Shown: one piece after another, positions 1 to 64,000 of the stretch | Position numbering within the stretch: position 1 is the stretch's first letter | Layout: each line of letters starts with the position of its first letter | Translations under genes and position numbers: made by a program | From: a virus | IMG/VR virus record: IMGVR_UViG_3300003323_000115 | Location: 2,270 to 66,269 of that record | Direction: 5' to 3' (one strand) | DNA length: 64,000 nucleotides | Notes under the pieces: generated by a model | The model's database searches: none | Told to the model about the DNA's origin: nothing | Seen by the model: only the letters and a program-made list of their open reading frames with translations

Positions 1-407
1 TGGCTATCGATTTCAAGAAGACCGCTTCCAACAACACCGGCAACAAGAACGCCCAGGACGAACGTCCGAAGTCCGAGTTCTGGGTCAACATCGGCTACAA
101 CGTCGATGTCCAGGTCACCGGCGAAGGTGGCGAGAGCAGCACCGAACAGCGCTTCGTGTCGCTGCCGGTCGGCCTGCCGCTGGACATCAGCCAGAAGGTT
201 GCCATCAAGGGCAACGATCCCGAGTTCGTGGCGCTGCAAACGGCACGCAACGAGCTGCTGGAGCAACTGATCGCTCACGCCGAAGCATCGCTGAAGCCGG
301 GCGAGACCACCGAGCTCAACCTCGTAGTCCAACTGCGCCGCATCAACGGTGCACCGCCCGTGATCAAGTCGGCGGACAACCCGTTCAGCAAGAAGCTCAC
401 CTTCTGA
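1..407 (+). CDS. N4 gp2-like ssDNA-binding transcription activator for RNAP II (5' partial; the A of ATG lies just outside the window)
   Basis: Frame is open from base 3: (M)AIDFKKT...KSEFWVNIGY...FVSLPVGLPLD...LLEQL...LVVQLRRI...KKLTF matches the N4 gp2 pattern. The ORF-track start at 156 is internal. Confidence 0.85.
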   Translation, partial: AIDFKKTASNNTGNKNAQDERPKSEFWVNIGYNVDVQVTGEGGESSTEQRFVSLPVGLPLDISQKVAIKGNDPEFVALQTARNELLEQLIAHAEASLKPGETTELNLVVQLRRINGAPPVIKSADNPFSKKLTF

Positions 408-420
408 TCTGTCTGAACCA

Positions 421-454
421 AGGAGGAATACCAGCAATGGTGTTCCTCCTTTTT
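421..454 (+). terminator. Rho-independent terminator
   Basis: AGGAGGAATACCA-GCAA-TGGTGTTCCTCCT followed by TTTT. Confidence 0.85.
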
Positions 455-532
455 AGTTCTAGTTGATGGATAGTCAAACTAAGGACTAAGTAGACCAAAA
501 CTCAACTTTCAGGCGATAGCCTACCAAACACT

Positions 533-1099
533 ATGCTTCATCATGACAAGCTCCGTTTCGCTGGCATTGGGCCGCGAGACACACCCAAGCATATCTTGGG
601 GCAAATGACCGAGATCGGTCGAATCTTCGCCCAGGCAGGCTGGATTGGCGTCTCAGGCTATGCCGAGGGAGCCGATCAAGCATGGATGGCTGCGATCCCC
701 GAGAACCAACAAGAGATCTGGTTGCCCTGGTGGACCTACAACGGTGCACGTGAGCACCAAGATCCTCATGGCCGGTTCAACCGTGTCCAGGTGACCCTGG
801 AGATCCGTCAGGTTGCCATGGAGCACTACTCTGGCAACTGGGACGATCTCAAGGACGGTGCACGCCTGCTGTTCGCAAGGAACGTGGCCATCATGGCTCG
901 TGACACGCTCGACACAGCCGTGAACCTGGTGGCCTATTGGCAAGATCCCAAGAAAATCGACAGCCAGTATGGCGGCACCAACCATGCCATTCGTGTCGCC
1001 AAGACTGCTGGCATTCCCACTTTCAACATCGGCAACGAGGATGAACTCGATGCGATGGGAGAACTCGTCACCAAGCTCACCGAGGAACACGCCAAGTGA
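533..1099 (+). CDS. SLOG-superfamily (DprA/Smf-like) protein
   Basis: Motifs FAGIGPRDTP, SGYAEGADQA, GGTNHAIRVA and PTFNI. Confidence 0.7.
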   Translation: MLHHDKLRFAGIGPRDTPKHILGQMTEIGRIFAQAGWIGVSGYAEGADQAWMAAIPENQQEIWLPWWTYNGAREHQDPHGRFNRVQVTLEIRQVAMEHYSGNWDDLKDGARLLFARNVAIMARDTLDTAVNLVAYWQDPKKIDSQYGGTNHAIRVAKTAGIPTFNIGNEDELDAMGELVTKLTEEHAK

Positions 1100-1278
1100 A
1101 CTGCTCAATCTGCCACAAGCCGATTGTGCTGGTCCCTTCGGCTGAAGAACGTGCACGTAAGTATGGGGGACAACCCTCGTACTACGTGCGTCTGTTCAAA
1201 ACCCACAACCACTGCTTCATCGAACAACGCAATCGTGACACACGACTGCTGATGCAAAGGACTTCAAATGACCAATGA
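1096..1278 (+). CDS. Small Cys/His (zinc-binding) hypothetical protein
   Basis: CxxC...HxxC (CSIC, HNHC); GTGA overlap with upstream stop. Confidence 0.7.
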   Translation: MNCSICHKPIVLVPSAEERARKYGGQPSYYVRLFKTHNHCFIEQRNRDTRLLMQRTSNDQ

Positions 1279-1606
1279 AGAAATCGCACAAGCCCGCAAG
1301 GACTTCGAACTGGGACTGCTGTTCCACTTCGCAGACATGTTCCCTGACGAGAAACCGATTGGTTCACTTGTCATGGACGACGATGGTCGCTACCAGAACA
1401 AGCAGGTGCAAGCCGCATGGCGTGGCTATCTGATGGGTCACAAGCACACCCGTGGCATGTTGGAGCGCTTCCATCCGGATCGCTTCGTCAGCAACGCGAT
1501 GACCACCGAACTGTGCGTGGCAATGGAGATGGCAGATTCGGACCAGGAATGGGCCGAGGACATCTTCAACAACGTGCTCAAGATCGCGGGAGCATTCCCG
1601 AAATGA
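1268..1606 (+). CDS. Hypothetical protein
   Basis: AAGGA SD upstream, native codon usage, ATGA coupling to next ORF. Confidence 0.75.
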   Translation: MTNEEIAQARKDFELGLLFHFADMFPDEKPIGSLVMDDDGRYQNKQVQAAWRGYLMGHKHTRGMLERFHPDRFVSNAMTTELCVAMEMADSDQEWAEDIFNNVLKIAGAFPK

Positions 1607-1800
1607 GCAACCCTCTCGATCGTCTAGCCGTCCTCATGTGGGACGAGTTCAATCAACACTGGAAAGCTCGTGCACGCGGCAGCAACAGCTACGTGCACGA
1701 CGAGGATCCTGAACAAGCGATCCTCAAAGCCACTGAACCAAAGGAAGAAGATGGAAGTACCACCCAATCTGAGACCGATCATCAGGAGAACCTGGGATAG
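1603..1800 (+). CDS. Hypothetical protein (65 aa, MSNPLDRL...)
   Basis: ATGA overlap with upstream stop; ORF-track start at 1417 is probably too early. Confidence 0.55.
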   Translation: MSNPLDRLAVLMWDEFNQHWKARARGSNSYVHDEDPEQAILKATEPKEEDGSTTQSETDHQENLG

Positions 1801-1945
1801 GTTCACGGGCGAATTCAAGTGGATAGCTGAAGGACGCCACGTTGGTGGATGGGTCAACCTGTCCACACCTGCCAAGGCTCTGATCTTGGCACAGATGCAT
1901 GCCAACAAACTCAACGACCAGGAGAAAGAACATGGTTCTGACTGA
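1751..1945 (+). CDS. Hypothetical protein (64 aa, MEVPPNL...)
   Basis: ATG preceded by CTGAACCAAAGGA junction motif containing an SD. Confidence 0.6.
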   Translation: MEVPPNLRPIIRRTWDRFTGEFKWIAEGRHVGGWVNLSTPAKALILAQMHANKLNDQEKEHGSD

Positions 1946-2273
1946 GAAAGAGATCCTTCAAACCCTCCAGGACTTCTACAAGGACTGGATGGACTGGGTG
2001 AAAGATGGTGCACCCAAGATCATTGGTGGACCTTTCCATCGTGCTGATGGCCTGTGCACTGCTATTGGCCAATGGGCCTACGTCAACAAGCTCTCCCATG
2101 AGCTATGCAAGAAGGCCAAGGAATACATGAAACTGGACTTCAAGCAGATGGGTCTCGACACCTGCTATCCCTTTGGCTATCAACAATGGGATATCGAATG
2201 GTCCGGAGAGACCATGCACAGAAATCCCAACCGCATCAACTTCGTGAAAACGATGCTGCAACGGAGAATCTGA
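1932..2273 (+). CDS. Early paralog family member 1 of 4 (unknown function)
   Basis: GGAG SD; FY-x5-W-x3-G-x-P...LC...PF...NPxR pattern shared with the next three ORFs. Confidence 0.8.
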   Translation: MVLTEKEILQTLQDFYKDWMDWVKDGAPKIIGGPFHRADGLCTAIGQWAYVNKLSHELCKKAKEYMKLDFKQMGLDTCYPFGYQQWDIEWSGETMHRNPNRINFVKTMLQRRI

Positions 2274-2590
2274 TGGAACGAGTGATCCAACAAAACAAGA
2301 TTCTCAGACAGTTCTACAAAGAGCTCTGGGAATGGGTCACTCAAGGTTGCCCACCACACAACAAATTTCACAGGACTAGTGCTATTTGCACGAACCTGCG
2401 TAACAACTTGGGATGGCAACCAACCATATACGTGGAAGAAATACACAACGAACTGTTGATGAGATTCTTCGGCAGCAATCTCCCATTCAACACCGACATC
2501 GGTGACTTCCAAGACGAGCGCTATTCCAACGAGCTCGGCTACTACAACAACCCTTTGCGCCTGGCATGGATCTGGCGCCAAACACGTTAG
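2273..2590 (+). CDS. Early paralog family member 2 of 4
   Basis: TGATG coupling, GGAG SD, shared motif pattern. Confidence 0.8.
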   Translation: MERVIQQNKILRQFYKELWEWVTQGCPPHNKFHRTSAICTNLRNNLGWQPTIYVEEIHNELLMRFFGSNLPFNTDIGDFQDERYSNELGYYNNPLRLAWIWRQTR

Positions 2591-2600
2591 GAGTGTGAGC

Positions 2601-2975
2601 ATGTGGAAATGGATCAAGAGCTTCTTCTCCAGGCAGAAGAAGATGAGCAACGAGCTTGCCGCGTTCTACAGCGACATCAACCTCTGGATCATGTATGGCT
2701 GTCAGCCTTCCATGGTCTTCAAGAAGAAACATGGCCTGTGCAAGGCCCTGATGATGTGGCTGGACTTCTACTATCCGCACAGGACCCTTGAGTTCCGCAC
2801 CAAGGTCTATGACGAGATGCAGGCACAGTTCCAGTTGGAAACGGGTAATCGTTATTACCCCTTCAACCAGGAAAAGAAGTGGACTCAATACTTCGAAGAA
2901 CACGGTAAAGAGACCATGTATGACAACCCCAAGCGTATAGCTTGGATCAAGACCCATCAAAGGAGCCTCAAGTGA
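2601..2975 (+). CDS. Early paralog family member 3 of 4
   Basis: AGGAG SD before ATG 2601 (alternative ATG 2643); shared motif pattern. Confidence 0.8.
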   Translation: MWKWIKSFFSRQKKMSNELAAFYSDINLWIMYGCQPSMVFKKKHGLCKALMMWLDFYYPHRTLEFRTKVYDEMQAQFQLETGNRYYPFNQEKKWTQYFEEHGKETMYDNPKRIAWIKTHQRSLK

Positions 2976-3337
2976 TCAAGCCTCCCAAGTTCAATCCAGT
3001 GCTCTATCTGTTCTACAACGAGCTCTGGCAATGGATCATCAATGGCTTCCCGAAGCACTATGCGTTCGACAAACAAGTCGCACTTTGTGCAACGCTGGAC
3101 AGTTGGTTGTACAGGCGTTTCAACGTGGTAGCTGATGAGAAACTCATCAGTGAAGCACACAGACTTCAAGCAAAGCTGTTCTATGACAACTACGGGACAC
3201 CGGACTTTCCTTTCAACGAGAAACCGGATGGTCTCTACGACGAGTGCAACAGCCACGAGATCTTCGAGAACGTGTATCGCCTCGCCTTCATTTACACCTA
3301 CCAACAACGCACAAGCTGGCAAGGGCCATTCTGGTGA
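2972..3337 (+). CDS. Early paralog family member 4 of 4
   Basis: AGGAG SD, GTGA overlap, shared motif pattern. Confidence 0.8.
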   Translation: MIKPPKFNPVLYLFYNELWQWIINGFPKHYAFDKQVALCATLDSWLYRRFNVVADEKLISEAHRLQAKLFYDNYGTPDFPFNEKPDGLYDECNSHEIFENVYRLAFIYTYQQRTSWQGPFW

Positions 3338-3429
3338 CCACACTCTGCAAAGCAACCATTTGGATCTGCATCATCGCTCTCATCATCTTGATATCAGCGG
3401 TGGTGCAAGTCCTATTCATAGGAGATTGA
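3334..3429 (+). CDS. 31-aa single-pass membrane peptide
   Basis: GTGA overlap; hydrophobic run IWICIIALIILISAVVQVLFI; fills the gap between neighbours. Confidence 0.5.
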   Translation: MTTLCKATIWICIIALIILISAVVQVLFIGD

Positions 3430-3430
3430 T

Positions 3431-3811
3431 GTGATTAGACGCATCTTCGTCTTTGGATCCAACGAAGCAGGGATCCACGGTGCTGGTGCAGCCAAGACTG
3501 CATACCAGGAGCATGGTGCACGCTGGGGTGAAGGCATTGGTGCCTGGGGCCATAGCTATGGCATCCCAACCAAGGACCACAACATCCAAACGCTGCCCAT
3601 GGACAAGATCGAGAGCTATGTTCTCGACTTCATCGGCTACGCCAAGATGTTCCGTGAGAAGGAGTTTCAAGTCACACGCATCGGCTGTGGCTTGGCTGGC
3701 TTCCGTGATGAGGACATCGCTCCGCTATTCATGGATGCACCAGAGAATTGCTACTTCGATCTGAGGTGGCGTGACTGGTACCCAACTCACCCTTTCTGGG
3801 GCACCTTCTGA
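3431..3811 (+). CDS. Conserved phage Macro-like (ADP-ribose-binding fold) protein
   Basis: IFVFGSNEAGIHGAGAA and FQVTRIGCGLAG glycine-rich loops typical of this phage family; GGAG SD. Confidence 0.65.
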   Translation: MIRRIFVFGSNEAGIHGAGAAKTAYQEHGARWGEGIGAWGHSYGIPTKDHNIQTLPMDKIESYVLDFIGYAKMFREKEFQVTRIGCGLAGFRDEDIAPLFMDAPENCYFDLRWRDWYPTHPFWGTF

Positions 3812-3987
3812 TGGCTTACAAAGCCATGACCTACTTGAAGCCTGTTCCTTCACGCTATCCCAATGGCGTGATTCATCGTGAGATGACACATGGCTTCTTC
3901 GTCTACCGCTACGAGTTCCGTGGCGGCCTTCTTCCGGACCTTGTGAGTGTCCATTACGTTCCTTACTCGGAGATCACTATCCAATGA
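3811..3987 (+). CDS. Hypothetical protein (58 aa, not in ORF track)
   Basis: TGATG coupling upstream and ATGA coupling downstream; MAYKAMTYLKP...EITIQ. Confidence 0.65.
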   Translation: MAYKAMTYLKPVPSRYPNGVIHREMTHGFFVYRYEFRGGLLPDLVSVHYVPYSEITIQ

Positions 3988-4217
3988 ACATCATCACCGC
4001 TGAGCTTCCCATCGAGATGCTCGACAACCCCACAACGGTGGAAGAAGAGAGCTACATCGAGGTTCGCACCTCACGTGCACCCTCGATGCAGTTCAACAGG
4101 GCCGACAAGGCCATCCAGTGGATCAAGGAGCGTCGTGAGTTCCTGGGCAGTTCCTGCCCCAACTACTCGATCTACCGGGTCACCAAGACCGTGACTCGCA
4201 CTCGTATCGACTTCTGA
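3984..4217 (+). CDS. Hypothetical protein
   Basis: GGAG SD, ATGA overlap, native codon usage. Confidence 0.7.
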   Translation: MNIITAELPIEMLDNPTTVEEESYIEVRTSRAPSMQFNRADKAIQWIKERREFLGSSCPNYSIYRVTKTVTRTRIDF

Positions 4218-4231
4218 ACCAAGGAGAAGAA

Positions 4232-4366
4232 GTGACTGCTGAAGAGTACCTGCAAACCCTGATCTTGGCTTCCAAGAACAGCTCCATCCCACCTCAACTG
4301 TCGGAGCTCGAATTCCTGATGCGGCTGATCAAGGCCGAGAATGGAACTGGTCCCGCCGTTTTCTAA
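4232..4366 (+). CDS. Hypothetical protein (44 aa, not in ORF track)
   Basis: AAGGAG SD followed by GTG; fills the gap exactly. Confidence 0.55.
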   Translation: MTAEEYLQTLILASKNSSIPPQLSELEFLMRLIKAENGTGPAVF

Positions 4367-4378
4367 GGAGACACCTAC

Positions 4379-4972
4379 ATGGCCCGTTTCGCTATCGACC
4401 GCAAGAACCGTGATCGCAAGGGTGGACATCGTTCCACCGGCCTGGAAAGGCGTGATGGCAGCAGCGATGCAGGGATCTACACCCCTGTTCAGCGTGCCTT
4501 CATCAAGCGCCAGGGCAAGCGCATGTTGCGCCGTCAGCACAACAGAGCAATTGAGGAAGGGCTCCTTGCCCTTTCTCAAGAACAAGAAGAGCGTGCTGAG
4601 GCCTTCGAAAGGCTCCAGGACGATCTCGATCTGCGTTCCAACATCGCCTACAGGAGATACCAAGAAGATGGCAACCAACAAGCGTACTACGACGACTACG
4701 ACCCGTTCTGGGAGGACGATGCTTACGCGCCGAATAGCCCATATAGCTGCGACGATCCGTTCTGCACTATGTGTGGTAGCGACTCGCTTTTTGGCGATTG
4801 GCGGGGACGGCAACGGCGTGCTATCCGTGAAAGGGATAGCCGCCAGGCAGATGAGTACGTCAACGAAGTACGGTCGGGGCGGATCAGTCCCGATCTCGAA
4901 ATCATCGAGAGCCGGGACATCGGGAAGTCGCTCGGGGAGATTCTCCGCGAGAGGCTTCAGCGCCCCTTCTAA
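4379..4972 (+). CDS. Hypothetical protein (basic N-terminus, acidic/Cys middle)
   Basis: TAAGGAG SD; CxxxxCxxC at aa 124-132. Confidence 0.65.
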   Translation: MARFAIDRKNRDRKGGHRSTGLERRDGSSDAGIYTPVQRAFIKRQGKRMLRRQHNRAIEEGLLALSQEQEERAEAFERLQDDLDLRSNIAYRRYQEDGNQQAYYDDYDPFWEDDAYAPNSPYSCDDPFCTMCGSDSLFGDWRGRQRRAIRERDSRQADEYVNEVRSGRISPDLEIIESRDIGKSLGEILRERLQRPF

Positions 4973-4999
4973 CCACCCATCTCTCAACAAGGAATGAAC

Positions 5000-5821
5000 A
5001 TGACTCAGCAGGATCCTCTCTATGCCAAACAGGTAGAACTCGAACGACTGTTCGACAAGAACCAGACGGTTGACCGTCTGCGTTATGAGTTCGCAAGCTG
5101 CGAAGACTTCGACTTCCCAGCTGCCATTGAGGCAGAGGGGATCCCTGTCAAGTTCGGCATCGACCTGTTGGCACAGATGGCCCTCCACAAGAGGGCCGAT
5201 CTGACCACACTGATTGGTGTCATGCGGTACCACCTCGGCAGCGCACAAGAGACGGCAAACATGCTGCTCAAGTGTGCTGAAGCCGATCTGGTGGACTATC
5301 GCAGCGACATCAAGATGTTCATAGTCAAGCTGGACATCACACGTGATGTTCAGGATGAACTGGACAAGTACCAGTTCCCCCTGCCAATGGTGGTACCACC
5401 CAAGCAGGTGGGGTCCAACAGAGATGTTGGGTACCTGCTTGGCAAAGGCTCCATCATTCTTCGCAAGAACCACCATGAGGATGATGTGTGTCTCGACCAC
5501 ATCAATCGCATGAATCAAGTGAAGTTCTCCCTCAATAAGCACACCGCTACCATGGTCAAGAACCAATGGAAAGGACTGGACAAGAAGAAGGAAGGTGAGA
5601 CCGATCAGGACTTCGAGAAACGCAAGGCTGCATTCGGTAAGTACGACCGTGTGGGTCGCCAAGTCATCGATCAACTGATCGAGACGGGCAATGAATTTCA
5701 CTTCACCCACAAGTACGACAAGCGTGGCAGGACTTACTGCCAAGGCTATCACGCCAACTATCAAGGCACTCCCTGGAACAAGGCAGTGCTGGAGTTCACC
5801 AACATGGAGATCACGAAATGA
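5000..5821 (+). CDS. RNA polymerase II subunit 1 (N4 gp15-like, T7-type RNAP N-terminal part)
   Basis: HKYDKRGRTYCQGYH..YQG motif; AAGGA SD favours ATG 5000 over 4994. Confidence 0.92.
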   Translation: MTQQDPLYAKQVELERLFDKNQTVDRLRYEFASCEDFDFPAAIEAEGIPVKFGIDLLAQMALHKRADLTTLIGVMRYHLGSAQETANMLLKCAEADLVDYRSDIKMFIVKLDITRDVQDELDKYQFPLPMVVPPKQVGSNRDVGYLLGKGSIILRKNHHEDDVCLDHINRMNQVKFSLNKHTATMVKNQWKGLDKKKEGETDQDFEKRKAAFGKYDRVGRQVIDQLIETGNEFHFTHKYDKRGRTYCQGYHANYQGTPWNKAVLEFTNMEITK

Positions 5822-6051
5822 AAATCACAGTCACCAAACCCAAGCCGACTTCTTTCAGTCAACTGAAGGTCGGCGATCTCTTCGAACATCAGAACCTGAT
5901 CTTCGTGAAGAGCGACGAAGGCGAAGCAGTGGTGATAGTGCACAACGAGGGTGCTCGACCCAATGCAGTGCCTGTCGGCAAGACAAGCAGCTTCTACCCA
6001 TCAACCCATGTGAATCCCATCGAGGAAGCACACTTCGTCATCAGGCCCTGA
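5818..6051 (+). CDS. Hypothetical protein, paralog of 6053..6292
   Basis: ATGA overlap; aligns end to end with the next ORF. Confidence 0.75.
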   Translation: MKITVTKPKPTSFSQLKVGDLFEHQNLIFVKSDEGEAVVIVHNEGARPNAVPVGKTSSFYPSTHVNPIEEAHFVIRP

Positions 6052-6052
6052 C

Positions 6053-6292
6053 ATGCAAGTCACTGTTAAGAAACTTGATCCTGATGTCACACGATTTCAG
6101 GATCTGAAGATCAATACCCTGTTCTTCACAGATAGGGTTATCTACTTCAAGAATGGTGACAACTGTGCGTTGCCCATCATGCAGACCCACGACAGGGACA
6201 GAGGTGAGGTCATCATTGGTGTGAATATGCCGTTCACCCAAATGACGGTCGTCAAGCCCGTCGAATCCATTCAACTCACGATCAAGGACTAA
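6053..6292 (+). CDS. Hypothetical protein, paralog of 5818..6051
   Basis: Adjacent, similar length, shared F-x2-LK-x3-LF-x5-I(F/Y)-x-K pattern. Confidence 0.75.
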   Translation: MQVTVKKLDPDVTRFQDLKINTLFFTDRVIYFKNGDNCALPIMQTHDRDRGEVIIGVNMPFTQMTVVKPVESIQLTIKD

Positions 6293-6294
6293 CT

Positions 6295-6492
6295 ATGCCT
6301 ACTTGGCTCCTGACCGCACTGATCATCATCCTGGTCCTCTGGACCATTCTCGACTTCTGGGGCTGGTATGGGTTAGCTGTCTACAAGCAGCGATACCCAT
6401 TCATACCGATCAAGATCAACAGATCAGCAGCACCGGTGACACTGTTCATCATCTGCTGCTGGATCTTCTTGATCTGCTACTGGCTCCGCTAA
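6295..6492 (+). CDS. Small two-TM membrane protein
   Basis: Two hydrophobic segments; AAGGA SD. Confidence 0.7.
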   Translation: MPTWLLTALIIILVLWTILDFWGWYGLAVYKQRYPFIPIKINRSAAPVTLFIICCWIFLICYWLR

Positions 6493-6495
6493 AAG

Positions 6496-6516
6496 AAGGC
6501 CCTCAGGGGCCTTTTT
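6496..6516 (+). terminator. Rho-independent terminator
   Basis: AAGGCCC-TCAG-GGGCCTT followed by TTT. Confidence 0.75.
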
Positions 6517-6551
6517 CAATTCCCTCCCATCAATGAACCAAAGGAACAACC

Positions 6552-7784
6552 ATGCAAACTTTCACCGGCCTTCAGTACCTCAAGATCGATATCGCATCCA
6601 ACTTCGGACTGGACAAGGCCAACTGGGACGAACGTCTGCAATGGTTCGACAAGCATGAAAGCCAACTCGAAGAACTGGTCAATGCTGCGGATACTCCTGC
6701 ACTCTTCTTCGCAGGTGTCCAGGCCTACCGGAAAGCTCAGCGAGGTGAACCGAGCGGCTACCCTATTTCTCTCGATGCAACGTCGAGTGGATTGCAGATC
6801 CTCGCTTGTCTCACTGGTGATGCTTCAGCAGCACAGCTTTGCAACGTGGTGGACTACGTACAAGACGGTGCTGTACAACGTCGAGATGCATACACCGTTG
6901 TCTATCGATCCATGGTCGATGCCATCGGTGAAGAAGGACGTATCGAACGGGACCATGTGAAGAAGGCAGTGATGACTGCTCTCTATGGTTCCAAGGCACA
7001 GCCCAAGCGCGTCTTCGGTGAAGGCGAACTGCTCAACGTGTTTTACGACACGATGGTGGAGCTTGCACCGGCAGCATGGGAACTCAACGAGACCATGCCT
7101 TGCTTCTGGAATCCACACGCGACAGAACATGCGTGGGTGTTGCCTGATAACTTCCATGTGCATGTCAAGGTCATGGACACCGAAGAAGAGATCGTGCACT
7201 TTTTGAACGAGCCTTACAGCGTGTTCTCGCAAGTGAACAGGCCAACAGACACCGGGAGGTCTCTGGGTGCCAACACCATCCATTCACTGGATGGCATGAT
7301 CGTTCGTGAGATGACCCGTCGTTGCAACTACGACGTGAAGAAGGTGGGCCTGCTCAAGGACTTGTGCTACAGCATCATGTACAACAATGCCGACATCATC
7401 GGCGCTGTGGTGGAGAACGAGGATGCTGAGATGGTCCGCACACTGTGGGGACATTACGAGCGGACGGGTTACCTGTCTGCTCGCATCATCGATCACCTGC
7501 ACATGCACAACCTCAAACTGGTGGGTATCAAGGCACTGGCTGAACTTCTGTGGAGCTTGCCCGAGAAGCCTTTCGAGATCATCTCGATCCACGACTGCTT
7601 CCGGTGCCTGCCCAACTACGGCAATGACCTGCGCAAGCAGTATGCATTGCAGCTTCAACTGATCGCCAAGTCCACGATCCTGGAAGACATGCTGAGCCAA
7701 ATCACTGGTCAGCACATCCCCGTCAAGAAGCTGGATGAATCGATGTGGAAAATGGTAGGTGACGCCGAGTACGCACTTAGCTGA
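6552..7784 (+). CDS. RNA polymerase II subunit 2 (N4 gp16-like, catalytic part)
   Basis: Motif A DATSSGLQI, motif B RxxxKxxVMTxxYG, motif C SIHDCF. Confidence 0.95.
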   Translation: MQTFTGLQYLKIDIASNFGLDKANWDERLQWFDKHESQLEELVNAADTPALFFAGVQAYRKAQRGEPSGYPISLDATSSGLQILACLTGDASAAQLCNVVDYVQDGAVQRRDAYTVVYRSMVDAIGEEGRIERDHVKKAVMTALYGSKAQPKRVFGEGELLNVFYDTMVELAPAAWELNETMPCFWNPHATEHAWVLPDNFHVHVKVMDTEEEIVHFLNEPYSVFSQVNRPTDTGRSLGANTIHSLDGMIVREMTRRCNYDVKKVGLLKDLCYSIMYNNADIIGAVVENEDAEMVRTLWGHYERTGYLSARIIDHLHMHNLKLVGIKALAELLWSLPEKPFEIISIHDCFRCLPNYGNDLRKQYALQLQLIAKSTILEDMLSQITGQHIPVKKLDESMWKMVGDAEYALS

Positions 7785-7789
7785 TAATA

Positions 7790-7822
7790 GGGAGCCCCGT
7801 CAAGGGGTTCCCTTAATTTTTT
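7790..7822 (+). terminator. Rho-independent terminator
   Basis: GGGAGCCCC-GTCAA-GGGGTTCCC followed by TTAATTTTTT. Confidence 0.8.
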
Positions 7823-7838
7823 CCTCTGAGGAAAGATC

Positions 7839-8600
7839 ATGCAATACAAAGTCGCCCTGAACAATTCCAACCCGCTGGCACCTCTGGTGCAGGTGTTGGC
7901 CTCTGGTGCCTCCATCCCTGGTGACTACACGAACATCGGTACCTTCGAACACCCTGGTCTCGATACCATGGGTCCCGAGGTCAGCCACGTGATCTTCCAG
8001 CACGTCCAGGAACTGATGTACAAGGTCAGCCCTCACAACATCGCCCTGGAGAACCTCCAGAACACACACATCACGTGGCCCGGCAAGGTGGTTGCAACGG
8101 CTGTGGCTGTGGCCGACCAGTTCGTCGATGCCGGTAGCGAGAAGCAACTGACGCCGACGTTCACGCCCACGGACATCAGCCGCAAGCGTGTTCGCTGGTC
8201 CACCCGTGACGACAAGATCGCCTACATCGATCCCCGTGGCAAGCTCATCGCCCGTGCTCCAGGCAAGACCATTGGTCAAGCCCAAGTCGTGGACGGTGGC
8301 GTCTACAAGGAGTTCGACATCACGGTCTATGCAGACTACGTGGCACCCACTGGTGTGACCATCACGCCTGCTGGTGCCGTGACGCTGACGGTGGCTGCAC
8401 CCACGGCTCAACTGACGGCTACGGTGGCTCCTGCGAATGCCTCCAACAAGACTCTCGTGTGGGCTTCCAGCGCACCGGCCATCGCCACTGTGTCCCAGAC
8501 TGGTCTGGTCACCCGTGTGTCGAACGGCTCGGCCAACATCACGGCAACCACCGTCGATGGCGCTATCGTTGGAACCAAGGCAATCACGACGACCGCTTGA
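7839..8600 (+). CDS. Ig-like (Big_2) domain capsid decoration protein, N4 gp17-like
   Basis: Two Big_2 repeats (e.g. LTATVAPANASNKTLVWASSAPAIATVSQTGLVT); directly after RNAP2 as in N4. Confidence 0.8.
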   Translation: MQYKVALNNSNPLAPLVQVLASGASIPGDYTNIGTFEHPGLDTMGPEVSHVIFQHVQELMYKVSPHNIALENLQNTHITWPGKVVATAVAVADQFVDAGSEKQLTPTFTPTDISRKRVRWSTRDDKIAYIDPRGKLIARAPGKTIGQAQVVDGGVYKEFDITVYADYVAPTGVTITPAGAVTLTVAAPTAQLTATVAPANASNKTLVWASSAPAIATVSQTGLVTRVSNGSANITATTVDGAIVGTKAITTTA

Positions 8601-8628
8601 TCGTTTGGTTTTTTGGTTCCCTTCCACA

Positions 8629-8652
8629 AGAGGCCACTTCGGTGGCCTTTTT
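8629..8652 (+). terminator. Rho-independent terminator with UUCG loop
   Basis: AGGCCAC-TTCG-GTGGCCT followed by TTTT. Confidence 0.9.
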
Positions 8653-8674
8653 CATTTCTTTTTGGAGAGTCTCC

Positions 8675-8935
8675 ATGTCCCAAATCAAACCTGAACCCAA
8701 GAGTTACGATCCGACAAGCGCAGCTGATCTGCTTACCGTAACCACCCAGGTGGATCGCAGCACCATCTATGCCCTCAATGAGAAGGGCGAGAACATCTAC
8801 TCGATGCAGGTACAGCCCGGCTTCTTGATCATCGATGGTCAACGAGTCCGTATCTCGGACAAAGCATGCGAAGACCTCGCTGCATGCTTTCAGCACGCCA
8901 TCATCCATTGCTACGGCCTTCTTCAGAAGGATTGA
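8675..8935 (+). CDS. Hypothetical protein (MSQIKPEP...)
   Basis: GGAG SD after the terminator; ORF-track start at 8459 overlaps the upstream gene and terminator. Confidence 0.7.
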   Translation: MSQIKPEPKSYDPTSAADLLTVTTQVDRSTIYALNEKGENIYSMQVQPGFLIIDGQRVRISDKACEDLAACFQHAIIHCYGLLQKD

Positions 8936-8937
8936 GC

Positions 8938-9096
8938 ATGGACTACATCCTCATGATCGTCATCATGTTCTGGGTTGGCTGGTACTCTGGCCAAACAACC
9001 CGTGATGACGAAATCAAAACCAAGTGCTTGACCGAACAGAGCATCAAGCTCGGTGATGCTCGCTTCAAGTGCGAGTACATCGGCAAGCAACTATGA
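8938..9096 (+). CDS. Small membrane-anchored protein (52 aa)
   Basis: N-terminal hydrophobic stretch; ATGA coupling to HNH. Confidence 0.6.
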   Translation: MDYILMIVIMFWVGWYSGQTTRDDEIKTKCLTEQSIKLGDARFKCEYIGKQL

Positions 9097-9443
9097 CAAC
9101 TGAACAGGATCGACGAAGTGAAATCATCATTCGAATCCATTCTCGCTGTGACATCGTTCACATGGGGTTTGAGATCGACGGAATACCAAGCCCCTGCCAC
9201 CTTTGGAAAGGACCAACCTCCGGTGAAGGACGAGGCGGCGGCTATGGACGAATGTCCCTCAACGGACAGACAGTTGCAGTCCACCTTGTGACGTATACGC
9301 ACTTCTTCGGATACATCCCCAAGAAGAAGCAGATAGACCACAAGTGCAACAACCGACTGTGCTGCAACCCGGCACACCTGGAGATGGTTTCACACCTCAT
9401 CAATCAACGGCGGCGAGCCGCCAGAGCCAAGGAAGCAACATGA
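9093..9443 (+). CDS. HNH endonuclease-like protein (N4 gp22-like)
   Basis: CHLWKG...GYGRM...IDHKCNNRLCCNPAHL. Confidence 0.85.
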   Translation: MTTEQDRRSEIIIRIHSRCDIVHMGFEIDGIPSPCHLWKGPTSGEGRGGGYGRMSLNGQTVAVHLVTYTHFFGYIPKKKQIDHKCNNRLCCNPAHLEMVSHLINQRRRAARAKEAT

Positions 9444-9754
9444 GCATCGTGAATCCCAAGCAGTATCAACGACGTGTCGTGTGTGCTGCTGCACGCCTGA
9501 ACAACCCGAATGGTGGTGAAGGCATCATCGTGATCGGTGCACGTCCCTGGGACAAGTGGATGCGCATGCAAGCGTTCACCTTGTACCGCTCCCATATCAT
9601 CAGCGAGCCCTCGGCTCTGACGTGGGAACCCGGCTTCATCGATCAGGACGAGAAGTTCATGAACGTCACCGAAGCCACCCATGTTGCCATTGCAGCAGGT
9701 CAGGTGGATCCCAATGACGTGAAGGAAGGCTTGTCCTCCCATCATCTCTACTGA
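9440..9754 (+). CDS. Conserved phage hypothetical protein
   Basis: VVCAA...GAR...GFIDQ...EA pattern; AAGGA SD; ATGA overlap. Confidence 0.7.
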   Translation: MSIVNPKQYQRRVVCAAARLNNPNGGEGIIVIGARPWDKWMRMQAFTLYRSHIISEPSALTWEPGFIDQDEKFMNVTEATHVAIAAGQVDPNDVKEGLSSHHLY

Positions 9755-9759
9755 TCACC

Positions 9760-9996
9760 ATGGAAGCACAAAGACATACCGGGGTAACAACTCGGTTGGC
9801 TCTTGAGCTTGCTTTGCATGCTCTGAACAGTGCAGGTACCTGGGTCTACGCTGTAGATCACTATGCAGATGTGAACTCAGATTGCATGCTATGCGATCTG
9901 GTGTCAGACATCTTTCACAGGTTAGGGGTTGATCATGAAACCCGTAACTACTCTATCCGAGTCATCCCCATCCAACACAAGGAGTATCCCAAGTGA
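9760..9996 (+). CDS. Hypothetical protein
   Basis: Fills the gap; GTGA coupling to the ATPase. Confidence 0.6.
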   Translation: MEAQRHTGVTTRLALELALHALNSAGTWVYAVDHYADVNSDCMLCDLVSDIFHRLGVDHETRNYSIRVIPIQHKEYPK

Positions 9997-11033
9997 GCAT
10001 CGAAAACACCATCCGTGCTGTTACCCCCAAGCAAGCCAAGAAGCATATCGCACGCATCATGCGTGCAGGCTTGGTGGCCTTCATGAAAGGCTCACCCGGC
10101 ATTGGCAAGTCTGCCATCGTTCGTGAACTGGCTGAAGAGTTCAACCTCAAGATGATCGACCATCGTCTGAGCACCAGTGCTCCGGAAGACCTCTCGGGCT
10201 TGCCTCACTTCAACAGCAAGGGTGAAGCTGTCTTTGCTCCCTTCTCGGATCTCTTTCCGTTGAAGGACACGCCCCTACCTGAAGGCAAGGACGGCTGGCT
10301 GCTCTTCCTGGACGAGTTCACCTCGGCACACAAGGATGTGCAAGCAGCAGCCTATAAGCTGGTGCTCGACAAGATGGTCGGTCAGCATCCGCTGAACGAA
10401 CGTGTTGTCATCGTCTGTGCTGGCAACAAGGAAACGGATCGGGCCATCGTGAACAAGATCGGTACTGCCATGCAGTCCCGCATCATCACGCTGGAACTCC
10501 AGATCTCGTTCGATGACTGGCTGACGAAGGTGGCCCTGCCCCAGCACTACGACAACCGCATCATCGCCTTCCTGTCGATGTACAACGACAAGCTGTTCGA
10601 CTTCAACCCGGAACACGAGGGCAACACATTCTGCTGCCCGCGTACCTGGGAGTTCATGAACAAGCTGGTCGATGGCGAGGACGTGAACGAAGACGATGCA
10701 CCCCTGTTCGGTGGCACGATCACCAACGCAGTTGGCGTGGAGTTCATCGCATTCTCCAAGCTGTACAAGGAACTGGTGACGATCAACGAGATCCTCAAGG
10801 ATCCCGAGCACGCCAAGATTCCAACGGACAATGCCCTCAAGTGGGCGACGATCACCCATCTCTTCGAGAAGACCACTAAGGACAACTTCGACGATGTAGT
10901 GACGTACATCCTCCGCTACAGCAGCACCTTCCAAGTGCTGTTCTTCCGTGGTCTGTTGGTTCGCAAGCCCGAACTGAAGAGCGAGAAGCCCTTCGTACGT
11001 GGTGCTGCGGCCATCGGCAAGTACCTTTTCTGA
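9993..11033 (+). CDS. MoxR-type AAA+ ATPase (N4 gp24-like)
   Basis: Walker A GSPGIGKS, Walker B LFLDE, CAGN sensor, CPRTWE. Confidence 0.9.
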   Translation: MSIENTIRAVTPKQAKKHIARIMRAGLVAFMKGSPGIGKSAIVRELAEEFNLKMIDHRLSTSAPEDLSGLPHFNSKGEAVFAPFSDLFPLKDTPLPEGKDGWLLFLDEFTSAHKDVQAAAYKLVLDKMVGQHPLNERVVIVCAGNKETDRAIVNKIGTAMQSRIITLELQISFDDWLTKVALPQHYDNRIIAFLSMYNDKLFDFNPEHEGNTFCCPRTWEFMNKLVDGEDVNEDDAPLFGGTITNAVGVEFIAFSKLYKELVTINEILKDPEHAKIPTDNALKWATITHLFEKTTKDNFDDVVTYILRYSSTFQVLFFRGLLVRKPELKSEKPFVRGAAAIGKYLF

Positions 11034-11045
11034 ACCAAGGAAATC

Positions 11046-11264
11046 ATGAGCACCATCACTCCCATCAACAAGCGTGGCCTGAAGGACGTGGCATACGTCG
11101 CAGGCTTCAACAACCAGAAGATCGGTCTGTGGGCACAAAGCGCGGCAGAAGCCAAGCAACGTGCCACCGAGCACTTCAAGCCGAAGAAGTCGGCAAAACA
11201 CCTGGTCTGGGTCGAACGCGCTGTCGAAGAAGATGCTGACAACGTGGCAACCGAACAAGGGTGA
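11046..11264 (+). CDS. Hypothetical protein
   Basis: AAGGA SD inside the CTGAACCAAGGA motif. Confidence 0.7.
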   Translation: MSTITPINKRGLKDVAYVAGFNNQKIGLWAQSAAEAKQRATEHFKPKKSAKHLVWVERAVEEDADNVATEQG

Positions 11265-11532
11265 ATCCGAGGCTGAGTACATGCAGCGCATGTTCCGTGA
11301 GCACCCTGACATGGGTATCCGGGACATCCTGCGTGTGCGTAATCAGCCTGTGATGAACCCTGTGCTGAAGGAAGCACCCAAGGCTACGGCTCCCAAGAGC
11401 AATGCTCGTGAACTGGAGCTTGAACGAGAGATCGCAGCCATGCGTCTCGAAAACAACCGGCTTCAGCAACGCCTGAAGATGTTCCAACGCATGATCAAGG
11501 ATCTTCAAGATGAGCGCCTTCGGATGGCCTGA
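11233..11532 (+). CDS. Hypothetical protein with C-terminal coiled coil (start uncertain, 11233 or 11281)
   Basis: Heptad-like C-terminus RELELEREIAAMRLENNRLQQRL. Confidence 0.55.
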   Translation: MLTTWQPNKGESEAEYMQRMFREHPDMGIRDILRVRNQPVMNPVLKEAPKATAPKSNARELELEREIAAMRLENNRLQQRLKMFQRMIKDLQDERLRMA

Positions 11533-11890
11533 AAAGGCAAGCATCAGTCCACCTGTCTATTACTACCGTTATGACGATGTACGGTACTCAAGTGGTGTGG
11601 ATGAATTCGACAATCCACTCCCCGGCTATCAGCTAAAAGTGGAACTCACCAAAGTACGTGTGCACCACTTCACACCTTCTGGTGTTCGCTTTGACAATGG
11701 CGTGTTCATGTTGAACAAGGCCACAAAGCGCTATGCGTGTGCAACAGAAGCAGAGGCCAAGGCCTCATTCATCGCACGCAAGAAGCGCCAAATCGAGATT
11801 CACAAAGGCCGTATCGAGCAAGCGCTCAAGGCAATGAAGCTCGTAGGTGCTCCCGTCCCTGCCCATCTTCACATGAACCTATTCACATGA
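11510..11890 (+). CDS. Hypothetical protein
   Basis: Native codon usage; ATGA coupling to the vWA gene. Confidence 0.65.
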   Translation: MSAFGWPEKASISPPVYYYRYDDVRYSSGVDEFDNPLPGYQLKVELTKVRVHHFTPSGVRFDNGVFMLNKATKRYACATEAEAKASFIARKKRQIEIHKGRIEQALKAMKLVGAPVPAHLHMNLFT

Positions 11891-13017
11891 CTTTCAAATC
11901 CATCCCCCAATCGGAGATCACCGAAGAACTGACCCGTGGTCTCGACCGCGTACAAGGACAGGTCTTCATCGGCAAGGCAGCTGCCTTCCTTGGTTCCCTC
12001 ATGGGGGGGACAGAGGTCATCTGGACTCGTGACATCCCCACTGCTTGTACCAACGGTATCAACATCTGGTGGAACCCGGACTTCTTCAAGCAAGGTTCTC
12101 TGAACCTGAATAAGGCCGTCATCGTTCACGAGCTCTGGCACATCGCTCGTCTACACGTGCTTCGTCGTGGTTCCCGTGATCCAGACATCTGGACCAGGGC
12201 CTGCGACTATGTGCAGAACGCAGACATGGTGGACGATGGTTTCGTCTTCGAAGGCTTTCCAGCTTTGCTAGATAAGCAATACAAGGGCATGGCCGAGGAA
12301 GCGGTCTATGACCTGCTTATGCAGATGAAGTTGCCACCTATGCCCGATGAACTCAAGGACATGGGTTTCGAACCAACGGACGAAGAACGCAACATCGTGC
12401 TGAACAAGGTCATCACCGCTGTACAAGCAGCGCACATGGCCAATGATGCAGGGAGCATTCCAGGCAACATCAGCGAGATGATCAACAAGTTCCTGACGCC
12501 AATCGTCCCTTGGCAGAAGCTCTTGCATGACTTCTTTCAGGATCTGCAAGACACCCGCTACTCGTGGGCTCGCCCCAATCGTCGGTACACAGACGTGTAT
12601 CTGCCTTCAAGGGTAGAAGACGAGGGACGCCTGCAACATCTCAGATACTACTGCGATGTGTCAGGTTCGATCAGCTCTGCTGATGCGCTTCGATTCAACT
12701 CGGAACTCAAGTTCGTGCATGACACCTTCCGCCCCAAGCGTCTTACTGCTGTGCAGTTCGATACGCACATCCAAAAAGAGGATGAATGGACTGATGAGGA
12801 TGGCTTCAACGAAGTCGAAATCATCGGTCGTGGCGGTACATCGCTGGATTGTGTCCAACAGGACATCATCAAGCACAGGCCTACAGCAGCGATCATCTTT
12901 AGTGATCTCTACTGTTCACCAATGGGTCCCATCCCCAAGGACATTCCTGTCATTTGGGTCGTTGTCAACAATGCCGGGGCTACCGTGCCTTACGGTAAGA
13001 AGATTCACATCACATGA
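11887..13017 (+). CDS. HExxH metallopeptidase plus vWA domain protein (DUF2201-like, N4 gp25-like)
   Basis: ACTNG, HELWH, MIDAS motif DVSGS, GRGGT. Confidence 0.88.
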   Translation: MTFKSIPQSEITEELTRGLDRVQGQVFIGKAAAFLGSLMGGTEVIWTRDIPTACTNGINIWWNPDFFKQGSLNLNKAVIVHELWHIARLHVLRRGSRDPDIWTRACDYVQNADMVDDGFVFEGFPALLDKQYKGMAEEAVYDLLMQMKLPPMPDELKDMGFEPTDEERNIVLNKVITAVQAAHMANDAGSIPGNISEMINKFLTPIVPWQKLLHDFFQDLQDTRYSWARPNRRYTDVYLPSRVEDEGRLQHLRYYCDVSGSISSADALRFNSELKFVHDTFRPKRLTAVQFDTHIQKEDEWTDEDGFNEVEIIGRGGTSLDCVQQDIIKHRPTAAIIFSDLYCSPMGPIPKDIPVIWVVVNNAGATVPYGKKIHIT

Positions 13018-13346
13018 AACATCCGACTCGTCCCAATCAGAAGTGTCGAGTGATCAAGACTTCCAGTCCCCGTGGCATTGCCGTGGGTCTGGAGGTGTTC
13101 ACTCGCTGGTCCCACAACGAAGAACTCCGCCTCGACAAAGTCGAAAACGGCAAGGTCGTTGGTGTGGAGAACTTGGGCATGGTTTGGCGTGTGCAAGGCC
13201 CTGGCCTTGTCAACGTACCCAAGCATCCCGGAATGCTGGGCAAGGTGCCCGCAGACCAAGCTGACTTCCCTGCTGTCTGGCTCGAAGTGATCGAAGAGCC
13301 CGGTCAGGTGAAGACGAACCAAGAACACAAGGAACTCTCGCAATGA
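13014..13346 (+). CDS. Hypothetical protein
   Basis: ATGA couplings at both ends. Confidence 0.7.
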   Translation: MKHPTRPNQKCRVIKTSSPRGIAVGLEVFTRWSHNEELRLDKVENGKVVGVENLGMVWRVQGPGLVNVPKHPGMLGKVPADQADFPAVWLEVIEEPGQVKTNQEHKELSQ

Positions 13347-13981
13347 TCTACAACGGTCACTCTCTCATCAACACCAAGGTGATCACTCCGATGTTCCTGG
13401 AGAAGCACCAGCACAAGGAGTCCGGCACGAGCTACGGTCTGGGTGAAGCGGGTTATGACATCCGCATCAAGCAAGGCGTTCACTTCGTGCCGCATCCTCT
13501 GGAGCGTTTCCAGTTTGCCAACGAGGTGCAAGATGGTCACAAAGTGACCACCCGTTTTGGACGCTTCGTATTGGCCTCTGCCATCGAGCACTTCCAGATG
13601 CCCGAGCATCTCGTGGCCATCGTCCACGACAAGTCCACCTGGGCACGTCGTGGCCTCTCTGTTTTCAACACCGTGATCGAGCCCGGCTGGCACGGTTTCC
13701 TTACCCTGGAGCTTGTCTACCATGGTTCCGAAGAGCTTTACATCCCCGCTGGAAGTGGCATTGCACAAGTCGTCTTCCACGGTACTTCACAGCCAGCTCG
13801 GTATGACGGCAAGTACCAGGGACAAGCGGACGAGCCTGTTTGTGCAAGACATGGTGGGCACAAAGATGCGATTGATGGTGACGCAAACGTTACTACTTCA
13901 AAATGCCCCGAGTGCTCGGAGATCCTCTCAACTTGCCCGAGTGGACTCGTTTGCAAGAACGGCCATGGCTTCGGTTACTGA
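13343..13981 (+). CDS. dcd: dCTP deaminase with C-terminal zinc-finger extension
   Basis: AGYDIR, DKSTWARRGL, IEPGWHGFLTLEL, IAQVVF, YDGKYQ. Confidence 0.88.
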   Translation: MIYNGHSLINTKVITPMFLEKHQHKESGTSYGLGEAGYDIRIKQGVHFVPHPLERFQFANEVQDGHKVTTRFGRFVLASAIEHFQMPEHLVAIVHDKSTWARRGLSVFNTVIEPGWHGFLTLELVYHGSEELYIPAGSGIAQVVFHGTSQPARYDGKYQGQADEPVCARHGGHKDAIDGDANVTTSKCPECSEILSTCPSGLVCKNGHGFGY

Positions 13982-14216
13982 CGAAGGCCTCTGCGAGCGG
14001 TGCAGAGAGCCCAATGGATGGCGTTTTATCGATCCTGAACACAAGTACCTATGTGGTCCTTGTTCGGAATCGAAAGACGCCTCTTACCTCGGCAATCACT
14101 ACCGCTACACAAAGAAATGTTCTGGTAGCAATTGCAGCACCCTTGGGGTGGTGAACTATCACTCCAAGGATGAAGACTTGTTCTACTGCGGCGCCTCACC
14201 TCGCTGCATTCCTTAG
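13965..14216 (+). CDS. Cys-rich zinc-binding hypothetical protein (83 aa)
   Basis: Eight Cys including CERC and CGPC; ORF-track start at 13713 lies within dcd. Confidence 0.6.
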   Translation: MASVTDEGLCERCREPNGWRFIDPEHKYLCGPCSESKDASYLGNHYRYTKKCSGSNCSTLGVVNYHSKDEDLFYCGASPRCIP

Positions 14217-14225
14217 GAGTTCACC

Positions 14226-14714
14226 ATGCATGCAAAAGACACCCTGATCCGTTTGAAAGAATGGATCCTCAATGGCACTTATAACGGTGTCGTCACACAG
14301 CCCACAGAGATGGTGGAGAAGATCGATGCAGTACTGGCCTTGCCAGCTGACATCAATGAGGCGGAGGTCCACAAGGCCATCAAGCCACATCTGTCACCAA
14401 CTCTCCAGGGCAAGGTCATGGGTGCTCTTCGTCAAGTGCTGGACATGTACCAGCCCGCTGCTACGAAGCATTCAATGCTGCATCGTGCCACTCAGGTGCA
14501 CAACGCAGTCATCACCCTCATGGAAGATGAGATCCTCGGTGCTGAAGGCTCAGTGCATGCGATCAGCATGCGAGTCGATCTCTGGGAAGAGGTCGTTCAA
14601 GCTGTGAAGCGTGATCGTGAAGCAGCACAGGCTCTTCGCTACGCTGGCCTGCACATGGTGCATACCGTGCATGGCTATGCGGTGAAGCCCCTGGAAAAAA
14701 TCACCACTCGTTGA
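14226..14714 (+). CDS. Hypothetical protein
   Basis: TAGGAG SD. Confidence 0.75.
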   Translation: MHAKDTLIRLKEWILNGTYNGVVTQPTEMVEKIDAVLALPADINEAEVHKAIKPHLSPTLQGKVMGALRQVLDMYQPAATKHSMLHRATQVHNAVITLMEDEILGAEGSVHAISMRVDLWEEVVQAVKRDREAAQALRYAGLHMVHTVHGYAVKPLEKITTR

Positions 14715-14715
14715 G

Positions 14716-14916
14716 ATGAAGTGCCCTACATGTGGGGGCAGCACTGAAGTGCGTGCCACCCGTGGAGAAGAGCGCCATCGTCAATGCAAAGCTGACTCCA
14801 CTCATCGTTTCGTAACGATTGAGATCATCCTATTCACTGGTGCTCGTCGTCCTGGACGACCTTCTAAACAGAAGAGCACGAAGGACCAGATGAAGCGTTG
14901 GTCAAACCTGTCTTAA
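14716..14916 (+). CDS. Zinc-ribbon protein (NrdR-N / Ogr-Delta-like)
   Basis: MKCPTCGGSTEV...RHRQC...HRFVTIE, with a basic tail. Confidence 0.65.
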   Translation: MKCPTCGGSTEVRATRGEERHRQCKADSTHRFVTIEIILFTGARRPGRPSKQKSTKDQMKRWSNLS

Positions 14917-14925
14917 GGAACCAAG

Positions 14926-15279
14926 ATGAAAGACACTGAAGATGTTTACATCGGGTGCGATCCGGGTACTTCCGCAACGGTACTTGTCAGAGCTTCTCTG
15001 ACTGGTAGAGCAGTGCAGGTGATCATCTTGGATGAAGTCACCCTGATGAGCGAAGAGTTCAAGGAAGCAGCAAAGCAATTGCTCGAAGAGGCAAAGCAAA
15101 GTCTCTTACAACAGGATCTTTCGGCCTTGGAAGAGCGCATCTTGGCTCACCAAGATCTGCCCTACATCAACGACATCAGTTGGCCTTGTAAGGCCGCTGT
15201 GGAAGTTAAGCCCAAACACAACCCACACCCCAAGGCGAAAGCCAAACTCCCCTACTACCACCAAAGAAGGCGTTTCTGA
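14926..15279 (+). CDS. Hypothetical protein
   Basis: TAAGGA SD; TGATG coupling to thyX. Confidence 0.65.
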   Translation: MKDTEDVYIGCDPGTSATVLVRASLTGRAVQVIILDEVTLMSEEFKEAAKQLLEEAKQSLLQQDLSALEERILAHQDLPYINDISWPCKAAVEVKPKHNPHPKAKAKLPYYHQRRRF

Positions 15280-16196
15280 TGACCATCACTGCCCGCATCA
15301 TTGCTGACTCGATCAGCAATCAAGACATCCGCATGACGACGCTCCTGCTTCGTTATCCGCGATTCATCCACGCCGAACTGCTGACGCACAAGGACTTGTC
15401 CCGTTCGTCCAGCAGCAGCCGTGCCATTCCCACTGCGAAGCTCATCGAGGACATGCGCCGTGATCCGGCCATGCCGAGCTACTGGGGCAGCAACAAGGCT
15501 GGCATGCAAGCTGGTGCCGAACTGGATCCCGATCTGATCGCCTACTCGAAAGAGACGTGGATTGAAGGCATGGAGAAGGCCATCAGCATTGCTGTGGCAC
15601 TCCAAGCTGTGGGCCTGCATAAGCAGATCGCCAACCGTGTGCTGGAGCCCTTCTCTCACATCAACGTGCTGGTGACAGCCACTCGCTGGAACAACACGTT
15701 CTCTCTTCGTCGTCACGAAGCAGCACAGCCGGAGATCCACGAACTCTTCGACCGGATCTACGAAGCCATGGAAGGCAGCGTCCCACGTTTCCTGTGTCCT
15801 GGTGAATGGCACATGCCGTTCGCTGATGACCAACAGTCGTGGGAGGATGCCAGAGCATTCCTGAAAGAAGGTCGCATCATCCGCAGCGAACCAACCATCG
15901 AGGAAATCCGTGGTGTTCTGCTGAAGGTCAGCACGGCCCGCTGTGCTCGCACCAGCTACATGACCTTCGAAGGCAAGCGTTCCACGGTTGCTGACGATGT
16001 GGCTCTGTACCGCAAGCTCATCGAGAGCAAACCGGTGCATGCAAGCCCCAGCGAGCATCAAGGTACGCCGGACACCCAGTACGAGACCGACGCCTTCCCT
16101 GGCGCACTCGAATGGGAGAACCCCGAGCGCCATGGCAACCTGCACGGATGGATCCAGCATCGCAAGCTGATCCATGGCGAATATGTTCGTAGTTGA
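15279..16196 (+). CDS. thyX: Flavin-dependent thymidylate synthase (ThyX-like)
   Basis: RYPRFIHAELLTHKDLSRSSSSSRAIP, RVLEPF, SLRRHEAAQPEI, ARCARTSY, HASPSEH. Confidence 0.85.
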   Translation: MTITARIIADSISNQDIRMTTLLLRYPRFIHAELLTHKDLSRSSSSSRAIPTAKLIEDMRRDPAMPSYWGSNKAGMQAGAELDPDLIAYSKETWIEGMEKAISIAVALQAVGLHKQIANRVLEPFSHINVLVTATRWNNTFSLRRHEAAQPEIHELFDRIYEAMEGSVPRFLCPGEWHMPFADDQQSWEDARAFLKEGRIIRSEPTIEEIRGVLLKVSTARCARTSYMTFEGKRSTVADDVALYRKLIESKPVHASPSEHQGTPDTQYETDAFPGALEWENPERHGNLHGWIQHRKLIHGEYVRS

Positions 16197-16344
16197 TCTT
16201 TGGATCGGCGATGAACTGATCGACTCTCACACTGTGAAGTATGAGAGTGAATGCATCAACATCGGAGAGCGTCACGTCATGAAGCACAGTGACGATGACT
16301 CCGATGAAGATTGCCAACCATCCTTCTCTTGGTACCCCCTGTAG
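16183..16344 (+). CDS. Small acidic hypothetical protein (53 aa, not in ORF track)
   Basis: MFVVDLWIGDEL...SWYPL fills the thyX-rIIA gap. Confidence 0.5.
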   Translation: MFVVDLWIGDELIDSHTVKYESECINIGERHVMKHSDDDSDEDCQPSFSWYPL

Positions 16345-16395
16345 AAGGTCTTTCCCCCTCTCACATCAACTTCATTTCTGAACCAAGGAATTCAA

Positions 16396-18858
16396 ATGGA
16401 AGTCTCCCACGTCAACGACCACGTGACACACGCTGTCATCGGTGGTGGTGAAAACATCAGCTTCGGGATCTCCGACAGTGCTGAGTTTTTCAACATCCTG
16501 TCGAGCACGCTCTACAAGGATCAGTACCTTGCTGTGATTCGTGAAGTCCTGTGCAATGCATGGGACGCACACATTGCAGCAGGTAAGCAGGGCATCCCTG
16601 TCACCATCACCCTGACCAATGAAGAATTCGTGATCCGTGACTATGGTTCGGGCATCCCTCACGAACTCATTGGACCGATCTACACCGTCTATGGCAACTC
16701 CACCAAGAAGCACGACGGTAAGCAGACCGGTGGCTTCGGCCTGGGCTGCAAGGCACCCTTTGCTTACACGGACCACTTCGAGGTGATCTCGTGGAGCCAA
16801 GGACAGAAGTCTGTTTACAACGTCAGCAAGTCTGCTGCCGAGGTGATGGGCAAGCCGGGCATGAAGTTGATCCAGCAATTCCCTTGCGGCACGGAAACGG
16901 GCCTGCAAGTTCGCATCAAGCTCAAGACCAGCTACGACCGATCCAAGTTCTATGAACTGATCAAGATGATCACCCGCAACGGTGACATGAACATCGAGCT
17001 CAATAAGGAAGCGTTGCCACGCATCCCCTTCGGGAAGATGCAGCTGGACTTCCTCATCACCGGTCGGCCGCTCACTGGTGATGCAAATCAGCACATCTTG
17101 CTGCGATACGGCAACGTGATCTACCCGATCACGCAGCACGAGTCGTACTGCGAGGTGTACAAGCAGGCCAAGAAAATCATCGACACACTCGGTGGTGGTA
17201 TGTACAGCCAACGCAGCTACTACTTGGTGCTGCAAGCTCCGCCTCACTCCATCAGTGTGACTCCCAGCCGGGAGGAACTCTCGATGCAAGAGCACACCAT
17301 CAAGACGCTGGACAAGCTCCTGAACGTGTGGCTCGACCGCTTCCACAAGCACTACAGGGGCGAGGTGGAAAACCTGCTCGAAGAGTGCATCGACCGTGTG
17401 TGGAAGGAGAAGAAGTACAACGAGTTGTTGACCGAGGACAAGAGAATCCCCGGCAACGTGGTGGAGCACCTCACTAGCGACAACGTGATCACAACCATTC
17501 CCTCCTTGGTTCGTTATCACGCAGCCCGTGAGTATCCGAAGGGCTACCGCCAGACGGAAATCATCAAGCGTCTCAACGTGATGATCGAAGGCAAGTGGGG
17601 CAACCTTGGGCTGCTTCAGAGCTACCGTGCTCTGGTGCAACTGCACGGTACCGAGGCCTACCCACAGGACATGAAGTGGTTCCATGACCACATCGTGAGT
17701 CCTCTGACTCGTCGCATGGCCAACAACGACATGATGGATCCATCTCGTCTACTTGTGCTGGGCTGGAATGTGGCTGGTGGTGACTACCGTCTGACCAGTT
17801 CCAAGAGCAGCAAGGAGATGCTCCAGCCCGTGACGGCTCTGACAAGCATCGCCGTCGAACGCATGTGGCCGTTCATTCGCAACATCGTTGTCATCTCGTA
17901 CACACGAGGTGATGTGGCTGAGCGTCTGCGTAGCTTCCCTGAGATCAGAGATCAAGGTGGCGGCATGAACTACGGTCTGATGGTCTACATCGTGCCCCGA
18001 AACAGTGACAAAGCCAAAGCAGCAAAGGACTACTTCAACAGTCTGCATGGTGTGAAGGTGATCGATCTGACGGTGGCAGCAGCTTGGGAATCCAAGGAAA
18101 TTGCCGATCCGGCACCCCGCGTCTACACCAAACGCAAGAAGCAGGTGGGTTGGCCCTCGATCAAATCCATCATCAACAAATACGGCTCCATTTCCATGGA
18201 ACTTGGACGAAGCGAAGATGCGGCTCGTATCGAGAAGCCGGAGTGGTATACGTTCTTGACCACCAAGACGAAAAGCATACCGGAACCTCAATCCCTTGAT
18301 CGCTTTAACAAACTGGAGACCATGGCCATCCTTGAGCTCTTTGGTTCCACTGGAGCAATCTGCCTCAGCAAGATCCAAGAAGAAAAACTCAAGGAAGCGG
18401 GAGCGTTGCCTATCGCGGACTTTGTTCGTGACAAGGTGATTGAGTACGTGAGCGAAAGCGAACCGATCTGTGCCTACTTTCAAGAGCACAGTGAGTTCGT
18501 ACACATGCGTGATCGCGGCGAGATCCTGGAGATGGTCTGCCATGTGCAAGCATTGCGTGATCACTTCCAACTGGGTCAAGGCACGTCCATGGACGACAGG
18601 CGTTACTTGCGTCTGTGGGAAGACGTGAAGTCATACTGTCTCCATGGTTGGAGAAACCACAAGCCAGCTGAAGAGCTGAACAAAGCAATTGAGGAACATC
18701 CAACGAACCCTTTGTTGCTGAAAGCACGAGCCGTAATCGAAGAGAGCGACATGCTGCCCTTCATCGACACGAGCTACATGAAGTCCGCCTTGAATGGGCG
18801 TGATGCGAACCTTCGTAAGAAGGCCCTGGACCTTTTCATTACTGCTATCAACAGTTAG
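16396..18858 (+). CDS. rIIA: rIIA-like protein (N-terminal GHKL/HATPase domain)
   Basis: LSSTLYKD..LAVIREVLCNAWDAH, IRDYGSGI, GGFGLGCKAPFAYTD. Confidence 0.9.
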   Translation: MEVSHVNDHVTHAVIGGGENISFGISDSAEFFNILSSTLYKDQYLAVIREVLCNAWDAHIAAGKQGIPVTITLTNEEFVIRDYGSGIPHELIGPIYTVYGNSTKKHDGKQTGGFGLGCKAPFAYTDHFEVISWSQGQKSVYNVSKSAAEVMGKPGMKLIQQFPCGTETGLQVRIKLKTSYDRSKFYELIKMITRNGDMNIELNKEALPRIPFGKMQLDFLITGRPLTGDANQHILLRYGNVIYPITQHESYCEVYKQAKKIIDTLGGGMYSQRSYYLVLQAPPHSISVTPSREELSMQEHTIKTLDKLLNVWLDRFHKHYRGEVENLLEECIDRVWKEKKYNELLTEDKRIPGNVVEHLTSDNVITTIPSLVRYHAAREYPKGYRQTEIIKRLNVMIEGKWGNLGLLQSYRALVQLHGTEAYPQDMKWFHDHIVSPLTRRMANNDMMDPSRLLVLGWNVAGGDYRLTSSKSSKEMLQPVTALTSIAVERMWPFIRNIVVISYTRGDVAERLRSFPEIRDQGGGMNYGLMVYIVPRNSDKAKAAKDYFNSLHGVKVIDLTVAAAWESKEIADPAPRVYTKRKKQVGWPSIKSIINKYGSISMELGRSEDAARIEKPEWYTFLTTKTKSIPEPQSLDRFNKLETMAILELFGSTGAICLSKIQEEKLKEAGALPIADFVRDKVIEYVSESEPICAYFQEHSEFVHMRDRGEILEMVCHVQALRDHFQLGQGTSMDDRRYLRLWEDVKSYCLHGWRNHKPAEELNKAIEEHPTNPLLLKARAVIEESDMLPFIDTSYMKSALNGRDANLRKKALDLFITAINS

Positions 18859-18865
18859 GAAACAC

Positions 18866-20713
18866 ATGAACCAAGCAGAAAACAAGATCGTCCGCGTCGT
18901 CTCGGCGATCCTCGATACCAAAGAACTCACGCTCTATCTGGTCGATGGATCAACGGTCACGATTCAACAAGGCGATCCCCGCGTCAAGCGCATCGTGGAC
19001 GAGATCACGCCGAAGCTGGCAGGCAAGCAAGGTGCCGTAGCTGAAGTCAATCTCGACTACGACAAGACCACCACGTTTGCCGACTTCGAGAAGAAGACCA
19101 ACGGCGTGGTGAAGTTCTTCCGTGTGGCGAAAGCCAAGCTCAAGAATTTCCTTCAGACCACCGAAGAACTGGTAGTCGAGTCACTGACTCCCCGTGTCAT
19201 CGGCCTGCCCGCTGCCGGTGTGATGGTCGAGCCGGAAGACGAGTCCGAAGAAGACGACGGCATCAAACAGGACGAAGACCTGAACGAAGTCGAAGAAGCC
19301 AAGCCCGAACCGAAGACCGAACTGACGCCGGTGGAGAAGCTGCAAGCTGCAACCGCTGACATCCTGAAGCATGCAGTACCGGTGACCTCGCACCACTTCG
19401 CTGACCACCATGTCAGCGACACCCAGGACAAGCACGCCCTGGTTGCTGTGGTGGACGACAAGGTGATCCCGAACGCGCAGAACCTGCACACGCAGATCAA
19501 GCACGTCGTGGACGGTGCTGAAAGCACCGGCCTGGTGAACCTGATGAAGCGCCTGGCCACCGTCAAACGTGGCCACAGCGTGGATGATCTGATGAAGTTC
19601 CTGAAGCACGGCGATCTTCCGATTGCCGACGACGGCTCCATCATCATCTACAAGCGCCTCAACACGTCAGAGAGCAGCCTCGGTGACTTCGTGGATGTGC
19701 ACAGCGGCAAGGTGAACCAGAGCGTCGGCGATATCGTGTGCATGGCTGAAGAGCTTGTGGACCACAACCGCCGAATCGAGTGCTCGAATGGTCTCCACGT
19801 TGCACGACGCCAGTACCTCCATAGCTTCAGCGGGAACCGCATGGTTCTCGCTAAGGTCAACCCCGAGGACGTGATCGCCGTGCCGGAGTACGACGCCAAC
19901 AAGATGCGTGTGTGCGGCTACCACATCCTCTTCGAGATCCCTCGAAATGATGCGGCCAAGCTCAGCGCAAACCGTCCCATTGTGGCTACGGACGAAACGG
20001 CAGTCCTGCTGGCCCGTGCCCTGGCTGGTGACTATCCCCCTGCGAAACGCAAGGTGGAGATCACTGGTCACAAGGGCGAGGGGATGGTCTACACTTCCTT
20101 GGCTCAACCGGGGGAAAAGAAGCCTCGCTTCGAGCCGAAGGAAGATCTGGTACCGGTGGCAGCACTCGAAGATCAGCAAGTTGCAGATCCTTCGCAGGCC
20201 ACCGGCCCGAAGATCGATCCCAGCAAGGTCGTGGAGAAGGTCGCACCCGTGGAACCGGTCAAGCTGACCCGGCAGGAAGAGACAAGTCAACTGGTGGACA
20301 CCATCATGTTCGGCACGACGAACCTGGAAAAGACCGAGGCAGCAACCAAGCTCGACAAGCTCCGCAAGGAGTGGAAGAAAAGCTGGTCGGCCCTCGGTCT
20401 GAACGAGAAGCAGACCAACACGATCCTGAAGCTCCTGGGCACGCCCGCCAAGGCACCGCAGAAGCCCGCCAAGAAGGCGAAGCCGAAAGCTGAGCCCAAG
20501 GTAGCACCGACGCCTGTGAAGGCCTCTGTGACGCCTGTGGCTCCCGTTGGACCCAAGGCCAACATCGCAGCCAAGCTGGAAGCAGCACTGGCAGGCGACA
20601 AGGCCCTGGCAGCTGAGATCCTCCAGATCAAGAAAGCAGCCAAGAAGTCTTGGGACATCCTCGGCGTGACGGCGGTCCAGGTCCAGAAGCTGGATCAAAT
20701 CGCCAAGAAGTAA
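18866..20713 (+). CDS. rIIB: rIIB-like protein
   Basis: DLPIADDGSIIIYK, CSNGLHVA, KVNPEDVIAVPEYDANKMRVCGY; follows rIIA. Confidence 0.9.
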   Translation: MNQAENKIVRVVSAILDTKELTLYLVDGSTVTIQQGDPRVKRIVDEITPKLAGKQGAVAEVNLDYDKTTTFADFEKKTNGVVKFFRVAKAKLKNFLQTTEELVVESLTPRVIGLPAAGVMVEPEDESEEDDGIKQDEDLNEVEEAKPEPKTELTPVEKLQAATADILKHAVPVTSHHFADHHVSDTQDKHALVAVVDDKVIPNAQNLHTQIKHVVDGAESTGLVNLMKRLATVKRGHSVDDLMKFLKHGDLPIADDGSIIIYKRLNTSESSLGDFVDVHSGKVNQSVGDIVCMAEELVDHNRRIECSNGLHVARRQYLHSFSGNRMVLAKVNPEDVIAVPEYDANKMRVCGYHILFEIPRNDAAKLSANRPIVATDETAVLLARALAGDYPPAKRKVEITGHKGEGMVYTSLAQPGEKKPRFEPKEDLVPVAALEDQQVADPSQATGPKIDPSKVVEKVAPVEPVKLTRQEETSQLVDTIMFGTTNLEKTEAATKLDKLRKEWKKSWSALGLNEKQTNTILKLLGTPAKAPQKPAKKAKPKAEPKVAPTPVKASVTPVAPVGPKANIAAKLEAALAGDKALAAEILQIKKAAKKSWDILGVTAVQVQKLDQIAKK

Positions 20714-20730
20714 GCAACCGCTAACTTCAT

Positions 20731-20768
20731 AAGTACCTCCTAGTCAAGTAGACTAGGAGGTATTTTTT
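20731..20768 (+). terminator. Rho-independent terminator
   Basis: TACCTCCTAGTC-AAGTA-GACTAGGAGGTA followed by TTTTTT. Confidence 0.9.
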
Positions 20769-20782
20769 ATGGAGTCTTGATC

Positions 20783-21106
20783 ATGTCGAATGTCCACCGT
20801 GTCAATCGAAAAGCAACCGATGCTGACATCCTGCGCCTGAACAGCGTTGGACTCTCCCTCGGGACCATTGCTGCTCAGCTAGGTACCCACCCCACGACCA
20901 TCACCATCCGGTTGCGGTCGTTGGGGGTACCTCCGGCAGATACCCGGCGAACCTTCATGGAAGATGTGTTCAAGACTCTATCCCCGGCAGAGCAAGAGTG
21001 GCTTGCAGATCAGCTGGGTCCATCAATTCCGATCAAGACCTTCGTGAGCAACATGCTCAAGAACGAGTACTACCGGAACCAACAGAACCAAGGAAACACA
21101 CCGTGA
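20783..21106 (+). CDS. Helix-turn-helix DNA-binding protein (N4-conserved)
   Basis: GLSLGTIAAQLGTHPTTITIRL; GGAG SD. Confidence 0.8.
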   Translation: MSNVHRVNRKATDADILRLNSVGLSLGTIAAQLGTHPTTITIRLRSLGVPPADTRRTFMEDVFKTLSPAEQEWLADQLGPSIPIKTFVSNMLKNEYYRNQQNQGNTP

Positions 21107-21660
21107 GCCAATCCAACACCAACTTCGCCCTCGTCTCCAACATGAACGTCGCCTTCGGCAATCCGCAAGGTGACCCGAAGCAACTGAGCATCAAGAAGAT
21201 CCGCAAGCAGTGCCTCAACATCGTCGATGAACTCGGTGAACTGTTCGTGGCCCTGGGCGGTGACAAAGAGCTCATGAAGCACGCTGTGGCCCATTTTAAG
21301 TGGATCGCCAACAAGACGGGCAACCCCGTCGATACGGACAAGATCCGTGACAGCCTCACCGACATCCATGTGTTCGCCTATGGCGCTCATCACCTCATGG
21401 GTGTGGACGCCAACGAAGACATGCGCTCGGTCATCAACGGTGTCATGACCCGCTTCATCAAGAACGAGCAAGACAAGATCGATACCATCGCCAAGCACGC
21501 TGCCCTGGGCGTGACCGATGTACGATTCGAAGGCGTCTTCCCCTTCGGCATCATGAAGTCCAATTCGGACCAACCCGATGCACCGGAAGGCAAGTTCCTG
21601 AAGTCCGCAAGTTACCAGGAAGAGAGGCTGTACCCCGTGGAATTCGTTTTCGTGGATTGA
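21103..21660 (+). CDS. MazG/PRA-PH-like nucleoside triphosphate pyrophosphohydrolase
   Basis: IVDELGEL...DSLTDIHVFAYG acidic metal-binding pattern; GTG start with AAGGA SD. Confidence 0.75.
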   Translation: MSQSNTNFALVSNMNVAFGNPQGDPKQLSIKKIRKQCLNIVDELGELFVALGGDKELMKHAVAHFKWIANKTGNPVDTDKIRDSLTDIHVFAYGAHHLMGVDANEDMRSVINGVMTRFIKNEQDKIDTIAKHAALGVTDVRFEGVFPFGIMKSNSDQPDAPEGKFLKSASYQEERLYPVEFVFVD

Positions 21661-21678
21661 CCCACAACGAACATAGTT

Positions 21679-21705
21679 GAAGGCCCTTCGGGGCCTTCTT
21701 CATTT
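21679..21705 (+). terminator. Rho-independent terminator with UUCG loop
   Basis: GAAGGCCC-TTCG-GGGCCTTC followed by TTCATTT. Confidence 0.8.
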
Positions 21706-21719
21706 CTGAAAGACTTTCA

Positions 21720-23009
21720 ATGGCAAACAAACTGAACCAAGGACAACAAGAAGCCGCCGATGGTGTCTTCCAGTTCCTTCTGAGTGACGAAAAGGAGATG
21801 ATCATCTCCGGTCCTGGTGGCGTTGGTAAGACCTTCTTGATGGGAGAGATCATCGATGACGTGATCCCCCGCTACCAGAGCACATGCAAAGCAATTGGTG
21901 TCAAGGCAGACTATGTGGATGTCTACATGACTGCCACCACCAACAAGGCAGCTGACGTTCTGAGTAACGCAACCAATCGCCCCACCGGTACCATCCACAA
22001 CCACTTGAGCCTCAAGGTTCAAGAGGATTACAGCACCGGTCGCAGCACCCTTTCGAAGACCCGTGAGTGGAAAGTCCATCAGAACCAGGTTCTGTTTGTG
22101 GACGAGTGCTCAATGATCGATACGCCTCTGCGCAAATTGATCCGTGAAGGCACCTTCCAGTCTAAGATCATCTACGTGGGTGACCATTGTCAGTTGGCCC
22201 CTGTCATGGAGAAGCTGTCACCCATCTATCGTGACGGTCTTCGTACCTACGAACTGACCCAACCGATGCGTACCGATAATCCGGAGCTTCAGGCACTGAA
22301 CCAGCAGCTTCGGACAACGGTAGAAACTGGTGTCTTCAAGCCGATCCAGATCGTGCCCGGCATCATCGACTGGTTGAACCAAGACCAGATGGTCGATGAG
22401 ATTCAACAGCACTTCGTGGACAAACAGACCACGGATCGCATCCTGGCCTACACGAACAAGCAAGTCATGGCGCTCAACCGCTATGTGCGTGATCTTCGTG
22501 GCCTGCCCATGGAGCTTGGTGTGGGGGAAAACCTCATCAACAACTCGATGGTCAAGGTCAAGAATGGCACTCTGTCCGTGGAAGAAGAAGTGCAGATCAT
22601 CGAGATGGACGAGGACATCGAGGACTACTACCCGCATCCTGAAGCCAAGGTGCAGATCCGTCGAGCCACGATTCGCACACCAGTGAAGGGCACCTTCACG
22701 AACGTGCCGATCCCCGTGGATCGTGTGCATGCACAGAACGTGGTGAAGTGGCTGGCCCAACGCAAGTACTGGTCGGACTACTTCAACATGAAGCAGATGA
22801 TCCCCGACCTTCGTGAACGGGATGCTGCAACAACCCACAAGGCACAAGGAAGCACCTATGGCACGGTCTATATCGATGCGGCGGATATCTCGACATGCAG
22901 AGACCCTGATCAAGCTGCACGCCTACTCTATGTCGCTGCAAGTCGAGCCAGATCCCGAGTTGTTTTCTACGGGGATCTGGTCGAAAAGTTCGGCGGATTC
23001 ATTCGTTAG
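21720..23009 (+). CDS. Dda/RecD-like SF1 DNA helicase
   Basis: GPGGVGKT, VDECSM, GDHCQLAPV, TTHKAQGSTY, LLYVAASRA. Confidence 0.92.
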   Translation: MANKLNQGQQEAADGVFQFLLSDEKEMIISGPGGVGKTFLMGEIIDDVIPRYQSTCKAIGVKADYVDVYMTATTNKAADVLSNATNRPTGTIHNHLSLKVQEDYSTGRSTLSKTREWKVHQNQVLFVDECSMIDTPLRKLIREGTFQSKIIYVGDHCQLAPVMEKLSPIYRDGLRTYELTQPMRTDNPELQALNQQLRTTVETGVFKPIQIVPGIIDWLNQDQMVDEIQQHFVDKQTTDRILAYTNKQVMALNRYVRDLRGLPMELGVGENLINNSMVKVKNGTLSVEEEVQIIEMDEDIEDYYPHPEAKVQIRRATIRTPVKGTFTNVPIPVDRVHAQNVVKWLAQRKYWSDYFNMKQMIPDLRERDAATTHKAQGSTYGTVYIDAADISTCRDPDQAARLLYVAASRARSRVVFYGDLVEKFGGFIR

Positions 23010-23019
23010 GAGGGCCAAG

Positions 23020-23526
23020 ATGCTTGACCAAGGCGTGACGATCATCGATCAGATCATCGACAGGCTATTCGGTAAATACGACACTGAGTTCCAAAAGAAC
23101 ATCACATCGTTGTGTGATCGAATGGGCAGAGATGAGCATGGAACAGAGTCGCTCGGTTTCATCTACAACGGCAAGTGGTACGTGAGGCGTAACAGCCCCA
23201 ACGCTCATCGCAGGCACTCCCAGCGAAAGGCTCTGCCACTTCATCTGGTACCCGAGATGGACAAGATCCATCGAGAGTACGAGATCGTCCAGACCGACAG
23301 AAGGCAGATCAACCAATTGCTGGTGAAGCTGCTGTACCAGTGCAACGATCTCGAAGAGATCAGGGATGCACTGCCCAATTCACTTTGGGTGTACGCCGGT
23401 TTCTCTGGTCATCAGCGACAGTTCAACCAAGAGGTTTACTTCTTCAAGGACGAACGCCTGCAACGTGACTACGAGAGACTTCTCCCGAAAATCGAGCTCT
23501 ACCTCGGTATGTCTCTGATCCTGTGA
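23020..23526 (+). CDS. Conserved N4-like hypothetical protein between helicase and polymerase
   Basis: AGGAGG SD; synteny. Confidence 0.75.
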   Translation: MLDQGVTIIDQIIDRLFGKYDTEFQKNITSLCDRMGRDEHGTESLGFIYNGKWYVRRNSPNAHRRHSQRKALPLHLVPEMDKIHREYEIVQTDRRQINQLLVKLLYQCNDLEEIRDALPNSLWVYAGFSGHQRQFNQEVYFFKDERLQRDYERLLPKIELYLGMSLIL

Positions 23527-23533
23527 GGAATGC

Positions 23534-26152
23534 ATGAACCATCTCACCTTGGGTGAGAGCCAAGAAAGCTACCCAGTGGCTTTCTTGGTTCCTACCATTC
23601 AAAGTGCCCCCATTCTCGATGCGTATGTCAAACCATTTGCATTGGATCAAGATTCGGTGTTGATCCTCGACCTGCACTACAGCAGGGAGAAGAAGAAGAC
23701 ACCGGTAGCAGAGTTGAAGCAATACATCGAAACGATGGTTGCTCCTGTGCTGCAAGACTTCAAAACACAATACGTCCTGGTGGCTGACGTGGAGTACTTC
23801 AAGGTGCTCACGAAACAAGCAAAGGGCGAAGCCATGCTGGGCTATCTTCTTGATAGCCCCTATGGCGATTTCAAGGTTGGGTACGTGCCCAACTACCGGT
23901 CTATCTTTTATGACCCGGTGAAGATCAAAGCGAAGATCGCTCAGACCATGGAGGCTGTGAAAGCCCATGCAAATGGGAACTACCAAGACCCTGGTGCAAG
24001 CATCATTCACTTCGCTGAGTACCCAACCACCGATGAAGAGATCGAACAGTGGCTTGAAAAGCTGCTGGAGATGGACAAGCCGCTTGCCATCGACATCGAA
24101 GCATTCGATCTGAAGCACTACAAAGCAGGCATTGGCACGATCACTTTCTGCTGGTCACAGCACGAAGGGATTGCATTCGCTGTGGATTATGTGCCCATAG
24201 AAGGAGCAACCGAAGCTCCTTATGGGATGAACGTTCGCAATGAACCAAGAAGAAAATTGCTGCGGCGATTCTTCGAACGACTGTCGCAGCGAGCGATGTA
24301 TCACCACATCAGCTTCGACGTTTACGTTCTGATTTATCAGCTCTTCATGAAAGACTTGCTCGATCAAGAAGGACTGCTGTATGGCCTATCGGTCATGCTG
24401 AAGAATTGGGATGACACAAAGCTCGTCACTTACCTAGCCACCAACTCGTGTGCTGGAAACAAACTGGGCTTGAAGGAACAAGCCCAAGAGTTTGCTGGTA
24501 ACTATGCCGTGGAAGAGATCCACGACATCACCAAGATCCCACTGGACAGCCTGTTGCAATACAACCTTGTTGACGGGCTGAGCACACACTACACCTACAA
24601 CAAGTGGTGGGACAAGATGGTCAACGACCAGCAACTGGAGATCTACAAGACCCTGTTCCAACCCGCCATCGTTGACATCATCCAGATGCAATTGACTGGA
24701 ATGCCCTTGAGCATGCCCAAGGTGTTGGAAACAGAAGCTGAGCTTCAGATCGACTACGACAATGCCTTACAAGGCATGAATGCAACCAACGTAGTGCAGC
24801 GGTTCAACTATCTGAGAGTTGAGCAGTACGTCGAAGAAAAGAATGCAGAGTGGAAGAAGAAGCGGACCACTGTCAGTGAAGTGTTGGCAGAGCTGCCGAA
24901 CAATCCGAAGCTACGTGAAGCGATTGAGTTCAATCCCAACTCGGGACCCCAGTTGCAGCAACTGCTATTCAAGATGCTTGGACTGCCCGTGTTGGGCCTC
25001 ACAGCAAGCAAGCAGCCAGAGACAGGTGGCGATGTCATCAAAGACTTGAGGAACCACACCTCGAATCAAGATGAGCTAGCTTTCCTGAATCACCTGATGG
25101 ACTACAAGGCGGTGGACAAGATCCTCACCTCGTTCATCCCAGCCATGAAGGCAGCGCCCATGGGGCCTGACGGATGGCACTACCTCTTCGGGAACTTCAA
25201 TCTCGGTGGCACCGTCTCCGGACGACTATCGAGTTCAGACCCGAATCTGCAGAACCTGCCAGCAAACAGCAAGTACGCGAAGAAGATCAAGGCCTGCTTC
25301 CAGGCACCTCCTGGTTGGCTCCTGTGCGGGTTGGATTTCGCCTCCTTGGAGGATCGGATCTCAGCCCTCACTACCAAGGATCCAAACAAGCTGAAGGTCT
25401 ATACCGATGGCTACGATGGGCACTGCCTACGCACCTTTGCGTACTTCCCCGAGAAGATGATCGGCATCGTCAACACTGTCGAGTCGATCAACACAATCGC
25501 AGCGAAGTACCCACATGAGCGTTTCCTGTCAAAGGCACCGACCTTCGCACTGACGTACCAGGGTACTTACATCACCCTGATGAGGAACTGCGGTTTCTCG
25601 AAGGAAGTGGCTCAGCAGATCGAAGGGCGCTACAAAGAGCTCTACAAGGTCAGCATCGACTGGGTGCAGGACAAGCTCACACAGGCCAGCAAGGACGGCT
25701 ACGTCATTGCTGCTTTCGGTCTTCGAGTCCGTACCCCACTGCTGCATCAGGTCATTCGTGGAACACGAAGCACACCACATGAGGCAGAAGCTGAAGGACG
25801 CACAGCCGGTAATGCTCTTGGGCAAAGCTGGTGCCTACTGAACAGCCGAGCTTGGTCGGAGTTCATGCAGAAAGTGAGGGCATCCTCACATCGTCTGGAT
25901 ATCAGGCCATGTGCCCAGATCCATGACGCCGGATACGCAATGATCCGGGACAGCATCGAGCCTATCCTTTACACCAACAAACATCTAGTTGAAGCCGTAG
26001 AATGGCAGGCTCACCCCGAGATTGCTCACCCTGACGTGAAGCTCGGCGGGGAGCTTTCCATCTTCTGGCCGAGTTGGAAAGAGGAAATCGGCATCCCGAA
26101 TGGAGCGACCAGAGAAGAGGTCTTCCAGATCATCGACAAGGCCATGGCGTGA
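23534..26152 (+). CDS. Family A DNA polymerase with 3'-5' exonuclease
   Basis: Exo DIEAF; TVSGRLSSSDPNLQN, DFASLEDR, SKAPTFALTYQG, QIHDA. Confidence 0.95.
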   Translation: MNHLTLGESQESYPVAFLVPTIQSAPILDAYVKPFALDQDSVLILDLHYSREKKKTPVAELKQYIETMVAPVLQDFKTQYVLVADVEYFKVLTKQAKGEAMLGYLLDSPYGDFKVGYVPNYRSIFYDPVKIKAKIAQTMEAVKAHANGNYQDPGASIIHFAEYPTTDEEIEQWLEKLLEMDKPLAIDIEAFDLKHYKAGIGTITFCWSQHEGIAFAVDYVPIEGATEAPYGMNVRNEPRRKLLRRFFERLSQRAMYHHISFDVYVLIYQLFMKDLLDQEGLLYGLSVMLKNWDDTKLVTYLATNSCAGNKLGLKEQAQEFAGNYAVEEIHDITKIPLDSLLQYNLVDGLSTHYTYNKWWDKMVNDQQLEIYKTLFQPAIVDIIQMQLTGMPLSMPKVLETEAELQIDYDNALQGMNATNVVQRFNYLRVEQYVEEKNAEWKKKRTTVSEVLAELPNNPKLREAIEFNPNSGPQLQQLLFKMLGLPVLGLTASKQPETGGDVIKDLRNHTSNQDELAFLNHLMDYKAVDKILTSFIPAMKAAPMGPDGWHYLFGNFNLGGTVSGRLSSSDPNLQNLPANSKYAKKIKACFQAPPGWLLCGLDFASLEDRISALTTKDPNKLKVYTDGYDGHCLRTFAYFPEKMIGIVNTVESINTIAAKYPHERFLSKAPTFALTYQGTYITLMRNCGFSKEVAQQIEGRYKELYKVSIDWVQDKLTQASKDGYVIAAFGLRVRTPLLHQVIRGTRSTPHEAEAEGRTAGNALGQSWCLLNSRAWSEFMQKVRASSHRLDIRPCAQIHDAGYAMIRDSIEPILYTNKHLVEAVEWQAHPEIAHPDVKLGGELSIFWPSWKEEIGIPNGATREEVFQIIDKAMA

Positions 26153-26198
26153 GCCACGCCGAACACAACAGGCAACAGCCTATTCCAGAAAGATTTAA

Positions 26199-26630
26199 AT
26201 GAGCAGCAAATCCCCAATCAAGCAGCATTACTTCCTGCTGGCAGCAACCTGCATCACCATCGATGCAGCAGACCGTGAAGCAGCCAAGAGCCCTGACAAC
26301 GTGGTTGGCGTGAGCCGAATCCCGGTCCAGGTTCTCTTGGTTCAACCGAACCGTGAGTTCACGGCCAACAGCATCGCCAAGGGCCAGATGGGCGCACAGC
26401 AATCGCTGTACCGTGTGGTCCACAAGGACAAGGTGGATGTGGTCGATGTGATTATCGACAGCATCATGCATCTGGGCTTCATGACCCCGGAACAGTTCAA
26501 TGGTCCCAAGAGCCCCGAACAACTCGTCCAGGAGGCCATTGCAGTGGCCAAGGCAGCAGGCGTGGAGGTGAGCAATGCCAAGGCCCCCATCGCTGGCGAG
26601 AGCGCCCCTGGATGCGACTCCCTGGAGTGA
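26199..26630 (+). CDS. Conserved N4-like hypothetical protein
   Basis: Native codon usage; position after DNA polymerase. Confidence 0.75.
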   Translation: MSSKSPIKQHYFLLAATCITIDAADREAAKSPDNVVGVSRIPVQVLLVQPNREFTANSIAKGQMGAQQSLYRVVHKDKVDVVDVIIDSIMHLGFMTPEQFNGPKSPEQLVQEAIAVAKAAGVEVSNAKAPIAGESAPGCDSLE

Positions 26631-26632
26631 TC

Positions 26633-27055
26633 ATGGCAGAAGGACTTGATCTAGCCTCGGCTGTCAAGATGTGCAACAAGATCGTGCCCAATTACGGACC
26701 GTGCAAACGATCCGCTGGACATCTCGGACCTTGCGCCCACAGCATTCAGCCTGATCTTCTTGGACCTGCAATCGAGCCGCGAAACAAGCTGACAGGGGGC
26801 CTCACGAACTATTACCTGGTTCGTGTGACACACCCCCAACGCTCGGATCAGGCCCCATACACGGCAGAGTGCGAGGACATCATCGATGCCCTTGGACTCG
26901 ACCCGAACGAGGCCAACATCTTCAAGGAGATCTGGCGCTCAGCCAATGCCCGTCAAGGCAATGGCAAGCCTGATCACAAGGCACTGTACGGTGCCGAAAA
27001 GATCGTTCATTACGCTGGACGCATCCTGAAGAAGCTGCAACGCCAAGCAAGCTGA
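26633..27055 (+). CDS. Conserved hypothetical protein (DUF3310-like C-terminal domain)
   Basis: YYLVRV...AECEDIIDALGL...ANIFKEIWR...AEKIVHYA; variable Cys/His N-terminus. Confidence 0.7.
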   Translation: MAEGLDLASAVKMCNKIVPNYGPCKRSAGHLGPCAHSIQPDLLGPAIEPRNKLTGGLTNYYLVRVTHPQRSDQAPYTAECEDIIDALGLDPNEANIFKEIWRSANARQGNGKPDHKALYGAEKIVHYAGRILKKLQRQAS

Positions 27056-27061
27056 ACCAAG

Positions 27062-27094
27062 GAAACAGGGGCCGGTTTTTCTGGTCCCTGTTTC
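27062..27094 (+). terminator. Long hairpin, probable terminator or processing stem
   Basis: GAAACAGGGGCCGG-TTTTT-CTGGTCCCTGTTTC followed by T-rich GTTTCATTT. Confidence 0.6.
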
Positions 27095-27120
27095 GTTTCA
27101 TTTCCCCTCGGAGCCTACGT

Positions 27121-28089
27121 ATGAGATTCACCAACAATCATGGCATTGCATTGCCTCTTGCCGTCTGGCTGGCCCATGACGACTACGACTACATCGACGA
27201 AGAGAACTACATCTCAGCGACTCGCTTGATGAAGCCTTTGCGACACATCGTGTTGCCCCAGCGTATGGCTCCGGCAGATCGTGAGCAGATCGATGTGGCA
27301 GATCGCATCGCCACAACGTTCGGCCATGCTGTGCACGACTCCATCGAGAAGGCATGGGCCAAAGGCTATCGTGAGAATCTTGCGAAGCTCGGCTACCCTG
27401 AAGACATCATCGCCCGTGTGGCGATCAACCCGACGCCTGAACAGGCTGCACATCCGGATGTCATTCCGGTTTACATGGAACAACGAGTGATCAAGTCGTT
27501 CCGTGGCTACCGCATCGGTGGCAAGTTCGACTTGGTGGCAGAAGGCCAAGTTCAGGATCACAAGTCCACTTCAGCATTCGTCTGGGTGGCAGGCTCTCGT
27601 GATGACGAACACATCCTGCAAGGTTCGTTGTATCGCTGGCTCAACCCAACGATCATCACGCAGGACACCATGGTGATCAACTACATCTTCACCGACTGGT
27701 CCAAGGCAAAGGCCAAGCAGGATCCACGCTATCCCCAGATGCGTGTGATGTCGAAGGAGCTCAAGCTCCTGAGTCTCCAAGAGACAGAGAACTGGGTGAC
27801 CCGCAAGCTCGACTTGATCGAGAAGCACTGGAACACACCGCAAGAGCAACTTCCGGAATGTTCCGACGAAGAACTCTGGCGTTCTGATCCGCAGTACAAG
27901 TACTACGCCGATCCAACCAAGACCACACGTTCCACCAGGAACTTTGAAGACATGGCATCTGCCAAGCAGTTCATGTCGGAGAAGGGTGGCAAGGGCATCA
28001 TCAAGATCGTGCCCGGCGAGGTCAAGCGTTGCGACTACTGCGATGCTTTCAACATTTGCACTCAGAAGGATAAGTACTTCAATGATTAA
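27121..28089 (+). CDS. PD-(D/E)XK exonuclease (N4 gp42-like)
   Basis: ISATRLMKP, FGHAVH, IGGKFDL...QDHKST, C-terminal CxxC. Confidence 0.85.
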   Translation: MRFTNNHGIALPLAVWLAHDDYDYIDEENYISATRLMKPLRHIVLPQRMAPADREQIDVADRIATTFGHAVHDSIEKAWAKGYRENLAKLGYPEDIIARVAINPTPEQAAHPDVIPVYMEQRVIKSFRGYRIGGKFDLVAEGQVQDHKSTSAFVWVAGSRDDEHILQGSLYRWLNPTIITQDTMVINYIFTDWSKAKAKQDPRYPQMRVMSKELKLLSLQETENWVTRKLDLIEKHWNTPQEQLPECSDEELWRSDPQYKYYADPTKTTRSTRNFEDMASAKQFMSEKGGKGIIKIVPGEVKRCDYCDAFNICTQKDKYFND

Positions 28090-30238
28090 CCTTGACGGAG
28101 TTTCGCATCACCCTGCAATCGAAGAGATTGTGGACGTGCTGTGTGCTCGTACCCAAAACACCGACCGGGGCTTCTTCCGTGTAGAAGCCGCTTACTTCCT
28201 TGGGAAGATGGCAAGCAGCATGCGAGCGACCATCAACACCAAGGATCGAGGCAAGATCCCGGTGAATATCTACGCTCTTGCACTCGCCACTTCTGGTTTC
28301 GGCAAGGGTCACTCCGTCAACATCGTGGAGAACGAATTCATGGGCGGCTTCAAGCGCCGCTTCATGGACGAGACTCTGCCAGTGATTGCCGAAAAGAATC
28401 TCTGGAAGATCGCAGCAGAGCGTGCACAACGTGATGCCACCGATCCTCAGGAAGAGTACGACAAGGCAGAACGGGAGTTCCGTGGTGCGGGTGCATTCCC
28501 GTTCACCTTCGACAGTGGCACGCCACCAGCAGTGAAGCAATTGCGACACAAGTTGCTGATGGCGAATGTCGGTTCGATCAATCTCCAGATCGACGAAATT
28601 GGATCCAATCTGATCGGTGCAACCGACGTGCTCACATTGTTCCTGGAGCTTTATGACCAGGGCATGGTCAAACAGAAGCTCACCAAGAACACGGCTGACA
28701 ACCAGCGTGGTGAAGAGGTCGATGGCAAGACGCCAACGAACATGCTTCTGTTTGGTACCCCCTCGAAGCTTTTCGATGGATCCCAGACCGAAGAGCAGTT
28801 CTACAGCATGCTGGAGACTGGCTATGCCCGTCGATGCCTGTTCGGTATCGGGATCCAAGAACGAAAGGCACACAACACACAATCGGCTGCGGAGATCTAC
28901 GCCAAGTTGATCGCCCCAACCAACAGCCAAGCTGTGTCGAAGTGGCAGCAGCAGTTCCACAAGCTTGCAGACCCGGCCATGTATGGCTGGGAAATGGAAG
29001 TGGAAGACGATGTGGCCATCGAACTGCTGACCTACAAGATCGAGTGTGAGAAGGCAGCTGACCTGCTGGCCGAACACGAAGAGATCAAGAAGGCAGAACT
29101 GTCACATCGCTACTTCAAGGCACTGAAGTTGGCTGGAGCACTGGCGTTCATCGACGAATCCCTGCAAGTGGAAATGGGTCATCTCCGACAAGCCATCAAG
29201 CTGGTCGAGGAATCAGGATTGGCTTTCCAGTCGATACTGTCCCGTGAGAAGACCTACGTGAAGTTGGCCAAGTACATCGCTGCGGTGAAAACCGACGTGA
29301 CGCATGCTGACCTCATGGAGGCATTGCCCTTCTACAAGAGCAGTGCTGCTGGACGCAACGAGATGATGACCCTGGCAACTGCCTGGGGCTACAAGAAGCA
29401 CATCGTCATCAAGAAGTCCTTCGTGGATGGCATCGAGTTCTTTGCAGGCGAAACCCTGGCAGAGACCAACACCGACGAGATGTATGTGGCCTACAGCGAT
29501 CACTTTGCCTACAACTACAGCAACGAGAAGGTGCCCTTCGATGCCTTGGGTCCAATGCTGTTCCAGCAAGCCGGGTACCACTGGGCCAACCACTTCTTCA
29601 GCAAGGGTCACCGTGCAGAAGAGAACGTGGTACCGGGGTTCAACATGATCGTGATCGACGTGGACACCGGACAGTCCCTGGACAGTGCCCACGAGCTTTT
29701 GAAGGACTACAAGTTCATTACCTACACGACCAAGCGTCATCGTACCGAAGGGCACGGTGATCGCTTCCGATTGGTTCTGCCGATCAACTACGTGTTGGAG
29801 CTCGACAGTGAGGACTACAAGGGGTTCATGGAAAGCGTGACCCAGTGGTTGCCATTCAAGATCGATGAGTCTGCGAATCAGCGTTCCCGCAAGTGGGAGT
29901 GCTATGACAAGGGCGAACTGAAGATCAACGATGGTGAGCTGCTGGATGCTCTGCCGTTCATTCCCAAGACCAGCAAGAACGAGCAGTACAAGCGAGGCAT
30001 GCAACAGGTTCAGTCTTTGGACAACTTGGAGCGCTGGTTCGCTCAGCGTATTGCAACGGGCAGCAGGAACAACCAGATGATCAAGTACGCCTTGGCTCTG
30101 GTGGATAGCGGCATGGATCTCATGACCGTGAACAAGCAGGTCCATGCTTTCAACACCAAACTCAACAACCCGTTGAGTGCGGAAGAAATCGACATGACGA
30201 TCCTGACTACTGTTGCGAAGAAGTTCGTGCAAAAGTGA
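28082..30238 (+). CDS. DNA primase (N4 gp43-like; central P-loop region, C-terminal PriCT-like domain)
   Basis: SGFGKG, IDEIGS, FRLVLP, GSRNNQMIKYA; ORF-track start at 27944 is too early (ATG 28082). Confidence 0.85.
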   Translation: MINLDGVSHHPAIEEIVDVLCARTQNTDRGFFRVEAAYFLGKMASSMRATINTKDRGKIPVNIYALALATSGFGKGHSVNIVENEFMGGFKRRFMDETLPVIAEKNLWKIAAERAQRDATDPQEEYDKAEREFRGAGAFPFTFDSGTPPAVKQLRHKLLMANVGSINLQIDEIGSNLIGATDVLTLFLELYDQGMVKQKLTKNTADNQRGEEVDGKTPTNMLLFGTPSKLFDGSQTEEQFYSMLETGYARRCLFGIGIQERKAHNTQSAAEIYAKLIAPTNSQAVSKWQQQFHKLADPAMYGWEMEVEDDVAIELLTYKIECEKAADLLAEHEEIKKAELSHRYFKALKLAGALAFIDESLQVEMGHLRQAIKLVEESGLAFQSILSREKTYVKLAKYIAAVKTDVTHADLMEALPFYKSSAAGRNEMMTLATAWGYKKHIVIKKSFVDGIEFFAGETLAETNTDEMYVAYSDHFAYNYSNEKVPFDALGPMLFQQAGYHWANHFFSKGHRAEENVVPGFNMIVIDVDTGQSLDSAHELLKDYKFITYTTKRHRTEGHGDRFRLVLPINYVLELDSEDYKGFMESVTQWLPFKIDESANQRSRKWECYDKGELKINDGELLDALPFIPKTSKNEQYKRGMQQVQSLDNLERWFAQRIATGSRNNQMIKYALALVDSGMDLMTVNKQVHAFNTKLNNPLSAEEIDMTILTTVAKKFVQK

Positions 30239-30286
30239 GTGTGTTTTCCCCCACCAGGGGGAGCACACCTGAACCAAGGAAAGAGA

Positions 30287-31045
30287 ATGGAAGATACCGA
30301 TGATCAAATCCTGGAGCAAAACGATCAGTTGATTCTGATCGGTGGCTACTCGGGTGAAGGCAAGTCTGCCTCACTGCAAGGCATCCCCAACCAGGAACGC
30401 TGGGCCTACCTCAACACCGAGGCTGGCAAACGTCTGCCGTTCAAGAACAAGTTTCAGCAGTTCCGCATCGAGGATCCTTATCAGGTCCACGAGGCATTCG
30501 ATCATTACACCACCGGCGAAGGTGCTGGAGAGATCGACGGCATCATCGTGGACTCGCTGACTTTCCTGATGGACATGTTCGAGACCCAGTATGTCTTGGG
30601 TCAAGCAGACACCATGAAGGGCTGGAGCAACTATGCCCAGTTCTTCAAGCGGCTGATGCAGCAGAAGGTGACAGCCTTCGGAAAGCCAGTCATCATCATC
30701 GCCCACGTTCTGGATATCCTGGACGAACGAGCGATGGAGATGAAGGTCAGTGTGCCCATCAAGGGCTCGCTGAAGAACAACGGTGTGGAAGCCTACTTCT
30801 CCACTGTGGTTCATGCCAAGAAGATTGACGTGAAGTCCCTCAAGGACTACAAGTCTTCCCTCTTGAACATCACGGAAGAAGAGAAGGAACTGGGCTACAA
30901 GCACGTGTTCCAGACTCGTCCGACCAAGACCACCGTTGGTGCACGTATCCGTTCACCGATGGGGCTGTTCACGAAGGATCAAACCTTCATGGACAACAAC
31001 GCAGCACTCCTGCTGCAACACCTGGAAGATTTCTACAAGCCGTAA
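30287..31045 (+). CDS. Sak4-like AAA ATPase (N4 gp44-like)
   Basis: GYSGEGKS, LNTEAGK, IIVDSLTF, IIIAH; AAGGA SD before ATG 30287. Confidence 0.85.
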   Translation: MEDTDDQILEQNDQLILIGGYSGEGKSASLQGIPNQERWAYLNTEAGKRLPFKNKFQQFRIEDPYQVHEAFDHYTTGEGAGEIDGIIVDSLTFLMDMFETQYVLGQADTMKGWSNYAQFFKRLMQQKVTAFGKPVIIIAHVLDILDERAMEMKVSVPIKGSLKNNGVEAYFSTVVHAKKIDVKSLKDYKSSLLNITEEEKELGYKHVFQTRPTKTTVGARIRSPMGLFTKDQTFMDNNAALLLQHLEDFYKP

Positions 31046-31099
31046 GCAAAAGCAGAGATCAACCATAGAGAAACCAAGAGATAGAGAAGAGAGAAAATC

Positions 31100-31849
31100 A
31101 TGAGCTTGTTTGGAAACCTCAGCAAGAATGGCCTCGAAGAATCGCAAGACCGCATTGGCGGCTTCGGTGCGGTCGAGTCCGACTACTACGCCGCCATCAT
31201 CAGGCAGGCGTACGCCACGACTGCCAAGAGCGGTGCCAAGGCAGTGAACTTCGAGTTCGCACTGCCGGGTGGCAAGCCGCTGCGCACGACGATCTACGTC
31301 ACGGACAAGGAAGGGAAGAACTACTTCCTGAACAAGGACGACAAGACGAAGAAGGTGCCGCTGCCTGGCTTCACGACCGTGGACGACATCTGCCTGTGCA
31401 CGGTGGAGAAGGATCTGTCCGAGGTGGATGTCGAAGAGAAGGTCGTCAAGATCTACGACTTCGAAGCCAAGAAGGAAGTCCCGACCAACGTGCCGGTGCT
31501 GATCGAACTGATCGGCAAGACGGTCGGCCTGGGCATCCTCAAGGTGCTGGAGAACAAGTCCGTCAAGGACGCCAACGGCGAGTACCAGCCCACCAACGAA
31601 ACCCGTGAGATCAATGAGATCGACAAGGTGTTTCACGACGAGACCGGCTACACCGTCGTCGAAGTGCGTGCTGGCCTGGAAGCGCCATCCTTCAAGGATG
31701 GCTGGATCGAACGCAACAAGGGCAAGACCCGTGACAAGCGTAAGCTGAAGGAAGGCCAAGCCGGTGCTCCCCAGAGCAACGCCAAGGCAGCACCTCAAGC
31801 CGGTGCGGCTCCGGCCGGTGAACGCAAGAGCCTCTTCGGCAAGAAGTAA
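31100..31849 (+). CDS. Single-stranded DNA-binding protein and late transcription activator (N4 gp45-like)
   Basis: Synteny; low-complexity tail ending KSLFGKK as in N4SSB. Confidence 0.85.
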   Translation: MSLFGNLSKNGLEESQDRIGGFGAVESDYYAAIIRQAYATTAKSGAKAVNFEFALPGGKPLRTTIYVTDKEGKNYFLNKDDKTKKVPLPGFTTVDDICLCTVEKDLSEVDVEEKVVKIYDFEAKKEVPTNVPVLIELIGKTVGLGILKVLENKSVKDANGEYQPTNETREINEIDKVFHDETGYTVVEVRAGLEAPSFKDGWIERNKGKTRDKRKLKEGQAGAPQSNAKAAPQAGAAPAGERKSLFGKK

Positions 31850-31854
31850 GGCTG

Positions 31855-32412
31855 ATGCGTATCCCAGTCGTGGGCTTCGACCCCAGTATGAGGCACTGGG
31901 GTATTGCTGAAGGCACTCTCGATCTGGAGACGGGCTTTCTTGATGACCTTCACCTGTCGCTCATTGAGCCAAAGGAGAAGACTCACAAGCAAGTCCGTAC
32001 CAATTCAATTGACATGACCATCGCTGAAGAGTTGTATTTCACTGCTCTGCCTGCCGCGAAGAAGGCAAAGGCCATCTTCGTAGAGGTGCCCGTGGGCTCC
32101 CAGTCGGCATCCGGCATGAAGGCCTATGGCATGTGTGTTGGCATCCTTGGTTCCATGAGAGCCGAGGGCATCCAACTGATCGAGGTAACGGCCTCCGAAG
32201 TCAAGGTTGCCTTGGCGGGCAAGAAGCTCGCAACGAAGGAAGAGATGATTTCAGCAGGCGTGAGCCTGTATCCGCAAGCGAACTGGCCCCGACACAGGGG
32301 TGAGATCGTAGCGAGAGCAGAGCATGTCGCTGATGCCATCGGAGCCATTCATGCAGGAGTTCGTACTCCTGTATTCCAAAACATGCTCCGATTACTCGGA
32401 GCGAAACCGTGA
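31855..32412 (+). CDS. ruvC: RuvC-like Holliday junction resolvase
   Basis: VVGFDPS, FVEVP, EVKVAL...ATKEEMI, EHVADAIGA. Confidence 0.8.
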   Translation: MRIPVVGFDPSMRHWGIAEGTLDLETGFLDDLHLSLIEPKEKTHKQVRTNSIDMTIAEELYFTALPAAKKAKAIFVEVPVGSQSASGMKAYGMCVGILGSMRAEGIQLIEVTASEVKVALAGKKLATKEEMISAGVSLYPQANWPRHRGEIVARAEHVADAIGAIHAGVRTPVFQNMLRLLGAKP

Positions 32413-32423
32413 GAGAACAGCGT

Positions 32424-32942
32424 ATGCAAATTCAACTGAACCAAGCCGAGATCGAGACCGCGATCCGTGAGTACGTGCACCAGCAGATCAACGTGCGCGA
32501 AGGCATGCAGATCGACATCACCCTCAAGGCCACCCGTGGCGAAGACGGCCAGACGGCCATCATCGACATCGTGCCCAAGAAGGAACCCGTTGTCGCAGCC
32601 CCGGCTGTCCAACGTCGTCCTCGTGTGACTCCCGTCAACCAGACCAAGGAAGAACCGAACACCGCTGGTGTTCGCACCGATCTGGTCCTGGACAAGGCAA
32701 CTGGCACCATCAAGACCGAGACGGCCGGTGAAGCCCAGGGCGAAGTCGAACAGGGAAACGTCGGCGACGGCGAGCAGCAGAGCCTGGACGAAGGCAGCAA
32801 CTCGACTTCTTCGGATGTGGGTGCGACGGATGGCACTGCCGACGCTGCTTCCCAGTCGGGTGAACAACAAGCAGTGGAGCAAGCGGGCGAGAAACCGCGT
32901 AGCTCCCTGTTCGCAGGTCTCAGCCGTCCGAAGAACTCCTGA
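32424..32942 (+). CDS. N4-conserved hypothetical protein with disordered acidic tail
   Basis: MQIQLNQAEIETAI...ATRGEDG. Confidence 0.8.
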   Translation: MQIQLNQAEIETAIREYVHQQINVREGMQIDITLKATRGEDGQTAIIDIVPKKEPVVAAPAVQRRPRVTPVNQTKEEPNTAGVRTDLVLDKATGTIKTETAGEAQGEVEQGNVGDGEQQSLDEGSNSTSSDVGATDGTADAASQSGEQQAVEQAGEKPRSSLFAGLSRPKNS

Positions 32943-32944
32943 GC

Positions 32945-33097
32945 ATGCTCAAGGCCCTCCTAGTTGGGGCCTTGGCTGTGATGGCAGTTCTAGCGATAGC
33001 ACAGGCCATTGTCGTCATCGCCCCCTATTTGGCGATCTGCGTTGTGATAGGATTCTTCGTGTGGTTAGCCTTCAAGGATGACCCACCTAAGAAGTAG
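32945..33097 (+). CDS. Small membrane protein (50 aa, not in ORF track)
   Basis: MLKALLVGALAVMAVLAIAQAIVVIAPYLAICVVIGFFVWLAFKDDPPKK; usual last rightward gene of N4-like phages. Confidence 0.7.
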   Translation: MLKALLVGALAVMAVLAIAQAIVVIAPYLAICVVIGFFVWLAFKDDPPKK

Positions 33098-33126
33098 CCC
33101 AGCAACATCCGCACAGGGGCAAAAAC

Positions 33127-33157
33127 AAAAGGCCTCCCAGAAATGGGAGGCCTTTTT
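33127..33157. terminator. Bidirectional terminator at the convergence point
   Basis: AAAAGGCCTCCCA-GAAA-TGGGAGGCCTTTT with A and T tracts on both sides. Confidence 0.9.
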
Positions 33158-33250
33158 CTTTGGGGGTGCTTAGTGTCTAGGGTGCCAGCCAGAACGACTG
33201 GCAACGGGGAGATTACGCAGCCCCGTCACCTCCACCATCAAGGAACCAAC

Positions 33251-33658
33251 ATGAGATACATCATCAACACGGAGATCGGACTGCTTGCCGATGCCATCCT
33301 ACGTGGTGGTTTTACTGGCGAGGCCAAGTTCTCCAACAACGGTTGTACAGGTACCGTTGAGATCTTCGGGGACGACTTCATTGCATTGGAGCTCACCGGC
33401 TTCTGCAAAGAGACGTTGTTCATCGCTTACGACACCGAAGAAAAAGACTACATCCTGGTCGGTCGCTACGACATCCGTAATCGTTTCATCGAAGTACCCA
33501 CTGTAGACGATATCGTCAAGCTGGCTTGGAGTACCTACAAGGACTACAAGAGCAGCAAGGAATGGGGCCGTCCTACCGAGTGGGACAGCCTCTGGAAGAA
33601 AGCGGGCTACATCACCACCAAGACCATCCAGAAGACGGTCGAGGTGGAGAAGGATTAG
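33251..33658 (+). CDS. Hypothetical protein (135 aa) inserted downstream of the terminator
   Basis: AAGGA SD and ATG 33251; its stop overlaps the vRNAP stop. Confidence 0.75.
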   Translation: MRYIINTEIGLLADAILRGGFTGEAKFSNNGCTGTVEIFGDDFIALELTGFCKETLFIAYDTEEKDYILVGRYDIRNRFIEVPTVDDIVKLAWSTYKDYKSSKEWGRPTEWDSLWKKAGYITTKTIQKTVEVEKD

Positions 33659-36600
33659 AACAGGATGTTCGCCCAGGGATTCAAGTGCAGTGCACGGAAG
33701 CCCTGACCAATACCCAACGACCCCCACAGGGAGCCACTGAGCCCCTTGCTGAACAGGTTATCCCCGAGAGGTGTACCCACCCCACTGGGAGCCGGTGTCA
33801 GGCCCGCCAGCAGTGCGTTGACGGGGTTGTTGCGGATCATGGACAGAGCCACCTTGGTCGAACGAATCTTGAAGTTGTAGAACCACATCATCCCCATGGC
33901 TTCCATGTAGCCACGGAAGCGTCCAGGCAGACGATCGTAGTTGACGAACTCTTCGGTCACTCGTGCCAACGCTTGCTCCTTCGTGAGCTTCTTCCGCATC
34001 GTCAGATCGTCATAGAGGACGGCCTTGGCCAGGAAGTCACCATACTCGACCGCCTTCTGAAGGCCTTCGAACAGTGCGGTGTCTTTCGTGACAAGTGCAT
34101 ACCGTCCCACGGTCTGGGCAGCGCCCGGAAGTTTGCTCACGAGACGTTCCATGTACGCATGGAGTCGTCCTTCGCTCAGCAGGATCTCATCCCTGCTGAT
34201 ACCTGCGTCGGAAATGGAACTGAACTCACCTGCTTCAATCAGGGGCCAGATCGACAGACGGCGATGGCTGTCTTCAATCGACTGGATCTCTGCTTGCAAC
34301 TTCCTGGTGAGCACGGTGTTGCCTTCAGCAGCACGTAGCTCAGCCTCAGCATCGATTGCTCGCAGCTTGCTCTTCACATAGGCGTTGACCTCCGCAGTCT
34401 TGCGGGGGAATTGACGCACCATGGAACCAAGAGGAACACCACGTCCGGCGAGTTGATACAAATTCGAGACGAAGTTTGCAGCAGGAACGATCATCGACTT
34501 CACGACGATGATCACTCGTGCATCCTGCACGAAGTTCTGGACCGTCTTTTCCGCTTGGACCAGGTAACGATACGCTTCGTTGCCGAAGACGGAGATTGCC
34601 AGATTGCGAACCTGATCTTGAGTTGCTTGGCTCCAGCGAGTGGTACCAGTCCATGCGTCACCAATGGACGCCTGACGGTACCCCATCGCATCCTCAAGCA
34701 TGTCCTTGCGCACCCAGAAATGGTCTTTGCCAAACAGAGCCTGTGCAGTCCTCTTGGTCTGTGCAGTCATCAACGACACCGCGTCACTCAGAACCGGATC
34801 CTTAGCCAGTGCCCTCTTGTCAAAGAGGTCCACGTATTGATCTTTCCCAGTGCCTCGCTGTTGGTCGGCTTCCCATACCTTGTGCAGGGCCTCGATCAGA
34901 TACTCGTTATAGATCTGACCCGATTGCTCTTCTGCTTGACGACCACGCCAGATGCCGATGTTCTTGGCAAGGTGCGTGTTGTATTGCAGACGCTGAAGCT
35001 GTGCGGGATCGATGCTGCGTTCGAACGCAACCGCAACACCCATCTCGTTGTACACGGGGAGAAGATTCTCCGTTGCTTTCTCCTTACCCATATCACGGAA
35101 GATCTTGGCCACAAGCTGACGATCCGTAATGCGACCAGCAGTCATCCCCATGGTGAAGCCAGTTGCAGCATCCACACCGTTCACGGTAGTGCGAACGTTC
35201 TGGAGAATGCCTTGATTGAAGGTTGCACGACTCGGCGTTGCCGAGAAGTAGTAACCACGGCTGGACTTGGTTGGATCGATGTTCGATCCAGCATAGTCAC
35301 CGATGCGCTTGTACGAGCGCTCAGCCAAGTCCTTGAAATTGCTGTCATCAGCAACGATGAGAGACAGACTCTCCGCTTGATTGGAGGGGATGTAGCCCTT
35401 GTAGTTGTTGAACTCAGCCTTGCCCGAGATGGAAGTCTTCGACTGTTCCTCGGCACGCTGACCAACCAGATACGACAGAGCAAATGCAACCCCAACCTTC
35501 TCGGTTTGAACCAAGGAAGACAGGGACTTGAGATCAGGCTCGGCCTGTGCATCGAGTGCATACAGCGAGGTCAGATGGTCCACTGCACGAATGAGTGCAT
35601 CACTGGGTTTGTCTCGACCACGAGACACTTTTTCTCCGAACAGATTTGCAATGGCGGTAGCGTTGCGCAGCAGGTTCACACCAGCTTCGCCAGTACGCAT
35701 GAACGTTGCAAGCTGTTCGGATTTTTCTTTGAGGCGCTTGGCATTATCCGGATCGATCCGAGCAATGTCGGCTTCCAGAGACTTGATCTCTGCGGTCCGT
35801 GCAGTCTTGTCGTCGATCAGGTTGAGCACCTTGGTGGTGGTCATGCCCGTTGCAACAAGAGATGCAAGGTCAGTCTTCGCCACACCATTGTGAAGAGTGG
35901 TCCACTCACTGTCAGACAGTGAACGAGTGAACTTCTTGGCAATGGTGGTGGGCACGTGTTCCACGTAAGCCTGACGGACTTGAGTCACGTATGCACGAAC
36001 CTTCTTGATCTTGTCGTAGACCTCAGCGTTCTCGCTGGTACGACCGATCATGTCAGTGAGCAGATTCTTCAGCGGAGCCCACAGCTTCGAACGATTCACC
36101 TCATGCTGGAGACCGTTGGCAACCTTCTCAGCAATAGATTCGCTGGTGATTGCAGCCATGATCTTGGCCAGCTTTGCAGTCTGAGTCACGAGAGTTCCGC
36201 TGTTGCTGTTGATGACAGCATCAGCCTTGTCCACAACCTTCTTCGACAGGGCTTCGAGAGCCTGCTTGGCCTTCTCATTGGCTTGATCCACGAAACCGCC
36301 AGTCTTCGAGAAGTACTCTTCGAAGGTGTTGTTTCGTTCTTGGGTCGAGTCGATGATGTGATTCATCAGCGCATCAAGCTGACCTTGAACATTTGTGCTC
36401 TTGCCTTCACCAGACATGCGAGCAGCCAGCGATTCCATGGCAGTGTTGCCAATCGCTTCGAGCACACCATCCAGAGTACCCCAGTTCTTATCAGCACCCT
36501 TAGGCAGTTCCATCTTGGACAGTGCCGTACGCAGCTTCTCCGAGGTCATCGAGAGAGCCAGGAACTGAGAGAGAAGGGTCGAACGACCTTCCGAATCCAC

Positions 36601-39600
36601 GCCAACACCGAAGTTGCCCATAAGGGTGTTGTACTGATCTTGGGCGTAGTACAGATCAGCAGGATGCTGACTATTCGGGTTGTCCATCAGATCTTCCATC
36701 ACGAGGTTCTTCACGACGTGATCGTAGAGAGCGTGTGCACGGGACATCGAGGCACCGTTGATACGTGCCTCGGTACCCAGAGCAGATACCACCATCGAGA
36801 AAGCGTCACGTTCCTGTTGCGTGGGCAGCAGGCCATGGGCAGCGAACTCGTTGGTCAGGTCCACGTCTTGCAGCAGAGCAGCAGTCTCAGCACGACGCTT
36901 CTGTTCCATCGCAGGCGTGAGTTGCACGTCACGATCAAAGCGAGCATTCACCGTGTCAACGATGATCTGCTGGAAGCCTTGCTTCACACGTTCCAGACGG
37001 TCACTCGTTCCGTACAGCGTGTTGTGAGCCTGGATGCCGGGAGCACCCTGGAAGCTCACACCCTTTTCTGCTTGGTTCCGAATCACGACAGCCGTGTTGA
37101 ACAACAGGTTCGACAGCATGTCGTTCTTGGGAACAGAAGGTGCAACCTTGCGGCCCCACACCATCTTTTTGATGCCTTGCCAGACCTTCTCGGCAATGGC
37201 CACCAGGGGCGAGAAAACCTTGTTCTTCTGGATCTCAGCCAGCTTGCGATTGGCCAAGCTCCATGCCATGAACTCGTTCACAGCCGAGGCCATATTCCCG
37301 AGGTTGACCTCACGATTCACGACAGCGACAGCGTGCTCGTACAGCGCACGAGTTTCCGGCGTACCAAACCGATTGGTCTGAGTCGCCAGAAACTGCTTCA
37401 TCATCGCTTCGATATTTTCGATGGCAGTCTTGGTCGTGGGCTCGACGGTACCGCCGTTGTAGTGAGCCGTCAGGGAATCGGTGACCGATGCATGGATGAG
37501 TTCATGCAGCGTCGTTTCCAGAGAGCCATTCATCACAGCGATGATCTTGTGCTGGGCATCCGAGAAGCCAGCCAGATTGCCACGTGCAAGCTCTTCAGGC
37601 GAAGGTTGATAGGTAGGCATGCCCTTGGCATTGAACCAAGCAAGAACAGCCTCAGGCGTGCCCGTCACGAGACGCCAGCCATCAGCAGCCTTGGCTCGGA
37701 CGATCTCACCAATGATCTGACCTTCAGCATCTGTGGCCGAAGTCTTCTTGACCTTGCGCAGGAGCTTGTTGATGTCCTTCACATCACCAACCCGCACATC
37801 ACCATCGGCAGTACCGAACTTCGAGAAGTCAGCCTGCACATCGATGTTCCAGGGGCTCGTACTCTTCGGTGCTTCCGGCAGGTCAGCAACGACGGGGATG
37901 GGACGAATAGTCTCATCCTGCACAACCGGATCTTCGAGCACCACAGGCTCAGTGGTGAACTCTTCAGGAGGCGTCATCACCTCGGGAAGATCTTCGATGG
38001 TGCGTTGCTTCAGTTCCAGCGCAGGCTGGTTCTGACGCTCTTCGAGCAGCAGTTGTTGAAGTGCTTCTGCCTTCTGCTCGTTGTCACCCACGAGCTCGAT
38101 CTTTCCAGGCGTCTGGTAGGGTGCACCCACTGATGCCATTTGATCCAAGGAAGCAGAGACCTTCGCCAGCACAGCATGGCGTGCATCGATGTCACGGGCA
38201 GCGTACTGCACATCATGTTCCAGGATTTGCAGAGCACCCAGGATGTCTTCCGGGGTCAGGTCTTCAGGAACAGTCTTGCGATCAAAGATCGCCTTGGCGA
38301 GTTGCTTCTTGACCTCCAGGTCATTCAACGGAGCCAAGGACAAACCATCCAGCATTGCCGAGAACATCTCAGCAACAGCCTTCATCGGGTTGCCTTGCCA
38401 GGACTCATAGACAGCCTTGTTCATGCCTTGGCTGGCACCAACGATGTTGTCCAGGGGCAGATTGATACCGTCGAACACAGGCAGGGTTCCACGGATCACT
38501 GATGCATCTTGGGATGCGTGCTGCATCATGGCACCGTCACCGGTACCGATTACCAAGGAGGCGATGCCAGCCACACCTGCATTTGCAGGGCCTTGCACGA
38601 ACTGGCGAACTTCCATGCCGCCATTGACATGCTCGGTCATCACTCGACGCTTCTGCTCTACCGACTGGCTGTCAGCGATATAGAACCGCTGGCTACCGGT
38701 GTCGATGAACGGATGCAGCGGAGCAAGCTGCTTCTGGATATCGTCGAGTTCTGCTTGAGTCAGGAACTCGGATTCAGAGAAGTTGGGATTGGCTTCCTTC
38801 TTCTCTGCCAGCTTTTGATTCACAAGACGCTGGAACTCATGCGACAGGAAGATCGACTGCACCTGAGTTGCTTTGCGGATCATCGTGGTTGCATCGTTCA
38901 ACGACTCGCCAGTGTTGTACGAGATCGCATCACGCATCGGACCAACGAAGATGTTGAGCATATTCGTTGCCATATTGTCGAGCTCACCACTGGTGAACTG
39001 GAACTTCTCCAGGTTCACATTCGAGTAGCTGCGACGGTTATCGATCGGTGTATCGATGACAACTTGTTCACCGCGAACAACACGGACTTGCTTGTTGATC
39101 AGCGAGTCCAGAGCCGAAGCGAAGGTGGCCATGTCAGCCTCTGCATTGGGACCAGGAAACAGACGTTGTGCAGTCGTTCCTTCGTCACCTTGCAGAGCTT
39201 CGCTCATGCGTTCATAGATCTTCTCGACGAGGTTCTGCACGACCTTGCCAGCAATGCCCTTTGCACCCGAACCGTAGACGGTGATCGTCAGCGGGTTCTT
39301 GGCGATGCCACGATCCAGCTTGAGCACACCGGTGTCTTCATCGAAGGACAGATCCTTGCCAAAGAACAGATCCATGACCTTGAACAGGTGACGCATCTGA
39401 TCACCAACAGGCGAACCAGCAGGATTGGCCTTGAGACCCATCACCATGGTTTCGGACATCGTGTTCGTGGTTGCCTTGTAGAGGTCAGTGCCGTCATCGA
39501 ATTCACGATGCTGGTTCATCGTCTTGTCAGGCTGACCGAAGAACAGGCCACCCTTGCCCATGTTCTTCACCCAGTCAGCAGTGAAGTCACCCATGGAGAG

Positions 39601-42600
39601 CAGGCCCATCGAGTTGACCGGACCATTGGTCACACCGTCCGCTTCAACGTACAGGTGCGTCTCGAATGCCTTCTTGTCCGTGGTATTGCGAAAGCGTGCT
39701 TCTTCCATCAAGGCATGTAGAGCCACAGCGGACATGTCACCACCGAGGTTGTCCTTCAGACCCTGCACCGTTGCTTCATCGATCACACCACCAGTTTGGA
39801 GCCAAGAAGCAAGGGACTCCACGCTATCACGCAGTCGGCCTTCGAACAGATCCGACAGTTGCTTTTGCATGGTCTCACGGCTGATCTGATGGACCTTGAT
39901 ACCAAGGGCTTGTGCCTGTGCGAGACGGAAGGCTTCCAGTTGATCTGCTTGGGTCAGATCCATCACCGAACGAGTCGGCATGATCATCTCACGCAGCATC
40001 TTGTTCGACTGAGGGGTGTAGGCACCCAGCATCTGAAGACGGCCAACCTTGGACATGTTGAAGCCATAGTGGATCGGGTGACGATCTGCTTCGACACCTG
40101 CCACGTCAGCAGCATTCGAGAGCTCGGCCATCAAGCCCTCGGCGTAATGGAAGGCATCGACGATTGCTGCATTCTGTCCTTCCACAGTCTTGCGATGCCC
40201 ATCGTTCCACTTCTGGGCAGCAAGGTCACCATTGCCTAGGAGATGCAGCACAGCATCCAGGCCCAGACCTTCCAGGAAGAAAGACGACATCGTGTCGTTC
40301 TTGAAGTACGGAGTCTCCTGGTTGGCCTTGATCGCTGCCTTCTGTGCAGGCGTGTTCTCGGTGTAGCGGCTGCGCATTTGATGCGTAGCAACCGGAGGAC
40401 GTTCATCACCGAAGTAGTGAACAGGCGTGGGCTTCACCAGCATAGCCACATCGATGGCATTCGGGAAACCTGCAATCACACTGTCCTTGCCCATCTTGCT
40501 CGTGGTCTTCCAACGAGTCTGCGAGACAGTTTCCTTGTTGGATCCAACGAGATCAGTGAACGTGAACTCAGCACGTTCAACCAAATCAGCAGCTTCCATG
40601 GCAGCAAGCACTTCCGTGGCGATTGCCATGGGAATGCCTTGCGTGAGACCGGTACCCACATCCTTCGTGGGTTGCAGTCCCCAGTACTGCTCGATCTTGT
40701 TGGCGATGGACTGGAGGGTCTCCAGATTCGTCGTACCAGCACGCAGCATGTCCAGCATCTCTTGGGTCACGAATGCTTCAGGAATACCCAATTGCTTGGC
40801 TGCATCGCTGGCATCTTCGACACCACGAGTCGATGCAGCAGTGATGAACCATTGCAATCCAGCCAGTGCAGCAGCTTGAGCAAGTTGCTCGTTGTAGCGC
40901 ATGCCACCCTTGCCATCATCCTCCAGCAGGTTGAAAGCCTTGGTGTTCGGGAAGCGCAGCACATCCTCACCAGCTTGCAGGCGAGACAGCAGGGTCTTTC
41001 CTTCATTGGCTCCGCTCTTCGGTGCCTTACTCAATGCCTTCTTGGCAGCAGCATTCATGGCATCCACCAGCGTGGGTACCATGCCAAGGATGCTCTCCTG
41101 GTAGAAGTCAGAGATCTCTTTGGTCAGTGCACGAGTAGGCGTAGAACCAAGAAGGGAAGTCAGGCCCTGTTCAGACGACAGTGCTTCGGTCAGCATGTCC
41201 AACGGAGATTCCGTTCGGAGCATGCGACTCGATTCCTCAGCACGTGGACGGAATCCACGGGTGAAGTAGTTGTTGGTGTTGCCCACGAGACCGGGAAAGA
41301 CTGCAGCCAGTCCCTTCGGAGAAGGGTTATTGTCCGGGGCTCGTTCAGCAACCTCGGGGGCAACAGACGAAGGTTGCTTCTCTTCTGAAGTTGTCTCGGT
41401 AGGACGTACAGCCGAAGTCTCTGTAGGTTCTTGCTTACCCTTGGGGGATTCAGTTGTCTGGTTCTCTGCAACAGTACCCTTGGTATCACCTGTTGCACCT
41501 TCGGTAACTTCCTGGTTGGAAACCTTCGTGGTAGCTTCTACGGTAGCATTCGTGCTCACCGTGGGCTCCGTTGCAGGAGCCTTTTCTACAACCAGTCTCT
41601 GCGAATCCTTGTATGCCTTTGCCAGATCGGCGGGGGTGCCGACCAACGAGGAATCCAACGGAGTGACATCAAAATGACCAATTCCCAGTTCCGGGTACGC
41701 ATCAGCGAGCGCATTCGCAACGCGGCCCACAGACTGAGCCTCTGCGGCAACACGTTGAGCAAATTGGATCGATCCCTGGGAACCACGGTGAATCTGGATC
41801 GGCGTCGTCCCATCACGCCACTCCCGCTCGGGAGCGGAGACCAGAGTACGGTAGAAGCTCTGACCCTTCGAATTCACATCCCGGCCAGCTACGTTGGCGT
41901 TGATCGCACCTACCTTGTTGCTCATGTGCTCCACGAATTGCATCAGGTCACTGAGCCGGGCAGCAGCCTCATCGAGATTACCCGCGTTGTGCGCAGACCG
42001 AACCCCCTTCGCGTATTGGGTCAGCGACTGCTTAGCCAAGCCCGCCGATTCACCATCAGCCGTCAGAACACCACGGCTCACCCAGTCTTCACTCTTTAGG
42101 CCTTGTGCTTGACGCACAGCGTCAAGGTCACGAGCAGCCTTGAGTTCTTCACTGATCACCATCAGGCTACGACGACGGGTTGCATTGATGCCGAGTTCCT
42201 CGGCACGCTTCAGCATCGCATCCACCGATTCCGGAGAGAGTCGGCTCGGATCCAGCTCCAGCATGGCGATATGGGCACGCAGCGAGGCACCCCCTTCAGG
42301 CGTGGAGATGTCCGTTTGCTCGGTGAAGGGGTTTGCCTGCACTCGCTTCGAAAGGCTCTCTGCGGCCTTGGCAACAGCCTCACGTGCACGTTCCACGGTG
42401 GGGGTCTGTTCCATGTCGTTGATCAGCGACCGGTATTGTTGGATGAACTGAACAGCCGGGTGATCGTCCGGAAGGTTCTTGAGAGCAGCAGGCTCCTTGA
42501 CCAGAGTATCAGACAGACCATCGAGAAGCAGTTGTGCAACCCGTGCGGACAGGTCACCTTCTTCACCGCCCTTCTTGGCATGCTCAGTCAAACGACGCAG

Positions 42601-44307
42601 CACATCCAGCTTGTCGGTAGAACCATCAAGCAGAGAACCAAGGAAAGGAAGAGCCTGCGTCAATTCCGAGAATTGCTCGGGATCGTATTGGCTGGACTTC
42701 ACCAACTCATCCACGTAGGCATTGGCTTCTTGCTTGGCCTCCGGGGCAACGGTCTCGGGCAGATCGTTCACAGCGGTCTTGACCGTTTCTGCGGCAGCAG
42801 GTGCTTCAGCAGCGGCAGCAGCAACAGCTTCTCCCACCTTGGCATCAGCCACAGGGGATGCTTCGGTGTTCTGTGCTTGGATACGTTTGCCTCGTTCCAG
42901 GAGCGGATTCACGAGAGCAGAGCCAAGGTTCACAGCAGTGGTGCCAAGGGTCGTTGCAGCACCTTCAACCAGGTGCGCACCAGTGCGGGGAGCTTGAACC
43001 AAGCCAGCAGAGGTGAAACCACCGAGGCCACCCAGACCAGCTTGTTCGCCTACCTTATCCAAGAGGTCTTGGTTCTGGTTGGCATATGCCTTCTGGCCTA
43101 CGTTCTGTGCAAATTGGCCGGTACCGGACTGGATGGTTTCCTCGACCGTCTCACGCAGTACATTGGCACCTGCATGACGCAGGTTTGCCACCGAGAAGGG
43201 GGCACCTTCGAACTTGCTCACCAGGGTACCCGTTGCAGCAGCGAGAGGCGCAGCAATGGCACCAGCAGTCAGACCTGCCTTGTTAGCAACAGCAACACGT
43301 GCCTGCTCGGGAGAAGCACCTTCCATGACCAGACGACTGAACTCGGGAGACTCTGCGAAGAGCTTCGAGAACGGCGTCTTCATCACTTCGTCTGCGGTCT
43401 GCTGGTAGGCACCACCACCTTCCATGGCACCAATAGCAATCGGAATACGAGTGGCTTCACCGATCTTGGCGAGTTGGGTAGCAGCAGCCGAACCTTCGGT
43501 CACCAGACCTGTACGGGCAGCACCAGCACCCAGGGCCTTGCCACCTGCACCAACCACCTTGCCAACAGGTCCAGCAGCCAGAAGGGAACCTGCACCGGTT
43601 GCAGTGAGGTCACCCAGCAGAACAGAGTCGCTGGCCTGATTCGACACAGCAGTCTTGAGATTGCGTGCCTCACGGCTGATCTTGGCAAGCGTAGGACTGA
43701 TGCCCGTACCAATGTCAGCTTGTGCCTGGGCTTCGGAGTCACGGTACTCCAGTTGATTTTCTACTTGGTTCAGATCCCGTCGAGCCTGGAGAGTTGAGCT
43801 TTGGCTCTTCTGGAAGGCATCGTTGATCTCACCAATGACCTGTGCAGTACGAGCACCAGCGTTGTCATTGATGGCACCCAGGCCGAATGCAGCGATGCCA
43901 CCAACGGCATTGCCAAGGCCAAGCCCAAGACCAGTGGCGGTGTCGTAGAAGGCTTCACCATTGCTTCGAACACCGGAGGCATCTTGTCGTGCCTGACTTG
44001 ATGCACCTGCTTGACCCAAGAGAAGATTCATCCCCTCGTTGGGATACTTCGCCAGGATCTGAGCAGGAGACAGGGTAGCAAGATCGAGCTCTAGACCTTG
44101 AGAGGTCTGACGGCCTGCATCTCGCATGGCACCAACTGCTGCATTGCGTTGCAGTTGATCCATTTTCGCTTGAGAGGCTGCTGCCACCTCCCCTTGTTTC
44201 ACCCCCGTCAATCCTTGGATTGCGGACAGGGGTGTCGCTTCCACAGTAGGCTGGGGAGAAACCGGAGTTGCAGTGGCTTGATTCATCAAGTCTTGAAACG
44301 TGGCCAT
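33655..44307 (-). CDS. Virion-encapsidated RNA polymerase (N4 gp50-like, about 3550 aa)
   Basis: Motif A YVEADGVTNG, motif B RGIAKNPLTITVYG, GTGDG...PVFDG; no Cys seen on reading, a known N4 vRNAP trait; start MATFQ at 44307. Confidence 0.97.
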   Translation of the reverse strand: MATFQDLMNQATATPVSPQPTVEATPLSAIQGLTGVKQGEVAAASQAKMDQLQRNAAVGAMRDAGRQTSQGLELDLATLSPAQILAKYPNEGMNLLLGQAGASSQARQDASGVRSNGEAFYDTATGLGLGLGNAVGGIAAFGLGAINDNAGARTAQVIGEINDAFQKSQSSTLQARRDLNQVENQLEYRDSEAQAQADIGTGISPTLAKISREARNLKTAVSNQASDSVLLGDLTATGAGSLLAAGPVGKVVGAGGKALGAGAARTGLVTEGSAAATQLAKIGEATRIPIAIGAMEGGGAYQQTADEVMKTPFSKLFAESPEFSRLVMEGASPEQARVAVANKAGLTAGAIAAPLAAATGTLVSKFEGAPFSVANLRHAGANVLRETVEETIQSGTGQFAQNVGQKAYANQNQDLLDKVGEQAGLGGLGGFTSAGLVQAPRTGAHLVEGAATTLGTTAVNLGSALVNPLLERGKRIQAQNTEASPVADAKVGEAVAAAAAEAPAAAETVKTAVNDLPETVAPEAKQEANAYVDELVKSSQYDPEQFSELTQALPFLGSLLDGSTDKLDVLRRLTEHAKKGGEEGDLSARVAQLLLDGLSDTLVKEPAALKNLPDDHPAVQFIQQYRSLINDMEQTPTVERAREAVAKAAESLSKRVQANPFTEQTDISTPEGGASLRAHIAMLELDPSRLSPESVDAMLKRAEELGINATRRRSLMVISEELKAARDLDAVRQAQGLKSEDWVSRGVLTADGESAGLAKQSLTQYAKGVRSAHNAGNLDEAAARLSDLMQFVEHMSNKVGAINANVAGRDVNSKGQSFYRTLVSAPEREWRDGTTPIQIHRGSQGSIQFAQRVAAEAQSVGRVANALADAYPELGIGHFDVTPLDSSLVGTPADLAKAYKDSQRLVVEKAPATEPTVSTNATVEATTKVSNQEVTEGATGDTKGTVAENQTTESPKGKQEPTETSAVRPTETTSEEKQPSSVAPEVAERAPDNNPSPKGLAAVFPGLVGNTNNYFTRGFRPRAEESSRMLRTESPLDMLTEALSSEQGLTSLLGSTPTRALTKEISDFYQESILGMVPTLVDAMNAAAKKALSKAPKSGANEGKTLLSRLQAGEDVLRFPNTKAFNLLEDDGKGGMRYNEQLAQAAALAGLQWFITAASTRGVEDASDAAKQLGIPEAFVTQEMLDMLRAGTTNLETLQSIANKIEQYWGLQPTKDVGTGLTQGIPMAIATEVLAAMEAADLVERAEFTFTDLVGSNKETVSQTRWKTTSKMGKDSVIAGFPNAIDVAMLVKPTPVHYFGDERPPVATHQMRSRYTENTPAQKAAIKANQETPYFKNDTMSSFFLEGLGLDAVLHLLGNGDLAAQKWNDGHRKTVEGQNAAIVDAFHYAEGLMAELSNAADVAGVEADRHPIHYGFNMSKVGRLQMLGAYTPQSNKMLREMIMPTRSVMDLTQADQLEAFRLAQAQALGIKVHQISRETMQKQLSDLFEGRLRDSVESLASWLQTGGVIDEATVQGLKDNLGGDMSAVALHALMEEARFRNTTDKKAFETHLYVEADGVTNGPVNSMGLLSMGDFTADWVKNMGKGGLFFGQPDKTMNQHREFDDGTDLYKATTNTMSETMVMGLKANPAGSPVGDQMRHLFKVMDLFFGKDLSFDEDTGVLKLDRGIAKNPLTITVYGSGAKGIAGKVVQNLVEKIYERMSEALQGDEGTTAQRLFPGPNAEADMATFASALDSLINKQVRVVRGEQVVIDTPIDNRRSYSNVNLEKFQFTSGELDNMATNMLNIFVGPMRDAISYNTGESLNDATTMIRKATQVQSIFLSHEFQRLVNQKLAEKKEANPNFSESEFLTQAELDDIQKQLAPLHPFIDTGSQRFYIADSQSVEQKRRVMTEHVNGGMEVRQFVQGPANAGVAGIASLVIGTGDGAMMQHASQDASVIRGTLPVFDGINLPLDNIVGASQGMNKAVYESWQGNPMKAVAEMFSAMLDGLSLAPLNDLEVKKQLAKAIFDRKTVPEDLTPEDILGALQILEHDVQYAARDIDARHAVLAKVSASLDQMASVGAPYQTPGKIELVGDNEQKAEALQQLLLEERQNQPALELKQRTIEDLPEVMTPPEEFTTEPVVLEDPVVQDETIRPIPVVADLPEAPKSTSPWNIDVQADFSKFGTADGDVRVGDVKDINKLLRKVKKTSATDAEGQIIGEIVRAKAADGWRLVTGTPEAVLAWFNAKGMPTYQPSPEELARGNLAGFSDAQHKIIAVMNGSLETTLHELIHASVTDSLTAHYNGGTVEPTTKTAIENIEAMMKQFLATQTNRFGTPETRALYEHAVAVVNREVNLGNMASAVNEFMAWSLANRKLAEIQKNKVFSPLVAIAEKVWQGIKKMVWGRKVAPSVPKNDMLSNLLFNTAVVIRNQAEKGVSFQGAPGIQAHNTLYGTSDRLERVKQGFQQIIVDTVNARFDRDVQLTPAMEQKRRAETAALLQDVDLTNEFAAHGLLPTQQERDAFSMVVSALGTEARINGASMSRAHALYDHVVKNLVMEDLMDNPNSQHPADLYYAQDQYNTLMGNFGVGVDSEGRSTLLSQFLALSMTSEKLRTALSKMELPKGADKNWGTLDGVLEAIGNTAMESLAARMSGEGKSTNVQGQLDALMNHIIDSTQERNNTFEEYFSKTGGFVDQANEKAKQALEALSKKVVDKADAVINSNSGTLVTQTAKLAKIMAAITSESIAEKVANGLQHEVNRSKLWAPLKNLLTDMIGRTSENAEVYDKIKKVRAYVTQVRQAYVEHVPTTIAKKFTRSLSDSEWTTLHNGVAKTDLASLVATGMTTTKVLNLIDDKTARTAEIKSLEADIARIDPDNAKRLKEKSEQLATFMRTGEAGVNLLRNATAIANLFGEKVSRGRDKPSDALIRAVDHLTSLYALDAQAEPDLKSLSSLVQTEKVGVAFALSYLVGQRAEEQSKTSISGKAEFNNYKGYIPSNQAESLSLIVADDSNFKDLAERSYKRIGDYAGSNIDPTKSSRGYYFSATPSRATFNQGILQNVRTTVNGVDAATGFTMGMTAGRITDRQLVAKIFRDMGKEKATENLLPVYNEMGVAVAFERSIDPAQLQRLQYNTHLAKNIGIWRGRQAEEQSGQIYNEYLIEALHKVWEADQQRGTGKDQYVDLFDKRALAKDPVLSDAVSLMTAQTKRTAQALFGKDHFWVRKDMLEDAMGYRQASIGDAWTGTTRWSQATQDQVRNLAISVFGNEAYRYLVQAEKTVQNFVQDARVIIVVKSMIVPAANFVSNLYQLAGRGVPLGSMVRQFPRKTAEVNAYVKSKLRAIDAEAELRAAEGNTVLTRKLQAEIQSIEDSHRRLSIWPLIEAGEFSSISDAGISRDEILLSEGRLHAYMERLVSKLPGAAQTVGRYALVTKDTALFEGLQKAVEYGDFLAKAVLYDDLTMRKKLTKEQALARVTEEFVNYDRLPGRFRGYMEAMGMMWFYNFKIRSTKVALSMIRNNPVNALLAGLTPAPSGVGTPLGDNLFSKGLSGSLWGSLGIGQGFRALHLNPWANILF

Positions 44308-44339
44308 AGTGTACCCTGAATTCGAGATATGTTGGAGGT

Positions 44340-44348
44340 AGTGTATCA
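44340..44348 (-). promoter_or_regulatory. Candidate sigma70 extended -10 late promoter for vRNAP
   Basis: TG-A-TACACT on the - strand, 33 nt upstream of the start and just downstream of a terminator; N4 late genes use host RNAP. Confidence 0.35.
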
Positions 44349-44358
44349 CCCCCAAATG

Positions 44359-44388
44359 AAAAAAGCCCCGTCTGGGAAGACGAGGCTT
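44359..44388 (-). terminator. Rho-independent terminator
   Basis: AAGCCTCGTCT-TCCC-AGACGGGGCTT followed by TTTT on the - strand. Confidence 0.8.
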
Positions 44389-44413
44389 CGGCAGGACTAC
44401 CCGAGTCTACCGT

Positions 44414-46489
44414 TTACCAGGATCCAAGCATCGCCTTGTTCATCCGATCCTGTTCACTTTCGGGGGTCGAAACTGCCACAGGTGCCTTACGGCCGGTCGG
44501 GTTGTACCCCGGATCGATCAGAGTTTCAGCCCGTACCGAGTTGAATGCAGCCGTGGCCTGAGCCAGTGCCTGTTGAGCACGAGCCAAGGATTCACGAGCA
44601 CCGGGCTGGATGTTCACCCGTTGCTGCCACATCGTCACGGCGTCCTGGGCCTTCTGCACATTGTCCCGTGCAGTGTTGACCTGTTCGATCTTCGCTTGAC
44701 GCTGGGTGTTCGCCAGGGCCTGCTGAAGGATCGGGGAATTGTCCTGACGCAGTTGTTGGATGGTGGCCTTGACACCATCATCATTCAACCGCTGACCATT
44801 CCCCAGGTTCACCGTGTTGCCGAGCAGTCGGTTCGGGATCACGTCGGCAATGTTGGTACCGAAGAAGCCGCCCTTGTTCGACGCTACGATGTTCTGACGC
44901 ATGATCTCACCAGCCAGAGCGGGGTTGACCTTGCCGTCTTGGACGATCCGATTGATCTGACCCAAGAGGAACTGACGGGAAGTTCCCTTGAACGGGCCTG
45001 CACGTAGTTCATCAGCAATCGTTCCCGCATCAGCATCGATGCGCTGTGCAGCTTTCACGTACTGACTTGCAACAGAGCCAGCGTTGTCCTGCATTCCACG
45101 CTCAGCAATCGAACCAACAGAAGCAGCAGCCTGCAAATTCTGAAGTTGTTGAGTGTTGGCACGTGCAGTGAACGGATCAGTTGCCGGTGCAGTTGCAGTG
45201 ACACTGGCTGGACCCAGAGTTCCACCAACTTCACCTTGGGTGATGAGACCACGCATCTGTTCCCAGGGAACATCCTTGTATGCTCCGGGCTTGGAGTCCG
45301 GAAGAGAGGTCCAGGTGTCCTTGAGATTGCCGCCCTTGCGAGCATCGAAGATGGCCTTGGCCACAGCTTCTTGATTCGCAGGAGTGAACGGCTGACTACG
45401 CCAGTTGTCACCCAGTACCTTGGGAGCGAAGTCTTCGAGGGTCTGACCGGTGATCTGGAATGCACCAGAAGCCGAAGAACCCATGCCAGGAGCATTGCCG
45501 AACTTGCCCTTGTTGCCGGGAATGAGAGTGTTCTTGCCGAAGTCCTGAACCTCGCCCATGGTCATCTGGGTCAACGGCTTCGGAGTGGCAACACCACCAA
45601 CCGTCATGTCCCAGCCAGAACCCTGAGTGGTACCGAAACCAGCGGTACCGGCAGCACGGCCCAGAGAGCCACCACCGGTTGCAGGTGCTCCACCTTGACC
45701 AGGGTTGAGACCCATGTTCGAACCAGGCACACCAGGAACACCACCTACCGAGCCGTTGTAGGCACCGGGGAATGCTTGCAGGAACAGGGCACGTTGACCA
45801 GGCGTCATCGGTGCCTGTTCGGCATAGGCCAGAGCAGTCGTCGGATCCAGATTTGCACCCTTGCGGATAGCATCCTGGATGTAGGCCTGTGCACCTTGGG
45901 TGTCTTGATCGTTGCGGACCACAGCTTGAGTCTGCACAGCACCCTGGGTTGCTTGCTGACGGCCAGTTTCTGCACCACGAGCAGCGGTCAGAAGATCGAA
46001 GCCAGCATTAGCCGGAGCCTGTGCAAGCAGCGGTTGAGCTCGGGACATGATGCCCCGGAGTGCTTCAGGATTCCCTTGGTTCGCTGCGATCTCAGCAGCA
46101 AACGGGCGAAGAGCATCCGTGGCAGCAAGATCACGTTGGCTTCGGTCGAACGAGGCAACATCACGGGTGTTGGCAATACGACCGGTGTCATCACGAACCA
46201 AGCCAGAAGCAAGGTCGATCAGACGAGCCGAAGCAGCAGCCGTAGGGGTACGGCCATTGAGCAGGGTACCGGATGCAAGAGCCTGATCGATGGCAGGAGC
46301 CGTCCGGTACTTCAGAGCGTCAGCCAGGATGGCTTGATCGTTCTGACGGTTCTGGTCAGCACGGTATGCACCCAGGGCATCCGAAATGCCTTGAGTGCCC
46401 GCACTGAACATGTTGGCGAATTGGCGATAGCCTTCGAGAGCACCGCTGAAGTTCGGCGCATCGACATTGCGCCAAGTGATTTGGGCCAT
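44414..46489 (-). CDS. Internal virion/ejection protein with lysozyme-like domain (N4 gp51-like)
   Basis: MAQITWRNV start; LTQMTMGEV...SSASGAFQIT...FTPANQE; Cys-free; synteny. Confidence 0.8.
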   Translation of the reverse strand: MAQITWRNVDAPNFSGALEGYRQFANMFSAGTQGISDALGAYRADQNRQNDQAILADALKYRTAPAIDQALASGTLLNGRTPTAAASARLIDLASGLVRDDTGRIANTRDVASFDRSQRDLAATDALRPFAAEIAANQGNPEALRGIMSRAQPLLAQAPANAGFDLLTAARGAETGRQQATQGAVQTQAVVRNDQDTQGAQAYIQDAIRKGANLDPTTALAYAEQAPMTPGQRALFLQAFPGAYNGSVGGVPGVPGSNMGLNPGQGGAPATGGGSLGRAAGTAGFGTTQGSGWDMTVGGVATPKPLTQMTMGEVQDFGKNTLIPGNKGKFGNAPGMGSSASGAFQITGQTLEDFAPKVLGDNWRSQPFTPANQEAVAKAIFDARKGGNLKDTWTSLPDSKPGAYKDVPWEQMRGLITQGEVGGTLGPASVTATAPATDPFTARANTQQLQNLQAAASVGSIAERGMQDNAGSVASQYVKAAQRIDADAGTIADELRAGPFKGTSRQFLLGQINRIVQDGKVNPALAGEIMRQNIVASNKGGFFGTNIADVIPNRLLGNTVNLGNGQRLNDDGVKATIQQLRQDNSPILQQALANTQRQAKIEQVNTARDNVQKAQDAVTMWQQRVNIQPGARESLARAQQALAQATAAFNSVRAETLIDPGYNPTGRKAPVAVSTPESEQDRMNKAMLGSW

Positions 46490-46498
46490 TGCGACTCC

Positions 46499-46948
46499 TT
46501 AACCGTTGCGACGGTCACGCAGAGAGTTCTGAGCGACGTATTGATCCACTTGAGCTTGGCTCTGGCCCTCCATTGCCCCACGTGCACGTGCACGGTCAGC
46601 AAGCGTGGTGTTGTAGCTCTGGATCGAGTTCGCCAGATTAGTATCGGTGATGCCCTTCTGGTACTCGAATTGCTTCTTGGCCAGTTTCTGGGCATTGAAT
46701 GCCGACATGATGTTGCCGATGGCACCCAGACCCGACAGAGCAAGCTGCGCAGTGGGCACATTGAAGCCCAGGCCGGAAAGAGCACCGGTAGCCGGAGTCG
46801 AACCCGCAGCAGGCGTCAGACCATAACCACCATTCGTGGCACCCAGCGTGGACGTGTCATATCCACCGGTGGCACCGGCACCCCAGTTGGGAGTAGCACC
46901 TGCAAACTGAAAGTCGGCAGGGTTGTAGGTCGTAGTGGGAAGGTACAT
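46499..46948 (-). CDS. Small internal virion protein (N4 gp52-like)
   Basis: Gly/Ala-rich N-terminus; QKGITDTNLANSIQSYNT; synteny. Confidence 0.8.
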   Translation of the reverse strand: MYLPTTTYNPADFQFAGATPNWGAGATGGYDTSTLGATNGGYGLTPAAGSTPATGALSGLGFNVPTAQLALSGLGAIGNIMSAFNAQKLAKKQFEYQKGITDTNLANSIQSYNTTLADRARARGAMEGQSQAQVDQYVAQNSLRDRRNG

Positions 46949-46950
46949 GG

Positions 46951-49614
46951 TTACACCCGTAGATCTAGATTCAAGGTAACTTGAGTGAAATTGGTCAGAA
47001 GCGTCTGGGACATCTCTGCAATCTCACCCCCGGTCATCAGTGTCCGGCCAAGGAAGCTATCCAGTGATTCGGGGCGGAACCCCAGCTGGGTTGCAGCATC
47101 TGTGAATCCGGTGGGGTCAATGACCGCCCGGTCGTAGCCGATATTATCGCTGTAAGCCTGTTGGATCTGCTTTTGAACAGCTTCACCCTGCTTTACATAT
47201 TCCTCTGTTTCCTTCTGAATGTCCATAGTGGCCTTGTTGATATATTCAACAATGCCCTTCCCCACAGCCTCGGTCAGCTTGATCAGGTTGTCAGCTTTCA
47301 TGAGGTTGGAGAACCCATCCAGGGCAGAACCACCGTTGGCAATCGAGGTTCCGACATTGATCGCCACCATCGAAGCAATGGCACCAATAATCCCGCCGAT
47401 CTTCTCGCCGAACAGTTGAGTGGATGCAGACGTAATGATCTGGGTCAGGATCATTGCTGCCACAGCATTCGCCACAGCACCAACGATTACTGCCAGGGTT
47501 CCACTGAAGCCCAGGGAAGTGCCTATGCTCAGCGAAGAACCAAGAAGACCAGCAGAGGCACCACCCGTGAACACGGAGACGACAGCGATGACGATCACAA
47601 CCAAAACCTGGAACAGGCCAGTCTGGTACCACTTCTTTTTGTAGATGGTGTAGCAGTTGAAGACCAGATAGCAGCAAGCAGTGCTCATCTGCGTAGTCTT
47701 CACGATGTTCATCTGCTTGTAGAGCTCGACATGCAGGGGAACCAAGAAGCCAGATTCTTCAACATCAGCCAGGGCCTCAACACCCGTGATCTTCACAACG
47801 TTACCGTTGTAGACATTGTTCAGGTGATACAGATCGAAGAACTGTAGAGCACGCCACGAGTTGTCAGTCTCCTGCCAGTTGAGGATCAGTCGTTGCACAC
47901 GACGCTCACCGACTTCAACGTAGGTACCGTTGAACACAATGTCAGGGAAGATCTCATCAGACAGAGCATCCCACCAGAGTTCACCTCTCTTGGCTCCAGG
48001 CCTACGCTGACCGGTACCAACAGTCTCAGCCATGCCAGCCCAACCGATGACCATGTTGAAGTTCATCATGGGCACGCCACCAGAAGCAATCTGGATCAAC
48101 CGCATGGGCATCACCGGAGGCACAGGAACACTGGGTGCAGGAGTGCCCCAAAGCGGATCTGATTCATCACCAGCTTCCTGCACTTCTTTCCAGTGGTTGT
48201 AGGCATCCGTTGCAGCTTTGTAGTCGGCAGTCTTGGTCTTGTATTCCTGGTACGCAGCATCCTCGTAGGTATCACTGAGCATGTACTGGAACAGTCGATA
48301 GATGTACTCCTTCGATGCGTTCTCCATTGTGTTCAGCGAGACACCAAACATCCCATACACGAAGTCGAGTTGATCGATGTCTTCGTTGTCTTGGATCTGA
48401 TCAATGGTCTTGTCAAAGCGACCATTCACAGCTTTCTTGAAAGCCTTCTTCGCAGGCCCATAAACGATGGGCGCAGTCGCTTCAGTGATCGGGTTGTTGT
48501 CGATCCGGAAAGGAATGTAGGGAAAGAACTGTCCCTTGTTCTCAGTCGGATTGAACATCGCATCAAGAACAGCATCACCAGACTGGTACTTGTAGTTCCA
48601 GGCCTTGATCGCAGAGCGAGACTCCAGAGTCACGTCCTGCGTGTCGATACGGTAGTAGCGGTTGAGCTTGAGCTCTTGATCGAGCGTCGTGGTCTTGGTC
48701 GTCTTGGTGACTCCGCCACCAATGTCTTCATCCTCGGTGACCACAACAGGATCCAGGTCCACAGCTTCTGCATCTTGCTTGTGGTACTGCCATTGCTTCT
48801 GCTGCTTGATCTCGGTAGGAGGTGCAGGCATTGCAATGCTTCGCGTGTACTCCCCATCGATCTTGTCATAGTTCTCATCACGGGGGGTTTCTGTGTGGCT
48901 CGTTTCATCAGGCCTCCCATCGCTGTACGTGATCAACACATCAACCGTCTTGGTCAGAACCAAGACAGAAGGAACAGGCGTGTCGTCATGGACCTCGGTC
49001 CAATCGGTCATGTCAGGATAAGGATCACCCACAGCCACATCGACAGGAGTGCCTTCGACAACTGGGCCTTCCGTGTCGTTCTGTGCAAGGATGTACCGCA
49101 CGTTGAGGTACCGTGCAGTCGGATCGAAAGCAGGAGACGGCGTATAGGTAGCCGTGCTACTGTCTTCGAATTCGATTTGAATGTCACCACTGGGCAGGAG
49201 AGAGGCTACCCAAGCTGTGTTCCACAGAGCAGGGTAGTTCTCATAGACGTACGGCTCGGAAAATCGAGCTACGTCATTGAATGTGATGTCTGCTGATTGA
49301 ACCAAGACAGACTCATCGGGATCGTGCGGTACACGAGTGGCAACAACATCAGCATCAATGCTGTCACCGATGTTCACATGGGCATAGGTGAAGCCCATCA
49401 GTGCGTTGTACCCGCTGGAATCAGCCCATCGTGCGAAGTTGCGGAGCTTGATCCCAGGACCACTGATGTACCCAGCATTGATGGTCTCACCCATGGAGAA
49501 CTGGCTATTGGAAATCACATTTCCAATGACCAGTGTCTTCAGGTAGTTGGGTCTCTTCGCAATGTCGCCTGCAAGGTTGTAGACGACAGAGGAAACACTG
49601 ACGGTTGCACCCAT
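46951..49614 (-). CDS. Structural protein (N4 gp53-like)
   Basis: VSSVVYNLAG start, FFPYIPFRIDN, KKWYQTG, C-terminal hydrophobic region; synteny. Confidence 0.8.
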   Translation of the reverse strand: MGATVSVSSVVYNLAGDIAKRPNYLKTLVIGNVISNSQFSMGETINAGYISGPGIKLRNFARWADSSGYNALMGFTYAHVNIGDSIDADVVATRVPHDPDESVLVQSADITFNDVARFSEPYVYENYPALWNTAWVASLLPSGDIQIEFEDSSTATYTPSPAFDPTARYLNVRYILAQNDTEGPVVEGTPVDVAVGDPYPDMTDWTEVHDDTPVPSVLVLTKTVDVLITYSDGRPDETSHTETPRDENYDKIDGEYTRSIAMPAPPTEIKQQKQWQYHKQDAEAVDLDPVVVTEDEDIGGGVTKTTKTTTLDQELKLNRYYRIDTQDVTLESRSAIKAWNYKYQSGDAVLDAMFNPTENKGQFFPYIPFRIDNNPITEATAPIVYGPAKKAFKKAVNGRFDKTIDQIQDNEDIDQLDFVYGMFGVSLNTMENASKEYIYRLFQYMLSDTYEDAAYQEYKTKTADYKAATDAYNHWKEVQEAGDESDPLWGTPAPSVPVPPVMPMRLIQIASGGVPMMNFNMVIGWAGMAETVGTGQRRPGAKRGELWWDALSDEIFPDIVFNGTYVEVGERRVQRLILNWQETDNSWRALQFFDLYHLNNVYNGNVVKITGVEALADVEESGFLVPLHVELYKQMNIVKTTQMSTACCYLVFNCYTIYKKKWYQTGLFQVLVVIVIAVVSVFTGGASAGLLGSSLSIGTSLGFSGTLAVIVGAVANAVAAMILTQIITSASTQLFGEKIGGIIGAIASMVAINVGTSIANGGSALDGFSNLMKADNLIKLTEAVGKGIVEYINKATMDIQKETEEYVKQGEAVQKQIQQAYSDNIGYDRAVIDPTGFTDAATQLGFRPESLDSFLGRTLMTGGEIAEMSQTLLTNFTQVTLNLDLRV

Positions 49615-49617
49615 GGC

Positions 49618-50478
49618 TTAGTCCAGATTGTTGTTGGCCTTGATGTGACCCAACACGATATCCACCGAAGCATTCTGGAAGTTCGGGGGTGCCAGCAGAC
49701 CTTCGTCAATCGTCTTCTGGGTGATCCAGGCATCCGTGAAGATCTTCGCAGCCTTGATCTCAGCATCACGCTGGTAGCTCGTGATCTGCTGGGTGTACAG
49801 ATCCTTCTGCTTGCCCAGGGTACCGGCAACCGTGGTGCCATCAGCACGAGTATCCAGGGTCTGTGCACGCTGAGCATCCGTCTGTTCCTTGAGCAGGAGA
49901 AGCTGCTGCGGGAGCATGAACTCCAGCGTGAACTTCGCTTGGCAGAACGTTTCGGATTCGGTGGCCAGCTTGAGCTTGGTGAGAGCATAGCCAGCAGCGG
50001 ATGCAGCAGCATCCACCTTGGATTTCTCGTAGTCAGCCTTGGTCGTGGCAAGCTGCACACGGCTGATGACCACAGCCACTTGAGCAGCCAGAGCTTGCTG
50101 CTGGGCCAGAACAGATTGCCAGTACTGCTGATCCTTCCCAAGAAGGAACTGCACAGCCTGTCCCATGGCTGCTTCCGTGAGAGCAATGTATGCCTTCACG
50201 TAATCAGCACCAGTGATGCGGTTCGCTTTGAACTCCATCACCAAGTGGGCCTTGAAGCCCCGCATGATCACGTCGAAGGTACCCGGTCCTTCTGGATCAC
50301 CCGTCGTGAGCATGTCATTTGTGATTGGTTCGATCTGCGTCGTTGGCAGAGTCGGAAGATTGTCAGTGGGAATCTGGTACTCAGGCCCACTCAGATCGAT
50401 GTCCGGCAGGGTGAAATTGGCATCAGCAACAAGTGCCTCAAATAGCGCTTGTGCTTCGGTATCGGCACCACAGGACAT
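49618..50478 (-). CDS. Structural protein (N4 gp54-like)
   Basis: [30 protein letters not shown]. Confidence 0.8.
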
Positions 50479-50493
50479 GACTGCACCTCAAAG

Positions 50494-50525
50494 AAAAAAG
50501 CCCGAAGTCTTCTCAACTTCGGGCT
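50494..50525 (-). terminator. Rho-independent terminator
   Basis: AGCCCGAAGT-TGAGAAG-ACTTCGGGCT followed by TTTTT. Confidence 0.85.
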
Positions 50526-50546
50526 ATGTTGATGGACGGTCCGATT

Positions 50547-51389
50547 TTAGTTCAGACTGCCTGCTGCGGCCTGGGAGGCAGCAAGTCGGGCCAGTTCCTC
50601 CTTGGTCAGGGGATCCAGCACTTCCAGGCTGTACTCCAGAGCCATGTTGTGCTCGACCTTGATCTGCTTCGTCACACGGTCACGAGTCGTGCGGATGTTC
50701 AGGAAGCGCTTGGTCTTCAGGAACTCGTAGATGCAGTAGGGGACATGGTAGCCGTTGTCCGTGACTTCACCGTAGGGCACGAACTTCTTGACCGTACCCA
50801 GGTACTCGTTGGCGACCGTGATGATCTCGCCTTGCAGATCCTTCTTCTTCGGGTCCAGGTTCTGGATGCGCAGACGGACCAGCTTGGTCTGCTCTTCACG
50901 CATCATCTGTTGCAGAGTGCGCTTGCGAACCGGCTGGGCACTGCCAGTCAGGGGATTCACGACATCCTGGGACTTCTTTTCCAGGTCCGCTTCCGACGCA
51001 GCGGGAGCATCGGCGATGACACGGCTGGCGGTCAGAGCTTCCAGCTTGGCCTTGAGTTCTTCGACGGTCTCCTGGTTCTGGGCACCTTCCGCCGCCACTT
51101 GGGTTGCTTGAGCCGTCTGGGCAACCGGATTGGTCCGACCCAAGGAGAAAAGGGACGTGCTCTGGGCAGCAGCCGGTTTGCTTTCCGTCACCGTTTCCGG
51201 CAGTGCCGGGTTGAAGTTCTCGCCCTTGCCCTCCTGCTTCTCTGCGATCTTCTGACGCAGAGCCTCGACACCGATGTTGTTCGAATGGACGATGCCCATC
51301 TTCTTGGCACGTTCCTTCAGGACTTCGAGCTCGGTGGGTTGACGAACATCTTCCTCACCTTGGTTCAGGGGGTTGTTTGCTTCAGACAT
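50547..51389 (-). CDS. N4 gp55-like conserved protein
   Basis: LKERAKKMGI...LRQKI; GEIITVAN...KKFVPY; start MSEAN at 51389. Confidence 0.8.
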   Translation of the reverse strand: MSEANNPLNQGEEDVRQPTELEVLKERAKKMGIVHSNNIGVEALRQKIAEKQEGKGENFNPALPETVTESKPAAAQSTSLFSLGRTNPVAQTAQATQVAAEGAQNQETVEELKAKLEALTASRVIADAPAASEADLEKKSQDVVNPLTGSAQPVRKRTLQQMMREEQTKLVRLRIQNLDPKKKDLQGEIITVANEYLGTVKKFVPYGEVTDNGYHVPYCIYEFLKTKRFLNIRTTRDRVTKQIKVEHNMALEYSLEVLDPLTKEELARLAASQAAAGSLN

Positions 51390-51406
51390 GTCAGTTCCTC
51401 TATATG

Positions 51407-51434
51407 AAAAAGGGGGAGTGTAAAACACTCCCCC
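51407..51434 (-). terminator. Rho-independent terminator after the major capsid gene
   Basis: GGGGGAGTGT-TTT-ACACTCCCCC followed by TTTTT. Confidence 0.85.
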
Positions 51435-51462
51435 ATTCTGCCTCAATTCAGGCCGCTACGAC

Positions 51463-52692
51463 TTAGATCGGAGCAACCGTCTTGAGAACCGCCAGACGTT
51501 CCGGGCGCTTGATCAGGATACCGTAGTACCACTTGATCGAAGAGAAGCCCGTTTCGCCGTACGGATCGTTGCGGTCAGCCGTCTCACGACCCGGCATCTT
51601 GGTCATCACGGTGAACTTCACCGTCTTGCCATCGGTCTGGAAACCGATGGTGGTGAACGAGTCGTCACCCACGACCAGCATCGGGTACACGTCGTAGCGT
51701 TCCTGGCCACTGACCGTCGAGGTACGGAAACCGGGGTTGTCGGTCACGACGGCACCGGCACCTGCCCAGTGCAGCATTTCCGGAACCTGGATGATCCGCC
51801 ACTTGTCGATGGAGCCGACTTCACCATTCATGATGGTACCGGCGTCAGCGTAGTGCTGGATCTCGATGAAGGCCTTGTTGCCGAACAGGTCGGTCAGACC
51901 CTTCAGCAGCGGAACCAGTTCCGAGCCGACGTAGATCACACGGGTGGCACCGATGACCTTCGTATCGATCAGGCGGGAGCCCGTGATGATGGTCGTCGAA
52001 GTCGGCGTGCGGTTGTCGGTCAGGATCTGGTCCAGACGCATCAGGTTCTTGTAGCTCACGATGGAAGCCGGGATCTCCGGGTTGCCACCACCGGCCGGGG
52101 TCACTTCACCCGTGATGGTTGCATCCGAAGTGGCGGCGCCTGCGAACAGAACGGTACCGGCACCCAGCAGCAGGTCACGCTGAAGAACGGCTTCGGTCAG
52201 TTGGACCGCACCGTTCATCAGTTCACGGCTGAGGTGATCCATCAGTTCGGCGTCCGAGTCGAAGTCCATGGACTCCTGGGTGAACTCGTGGAAGAAGCCG
52301 AACTTGTGGATCGAACCTTCACGCTGGATACGGGTGAAGCCGACACGGTTCACACGGCCACCGTTCTCGGTCAGGGTCGGCAGCTTGTTGGTGATCGTAC
52401 CGATGTCCTTCGACGAACCGTAGAGGTTGCCGTTGGCGATGGTGACACCGGCTGCGTCGATACCCTGGTCGTTGATGTTGCGGTCGTCCAGCAGGGGGAT
52501 GTACTCGTACACCTTGATCGACTTGCCGAAGTTCTTCGGCATGTTCGTCACGTTCGCCAGAGGCATGAAATACTGCTCTTTGCGGGCAGTGATGATCGCC
52601 TTCTTCAGATAGAAGAAAGTGACCATCTGGTCGGAACCAGCACCGTCGATGCTGGACTTTTGGCCATCGGCCGGGGCGTTGTAGTTCAACAT
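51463..52692 (-). CDS. Major capsid protein (N4 gp56-like)
   Basis: [52 protein letters not shown]; strong codon bias. Confidence 0.95.
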
Positions 52693-52709
52693 TTCACTTC
52701 TCTCTCAGG

Positions 52710-53969
52710 TTAAACACGGTTTTCCATTTGCTTGAGGAATTCCTCATCGCTCATGGCAAGGGGGTTCACGACCTTGGCAGGCGTCTTGGCAGAAGTGCGG
52801 GTTGCTGCTGCTGCTCTGGCTTGTGCCTCGTTCTTGACCACCGGATTCGGGGTAGCGACCGTCTTTGCCACCGGAGCTTTCTGTCCAGGGTTATTGCCTG
52901 AACCAGCTAACTCATTGAAGGCACCGGCTTTCGCCATTTCGTCCCCCACCAGCTTGTAGGCGTCGAGGAACGGGGTTTCCATCGGAATCTGACCGAGCGT
53001 CCTCTTGCGGTCGATTTCAGCGTTGATGAGCCCGTAGACACCGGACTCGATCTGCTGATGCATGACCTTCATGAGTGCAGGTTGCTTCCACAACACTTCC
53101 TTGCTGGCTTGATCCCATGTTTGGTTCATCAGCACCAGAGACTCTTGACCCTTTGGTTGCGAACGCACGTCGTCCAAAGCAGTTTTGAAGAGCACTTCTT
53201 CGTCTGCGACCCGGTGATTGCCAGGTTGGTAATTCGATTCGGCCTCGATGTCCATTTCTTGTGGATTGAGACCGGAATCCTTCACGAGCTTTTTGATGGC
53301 CTCGGGATCCTTCTTACTCAGGTCAATGAGGAAGGAGAGTTTGCCTTCATCCAGCAAATCGTGATTTTCCAACATCATAAGCAATTTCTTGCTTGGTTGG
53401 AGCTCTTGTAGCTTTCTGGTGTAGTTGGCGCCCATTTGAGCCAACTGAATCAACTCTTCCGGCGACTTGAGCTCGATCATCCGACCATTCGCCTTGAATG
53501 GCTTCATGAGAGCTTCATAAGCAGCCTTGTAGTCGATCTCCTGAGTCTGGGTCTTCCCAGCTTCAGTACCACCCTTTTCCTTTTCGGTCTGGGTTTGATC
53601 ACCCTGACCACCGGCAGGAGTGCCGTCTTTTCCAGGAGTCTTGCCAGCTTCCGCTGCCAGACGTTCCTTTTCAGCCTTCTGTTCTGGGGTTTCTTCACCC
53701 TCGGTTTCACCTTCAGCTTGAGCAGCACGCTCAGCTTCGGTCAGGCCATCTTCTTGACCGGGCTGCTTGCCCTGTTCTTCTTGGTTCTGGGTAGCAGCCT
53801 TGGCAGCTTCTTCTTCAGCCAGACGGGCAGCTTCAGCTTCGTCATTGGCCTTCTTTTCAGCATCCAGTTCTTCCTGCGTCTTGGCCGGAGGTGCCTCGGG
53901 CAATTCCTCCGGGGAACCAAGAGCAGCAAAGTCAGCGTCGGTCAGAGCAAGGGGATTGACAGTTGCCAT
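52710..53969 (-). CDS. N4 gp57-like protein (acidic, scaffold-like; often annotated as tape measure)
   Basis: KPFKANG...MGANY..K; AAGGAG SD favours ATG 53969. Confidence 0.8.
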   Translation of the reverse strand: MATVNPLALTDADFAALGSPEELPEAPPAKTQEELDAEKKANDEAEAARLAEEEAAKAATQNQEEQGKQPGQEDGLTEAERAAQAEGETEGEETPEQKAEKERLAAEAGKTPGKDGTPAGGQGDQTQTEKEKGGTEAGKTQTQEIDYKAAYEALMKPFKANGRMIELKSPEELIQLAQMGANYTRKLQELQPSKKLLMMLENHDLLDEGKLSFLIDLSKKDPEAIKKLVKDSGLNPQEMDIEAESNYQPGNHRVADEEVLFKTALDDVRSQPKGQESLVLMNQTWDQASKEVLWKQPALMKVMHQQIESGVYGLINAEIDRKRTLGQIPMETPFLDAYKLVGDEMAKAGAFNELAGSGNNPGQKAPVAKTVATPNPVVKNEAQARAAAATRTSAKTPAKVVNPLAMSDEEFLKQMENRV

Positions 53970-53980
53970 GATCATTCTCC

Positions 53981-54355
53981 TTATTCAGCCGACGTATCGT
54001 CGTCTTCTTCGACTTCACCGCCAGCCCGGACTCGGTCCAATTCGGCATCCATTTCGTGGATGCTGTTCTTGGCGACCTGTGCCTGCTGGCGAATTGCCTC
54101 GACCCAACGTTTGAAATGACCCGAAGCTGCGGCCATCTGGATGCAGTCCTTCTGGATTTCCGGTGCAAGCGCCGGATCCTGGGACAGTTGGGCGTACCGT
54201 GCGGTCTCGTCCTTCATCCAGAATTCCAGAACCAAGGACTTGAAGTCCTGGTTCTTGCAAAGGCGTTCCAGCCTTTCACCGATTTCAACCATTTTCTGGT
54301 TGCCAGCCTTTTGGGCTTCGAGTTCTTCGACGTATTCGTTGATGTCGGTAGACAT
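53981..54355 (-). CDS. N4 gp58-like conserved protein
   Basis: ERLCKNQDFKSLVL; between portal and gp57-like gene. Confidence 0.8.
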   Translation of the reverse strand: MSTDINEYVEELEAQKAGNQKMVEIGERLERLCKNQDFKSLVLEFWMKDETARYAQLSQDPALAPEIQKDCIQMAAASGHFKRWVEAIRQQAQVAKNSIHEMDAELDRVRAGGEVEEDDDTSAE

Positions 54356-54368
54356 GATGTGCTAGTCC

Positions 54369-56675
54369 TTAGATGCGAAGGTTGGGATTGGTAGCTGGAT
54401 CACGGCTCGGATCAAAGTACATCGAACCGAGATTTGCTGAGGGATCAGATCCTGCCAACGCATCTCTTTCGACAGTGCTCACCGGTGCCTGCTGTCCGGA
54501 GCCGAGTCTATCAGAGATTGAATTGAATCCAATTGCGGCATCGATGTCTGGCTTGGTTTCAGAACCGTCTGCCTTTTTGGTCGTATTGAGTAGAGCCTTG
54601 GTGACTTCCAGCTTCTGGTTACCCTGGGCTTGACCTTCTTGTTTTTCCATATCACGGGCGTGAGTGGTACCAGACTCTTGTTCCACGTAGTCCAGATTCT
54701 TCTTGTCCTTGTTGGCAATAGCTTCTTGAGCCTTGGCCTTGTTCAGGTCAATTTCGGACTGGAGCTTTTCGATTTCCTTCTTCTTGGCTTCGACTTCCAG
54801 TTGAGCCAATTCCTGCTGAATCGGATCAGGTTCCGGCTTGTAGGTCAGAAGTTCATGAGCCAGTTCAGGCATGCGCTTCAGCTTGCAGATCTCGGCCAGG
54901 ATCTTCACAACGAGTGCCCAGTCACCCTTCGGACCGAGGGTCTGGAGCATGAACGACAGATCTTCGGACTTCTGGTTGTCCACCTCAGCCGTGGAAATGT
55001 CCACTTCCAGGTCGAAGTTGCCTTGCAGATCCTCACGGTTGACCGTGACGAACTGGGTATTGGTGACACGAACGACTTCCTTCTCAGACAGGAAGACAGC
55101 ATTCATGGAGATGATCTTGACCCCGATGTCGGTCATGCCCTTGGCAAGACGACGCAGAATGGCCATTTCACGCTTGCTGGATGCATCGAGAACACCTCGA
55201 ATACCGGCAGCAACATCCCCATAAGCCTCACCAGAGACACCACCAGCGAAGCTTTTCACACCCGTGAGTGCTTCAGCTTCGTTGTTGTTCATCTGGATCA
55301 CGGTCAGAGCAGATGCAGGTACCTCAGGGTACTTGTGCTCGACCCGGCCGATGTTCGGATTTTGTTGAGGGTTGTACTCGTAGTCCTCACCATTCTCGAA
55401 CTTGCGCTTGTTGATGGCATCGAGCATGCCCTTTGCCATGCCCTGTTGGGCATTGGCAGAGCGACCCATCAGGTCGATGATGCCTCGGGTGATCGCACCA
55501 AGCACAGCTTGGTTGTCTCCCAGGAGTTCAGCATCCGGTTCACCGTAGAGCTCACGCTTCTTCGGCATGTAGTTCGCCAAAACGAAGGGCAGCTTCTGAT
55601 CCGGGAACGGGTTGAGTTCCATGCGGACCATGACGTTGCCGATCCAAGTAGCCACGATGGCTTGCAGGATCCCGTCATTGTTGATGTCGTAGTAGCCCCA
55701 GTACTCATACGCAACGATCTTCTTCCGGGCCTTATCCGAGAAGTTGAAGTTGTCCGGAGTCGTGCTGGCATGGTCCGGCGTCGTCAGGGTACCGCCATCT
55801 TCCCAATTGACCGCATCGAGGTTCTTGTAGGTACCAGGACGCTTCAGCAGGTCAGCACGGTTCGTCTCGAAGGAGACGACAGCAAACATGGCCTTGTTGA
55901 TGTCACCACCGCAGGACGGGTCGATGACCACGTTCTCCATGTTCATGACTTCAACGGTGGGTTGGTTCAACAGAACCTTGTCCACCGTCACGATTTCAGT
56001 GCCTTCTTGCTCTGCGTAGTTCGGGATCCCCGACTCTTCGTAGAACTTGATGGCAGCTTTCATTTCCTCCGTTGCGTTCTCATCGAAGCCACGAGGATTG
56101 CTGTTCTTGAGCTCCAGGGCTTGCTTGAACTCTTCAGCCTGTTGCTCGTCCATCTCATCGTAGTGAGCGAAGGTAGGCACTTCCTTTTTCACCGGAGTGG
56201 TGAGACGTTCCCACCCAAGACGGACAACAACAGTGCCTTCATCGACTGCTGCACGAACGTAGTCATCCACGAACTTCACTCGGTTGAGCTTGGTTCGGAA
56301 CTGCCAGTTCAAGACCAGTTCATTCTGGTCTGCTGCTTCCTTGTCTTCGAAGGTTGTCGGCGTGACCTTGAAGATCTTGTTGTTGCCGACGAAGGGCTCA
56401 GTCAGTGCAGAGTACCGCCACTCTGCCTGACGACGGATGAGCTTGGGTTGAACCTGGGAACGGTTCTTTGCACCCGTCTTCTTCCGACGAGCAGCCATGA
56501 GATCGTTCCATTTCTGGACCTGACTCATGTGCGCATCGTGAGCAGGCTTGGCTGCATCCCAGTCGCTCTTCAAGCGAGCCTGGGTCGGCTCATTCTTCCA
56601 GGAGGTCAGTTTTTGAGCCACAGCATCGCTGGGCTTCATCTTCAGAGTCTGGTCGTCGGTGGGTTGCAGTGCCAT
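54369..56675 (-). CDS. Portal protein (N4 gp59-like)
   Basis: [50 protein letters not shown]. Confidence 0.93.
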
Positions 56676-56680
56676 GATGT

Positions 56681-57184
56681 TTACTCAAAAAGTTTGCGAT
56701 CAGCCCGAATCTGGGTGCTCAAGGCTTCAATGGCAGCGTCACGCTGTCCAAGAGTGAGCCGGAGCTCTTGTACCAATCCTCGGCCTTCTTCGAGACTTCG
56801 GTCGAGTCGGGCTGCATGAGCTGCAAGATCTCGGCACTGAGCGGGGCCAGCTTCGGCTTGACGTTGATATACGTTGGCTCGCTCTTGAGAGCCCCGCAGC
56901 CGCTTATCGTACTCAGCACGCACAGCAGCAAGAGCCACTTCGTGTAGCCTCGTTTGCTCGGCAATCTTGGACTGGAGACGGCTTGTTTCGGCTGCATGTT
57001 CTTGCTCCTTGGTTCGAATCAGGGTTTGCTGTCTGTTGATCTCTCGACTGTATTCAAGTTTGTCTTGTGCCCATTTGGCTTGCCACTGAGCATCCTTGTA
57101 GTTGGAACCAAGAAAGAAAATAGCCCCGATCATCAGGGCTACACCTCCAACCAGTCCAACCCATTTCAGGGCCGTTGTGTACAT
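56681..57184 (-). CDS. Rz: Inner-membrane spanin (Rz-like)
   Basis: N-terminal TM segment then coiled coil; follows the endolysin; start MYTT at 57184. Confidence 0.8.
56719..56997 (-). CDS. Rz1: Outer-membrane lipoprotein spanin (Rz1-like), fully embedded in Rz
   Basis: Own AAGGAG SD; signal peptide [13 protein letters not shown] lipobox; Pro-rich mature region. Confidence 0.8.
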   Translation of the reverse strand: MQPKQAVSSPRLPSKRGYTKWLLLLCVLSTISGCGALKSEPTYINVKPKLAPLSAEILQLMQPDSTEVSKKAEDWYKSSGSLLDSVTLPLKP

Positions 57185-57186
57185 GG

Positions 57187-57783
57187 TCACTCCTTGCACC
57201 GGCTCAGCGGTACGTTGCCAATTCGGTGGTCCAGCCACCCAACGGTGAATTCCGGGAGGTTCGTCAGCGAGAGGTAGTAGGCACCTTGCTGGGCATCGAT
57301 CGCTTTGATGACCAGTTCGCAAGCCTTCACTTTCCCACGAACCCTGACCAGCCCTTGATAGGCCGCCACCGTGCCGGGACCAACTTTACCATCGACTTGA
57401 ATTGTAGGGAAATCCTTCCCACCCCGATTCAGACGATTGAGGCTGGTCTGGAGCCAAACAGAAGGGCGACCAGGGCCAGTGTTCACACCGGCATCGATCA
57501 GCTTGTGAGCCACAGCAGGCGACAGCACAGCGAATGCATCGAATCCCGGCTTCTTGGCGTACTGGTTGGTGTAGATCTCAACCGCTACTTCCTGCGGCAT
57601 TTCCTTCATGGGACCGGTGTAGCCATTGGCTACAGCAACAGTCTTGGTGACCCCATGGTTGGTTTCACCACCCGGATCCTTCGGGTTGTTGACATAGCCA
57701 CCCTCCACACCCAGTACCGCAATGATGATGGTGGCAATAGCTCCGGAGACACCACCTACTACTTTGGTCTTAGTTGTCGCCAT
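57187..57783 (-). CDS. GH108 N-acetylmuramidase endolysin with probable SAR anchor (N4 gp61-like)
   Basis: EGGYVNNPKDPGGETNHGVT directly after the Gly/Ala-rich hydrophobic segment VVGGVSGAIATIIIAVLGV; C-terminal peptidoglycan-binding region. Confidence 0.9.
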   Translation of the reverse strand: MATTKTKVVGGVSGAIATIIIAVLGVEGGYVNNPKDPGGETNHGVTKTVAVANGYTGPMKEMPQEVAVEIYTNQYAKKPGFDAFAVLSPAVAHKLIDAGVNTGPGRPSVWLQTSLNRLNRGGKDFPTIQVDGKVGPGTVAAYQGLVRVRGKVKACELVIKAIDAQQGAYYLSLTNLPEFTVGWLDHRIGNVPLSRCKE

Positions 57784-57982
57784 GATCGGCTTCCTCGTCG
57801 ATGAATTGCTTGACCACTCGGGCGATTGCTACACCAGGGCCAGTCAAGTAGAAGATCCAGAACGGCACGGATTCACCGTACTGGCGCAGAACGATGTCCA
57901 GGATCGAAAGGATCATGAGGAAACCAGCAACCCACATGGTTGCCAGCTTCCAGCTTTGCTTCCAGTTGCTGATGAGCTTCAT
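57770..57982 (-). CDS. Putative holin (two TM segments)
   Basis: MKLISNWKQSWK then two hydrophobic helices; directly upstream of the endolysin. Confidence 0.65.
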   Translation of the reverse strand: MKLISNWKQSWKLATMWVAGFLMILSILDIVLRQYGESVPFWIFYLTGPGVAIARVVKQFIDEEADHGDN

Positions 57983-58320
57983 GACATGATCCAAGACAGA
58001 AAGGCCTTGATGTTCTCCCGACTGGTGGCCATGAAAGTCAGGAGTGCTGCACCAGCAGCCCAGATGTAGCGCCCAGCAGCGCCAGCACCACTCACCTTGT
58101 GCTTGATGGTGATGAATTCTTCGATGGTCGGATTGGCCTTTGCCAGACTGGTTTCGACTGCCGAAACCTTGGCACTGAGCAATTGAACGGTGGTCTGTAG
58201 AGCCTCCATTTGCTCGTATTGACCCTTACGTGCCACCTTGGCTTCGCTGAGTTCTCGTTCAATCAGTTTCCATCGTTCGTCCTGTCGGGCGAGTTGGACT
58301 TCTACAGATTCACCAGACAT
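57979..58320 (-). CDS. Holin/antiholin-like protein (N4 gp63-like)
   Basis: N-terminal coiled coil plus one C-terminal TM segment; first gene of the lysis cassette. Confidence 0.65.
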   Translation of the reverse strand: MSGESVEVQLARQDERWKLIERELSEAKVARKGQYEQMEALQTTVQLLSAKVSAVETSLAKANPTIEEFITIKHKVSGAGAAGRYIWAAGAALLTFMATSRENIKAFLSWIMS

Positions 58321-58347
58321 GATTCATTCCTGTGTTTGGGCGGGGCC

Positions 58348-58383
58348 AAAAGAAAGCCCCGCTAGAGTTGAGCCTAGCGGGGC
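58348..58383 (-). terminator. Rho-independent terminator between the tail and lysis modules
   Basis: GCCCCGCTAG-GCTCAACT-CTAGCGGGGC followed by TTTCTTT. Confidence 0.85.
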
Positions 58384-58445
58384 GAACCATTTGCTGGCAG
58401 GGCGATTCTACCGCCCTGTGACGAATTGCAGCTATATGACTATTT

Positions 58446-58820
58446 TCAACTCTCTTCTGCGAAACCGTAGTGACTTGGCCAGGGTTGTAGTTTGTGCACA
58501 CCACGCAGCGAATGATCACAATCGTCAAGAAAAATGATTTCACCAGGCTGTGCGCCGTTGCATCCGACGAACGAATGACAGAGGGTCTTCTGAGGATACT
58601 GCTTTCCCTCGTAATCGTGCGCTGGGATGATGACATGCACGCTGGGGCTCAGGATTGGCGCATCGTAGTCGCCGTTGAAGTGCCAGTTGCGGTCAGGATC
58701 ACCGCCCTTGACGGCCACGCTGTGGGCGCACTCACAGCCGTGGCACCAGAACGTGATGCCCTCCTGTCCCGTGACTGAGTTGACCCAGCGCCGGATGCCG
58801 AATTGACCGTGTGCGCTCAT
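58446..58820 (-). CDS. DUF6527-like Cys/His protein
   Basis: FWCHGC..H...WHFNGD...PILSPSV...CHSFV...GEIIFLDDCDH.L.G; CAGGAG SD. Confidence 0.65.
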   Translation of the reverse strand: MSAHGQFGIRRWVNSVTGQEGITFWCHGCECAHSVAVKGGDPDRNWHFNGDYDAPILSPSVHVIIPAHDYEGKQYPQKTLCHSFVGCNGAQPGEIIFLDDCDHSLRGVHKLQPWPSHYGFAEES

Positions 58821-58837
58821 GCTGATCTTCTCCTGTT

Positions 58838-59311
58838 TCAGTTGTACAGCTCGACTTCAAGAAAGCTGTTTGGCACAGCCTTCAGCACCAGGGAATTGGC
58901 AACGTTCCAGTTGATGCGCACAGCCACGTAGTCGCCAGGAACAACGGCAAACTCAGACGTGAACGCCTGATAGTTACCGCCGCCGAAGCCTCCGCTCGCT
59001 TGCCATGCTTGCGTCTCGCCTTGTGCTGTGCCACCCGTCCCGTCGTCGGCCACGCCAGTCATGATCTTGAACGAAAAACCACCAGGGTTATTGTTGTTCG
59101 TGACTGTGAGGGAAGCGCGTGCCTTGGCCTTGGTGTAGCCAGCAGGCACCACGATCTGCCGACCATTCGACACACTCATGTCTCCAGCAGACCAGACGAT
59201 TACATTTGGACCAGAGGCGGCAGAACCAATATTGATGTCTGCCGACAGCTTGGCGCGAAGGAAACGCGATGGCAAAACGATGCCTGTGCGTGATGAGTTC
59301 GTTGATGCCAT
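58838..59311 (-). CDS. Stand-alone C1q/TNF-like jelly-roll protein, putative receptor-binding tip
   Basis: Beta-rich pattern IVVPAG...VVPGDYVAVRI...SFLEVEL; AAGGA SD. Confidence 0.55.
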   Translation of the reverse strand: MASTNSSRTGIVLPSRFLRAKLSADINIGSAASGPNVIVWSAGDMSVSNGRQIVVPAGYTKAKARASLTVTNNNNPGGFSFKIMTGVADDGTGGTAQGETQAWQASGGFGGGNYQAFTSEFAVVPGDYVAVRINWNVANSLVLKAVPNSFLEVELYN

Positions 59312-59320
59312 GGTGGTCCT

Positions 59321-59746
59321 TTAGAGCGATTGCCCTTGGAAATAGGTAAGTGCGGCGCCTCCGTTGATGTCTGTTGCGGTTCCTGTGAAGCAGCGCACGT
59401 CGTAGACATCGGTTCCAGAAGCTATGTCTTGCGCAGCCACGCCAGTTGCATTTGTCGATACAGGTTGATCACCTCGTGCAAATTCGACGCCATTTTTAAA
59501 AATGGAAATAACGATGCCGTTGGTGATTTGAGTGTTGACACTCACCGAGGCGTTCATGTGGATAAGACCGGCTGGCGGCGTCCATGCGCTTGATGCAAAG
59601 TCACCTCGTAGGTCGTAGCGCTCCGTGCCAAAACTCACAGGTAGGAAAGAGCCCGTTGAAAGGCTCTGTGTAGAACCATTCTTATGTGCAGAGAATGCCG
59701 ACACTCTGTTAGGAATTCCGGTTCTCGCAGGATTCGTCGTTGCCAT
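59321..59746 (-). CDS. Stand-alone gC1q-like protein, putative receptor-binding tip
   Basis: AFSA...Q...VSF..E.YD...F...WTPPAG...ASV...ISIFKNG matches the gC1q pattern. Confidence 0.65.
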   Translation of the reverse strand: MATTNPARTGIPNRVSAFSAHKNGSTQSLSTGSFLPVSFGTERYDLRGDFASSAWTPPAGLIHMNASVSVNTQITNGIVISIFKNGVEFARGDQPVSTNATGVAAQDIASGTDVYDVRCFTGTATDINGGAALTYFQGQSL

Positions 59747-59748
59747 GA

Positions 59749-61218
59749 TCAGGTGCCCATGTTGATCGTCACGCTGGCGGCAGTGCCACTGATCGCGGTG
59801 ACGTTGCTGCGCACGAAGGCATAGCGGTCGTCGCTCGTGAAGCTGTCGCTGACAGCCGCCGTGCCTAGCGTCAGGCTGAAGGTGCCGATCACATCCCAGT
59901 TCGTGCCGTTGTTAGAACCTTCGATGTTGATCGTCGCAGCACCCGTCGAGGTAGACACCGTGCCGAACGCTTGGAAGGTCTTGCGACCGGCTGGCGCTGC
60001 AGTCGAAGATCCTGCTACGACCGTAGTTGCCGCGTTTTGCAGCGTAGTCACTTGGACGGTACTACGAATATCGACCAGGGCGCCACGTGCAACTGAGCCG
60101 CGTGCACGGACCCACGCAAGAGCGTTGCCGTCGTAGTACATGTTGCCGAACGCAGGCAAAACGTCAGTACCGGTTCGGCTACGGAATAGTTGCGTGGTGT
60201 TGTTATTGATGGTGTCGCTGGTGTTCGATGAGCCTGCCATGGAAACAAGAACAGCACCGTCCACGTTCATCAGCAAGTCGCTACGCTGGCCGTTGGTGAG
60301 CGCCGTGGCCGAAGAGTTGTAGCGACCGCCGACCTTGACTGGATTGCCCGAGTCGGTGCCTGCATGTGCAACCCCGCCTTCGACCCACAGACCGCGCTTC
60401 GAGCCACGGAAGCGACTGAGGAACGTCGTGTCGGTGTCATAGAGGTAGCCCAGCGAACGATTCGACTGGTAGGTATTGCTCAGCGACAGGTCGTCCACTG
60501 CGGAGCCTGCGCTGTCCGTGAAGAACTTCCACAGCCCCTTCAGCACGGCGATGATGCTGCCGCTCGATGTAGCGCTTGCAGCCGCTGCATCTGCCGGCGC
60601 ACCAGCTGCCGTAGCAATGGTGCCGAGCGACGTGTTGCCCGTGGTCTGAGCAGCGCTCGTTGCAGCACCGCTGGGAAGCGGCAGGCTCGCCACGCTGACG
60701 GGCGACGTGACACCACTGGGATCGACAGGAATACGACCCGAAACAAGTGCCGGAGTTTTCCCATCGATATTGGAAAGACTGGTATTGCCAGTGTCCTGCT
60801 TTGCAGCAGTGGCATTCGTGCCATCCTTTAGCGAGGTGGTTTGCGTTGCCAGAGCCGCAACCAATTGAGCATTGGTGGCACCACCACCGCCACCTGCCAG
60901 ATCGATGTCTGCTGCCAGAGGTGCAGAAGCCAGATTGGTACGAGTCGTCTGGTTGTACCAGACCGAGGACTCGATGGCAGGGCTTGCACCACTGACATTG
61001 ACCACCAGAGTTCCAGTGATCAGATCACCTTGAGATGCACCCGTGAATGCCTTGTTCGCGGTGTACGACAGGGTGATGAGTTCCTTGTCGGGACCACCAG
61101 AACCACCGCCGCCGCCAGCATCGACGAGTTCGCCAATGCCTTCAGCAATGTCCTCAAGGACATCGAGTTGATTCCGACGTGCAGGCGGTTGAGCAGACGG
61201 GATGGTGTTGTGAGACAT
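59749..61218 (-). CDS. Putative tail fibre or appendage protein
   Basis: Ala/Thr/Gly/Ser-rich, internal repeats, beta-rich C-terminal domain; position in the tail region. Confidence 0.65.
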   Translation of the reverse strand: MSHNTIPSAQPPARRNQLDVLEDIAEGIGELVDAGGGGGSGGPDKELITLSYTANKAFTGASQGDLITGTLVVNVSGASPAIESSVWYNQTTRTNLASAPLAADIDLAGGGGGATNAQLVAALATQTTSLKDGTNATAAKQDTGNTSLSNIDGKTPALVSGRIPVDPSGVTSPVSVASLPLPSGAATSAAQTTGNTSLGTIATAAGAPADAAAASATSSGSIIAVLKGLWKFFTDSAGSAVDDLSLSNTYQSNRSLGYLYDTDTTFLSRFRGSKRGLWVEGGVAHAGTDSGNPVKVGGRYNSSATALTNGQRSDLLMNVDGAVLVSMAGSSNTSDTINNNTTQLFRSRTGTDVLPAFGNMYYDGNALAWVRARGSVARGALVDIRSTVQVTTLQNAATTVVAGSSTAAPAGRKTFQAFGTVSTSTGAATINIEGSNNGTNWDVIGTFSLTLGTAAVSDSFTSDDRYAFVRSNVTAISGTAASVTINMGT

Positions 61219-61250
61219 GGCAATCTTTCAAGTAAGTTGCAAGTGCTACA

Positions 61251-62432
61251 TTAGCACCCGCAGATTTTAGCGGTTGTGACAATCACGCTGTCACGTGATA
61301 CAGCCGAGTAGTCCCACAGGTAAACCGTGGGCACTTCAGCTTCGAGTGCATGACCCCAAGCGTCATCCACATTCCGCCAAGTGCGGCGCAGATTGCTCGA
61401 AGAACCAACAGGACCAAGCGTATAGCTGACCTGTCCAATGCCGTAGCCAAGTTGCTCCAGAGCCAAGTCAAAAGACTCAGACACCCTAGAAGTCTCACCA
61501 GCGGCAACCCATGAATTGTCCTCTACCCTGATGAAGTTGTATCGGGGCGACGACCAGTGTGTGACTGCTTGGTTCAAAGCCAGAACATTTGCAGATTCCG
61601 GCTCCAGAACCTTGACTGCATCGATTGAGATGCCGACTTGAGCCGTGGGCTGGCCTGTCAGAACAGACGTACCCAGTGCGTCTTGCCAGCCAGTCAGCAG
61701 ACTGTTCAGGTAGATCAGATAGGCTGCTTGGGTCGCATCAGCAGTGTGCACATTCGAGATCTTGGGTTCCGGTACCGTACCGAACCCGTCTTGAGCAGCA
61801 GCATCGTAGATGTAGGGCAGACCATCAGAATTGACCTGCCACCCTTCATTGTTGACTTCGAAGCGTGCAACCTGCCCGAGACCAACAGGATCCTGCAAGG
61901 CTTGAACCAAGACAGAAACAGAGAAGGCCCGAGCAGCCGTACTGGCGTAGCTGATGCGATCACCAGCATTGCCATTCAGATCTCTTTGGATCCAAGCAGC
62001 AGGGGTGTAGTCATTGATCTGCCCAGGCAAATAGAAAGTCTGCCGGAAACCAGCAGTTTGCAGTGCCTGGGCGAATTGCGTCAGATAGGACTTCACCGGG
62101 CCATTCATGGTCCCGGTTTCATCGATATGACGCTGTAATTCATAGGCAGTTGGCGTATCCGTCAGACGAGGCGGATTCGGATTCGACGTGCCGAATTGGG
62201 TCAACATGGCCGAAGCCAGTTGAGCAGCAATTAGCCTATTCGTGGGCGCATTGAGAAGGTATCGACCCTGCCCACGCACAGAGACGTAGGCATCGGGCGG
62301 GTAATCCTTCGTCAATGCACCCATGAACGTATAGGGATCAGCATCGATGATCTCTTGCTGAAATGCCCGGATCAGGGTCTTCACAGCTTCCTGATCCGCC
62401 TCCGGACGCAATACAACAGCAGATTGGCTCAT
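61251..62432 (-). CDS. Putative tail/structural protein
   Basis: AGGA SD before MSQSAV at 62432; position in the tail region. Confidence 0.6.
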   Translation of the reverse strand: MSQSAVVLRPEADQEAVKTLIRAFQQEIIDADPYTFMGALTKDYPPDAYVSVRGQGRYLLNAPTNRLIAAQLASAMLTQFGTSNPNPPRLTDTPTAYELQRHIDETGTMNGPVKSYLTQFAQALQTAGFRQTFYLPGQINDYTPAAWIQRDLNGNAGDRISYASTAARAFSVSVLVQALQDPVGLGQVARFEVNNEGWQVNSDGLPYIYDAAAQDGFGTVPEPKISNVHTADATQAAYLIYLNSLLTGWQDALGTSVLTGQPTAQVGISIDAVKVLEPESANVLALNQAVTHWSSPRYNFIRVEDNSWVAAGETSRVSESFDLALEQLGYGIGQVSYTLGPVGSSSNLRRTWRNVDDAWGHALEAEVPTVYLWDYSAVSRDSVIVTTAKICGC

Positions 62433-62442
62433 GATTTTTCTT

Positions 62443-64000
62443 TCAGGAATTCGTCGGGTCTTCGAACTTGCCAATGATACGCAGGGCGTAAACGAAGCCA
62501 TTTCCGCCCCAAGTCAGGCGACGGGTATATCCACCTGCATTGGCAGCAAGCACCATAGCCTGTTGGACATTCGGAATTGGACCACGCCATTCATTGACTG
62601 CGGTTGAACCCTCAGCCGTATAGAAGCCAGAAGGCGTTCCATCACCAGTCCAGGAAATCGGAACAGTGATCGAAGTGGTAGGTGCATACGGAGTCGTCGT
62701 GCTACCACCACTGGAGCTCACTTCCTGGGTACTTCCTTCACGGAAAGACTCACGGCAATTTAAGCCACTGCTGGAAATGAATTCCTCGTACTGGCCTGCA
62801 TTGGTGAACGTACCCGGATATGCCGGAAGACTCGATTCAGGCGCAATCTGGTAATACCGGATCTTGTTGTAGTTGTGGTCGTCATTGGTGCCAGACGGGT
62901 CAACTTTGTCCAGCAACTTGTACGAACGAACCTGCTTACCGGCAGGCGCTGCAATACCCCAGGTCAGATTGCGAGTTGCACCGATCCTGGAAACACGCCG
63001 ATCAAACGTATTGAGTTCAGTCACACCACTGGAAGTGGCAGTGTGTGTTCCCGTAGTGTCATCGACAATTCGGATCAGATTGTTCGAACCAATCATGAAG
63101 GTATTGAATTGGGAATTCACCCACGAATTGATCGAATCGATACCACCAGCCAGAACACCAGAACTCGGGGGAGCCATGCGAACCGGGGCAGTCAGTACGG
63201 GAGTGCTCTCATTGATCCGGGATACCTGGATGTTCCAGGTAGCGTAAGGCGACGATCCAACCTGAGGAACAGATTGGGTGAAGCTCGCAGATCCCGCAGC
63301 AATTTCACCATCGCTCAGCAAGGTACCAGCCAGATTCTTGGCCTCAATGGTCATTGCACCGCCCTTGGCAAAGCTGTCGGAAATTCCAACACGGGAATAA
63401 CCATTGATCAGCTTGAACCCAGAAGAGGTTTGCTCGATTTCTGGAACTTCAGGGAAGCTATACGTTTCGGTGAGACGGCACGCGGTAATAGCAAAGGTCA
63501 ATGGCATACGAGCCACCAAGTCATTTGCATCGGTGAAGATCACCTTGCGGGTCATCCTCACCTCCCCCAGGAAAGCCGGGGAATTCTTCGTCAGCTTGGT
63601 CTGATAAACGAATTGACCAGGACGATCCAGCACCACACTGGCAATATCAGTCCAGGTCTGGAATTCAGAACCATCAGTCGGAACCAAGGCAAAAAGAAGA
63701 TCCGTCCAGGTATCGAATTCACCCGAGTCATCGAGTTGAACAGTAACCGGATATTCGATATCCGGACTGTCGAGCTTCATCCAGGTGGCAATGGTCAGTT
63801 CAGCCTGGATGCTGCTTTCATCGAACTTCTTCTTGTCCCAGTAGACGTATTGGCGCAGCACATCATTCTTCGCCAACAGGAATCCAGGACCACTATTCCA
63901 AGTGGTCGAGTCAATGGGAACACTATTCTTGAAAGCCATGAATGGCAGGTCGTCCTGAACAGTGTCATTGCCGAAGATGAAATTAGAGAAATAGGTGTCA
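62443..64000 (-). CDS. Putative tail protein (5' partial; frame stays open to the window edge)
   Basis: Upstream of ATG 63939 the frame reads DTYFSNFIFGNDTVQDDLPF with no stop; Ser/Thr-rich beta-type composition. Confidence 0.65.
   Translation of the reverse strand, partial: DTYFSNFIFGNDTVQDDLPFMAFKNSVPIDSTTWNSGPGFLLAKNDVLRQYVYWDKKKFDESSIQAELTIATWMKLDSPDIEYPVTVQLDDSGEFDTWTDLLFALVPTDGSEFQTWTDIASVVLDRPGQFVYQTKLTKNSPAFLGEVRMTRKVIFTDANDLVARMPLTFAITACRLTETYSFPEVPEIEQTSSGFKLINGYSRVGISDSFAKGGAMTIEAKNLAGTLLSDGEIAAGSASFTQSVPQVGSSPYATWNIQVSRINESTPVLTAPVRMAPPSSGVLAGGIDSINSWVNSQFNTFMIGSNNLIRIVDDTTGTHTATSSGVTELNTFDRRVSRIGATRNLTWGIAAPAGKQVRSYKLLDKVDPSGTNDDHNYNKIRYYQIAPESSLPAYPGTFTNAGQYEEFISSSGLNCRESFREGSTQEVSSSGGSTTTPYAPTTSITVPISWTGDGTPSGFYTAEGSTAVNEWRGPIPNVQQAMVLAANAGGYTRRLTWGGNGFVYALRIIGKFEDPTNS

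Follow-up and report, generated by a model that had tools for sequence, protein, structure and literature searches.

The last gene of a receptor-binding/fiber transcription unit in the window (the whole 64,000-nucleotide stretch of phage DNA that was analyzed) encoded a divergent member of the DUF6527 family, and the phage clade to which its product belonged was a distant branch of the BubE family, undescribed in the literature found. The explanation that fitted the data best, and one that we still hold as tentative, was that of a late-expressed accessory Ser-His (iso)peptidase acting against a ubiquitin-like protein (Ubl), probably in counter-defense. Its Ubl-directed peptidase part was favored because of conserved chemistry and predicted docking, and its accessory counter-defense part because of a mobile, patchy, and late-expressed gene together with Acb1 neighbors in relatives. 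The proposed mechanism would be as follows: (i) a compact all-beta protein would be held by a predicted zinc site, likely of C3-His type, formed by three cysteines (C26, C29, and C81) together with either H33 or H103; (ii) S60 would act as the nucleophile and H82 as the general base on neighboring antiparallel strands, with D100 possibly joining them to complete a triad; (iii) a beta-grasp Ubl would be bound, with its C-terminal tail on strand 60–66 and its C-terminus at S60/H82; (iv) the peptide or isopeptide bond linking the Ubl to another protein would be cut; and (v) the protein, produced late from the fiber-operon transcript of a mobile accessory gene, would most likely reverse host ubiquitination-like tagging (Bub-type, perhaps others) in vivo during virion production, and it would be no dedicated partner of the phage's own fibers.

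The 124-aa ORF was a real gene, having Pfam and PHROG matches and homologues with up to 74% identity, and its G+C content was like that of the window (0.571 vs 0.546). All the motifs that the preliminary description had reported were present in the translation, namely C26-x2-C29-x3-H33, L57-S58-P59-S60-V61, C81-H82-S83-F84, and C101-x-H103. The gene was located 3′ of the genes for the 489-aa fiber protein and two small proteins of 141 and 157 aa, with gaps of 2, 9, and 17 nt, and the terminator scan gave no terminator-like sites between these four genes, in agreement with the co-transcription proposed earlier. The gene was also, as described, the last one before a terminator: the first terminator, rated strong, was found 63 nt past the stop codon and was composed of a hairpin (11-bp stem with 8 G-C pairs, 6-nt loop) followed by TTTCTTTT, with the T-run tail given as TTTCTTTTGG. 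The receptor-binding/fiber transcription unit was thus closed by this terminator before the lysis genes began. The two small genes, labeled C1q-like in the preliminary description, had no match to Pfam, PHROG, or NCBIfam; no NCBIfam model was found for the window protein and the neighbors examined, and the fiber-to-DUF6527 region gave no megablast match to phage records. A second, shorter hairpin was present between the DUF6527 stop codon and the terminator (Table 1).

Table 1. Coordinates of the DUF6527 gene, its signals, nearby features of the window, and features of loci carrying relatives
Feature	Position	Strand	Basis
CDS, 124 aa, phage-clade DUF6527/BubE-like protein	58446..58820	-	ORF list, Pfam, PHROG, conservation
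Shine-Dalgarno AGGAGA, 8 nt 5′ of ATG	58829..58834	-	sequence reading
Intrinsic terminator (hairpin 58383..58356)	58346..58383	-	terminator scan and sequence
Second hairpin, 7 bp, G+C-rich, CAGGGCG ... CGCCCTG	58397-58417	-	
Small gene of the fiber unit	58838-59311	-	
Small gene of the fiber unit	59321-59746	-	
Rz-like gene	56681-57322	-	
92-aa ORF with lipobox-like ...ISGC, out of frame within the Rz-like gene	56719-56997	-	
Homologue and Acb1 (PF23474) between terminase and portal genes, L008	4398-4988		
Homologue and Acb1 (PF23474) between terminase and portal genes, L136	6383-6901		
Sequestin sponge gene, L136	2649-2945		
Homologue in tail-tip module, L137	6001-6390		

The DUF6527 identity proposed earlier was borne out by HMM search: the window protein matched PF20137 (DUF6527, carrying the name BubE in a newer Pfam release) at 27.3 bits against a gathering score of 23.6, with 27.7 bits in the six-frame search, and phrog_3362 was matched with an E value of 7e-22. 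The window protein was a marginal and divergent member of the family because the genuine BubE proteins of recovered Bub operons scored 62 to 80 bits on PF20137; the prophage-type copies from the same genomes scored 26 to 37 bits. A profile built from 40 homologues recovered 4,720 representative clusters (E <= 0.001) among 1.84 billion proteins, and their members were nearly all stand-alone proteins of 100 to 150 aa. By tblastn, the window protein identified homologues in 49 phage records, and a query from the commoner subfamily identified them in 289, the matches spanning jumbo, Mu-like, 9NA-like, and Ackermannviridae phages. Two phage subfamilies were distinguished: CHSFVG-CNGAQPG-EIIFL, containing the window protein, and the commoner CHSFV-TDG-RIQFL. 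The search for fused or longer forms yielded only N-terminal extensions of coiled-coil or spanin-like type, which were uninformative, and a single tandem duplication, which was degenerate: the extended forms included a 329-aa protein (P0312) in which a membrane helix and a coiled coil, Rz-like in character, ran directly into the DUF6527 domain, and the duplication was a 312-aa protein (P0092) whose second copy lacked the CxxC, P-S, and CH motifs. No paper describing phage DUF6527/PF20137 proteins was found, and the mentions of DUF6527 that were found came from two Corbett-lab preprints.

Across 132 diverse homologues with a mean column identity of only ~22%, eight residues were invariant (C26, C29, W46, S60, C81, H82, G93, and D100, each in 132/132), and two were near-invariant (H33 in 130 and H103 in 131). 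C31, C87, and C101 were variable, and the phage clade had three invariant cysteines, C26, C29, and C81.

BubE, the DUF6527 protein of Bub ('6E') operons, is a serine protease whose Ser-His dyad is S92/H102 and whose C4 zinc site is predicted at C57/C59/C61/C99, as described by Ye, Gong, Chambers, and Corbett for Type I/II Bub operons such as that of Citrobacter sp. RHBSTW-00271; BubE cleaves BubA-GFP very slowly (activity extremely weak in vitro) and removes BubA-target conjugates in cells, its fold is reported to have no PDB relative, and protection against phage has so far been found for none of the Bub operons (bioRxiv 10.1101/2024.11.21.623953). These data matched the role given earlier to DUF6527, that of a Ubl-cleaving Ser-His peptidase of Bub operons. 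The preliminary description had, however, merged two systems: DUF6527 does belong to Bub operons, but the tagging of a phage tail protein is the work of Bil, which uses a JAB peptidase. Two genuine Bub operons were recovered as references: L047 from Paraburkholderia (Multi_ubiq / DUF6791+ThiF / BubE) and L048 from Deinococcus (Multi_ubiq+E2 / JAB+ThiF / BubE).

The sequence comparison of the phage clade with BubE gave the same pairing of the N-terminal halves in the MAFFT, hhalign, and HMM alignments: G28-C29 corresponded to the G-C of CxCxC, W46 to W54, and P59-S60 to BubE P67-S68, so that S60 was paired with the BubE catalytic serine (S92 in Citrobacter). The hhalign match of phage clade and BubE was confined to the N-terminal half at a probability of 9%, and both hhalign and the BubE-only HMM left the C-terminal half unaligned because of a variable insert and a cysteine at His-1 rather than His-3; the equivalence of H82 and H102 thus rests on spacing and motif. 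The Ser-to-His spacing was 11 residues in the shortest phage members and 10 to 11 in BubE; the motif following the histidine, HSFVTDGRIQFL in phage members and HYVIxxNRVIEA in BubE, could be matched gap-free; and the strand limits of the AlphaFold2 (AF2) models of the window protein and BubE corresponded. These three points support H82, with H33 and H103 as the alternative histidines, as the putative counterpart of the BubE catalytic histidine. The S60/H82 dyad put forward earlier accordingly stood for its serine, which aligned with that of BubE, and for the invariance and spacing of its histidine, whose equivalence to H102 is putative.

The BubE-only HMM was nearly blind to the phage clade (<=13 bits). 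The AF2 models of the window protein and BubE shared all-beta cores of equal strand order, while the best BFVD matches of the BubE model (A0A8E7FZU2 and A0A7S5UXZ9) were weak in the list of the window model (probabilities 0.23 and 0.82) and no phage-clade proteins appeared in the BFVD match list of the BubE model. The blindness of the HMM and the weak Foldseek link argued for an old sister clade; the gene, which the preliminary description had taken as a possible captured deconjugase, was no recent capture but part of this old and very large phage clade. Apart from this clade, A0A8E7FZU2 was a viral 89-aa protein that was 53% identical to the Type II BubE core (TM 0.92, rmsd 1.1 Å) and lacked the helical extension, indicating that some viruses carry recently captured BubE proper.

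Taken feature by feature, the window protein resembled BubE in (i) its passing of the PF20137 cut-off; (ii) a compact all-beta core in the AF2 models, with no PDB relative; (iii) the order of zinc knuckle, Trp, and P-S serine motif; (iv) a beta-hairpin after an invariant histidine that, as the putative counterpart of H102, comes 10 to 11 residues past the serine in minimal members; and (v) a serine strand at which the C-terminal tail of BubA is predicted to dock. It differed from BubE in (i) its identity of 16 to 18% to the two BubE proteins aligned; (ii) its predicted zinc site, where CxxC takes the place of CxCxC and the middle cysteine is missing, the later cysteine is at His-1 and not at His-3, and three cysteines are invariant compared to four in BubE; (iii) the invariant or near-invariant H33, D100, and H103 added in the phage clade; (iv) an insert, variable in the phage clade, that separates the Ser strand from the His strand; (v) the absence of the hydrophobic N-/C-terminal extension, the window protein being 124 aa with no helix in its model and an acidic tail end, unlike the BubE model with its long C-terminal helices; and (vi) its gene context, having no E1, E2, or Ubl genes nearby but fiber and lysis genes as neighbors. 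Several of these points count against the Ubl-peptidase reading: judged by sequence, the phage clade is far from BubE, it does not keep the C4 zinc site, and the clade-specific H33, D100, and H103 could signal a different active site or substrate.

The AF2 model of the window protein was all-beta with a pLDDT of 92.8, and its strands 57–65 and 78–85 were compatible with a register placing S60 opposite H82, from which we infer that the two residues are adjacent. The PDB fold search with this model returned nothing meaningful (Foldseek best E 0.49; VIA-align wide best Z 3.0), and the PDB sequence profile searches for the window protein or a BubE-family structure found none. In the complex prediction, the window protein (alignment supplied, zinc added) was paired with the last beta-grasp domain and tail (residues 176–258) of BubA from the genuine Type II Bub operon L047 of an unrelated host. 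The prediction supported binding: the complex scores, which stand for model confidence and not for a measurement, were 0.81, 0.80, and 0.82, compared to 0.02 for the best of three controls. The score mark was reached by 58/80 solved complexes and 2/110 mismatched pairs, counts that calibrate this docking only roughly because a user-supplied alignment and a zinc ion were included. At least 91% of contacts were shared between the runs, and the partner pLDDT was at least 85. In the complex model, Ubl tail residues 252–256 ran antiparallel to enzyme residues 61–65 within a stretch where tail 252–258 lay against 59–66, and the presence of residues 59–60 and 257–258 in the interface would place the Ubl C-terminus at S60; residues 62 and 80 both contacted the Ubl tail, as expected if S60 faces H82, and the strand carrying H33 (residues 31–36) lined the opposite side of the groove. 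Since the PDB held no BubE-family structure, the docking score was not a recall of a solved complex. The predicted complex thereby shows likeness to the BubE-BubA binding mode, with a Ubl taken from another host.

The record was a complete 75.9-kb phage with terminal repeats, and its portal had ~65% identity to the portals of N4-like phages of Erwinia, Achromobacter, and Pseudomonas. Past the terminator came, in this order, a gene for a 113-aa protein (phrog_5211), genes for a holin-like protein (DUF7940) and an endolysin (GH108/PG_binding_3), Rz/Rz1, and portal; the DUF6527 gene was thus located upstream of the lysis cassette, parted from it by the terminator and one gene, and was not embedded between endolysin and spanin or holin genes. 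The 92-aa ORF inside the Rz-like gene (Table 1) was the usual embedded Rz1 o-spanin arrangement. The complete phage genome gave no match to ThiF or Multi_ubiq, contained no E1 or Ubl gene, and lacked an Acb1 gene; the window had no Pfam match to a JAB domain. Among the 49 homologue-carrying phage records there was no N4-like phage, although 477 records shared the portal. In Ea9-2, the equivalent slot contained two other genes, one hypothetical and one for a hydrolase; in inbricus, it was empty. The absence from the listed N4-like phages and the variability of the slot marked the DUF6527 gene as lineage-specific cargo.

The neighborhood survey was applied to both subfamilies, and the commonest neighbor of the clade was an endolysin gene, directly upstream, within lysis cassettes: (i) in the sample of the window's subfamily, a peptidoglycan hydrolase gene occupied position -1 in 13/28 non-redundant loci (Phage_lysozyme 7, GH19 4, Glucosaminidase 1, and CHAP 1); and (ii) in an independent sample of the other subfamily, ~25/70 loci had a peptidoglycan hydrolase gene upstream, from at least 10 families, and the start codon overlapped the upstream stop codon in 47/70. 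The +1 gene was repeatedly an Rz-like spanin or DUF2514 gene, and annotated lysis-cassette examples were Haddon, Medea1, phi3LM21, RHph_TM3_3_3, and Aeromonas ST4. A second recurrent site was the terminase/portal/MuF junction (RcapMu, EBPR siphovirus 4, 9NA, St162, L008, and L136), and further members occurred among the clustered head genes of jumbo phages, in accessory cassettes of Ackermannviridae, and in early regions. The relatives with 51 to 74% identity to the window protein occupied five different genomic contexts: beside an Acb1 anti-CBASS gene in L008 (74%) and, in the reverse order, in L136 (68%), where a Sequestin sponge gene was located 3 kb off; in an early region in L139 (63%); directly before a muramidase gene in L140 (58%); behind a gene for 691 aa, with a spanin gene close by, in L009 (56%); and within a siphovirus tail-tip module in L137 (51%). 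No recurrent fiber-like family was found among the clustered neighbors, and the family showed no linkage to tail-fiber genes; the tail-tip context of L137 was met once.

The main rival explanation, which we consider rather unlikely, though with a neighborhood signal too strong to be set aside, is that of a lysis accessory factor that would act, as infection ends, together with endolysin and spanin; such a factor might be an envelope amide/isopeptide peptidase, directed at a peptidoglycan cross-link or at Lpp-peptidoglycan after holin opening, or it might process a lysis regulator. The frequency of the -1 hydrolase genes, for which chance expectation was a few percent, the stop/start overlaps and spanin genes, the muramidase neighbor of L140, and the position of the window gene two genes upstream of holin and endolysin all agree with such a factor, and the lysis cassette, not defense genes, was the strongest neighborhood signal, which speaks against counter-defense. 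Against a lysis factor stand the window protein itself, with no signal peptide or membrane segment and with a cysteine-zinc site typical of cytoplasmic proteins; the strong terminator between the window gene and the lysis genes; the many members located elsewhere (terminase-portal junctions, jumbo head clusters, Ackermannviridae cassettes, and early regions); and the predicted Ubl binding at the S60 strand, which a lysis role would not foresee. Moreover, the edges of lysis cassettes are common sites of accessory genes.

The accessory counter-defense role drew on the terminase-portal insert of L008 and L136, which looks like a small anti-defense island. Against it, the Acb1 adjacency was limited to these two phages among all fetched loci, and they were related to each other. 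The occurrence of prophage-type copies together with genuine Bub operons was also compared: both were present in 3/13 genomes vs ~23–28/300 in the family of one of these genomes, an excess that was not significant given lineage, the large search under-counting low-scoring phage-type matches. A Bub operon or BubE-type gene together with a prophage-type DUF6527 gene was found in G002 (Paraburkholderia tagetis), G003 (Deinococcus marmoris), and G006, and these three provide natural pairs of prophage enzyme and host Ubl.

Three further explanations were weighed against the Ubl-directed counter-defense peptidase. The processing of a phage or host beta-grasp protein outside defense, for instance in tail-tip assembly, seems improbable: it would accord with the predicted Ubl binding and with the tail-tip location in L137, but that context was met once only, the small neighbors in L137 were unlike beta-grasp proteins, the window phage had no Multi_ubiq-type Ubl gene, and N4-like phages generally lack the DUF6527 gene. 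A precedent is the tail-tip role that Iyer, Burroughs, and Aravind reportedly proposed in 2006 for lambda gpK (a JAB peptidase) and gpI (ubiquitin-like). In L137, the proteins encoded on either side of the homologue were Phage_BR0599 and Phage-tail_3 (J-like), and the next small ORF coded for 79 aa with a membrane helix and ended in ...PAPGGKK. Equally improbable would be a non-catalytic zinc protein that binds, and perhaps blocks, a partner; small phage proteins often work through binding alone, and the extremely weak activity of BubE in vitro could be read in the same way, but S60, H82, and D100 were kept in every homologue despite their diversity, which points to chemistry rather than to a surface. 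A zinc-binding chaperone or maturation protease for the fiber and the two small upstream proteins is very improbable, since the tight, co-oriented spacing with their genes and the last place in the unit are set against homologues (including those with 56–74% identity) not located beside homologous fiber genes, neighbors that were endolysin, spanin, terminase, portal, or Acb1 genes with no recurring fiber family, and a fiber-operon position that is a variable slot in N4-like phages.

Compared to the JAB/JAMM deconjugases (BilC of Bil and Cap3 of type II CBASS), the window protein would share the cutting of a Ubl C-terminal conjugate, here in opposition to conjugation-based immunity, but it has an unrelated fold and chemistry, these being metalloproteases and host-encoded regulators. 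With Acb1, found beside the two closest homologues, it shares the nature of an accessory and patchy phage gene; Acb1, however, is a 2H phosphodiesterase acting on cyclic nucleotides, and phage DUF6527 proteins have no known experimental anti-defense activity.

That the phage clade is the first phage deconjugase family directed against ubiquitination-like immunity (Bub, and possibly Bil or, in type II CBASS, the Cap2 step) is a doubtful proposition as a whole. If it were true, the abundance of the clade, with thousands of phage clusters usually expressed with lysis genes, would imply that Ubl tagging of late phage proteins is a common and under-detected defense and that Bub is truly antiviral, and this could account for no Bub operon having yet been seen to protect E. 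coli. BubE was characterized only in 2024, and its authors found no phage blocked by Bub (bioRxiv 10.1101/2024.11.21.623953). A phage sister clade with the putative catalytic Ser and His and a predicted grip on the BubA tail thus offers a concrete handle on the role of Bub. The clade is also among the commonest unexplained genes in Gram-negative phage lysis cassettes, a puzzle of its own.

The survey further corrects a widespread mis-annotation. GenBank homologues were often labeled 'ammonia monooxygenase', a name for which the data gathered gave no support, and the 'putative ammonia monooxygenase' proteins of Erwinia phage Huxley (KX397368 gp106), Pseudomonas phage Medea1 (MW862109 gp87), and Sinorhizobium phage phi3LM21 (MF614628 p52) were genuinely homologous to the window protein and belonged to the DUF6527/BubE family. 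The DUF6527 gene of St162, RSF1, and Caitlin was present as an unannotated ORF.

Follow-up and report, generated by a model that had tools for sequence, protein, structure and literature searches.

We analysed a 64-kb window of an IMG/VR virus record that is 75,910 bp long and carries direct terminal repeats. In this window two adjacent minus-strand genes for proteins of 141 and 157 aa (P0001 and P0002, respectively) begin with nearly the same 11-residue peptide, MATTNPARTGI in the one and MASTNSSRTGI in the other, just as an earlier reading of the sequence alone (hereafter the sequence-only reading) had described them. The peptide is called the tag below. The features of the locus and its surroundings are as follows.

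33655-44355, minus strand: 3566-aa ORF, taken for the virion RNA polymerase by size and position only
58346..58383, minus strand: strong intrinsic-terminator-like hairpin at the end of the sheath/fibre/head operon (T-run; stem of 11 bp, of which 8 are G-C)
58446..58820, minus strand: DUF6527 protein, 124 aa (Pfam PF20137, 3.3e-06; phrog_3362, 7.4e-22), last gene of the transcription unit
58838..59311, minus strand: P0002, 157-aa stand-alone TNF/C1q-fold head (ORF and weak structure model)
59279..59311, minus strand: tag of P0002, codons 1-11, MASTNSSRTGI (pLDDT <50 over residues 1-15)
59321..59746, minus strand: P0001, 141-aa stand-alone C1q-fold head (leader, residues 1-15; jelly roll, residues ~16-141)
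59714..59746, minus strand: tag of P0001, codons 1-11, MATTNPARTGI (pLDDT ~51 over residues 1-10)
59749..61218, minus strand: P0003, 489-aa fibre-like protein, the stop codon of which lies 2 nt before the P0001 start
61251..62501, minus strand: N4 gp64 homologue, 416 aa (Pfam PF23845, 5.7e-27; PDB 9lc0_M 'Gp64', 4.6e-32)
62443..64000, minus strand: C-terminal part of a gp65-like major sheath/receptor-binding protein (498-aa ORF at the edge, running past the window)

The gene content is that of an N4-like phage (Schitoviridae), with a giant ORF, a gp64/gp65 sheath, a gp66 anchor and an N4-type portal. The non-contractile sheath of N4 is built from gp65, its major subunit and also a receptor-binding protein, with gp64 as the minor subunit, and the appendages consist of gp66 (PMC13434306). 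Here, the gp65-like protein comprises 1671 aa in its full ORF (Pfam NCTSP_N, 8.4e-09), a 294-aa protein encoded outside the window has an N-terminal anchor in common with N4 gp66 (1.9e-18), and the 768-aa portal, endolysin and spanins resemble those of many Schitoviridae; the 3566-aa ORF is, from its size and position, presumably the virion RNA polymerase. Close relatives of the phage were found neither through the gp64 protein in IMG/VR nor through the fibre protein in phage records.

Along the minus strand, the gp65-like and gp64-like genes are followed by P0003, P0001, P0002, the DUF6527 gene and the terminator-like hairpin, and then by the lysis genes and the portal. In Delftia phage RG-2014 and Pseudomonas phage inbricus, gp64 directly precedes a gene of ~110 aa and then the endolysin, so P0003, P0001, P0002 and the DUF6527 gene form a four-gene insertion after gp64. 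In the N4-like coliphage G7C, the equivalent position is taken by the gene for an accessory tailspike, gp63.1. The P0001 and P0002 genes sit within the tail operon, at the place that accessory receptor-binding proteins have in N4-like phages. No Rfam family matched, and the search for direct and inverted DNA repeats returned nothing meaningful, so neither DGR-type repeats nor an invertase signature is present; in that respect the sequence-only reading, which had proposed dual or mixed host recognition without an invertase or DGR, is borne out.

The two tags are identical at 8 of 11 residues (73%) and at 21 of 33 bases, with synonymous codons differing for five of the eight common residues (Asn, AAT in P0001 versus AAC in P0002; Arg, Thr, Gly and Ile, AGA ACC GGA ATT versus CGC ACA GGC ATC, the latter codons having been quoted correctly in the sequence-only reading). 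Because so many of the common residues are differently encoded, the constraint on the tag bears on the protein rather than on DNA or mRNA, in agreement with the protein-level selection to which the sequence-only reading had pointed, and recent gene conversion does not account for it. The sole BLASTP match between the two proteins is N-terminal (10 of 16 residues identical, E = 0.006 for this single comparison). When residues 2-11 of all 253 ATG-initiated ORFs of the genome were compared all against all (31,878 pairs), the tag pair was the single best, with 7 of 10 residues identical, ahead of one pair with 6 of 10 and four with 5 of 10. The match is more than chance, because the two genes also adjoin and have a fold in common. 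Neither reading frame has a start codon further upstream, so that both proteins stand alone.

Structural models assign both proteins to the C1q/TNF fold, with different degrees of confidence. The AlphaFold2 model of P0001, built with 12 homologues, has a pLDDT of 87 and a pTM of 0.81; Foldseek matched it with a probability of 1.0 to C1q, TNF and the phi812 spike knob (TMq 0.75-0.77), and VIA gave Z scores of 17.8 to Caprin-2 C1q (rmsd 1.9 Å over 122 residues) and 17.6 to the phi812 knob (9eul). Its best matches among viral models (BFVD) were 'C1q domain containing proteins' of uncultured Caudovirales and tail-fibre proteins. PDB entries 1pk6 and 4zch were also among its structural matches. For P0002, the single-sequence AlphaFold2 model is weak (pLDDT 58.7, pTM 0.59); its residues 14-157 align to the phi812 knob, EDA, TL1A and Caprin-2 C1q (Z 11.4-12.6, rmsd 2.5-3.2 Å over 116-129 residues), and this low-confidence model also aligns to TNF-like lectins within Z 11-12.6. 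Both proteins accordingly have the jelly-roll β-sandwich of ~125-145 residues that defines gC1q/TNF-like domains, P0002 in a low-confidence model, and the fold matches, together with the lack of upstream start codons, bear out the earlier description of two stand-alone heads. At the sequence level, neither protein matched a Pfam family at E values up to 1, none of the 13 members of the P0001 alignment matched the Pfam C1q/TNF profiles, and the profile of that alignment matched no PDB sequence; as modelled, the resemblance to C1q and TNF is at the level of the fold only.

In structural alignments of both models, the fold begins at residue 13-15 and the tags are the least-confident part, which places the common peptide, in the models, outside the fold and at the point where fused homologues join a fibre shaft. 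Behind the tag, the bodies differ as the sequence-only reading had proposed: BLASTP found no further similarity, and a comparison of the two family profiles (hhalign) detected no homology (E = 0.23). What the two genes have in common is thus a short N-terminal peptide, identical at 8 of its 11 residues, that lies outside the fold and has unrelated bodies behind it.

To place the heads in a wider context, we compared their use elsewhere. P0001 has 12 homologues (37-48% identity), all 12 of which lack the tag. The module occurs in 66 IMG/VR loci, and an HMM of its core counted 67 ORFs, 66 on other contigs and P0001 itself; in 60 of the 67 the module is C-terminal, and the leader is 198 aa in the median. 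These leaders span ~3 to >900 residues (>300 in 19 ORFs, 61-300 in 29, 21-60 in 14 and ≤20 in 5), and long fibres are among them. As the module lies C-terminal behind such diverse leaders, the P0001 head is a portable tip that needs a piece for attachment, for which P0001 itself has only ~15 residues. The family occurs alone in most genomes. Tandem C1q modules, either stand-alone or fused, were found in 10 of 63 other loci with no obvious common tag; proteins with two fused modules occur in L017 and L006. In marine podovirus-like contigs, leader motifs of 27-36 residues are common to several small neighbouring genes, and in L005, L018 and L021, a C1q-tipped fibre and its neighbour have the same N-terminus and differ downstream. 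A portal search of L061, L017 and L074 for an N4-like background gave no match, so none of these three contigs counts as N4-like.

By sequence, the P0002 family is very rare. An exhaustive HMMER search of 1.84 billion representatives recovered one true distant relative, P0016 (37% identity), which is without the RTGI part of the tag, and phage records, IMG/VR and JGI metagenomes yielded no relatives. A cluster look-up added P0018, which is 91% identical to P0002 and has all 11 tag residues unchanged. P0018 is encoded on the same 20.66-kb Logan contig as P0019, an 80% relative of the fibre protein P0003 in which the first 45 residues are of another type than those of P0003. Such a pairing would fit a tag that binds to the conserved body of P0003-type fibres, a sequence-based observation that we take only as a hint.

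The occurrence of the tag itself was assessed with a degenerate DNA pattern for M-A-x-T-N-x-x-(R/S)-T-G-I. In IMG/VR, the pattern matched once, in a gene for an otherwise dissimilar 167-aa protein that follows a capsid gene. In metagenome contigs there were 84 matches versus ~40 expected (an estimate from the information content of the pattern and an assumed collection size), most of them out of frame or belonging to one repeated gut element. Neither the IMG/VR match nor any of the 84 metagenome matches had a C1q-like body behind the tag, and a six-frame translation of the genome contained the motif elsewhere only as one out-of-context match on the plus strand. The search for the tag on other small phage genes, which the sequence-only reading had put forward as a check, thus came back with one unrelated IMG/VR gene, metagenome matches at about the level of chance and no further tagged C1q-like protein. 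As far as these sequence searches reach, the tag is not a widespread motif and occurs nowhere else above chance. The tagged proteins known are these two and the one 91% relative, a set in which conservation across phages is barely sampled.

We propose, at about even odds, that P0001 and P0002 are accessory receptor-binding heads that dock to the tail by means of their common peptide. Each head would be no more than a C1q/TNF-type jelly roll, presumably assembled as a homotrimer; in place of the usual fibre shaft it has a leader of ~13-15 residues, which opens with the 11-residue peptide common to both proteins. The three N-terminal tails at the base of each trimer would bind to a single type of site on some component of the tail. 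Candidate platforms are the 489-aa fibre of the same insertion, the gp66-like appendage and the sheath of gp64 and gp65. The phage would thereby display two different lectin-like heads beside its sheath and appendage. The case for docking is that the tag is common to neighbours and absent from homologues elsewhere, that it is kept at the protein level and that it sits at the shaft junction; moreover, this pattern matches that of the conserved peptides of secondary receptor-binding proteins (PMC6872550). The insertion in the tail operon and the wide use of the P0001 head as a portable tip also speak for it. Trimer formation, virion incorporation, docking through the tag, the choice of platform and receptor binding are all steps that we infer. 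A narrower form of the proposal, in which one 11-residue plug would mount two unrelated C1q/TNF trimers on a single socket without a T4gp10-like domain, we regard as possible and, on balance, rather doubtful.

The sequence-only reading had placed the heads on the upstream fibre. P0003 has 254 homologues, in which the N-terminal ~130 aa are conserved and the distal part is variable, and its sequence matched nothing in Pfam, PHROG or the PDB. Residues ~380-489 form a small C-terminal globular domain of its own, similar in structure to viral proteins of 108 aa, so that P0003 looks like a complete fibre rather than a headless shaft. With respect to a branching platform, the genome gave no match to the T4gp10-like Pfam family PF07880, and neither the fibre nor the gp64, gp65 and gp66 homologues of this phage had a Pfam match of that type; Pfam is a weak test here, since it took HHpred against domains 2-3 of T4 gp10 to recognise the published cases. 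The end domain of P0003 and the lack of a T4gp10-like Pfam match both weaken the claim that the heads dock on the upstream fibre, and in view of that end domain we consider it doubtful that they are the tips of the 489-aa fibre.

Several alternatives to docking were weighed against the same evidence. P0001 and P0002 could be particle-associated C1q/TNF proteins in which the peptide is a remnant of ancestry or serves the proteins themselves, for example as a cap at the trimer base, a start for folding or a processing site, with any attachment made through the body, perhaps to the capsid as decoration. An old tandem duplication would fit their common fold, similar size and a PAG motif at like places (residues 58-60 and 56-58, respectively), and the tandem modules of the 10 other loci manage with no obvious common tag. 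However, the bodies have diverged beyond detection and the tag is still 73% identical despite synonymous turnover, so the peptide itself is under selection; a peptide required by the fold should also persist in the homologues, which it does not, and the two genes belong to the tail operon, at a distance from those of the capsid. We therefore think this reading unlikely. It is less likely still that the proteins stay off the virion, as fibre helpers in assembly or folding or as soluble, late lectin-like proteins. Small genes directly downstream of a fibre gene often encode assembly factors (Tfa of Mu and P2, gp38 of T4), and the P0001 start lies only 2 nt past the fibre stop, which suggests coupled translation, but searches of Pfam and PHROGs linked neither protein to a family of chaperones. 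In ~60 contigs the P0001 module is moreover the C-terminal domain at the distal end of fibres and hence a head, and the solved and predicted structures that come closest are knobs for receptor binding and the tips of tail fibres.

The same arrangement of genes might instead produce one mixed, heterotrimeric head, in the manner of the A, B and C chains of complement C1q, with the common peptide setting the register. C1q and some TNF ligands are heterotrimers, the two genes adjoin, are co-transcribed and encode the same fold with the same N-terminus, and 1pk6 and 4zch appear among the structural matches; yet bodies with no detectable similarity are unlikely to present matching trimer interfaces, and the P0001 family occurs alone in most genomes, which leaves a mixed head improbable. 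Recoding could also join the genes, by a −1 frameshift that fuses the fibre to P0001 and read-through of a TAA that fuses P0001 to P0002; the apparently stand-alone heads would then be fibre tips. The P0001 frame is indeed open for 55 codons upstream and corresponds to −1 relative to the fibre gene, only the TAA and three codons separate P0001 from P0002 in a common frame, and proteins with two fused modules exist (L017 and L006). Against this, each of the two ORFs has an ATG start, an AAGGA ribosome-binding site precedes P0002 and TAA is rarely read through, and we hold recoding to be very improbable. Of its two components, the frameshift fusion was rejected, as neither a slippery heptamer nor a homopolymer run occurs in the final 70 codons of the fibre gene, and the read-through fusion was judged unlikely in view of the TAA stop and the ribosome-binding site of P0002.

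Docking by a common peptide has precedents in other phages. The tailspikes of K1-5, K1E and SP6 bind an adapter, gp37, through N-terminal peptides of 7 or 11 residues (PMC6872550), and in KP32 and KP34 the first receptor-binding protein has a T4gp10-like branching domain on which gp38 and gp57, respectively, are mounted (PMC6872550; PMC13352976). Such peptides are conserved within a phage group and different between groups (Latka et al., PMC6872550), and in KP32, deletion of the peptide abolishes both incorporation of the second receptor-binding protein and propagation on the host that this protein recognises, and grafting of the peptide on a foreign enzyme leads to incorporation (PMC13352976). 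The locus described here resembles these K1-5, SP6 and KP32 systems in its layout. Podoviruses of that kind carry several receptor-binding proteins, of which the secondary ones are anchor-less: a conserved stretch of 7-29 residues at the start, specific to the phage group, leads into binding domains that are unrelated to each other, and their genes are inserted where the order of structural genes is otherwise conserved. Unlike their large β-helical depolymerase spikes, the putative heads here are minimal jelly rolls of 125-145 residues; in addition, a single phage has the same tag on both heads, the Pfam search gave no T4gp10-like platform, the phage is N4-like and the system is known from sequence and models.

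Among N4-like phages, the G7C tailspike gp63.1 is, in the account of Prokhorov et al. 2017 given in PMC6872550, bound to gp66, with a T4gp10-like domain. G7C and, putatively, the phage studied here both have an accessory receptor-binding gene near the gp63/gp64 position, and the accessory protein of G7C is held by another tail protein rather than by the particle directly. In contrast, gp63.1 is an esterase tailspike of large size, the N-terminal domain of which is folded, and the gp66 homologue here has 294 aa, of which only the anchor is common with N4 gp66. In pelagiphages and uncultured podoviruses, C1q genes beside the tail fibre, conserved at the N-terminus and variable in the head, have been proposed to be receptor-binding (Mizuno et al. 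2014, PMC3909814). Those small proteins (150-200 aa) likewise have the C1q fold and lie beside a fibre, but their leaders are ~27-40 aa or longer, and no common 11-residue tag on two unrelated heads has been described for them; a search of the literature brought up no paper that combines 'N4-like' and 'C1q'. For both heads the phi812 knob (9eul) is the best or tied-best solved match (Z 17.6 and 12.6, respectively), and it has the same fold at the distal end of a tail protein. In the phi812 central spike, the short tail fibre of cyanophage A-1(L) (8ke9) and the tail of cyanophage A4 (9k09), the domain is fused in a long protein, with identities of 11-19%.

With docking peptides (PMC6872550, PMC13352976) and fibre-adjacent C1q genes (PMC3909814) both already known, the novelty is lower than the sequence-only reading implied. 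What is new is the combination, the small size, the same tag on two unrelated heads and the N4-like background. If the tag is a docking peptide, host recognition in this phage would be modular in a very compact way, with an 11-residue plug and a 130-residue head, and the principle of a conserved peptide plus a socket would extend from the tailspikes of Klebsiella phages and coliphages to C1q-type heads and N4-like phages, which would offer a simple handle on the swapping of receptor-binding tips in uncultured phages. Should the single-plug form also hold, tag and bare head (141-157 aa) would make up the smallest natural plug-in receptor-binding system so far, with a new socket. If, conversely, the tag has no role in docking, the locus would hold an ordinary pair of small fibre-tip paralogues. 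The reuse of one C1q head family behind diverse leaders can also help to annotate 'C1q domain' genes in viromes; among these leaders, that of P0013 has a T4 gp9/10 N-terminal motif directly before the C1q head (Pfam), and the N-terminus of L027 is alike by eye.

The two stand-alone head genes, P0001 (141 aa, C1q fold) and P0002 (157 aa, TNF/C1q fold), share one reading frame and are separated only by a TAA and three codons (window 59309-59323, minus strand), and two such modules are fused in tandem within one protein elsewhere (277 aa in contig L017, approximately 760 aa in L006 and L009, and 1,090 aa in L053). Runs of 4-6 neighbouring genes of 130-190 aa were found in five marine podovirus-like contigs (L037, L041, L047, L060 and L063), with an N-terminal motif of approximately 25 residues common to several genes per array; genes with the same motif end in different small heads, either C1q-type or of another type ending GDLA. 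Each array thus resembles a multi-head system in which a shared N-terminal segment would serve for attachment. A further array was recovered on another contig:

L052 1924-5732 (+): four neighbouring small genes, 170-185 aa

Three of the four significantly match the C1q head family and the remaining one also looks C1q-head-like; their leaders (approximately 35-45 residues) are mutually dissimilar.

A peptide resembling the 11-residue N-terminal tag of P0001 and P0002 was also observed on one gene of a different kind:

L073 3894-4397 (-): 167-aa gene immediately after a major-capsid gene

Its product starts M-A-Q-T-N-R-K-S-T-G-I, fitting the tag pattern, and shows no similarity beyond this start; the match is probably due to chance.

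The 489-aa fibre-like protein P0003 (window 59749-61218, minus strand) and its relatives (P0019-P0030) carry one of two alternative N-terminal segments of approximately 45 residues each, followed by a glycine run. Because P0003 and its 80% relative P0019 have segments of different type, the extreme N-terminus of this family looks like a swappable anchor. The family also recurs near a DUF6527 gene:

Window 58446-58820 (-): DUF6527 gene, last gene of the fibre/head operon
L074 6893-10937 (+): fibre-family member and DUF6527 homologue

In L074, a 61-kb contig in which the portal of the window phage has no match, a 526-aa fibre-family member is followed by one 691-aa gene and then the DUF6527 homologue; the fibre and DUF6527 genes may travel together.

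Two further tail proteins are encoded on this phage's own record, L070, which extends past the window:

L070 4713-9728 (-): gp65-like sheath/receptor-binding protein, 1,671 aa, overlapping window 62443-64000
L070 9743-10627 (-): gp66-like appendage, only 294 aa, outside the window

In the gp65-like protein, Pfam models match only residues 1-130 (NCTSP_N) and a brief segment of TIM-barrel type; the remainder is unassigned. The gp66-like protein has the N4 gp66 anchor at its N-terminus and a C-terminal motif also present at the end of 'Gp49' (PDB 9d83; E = 1.7e-05, whole sequence).
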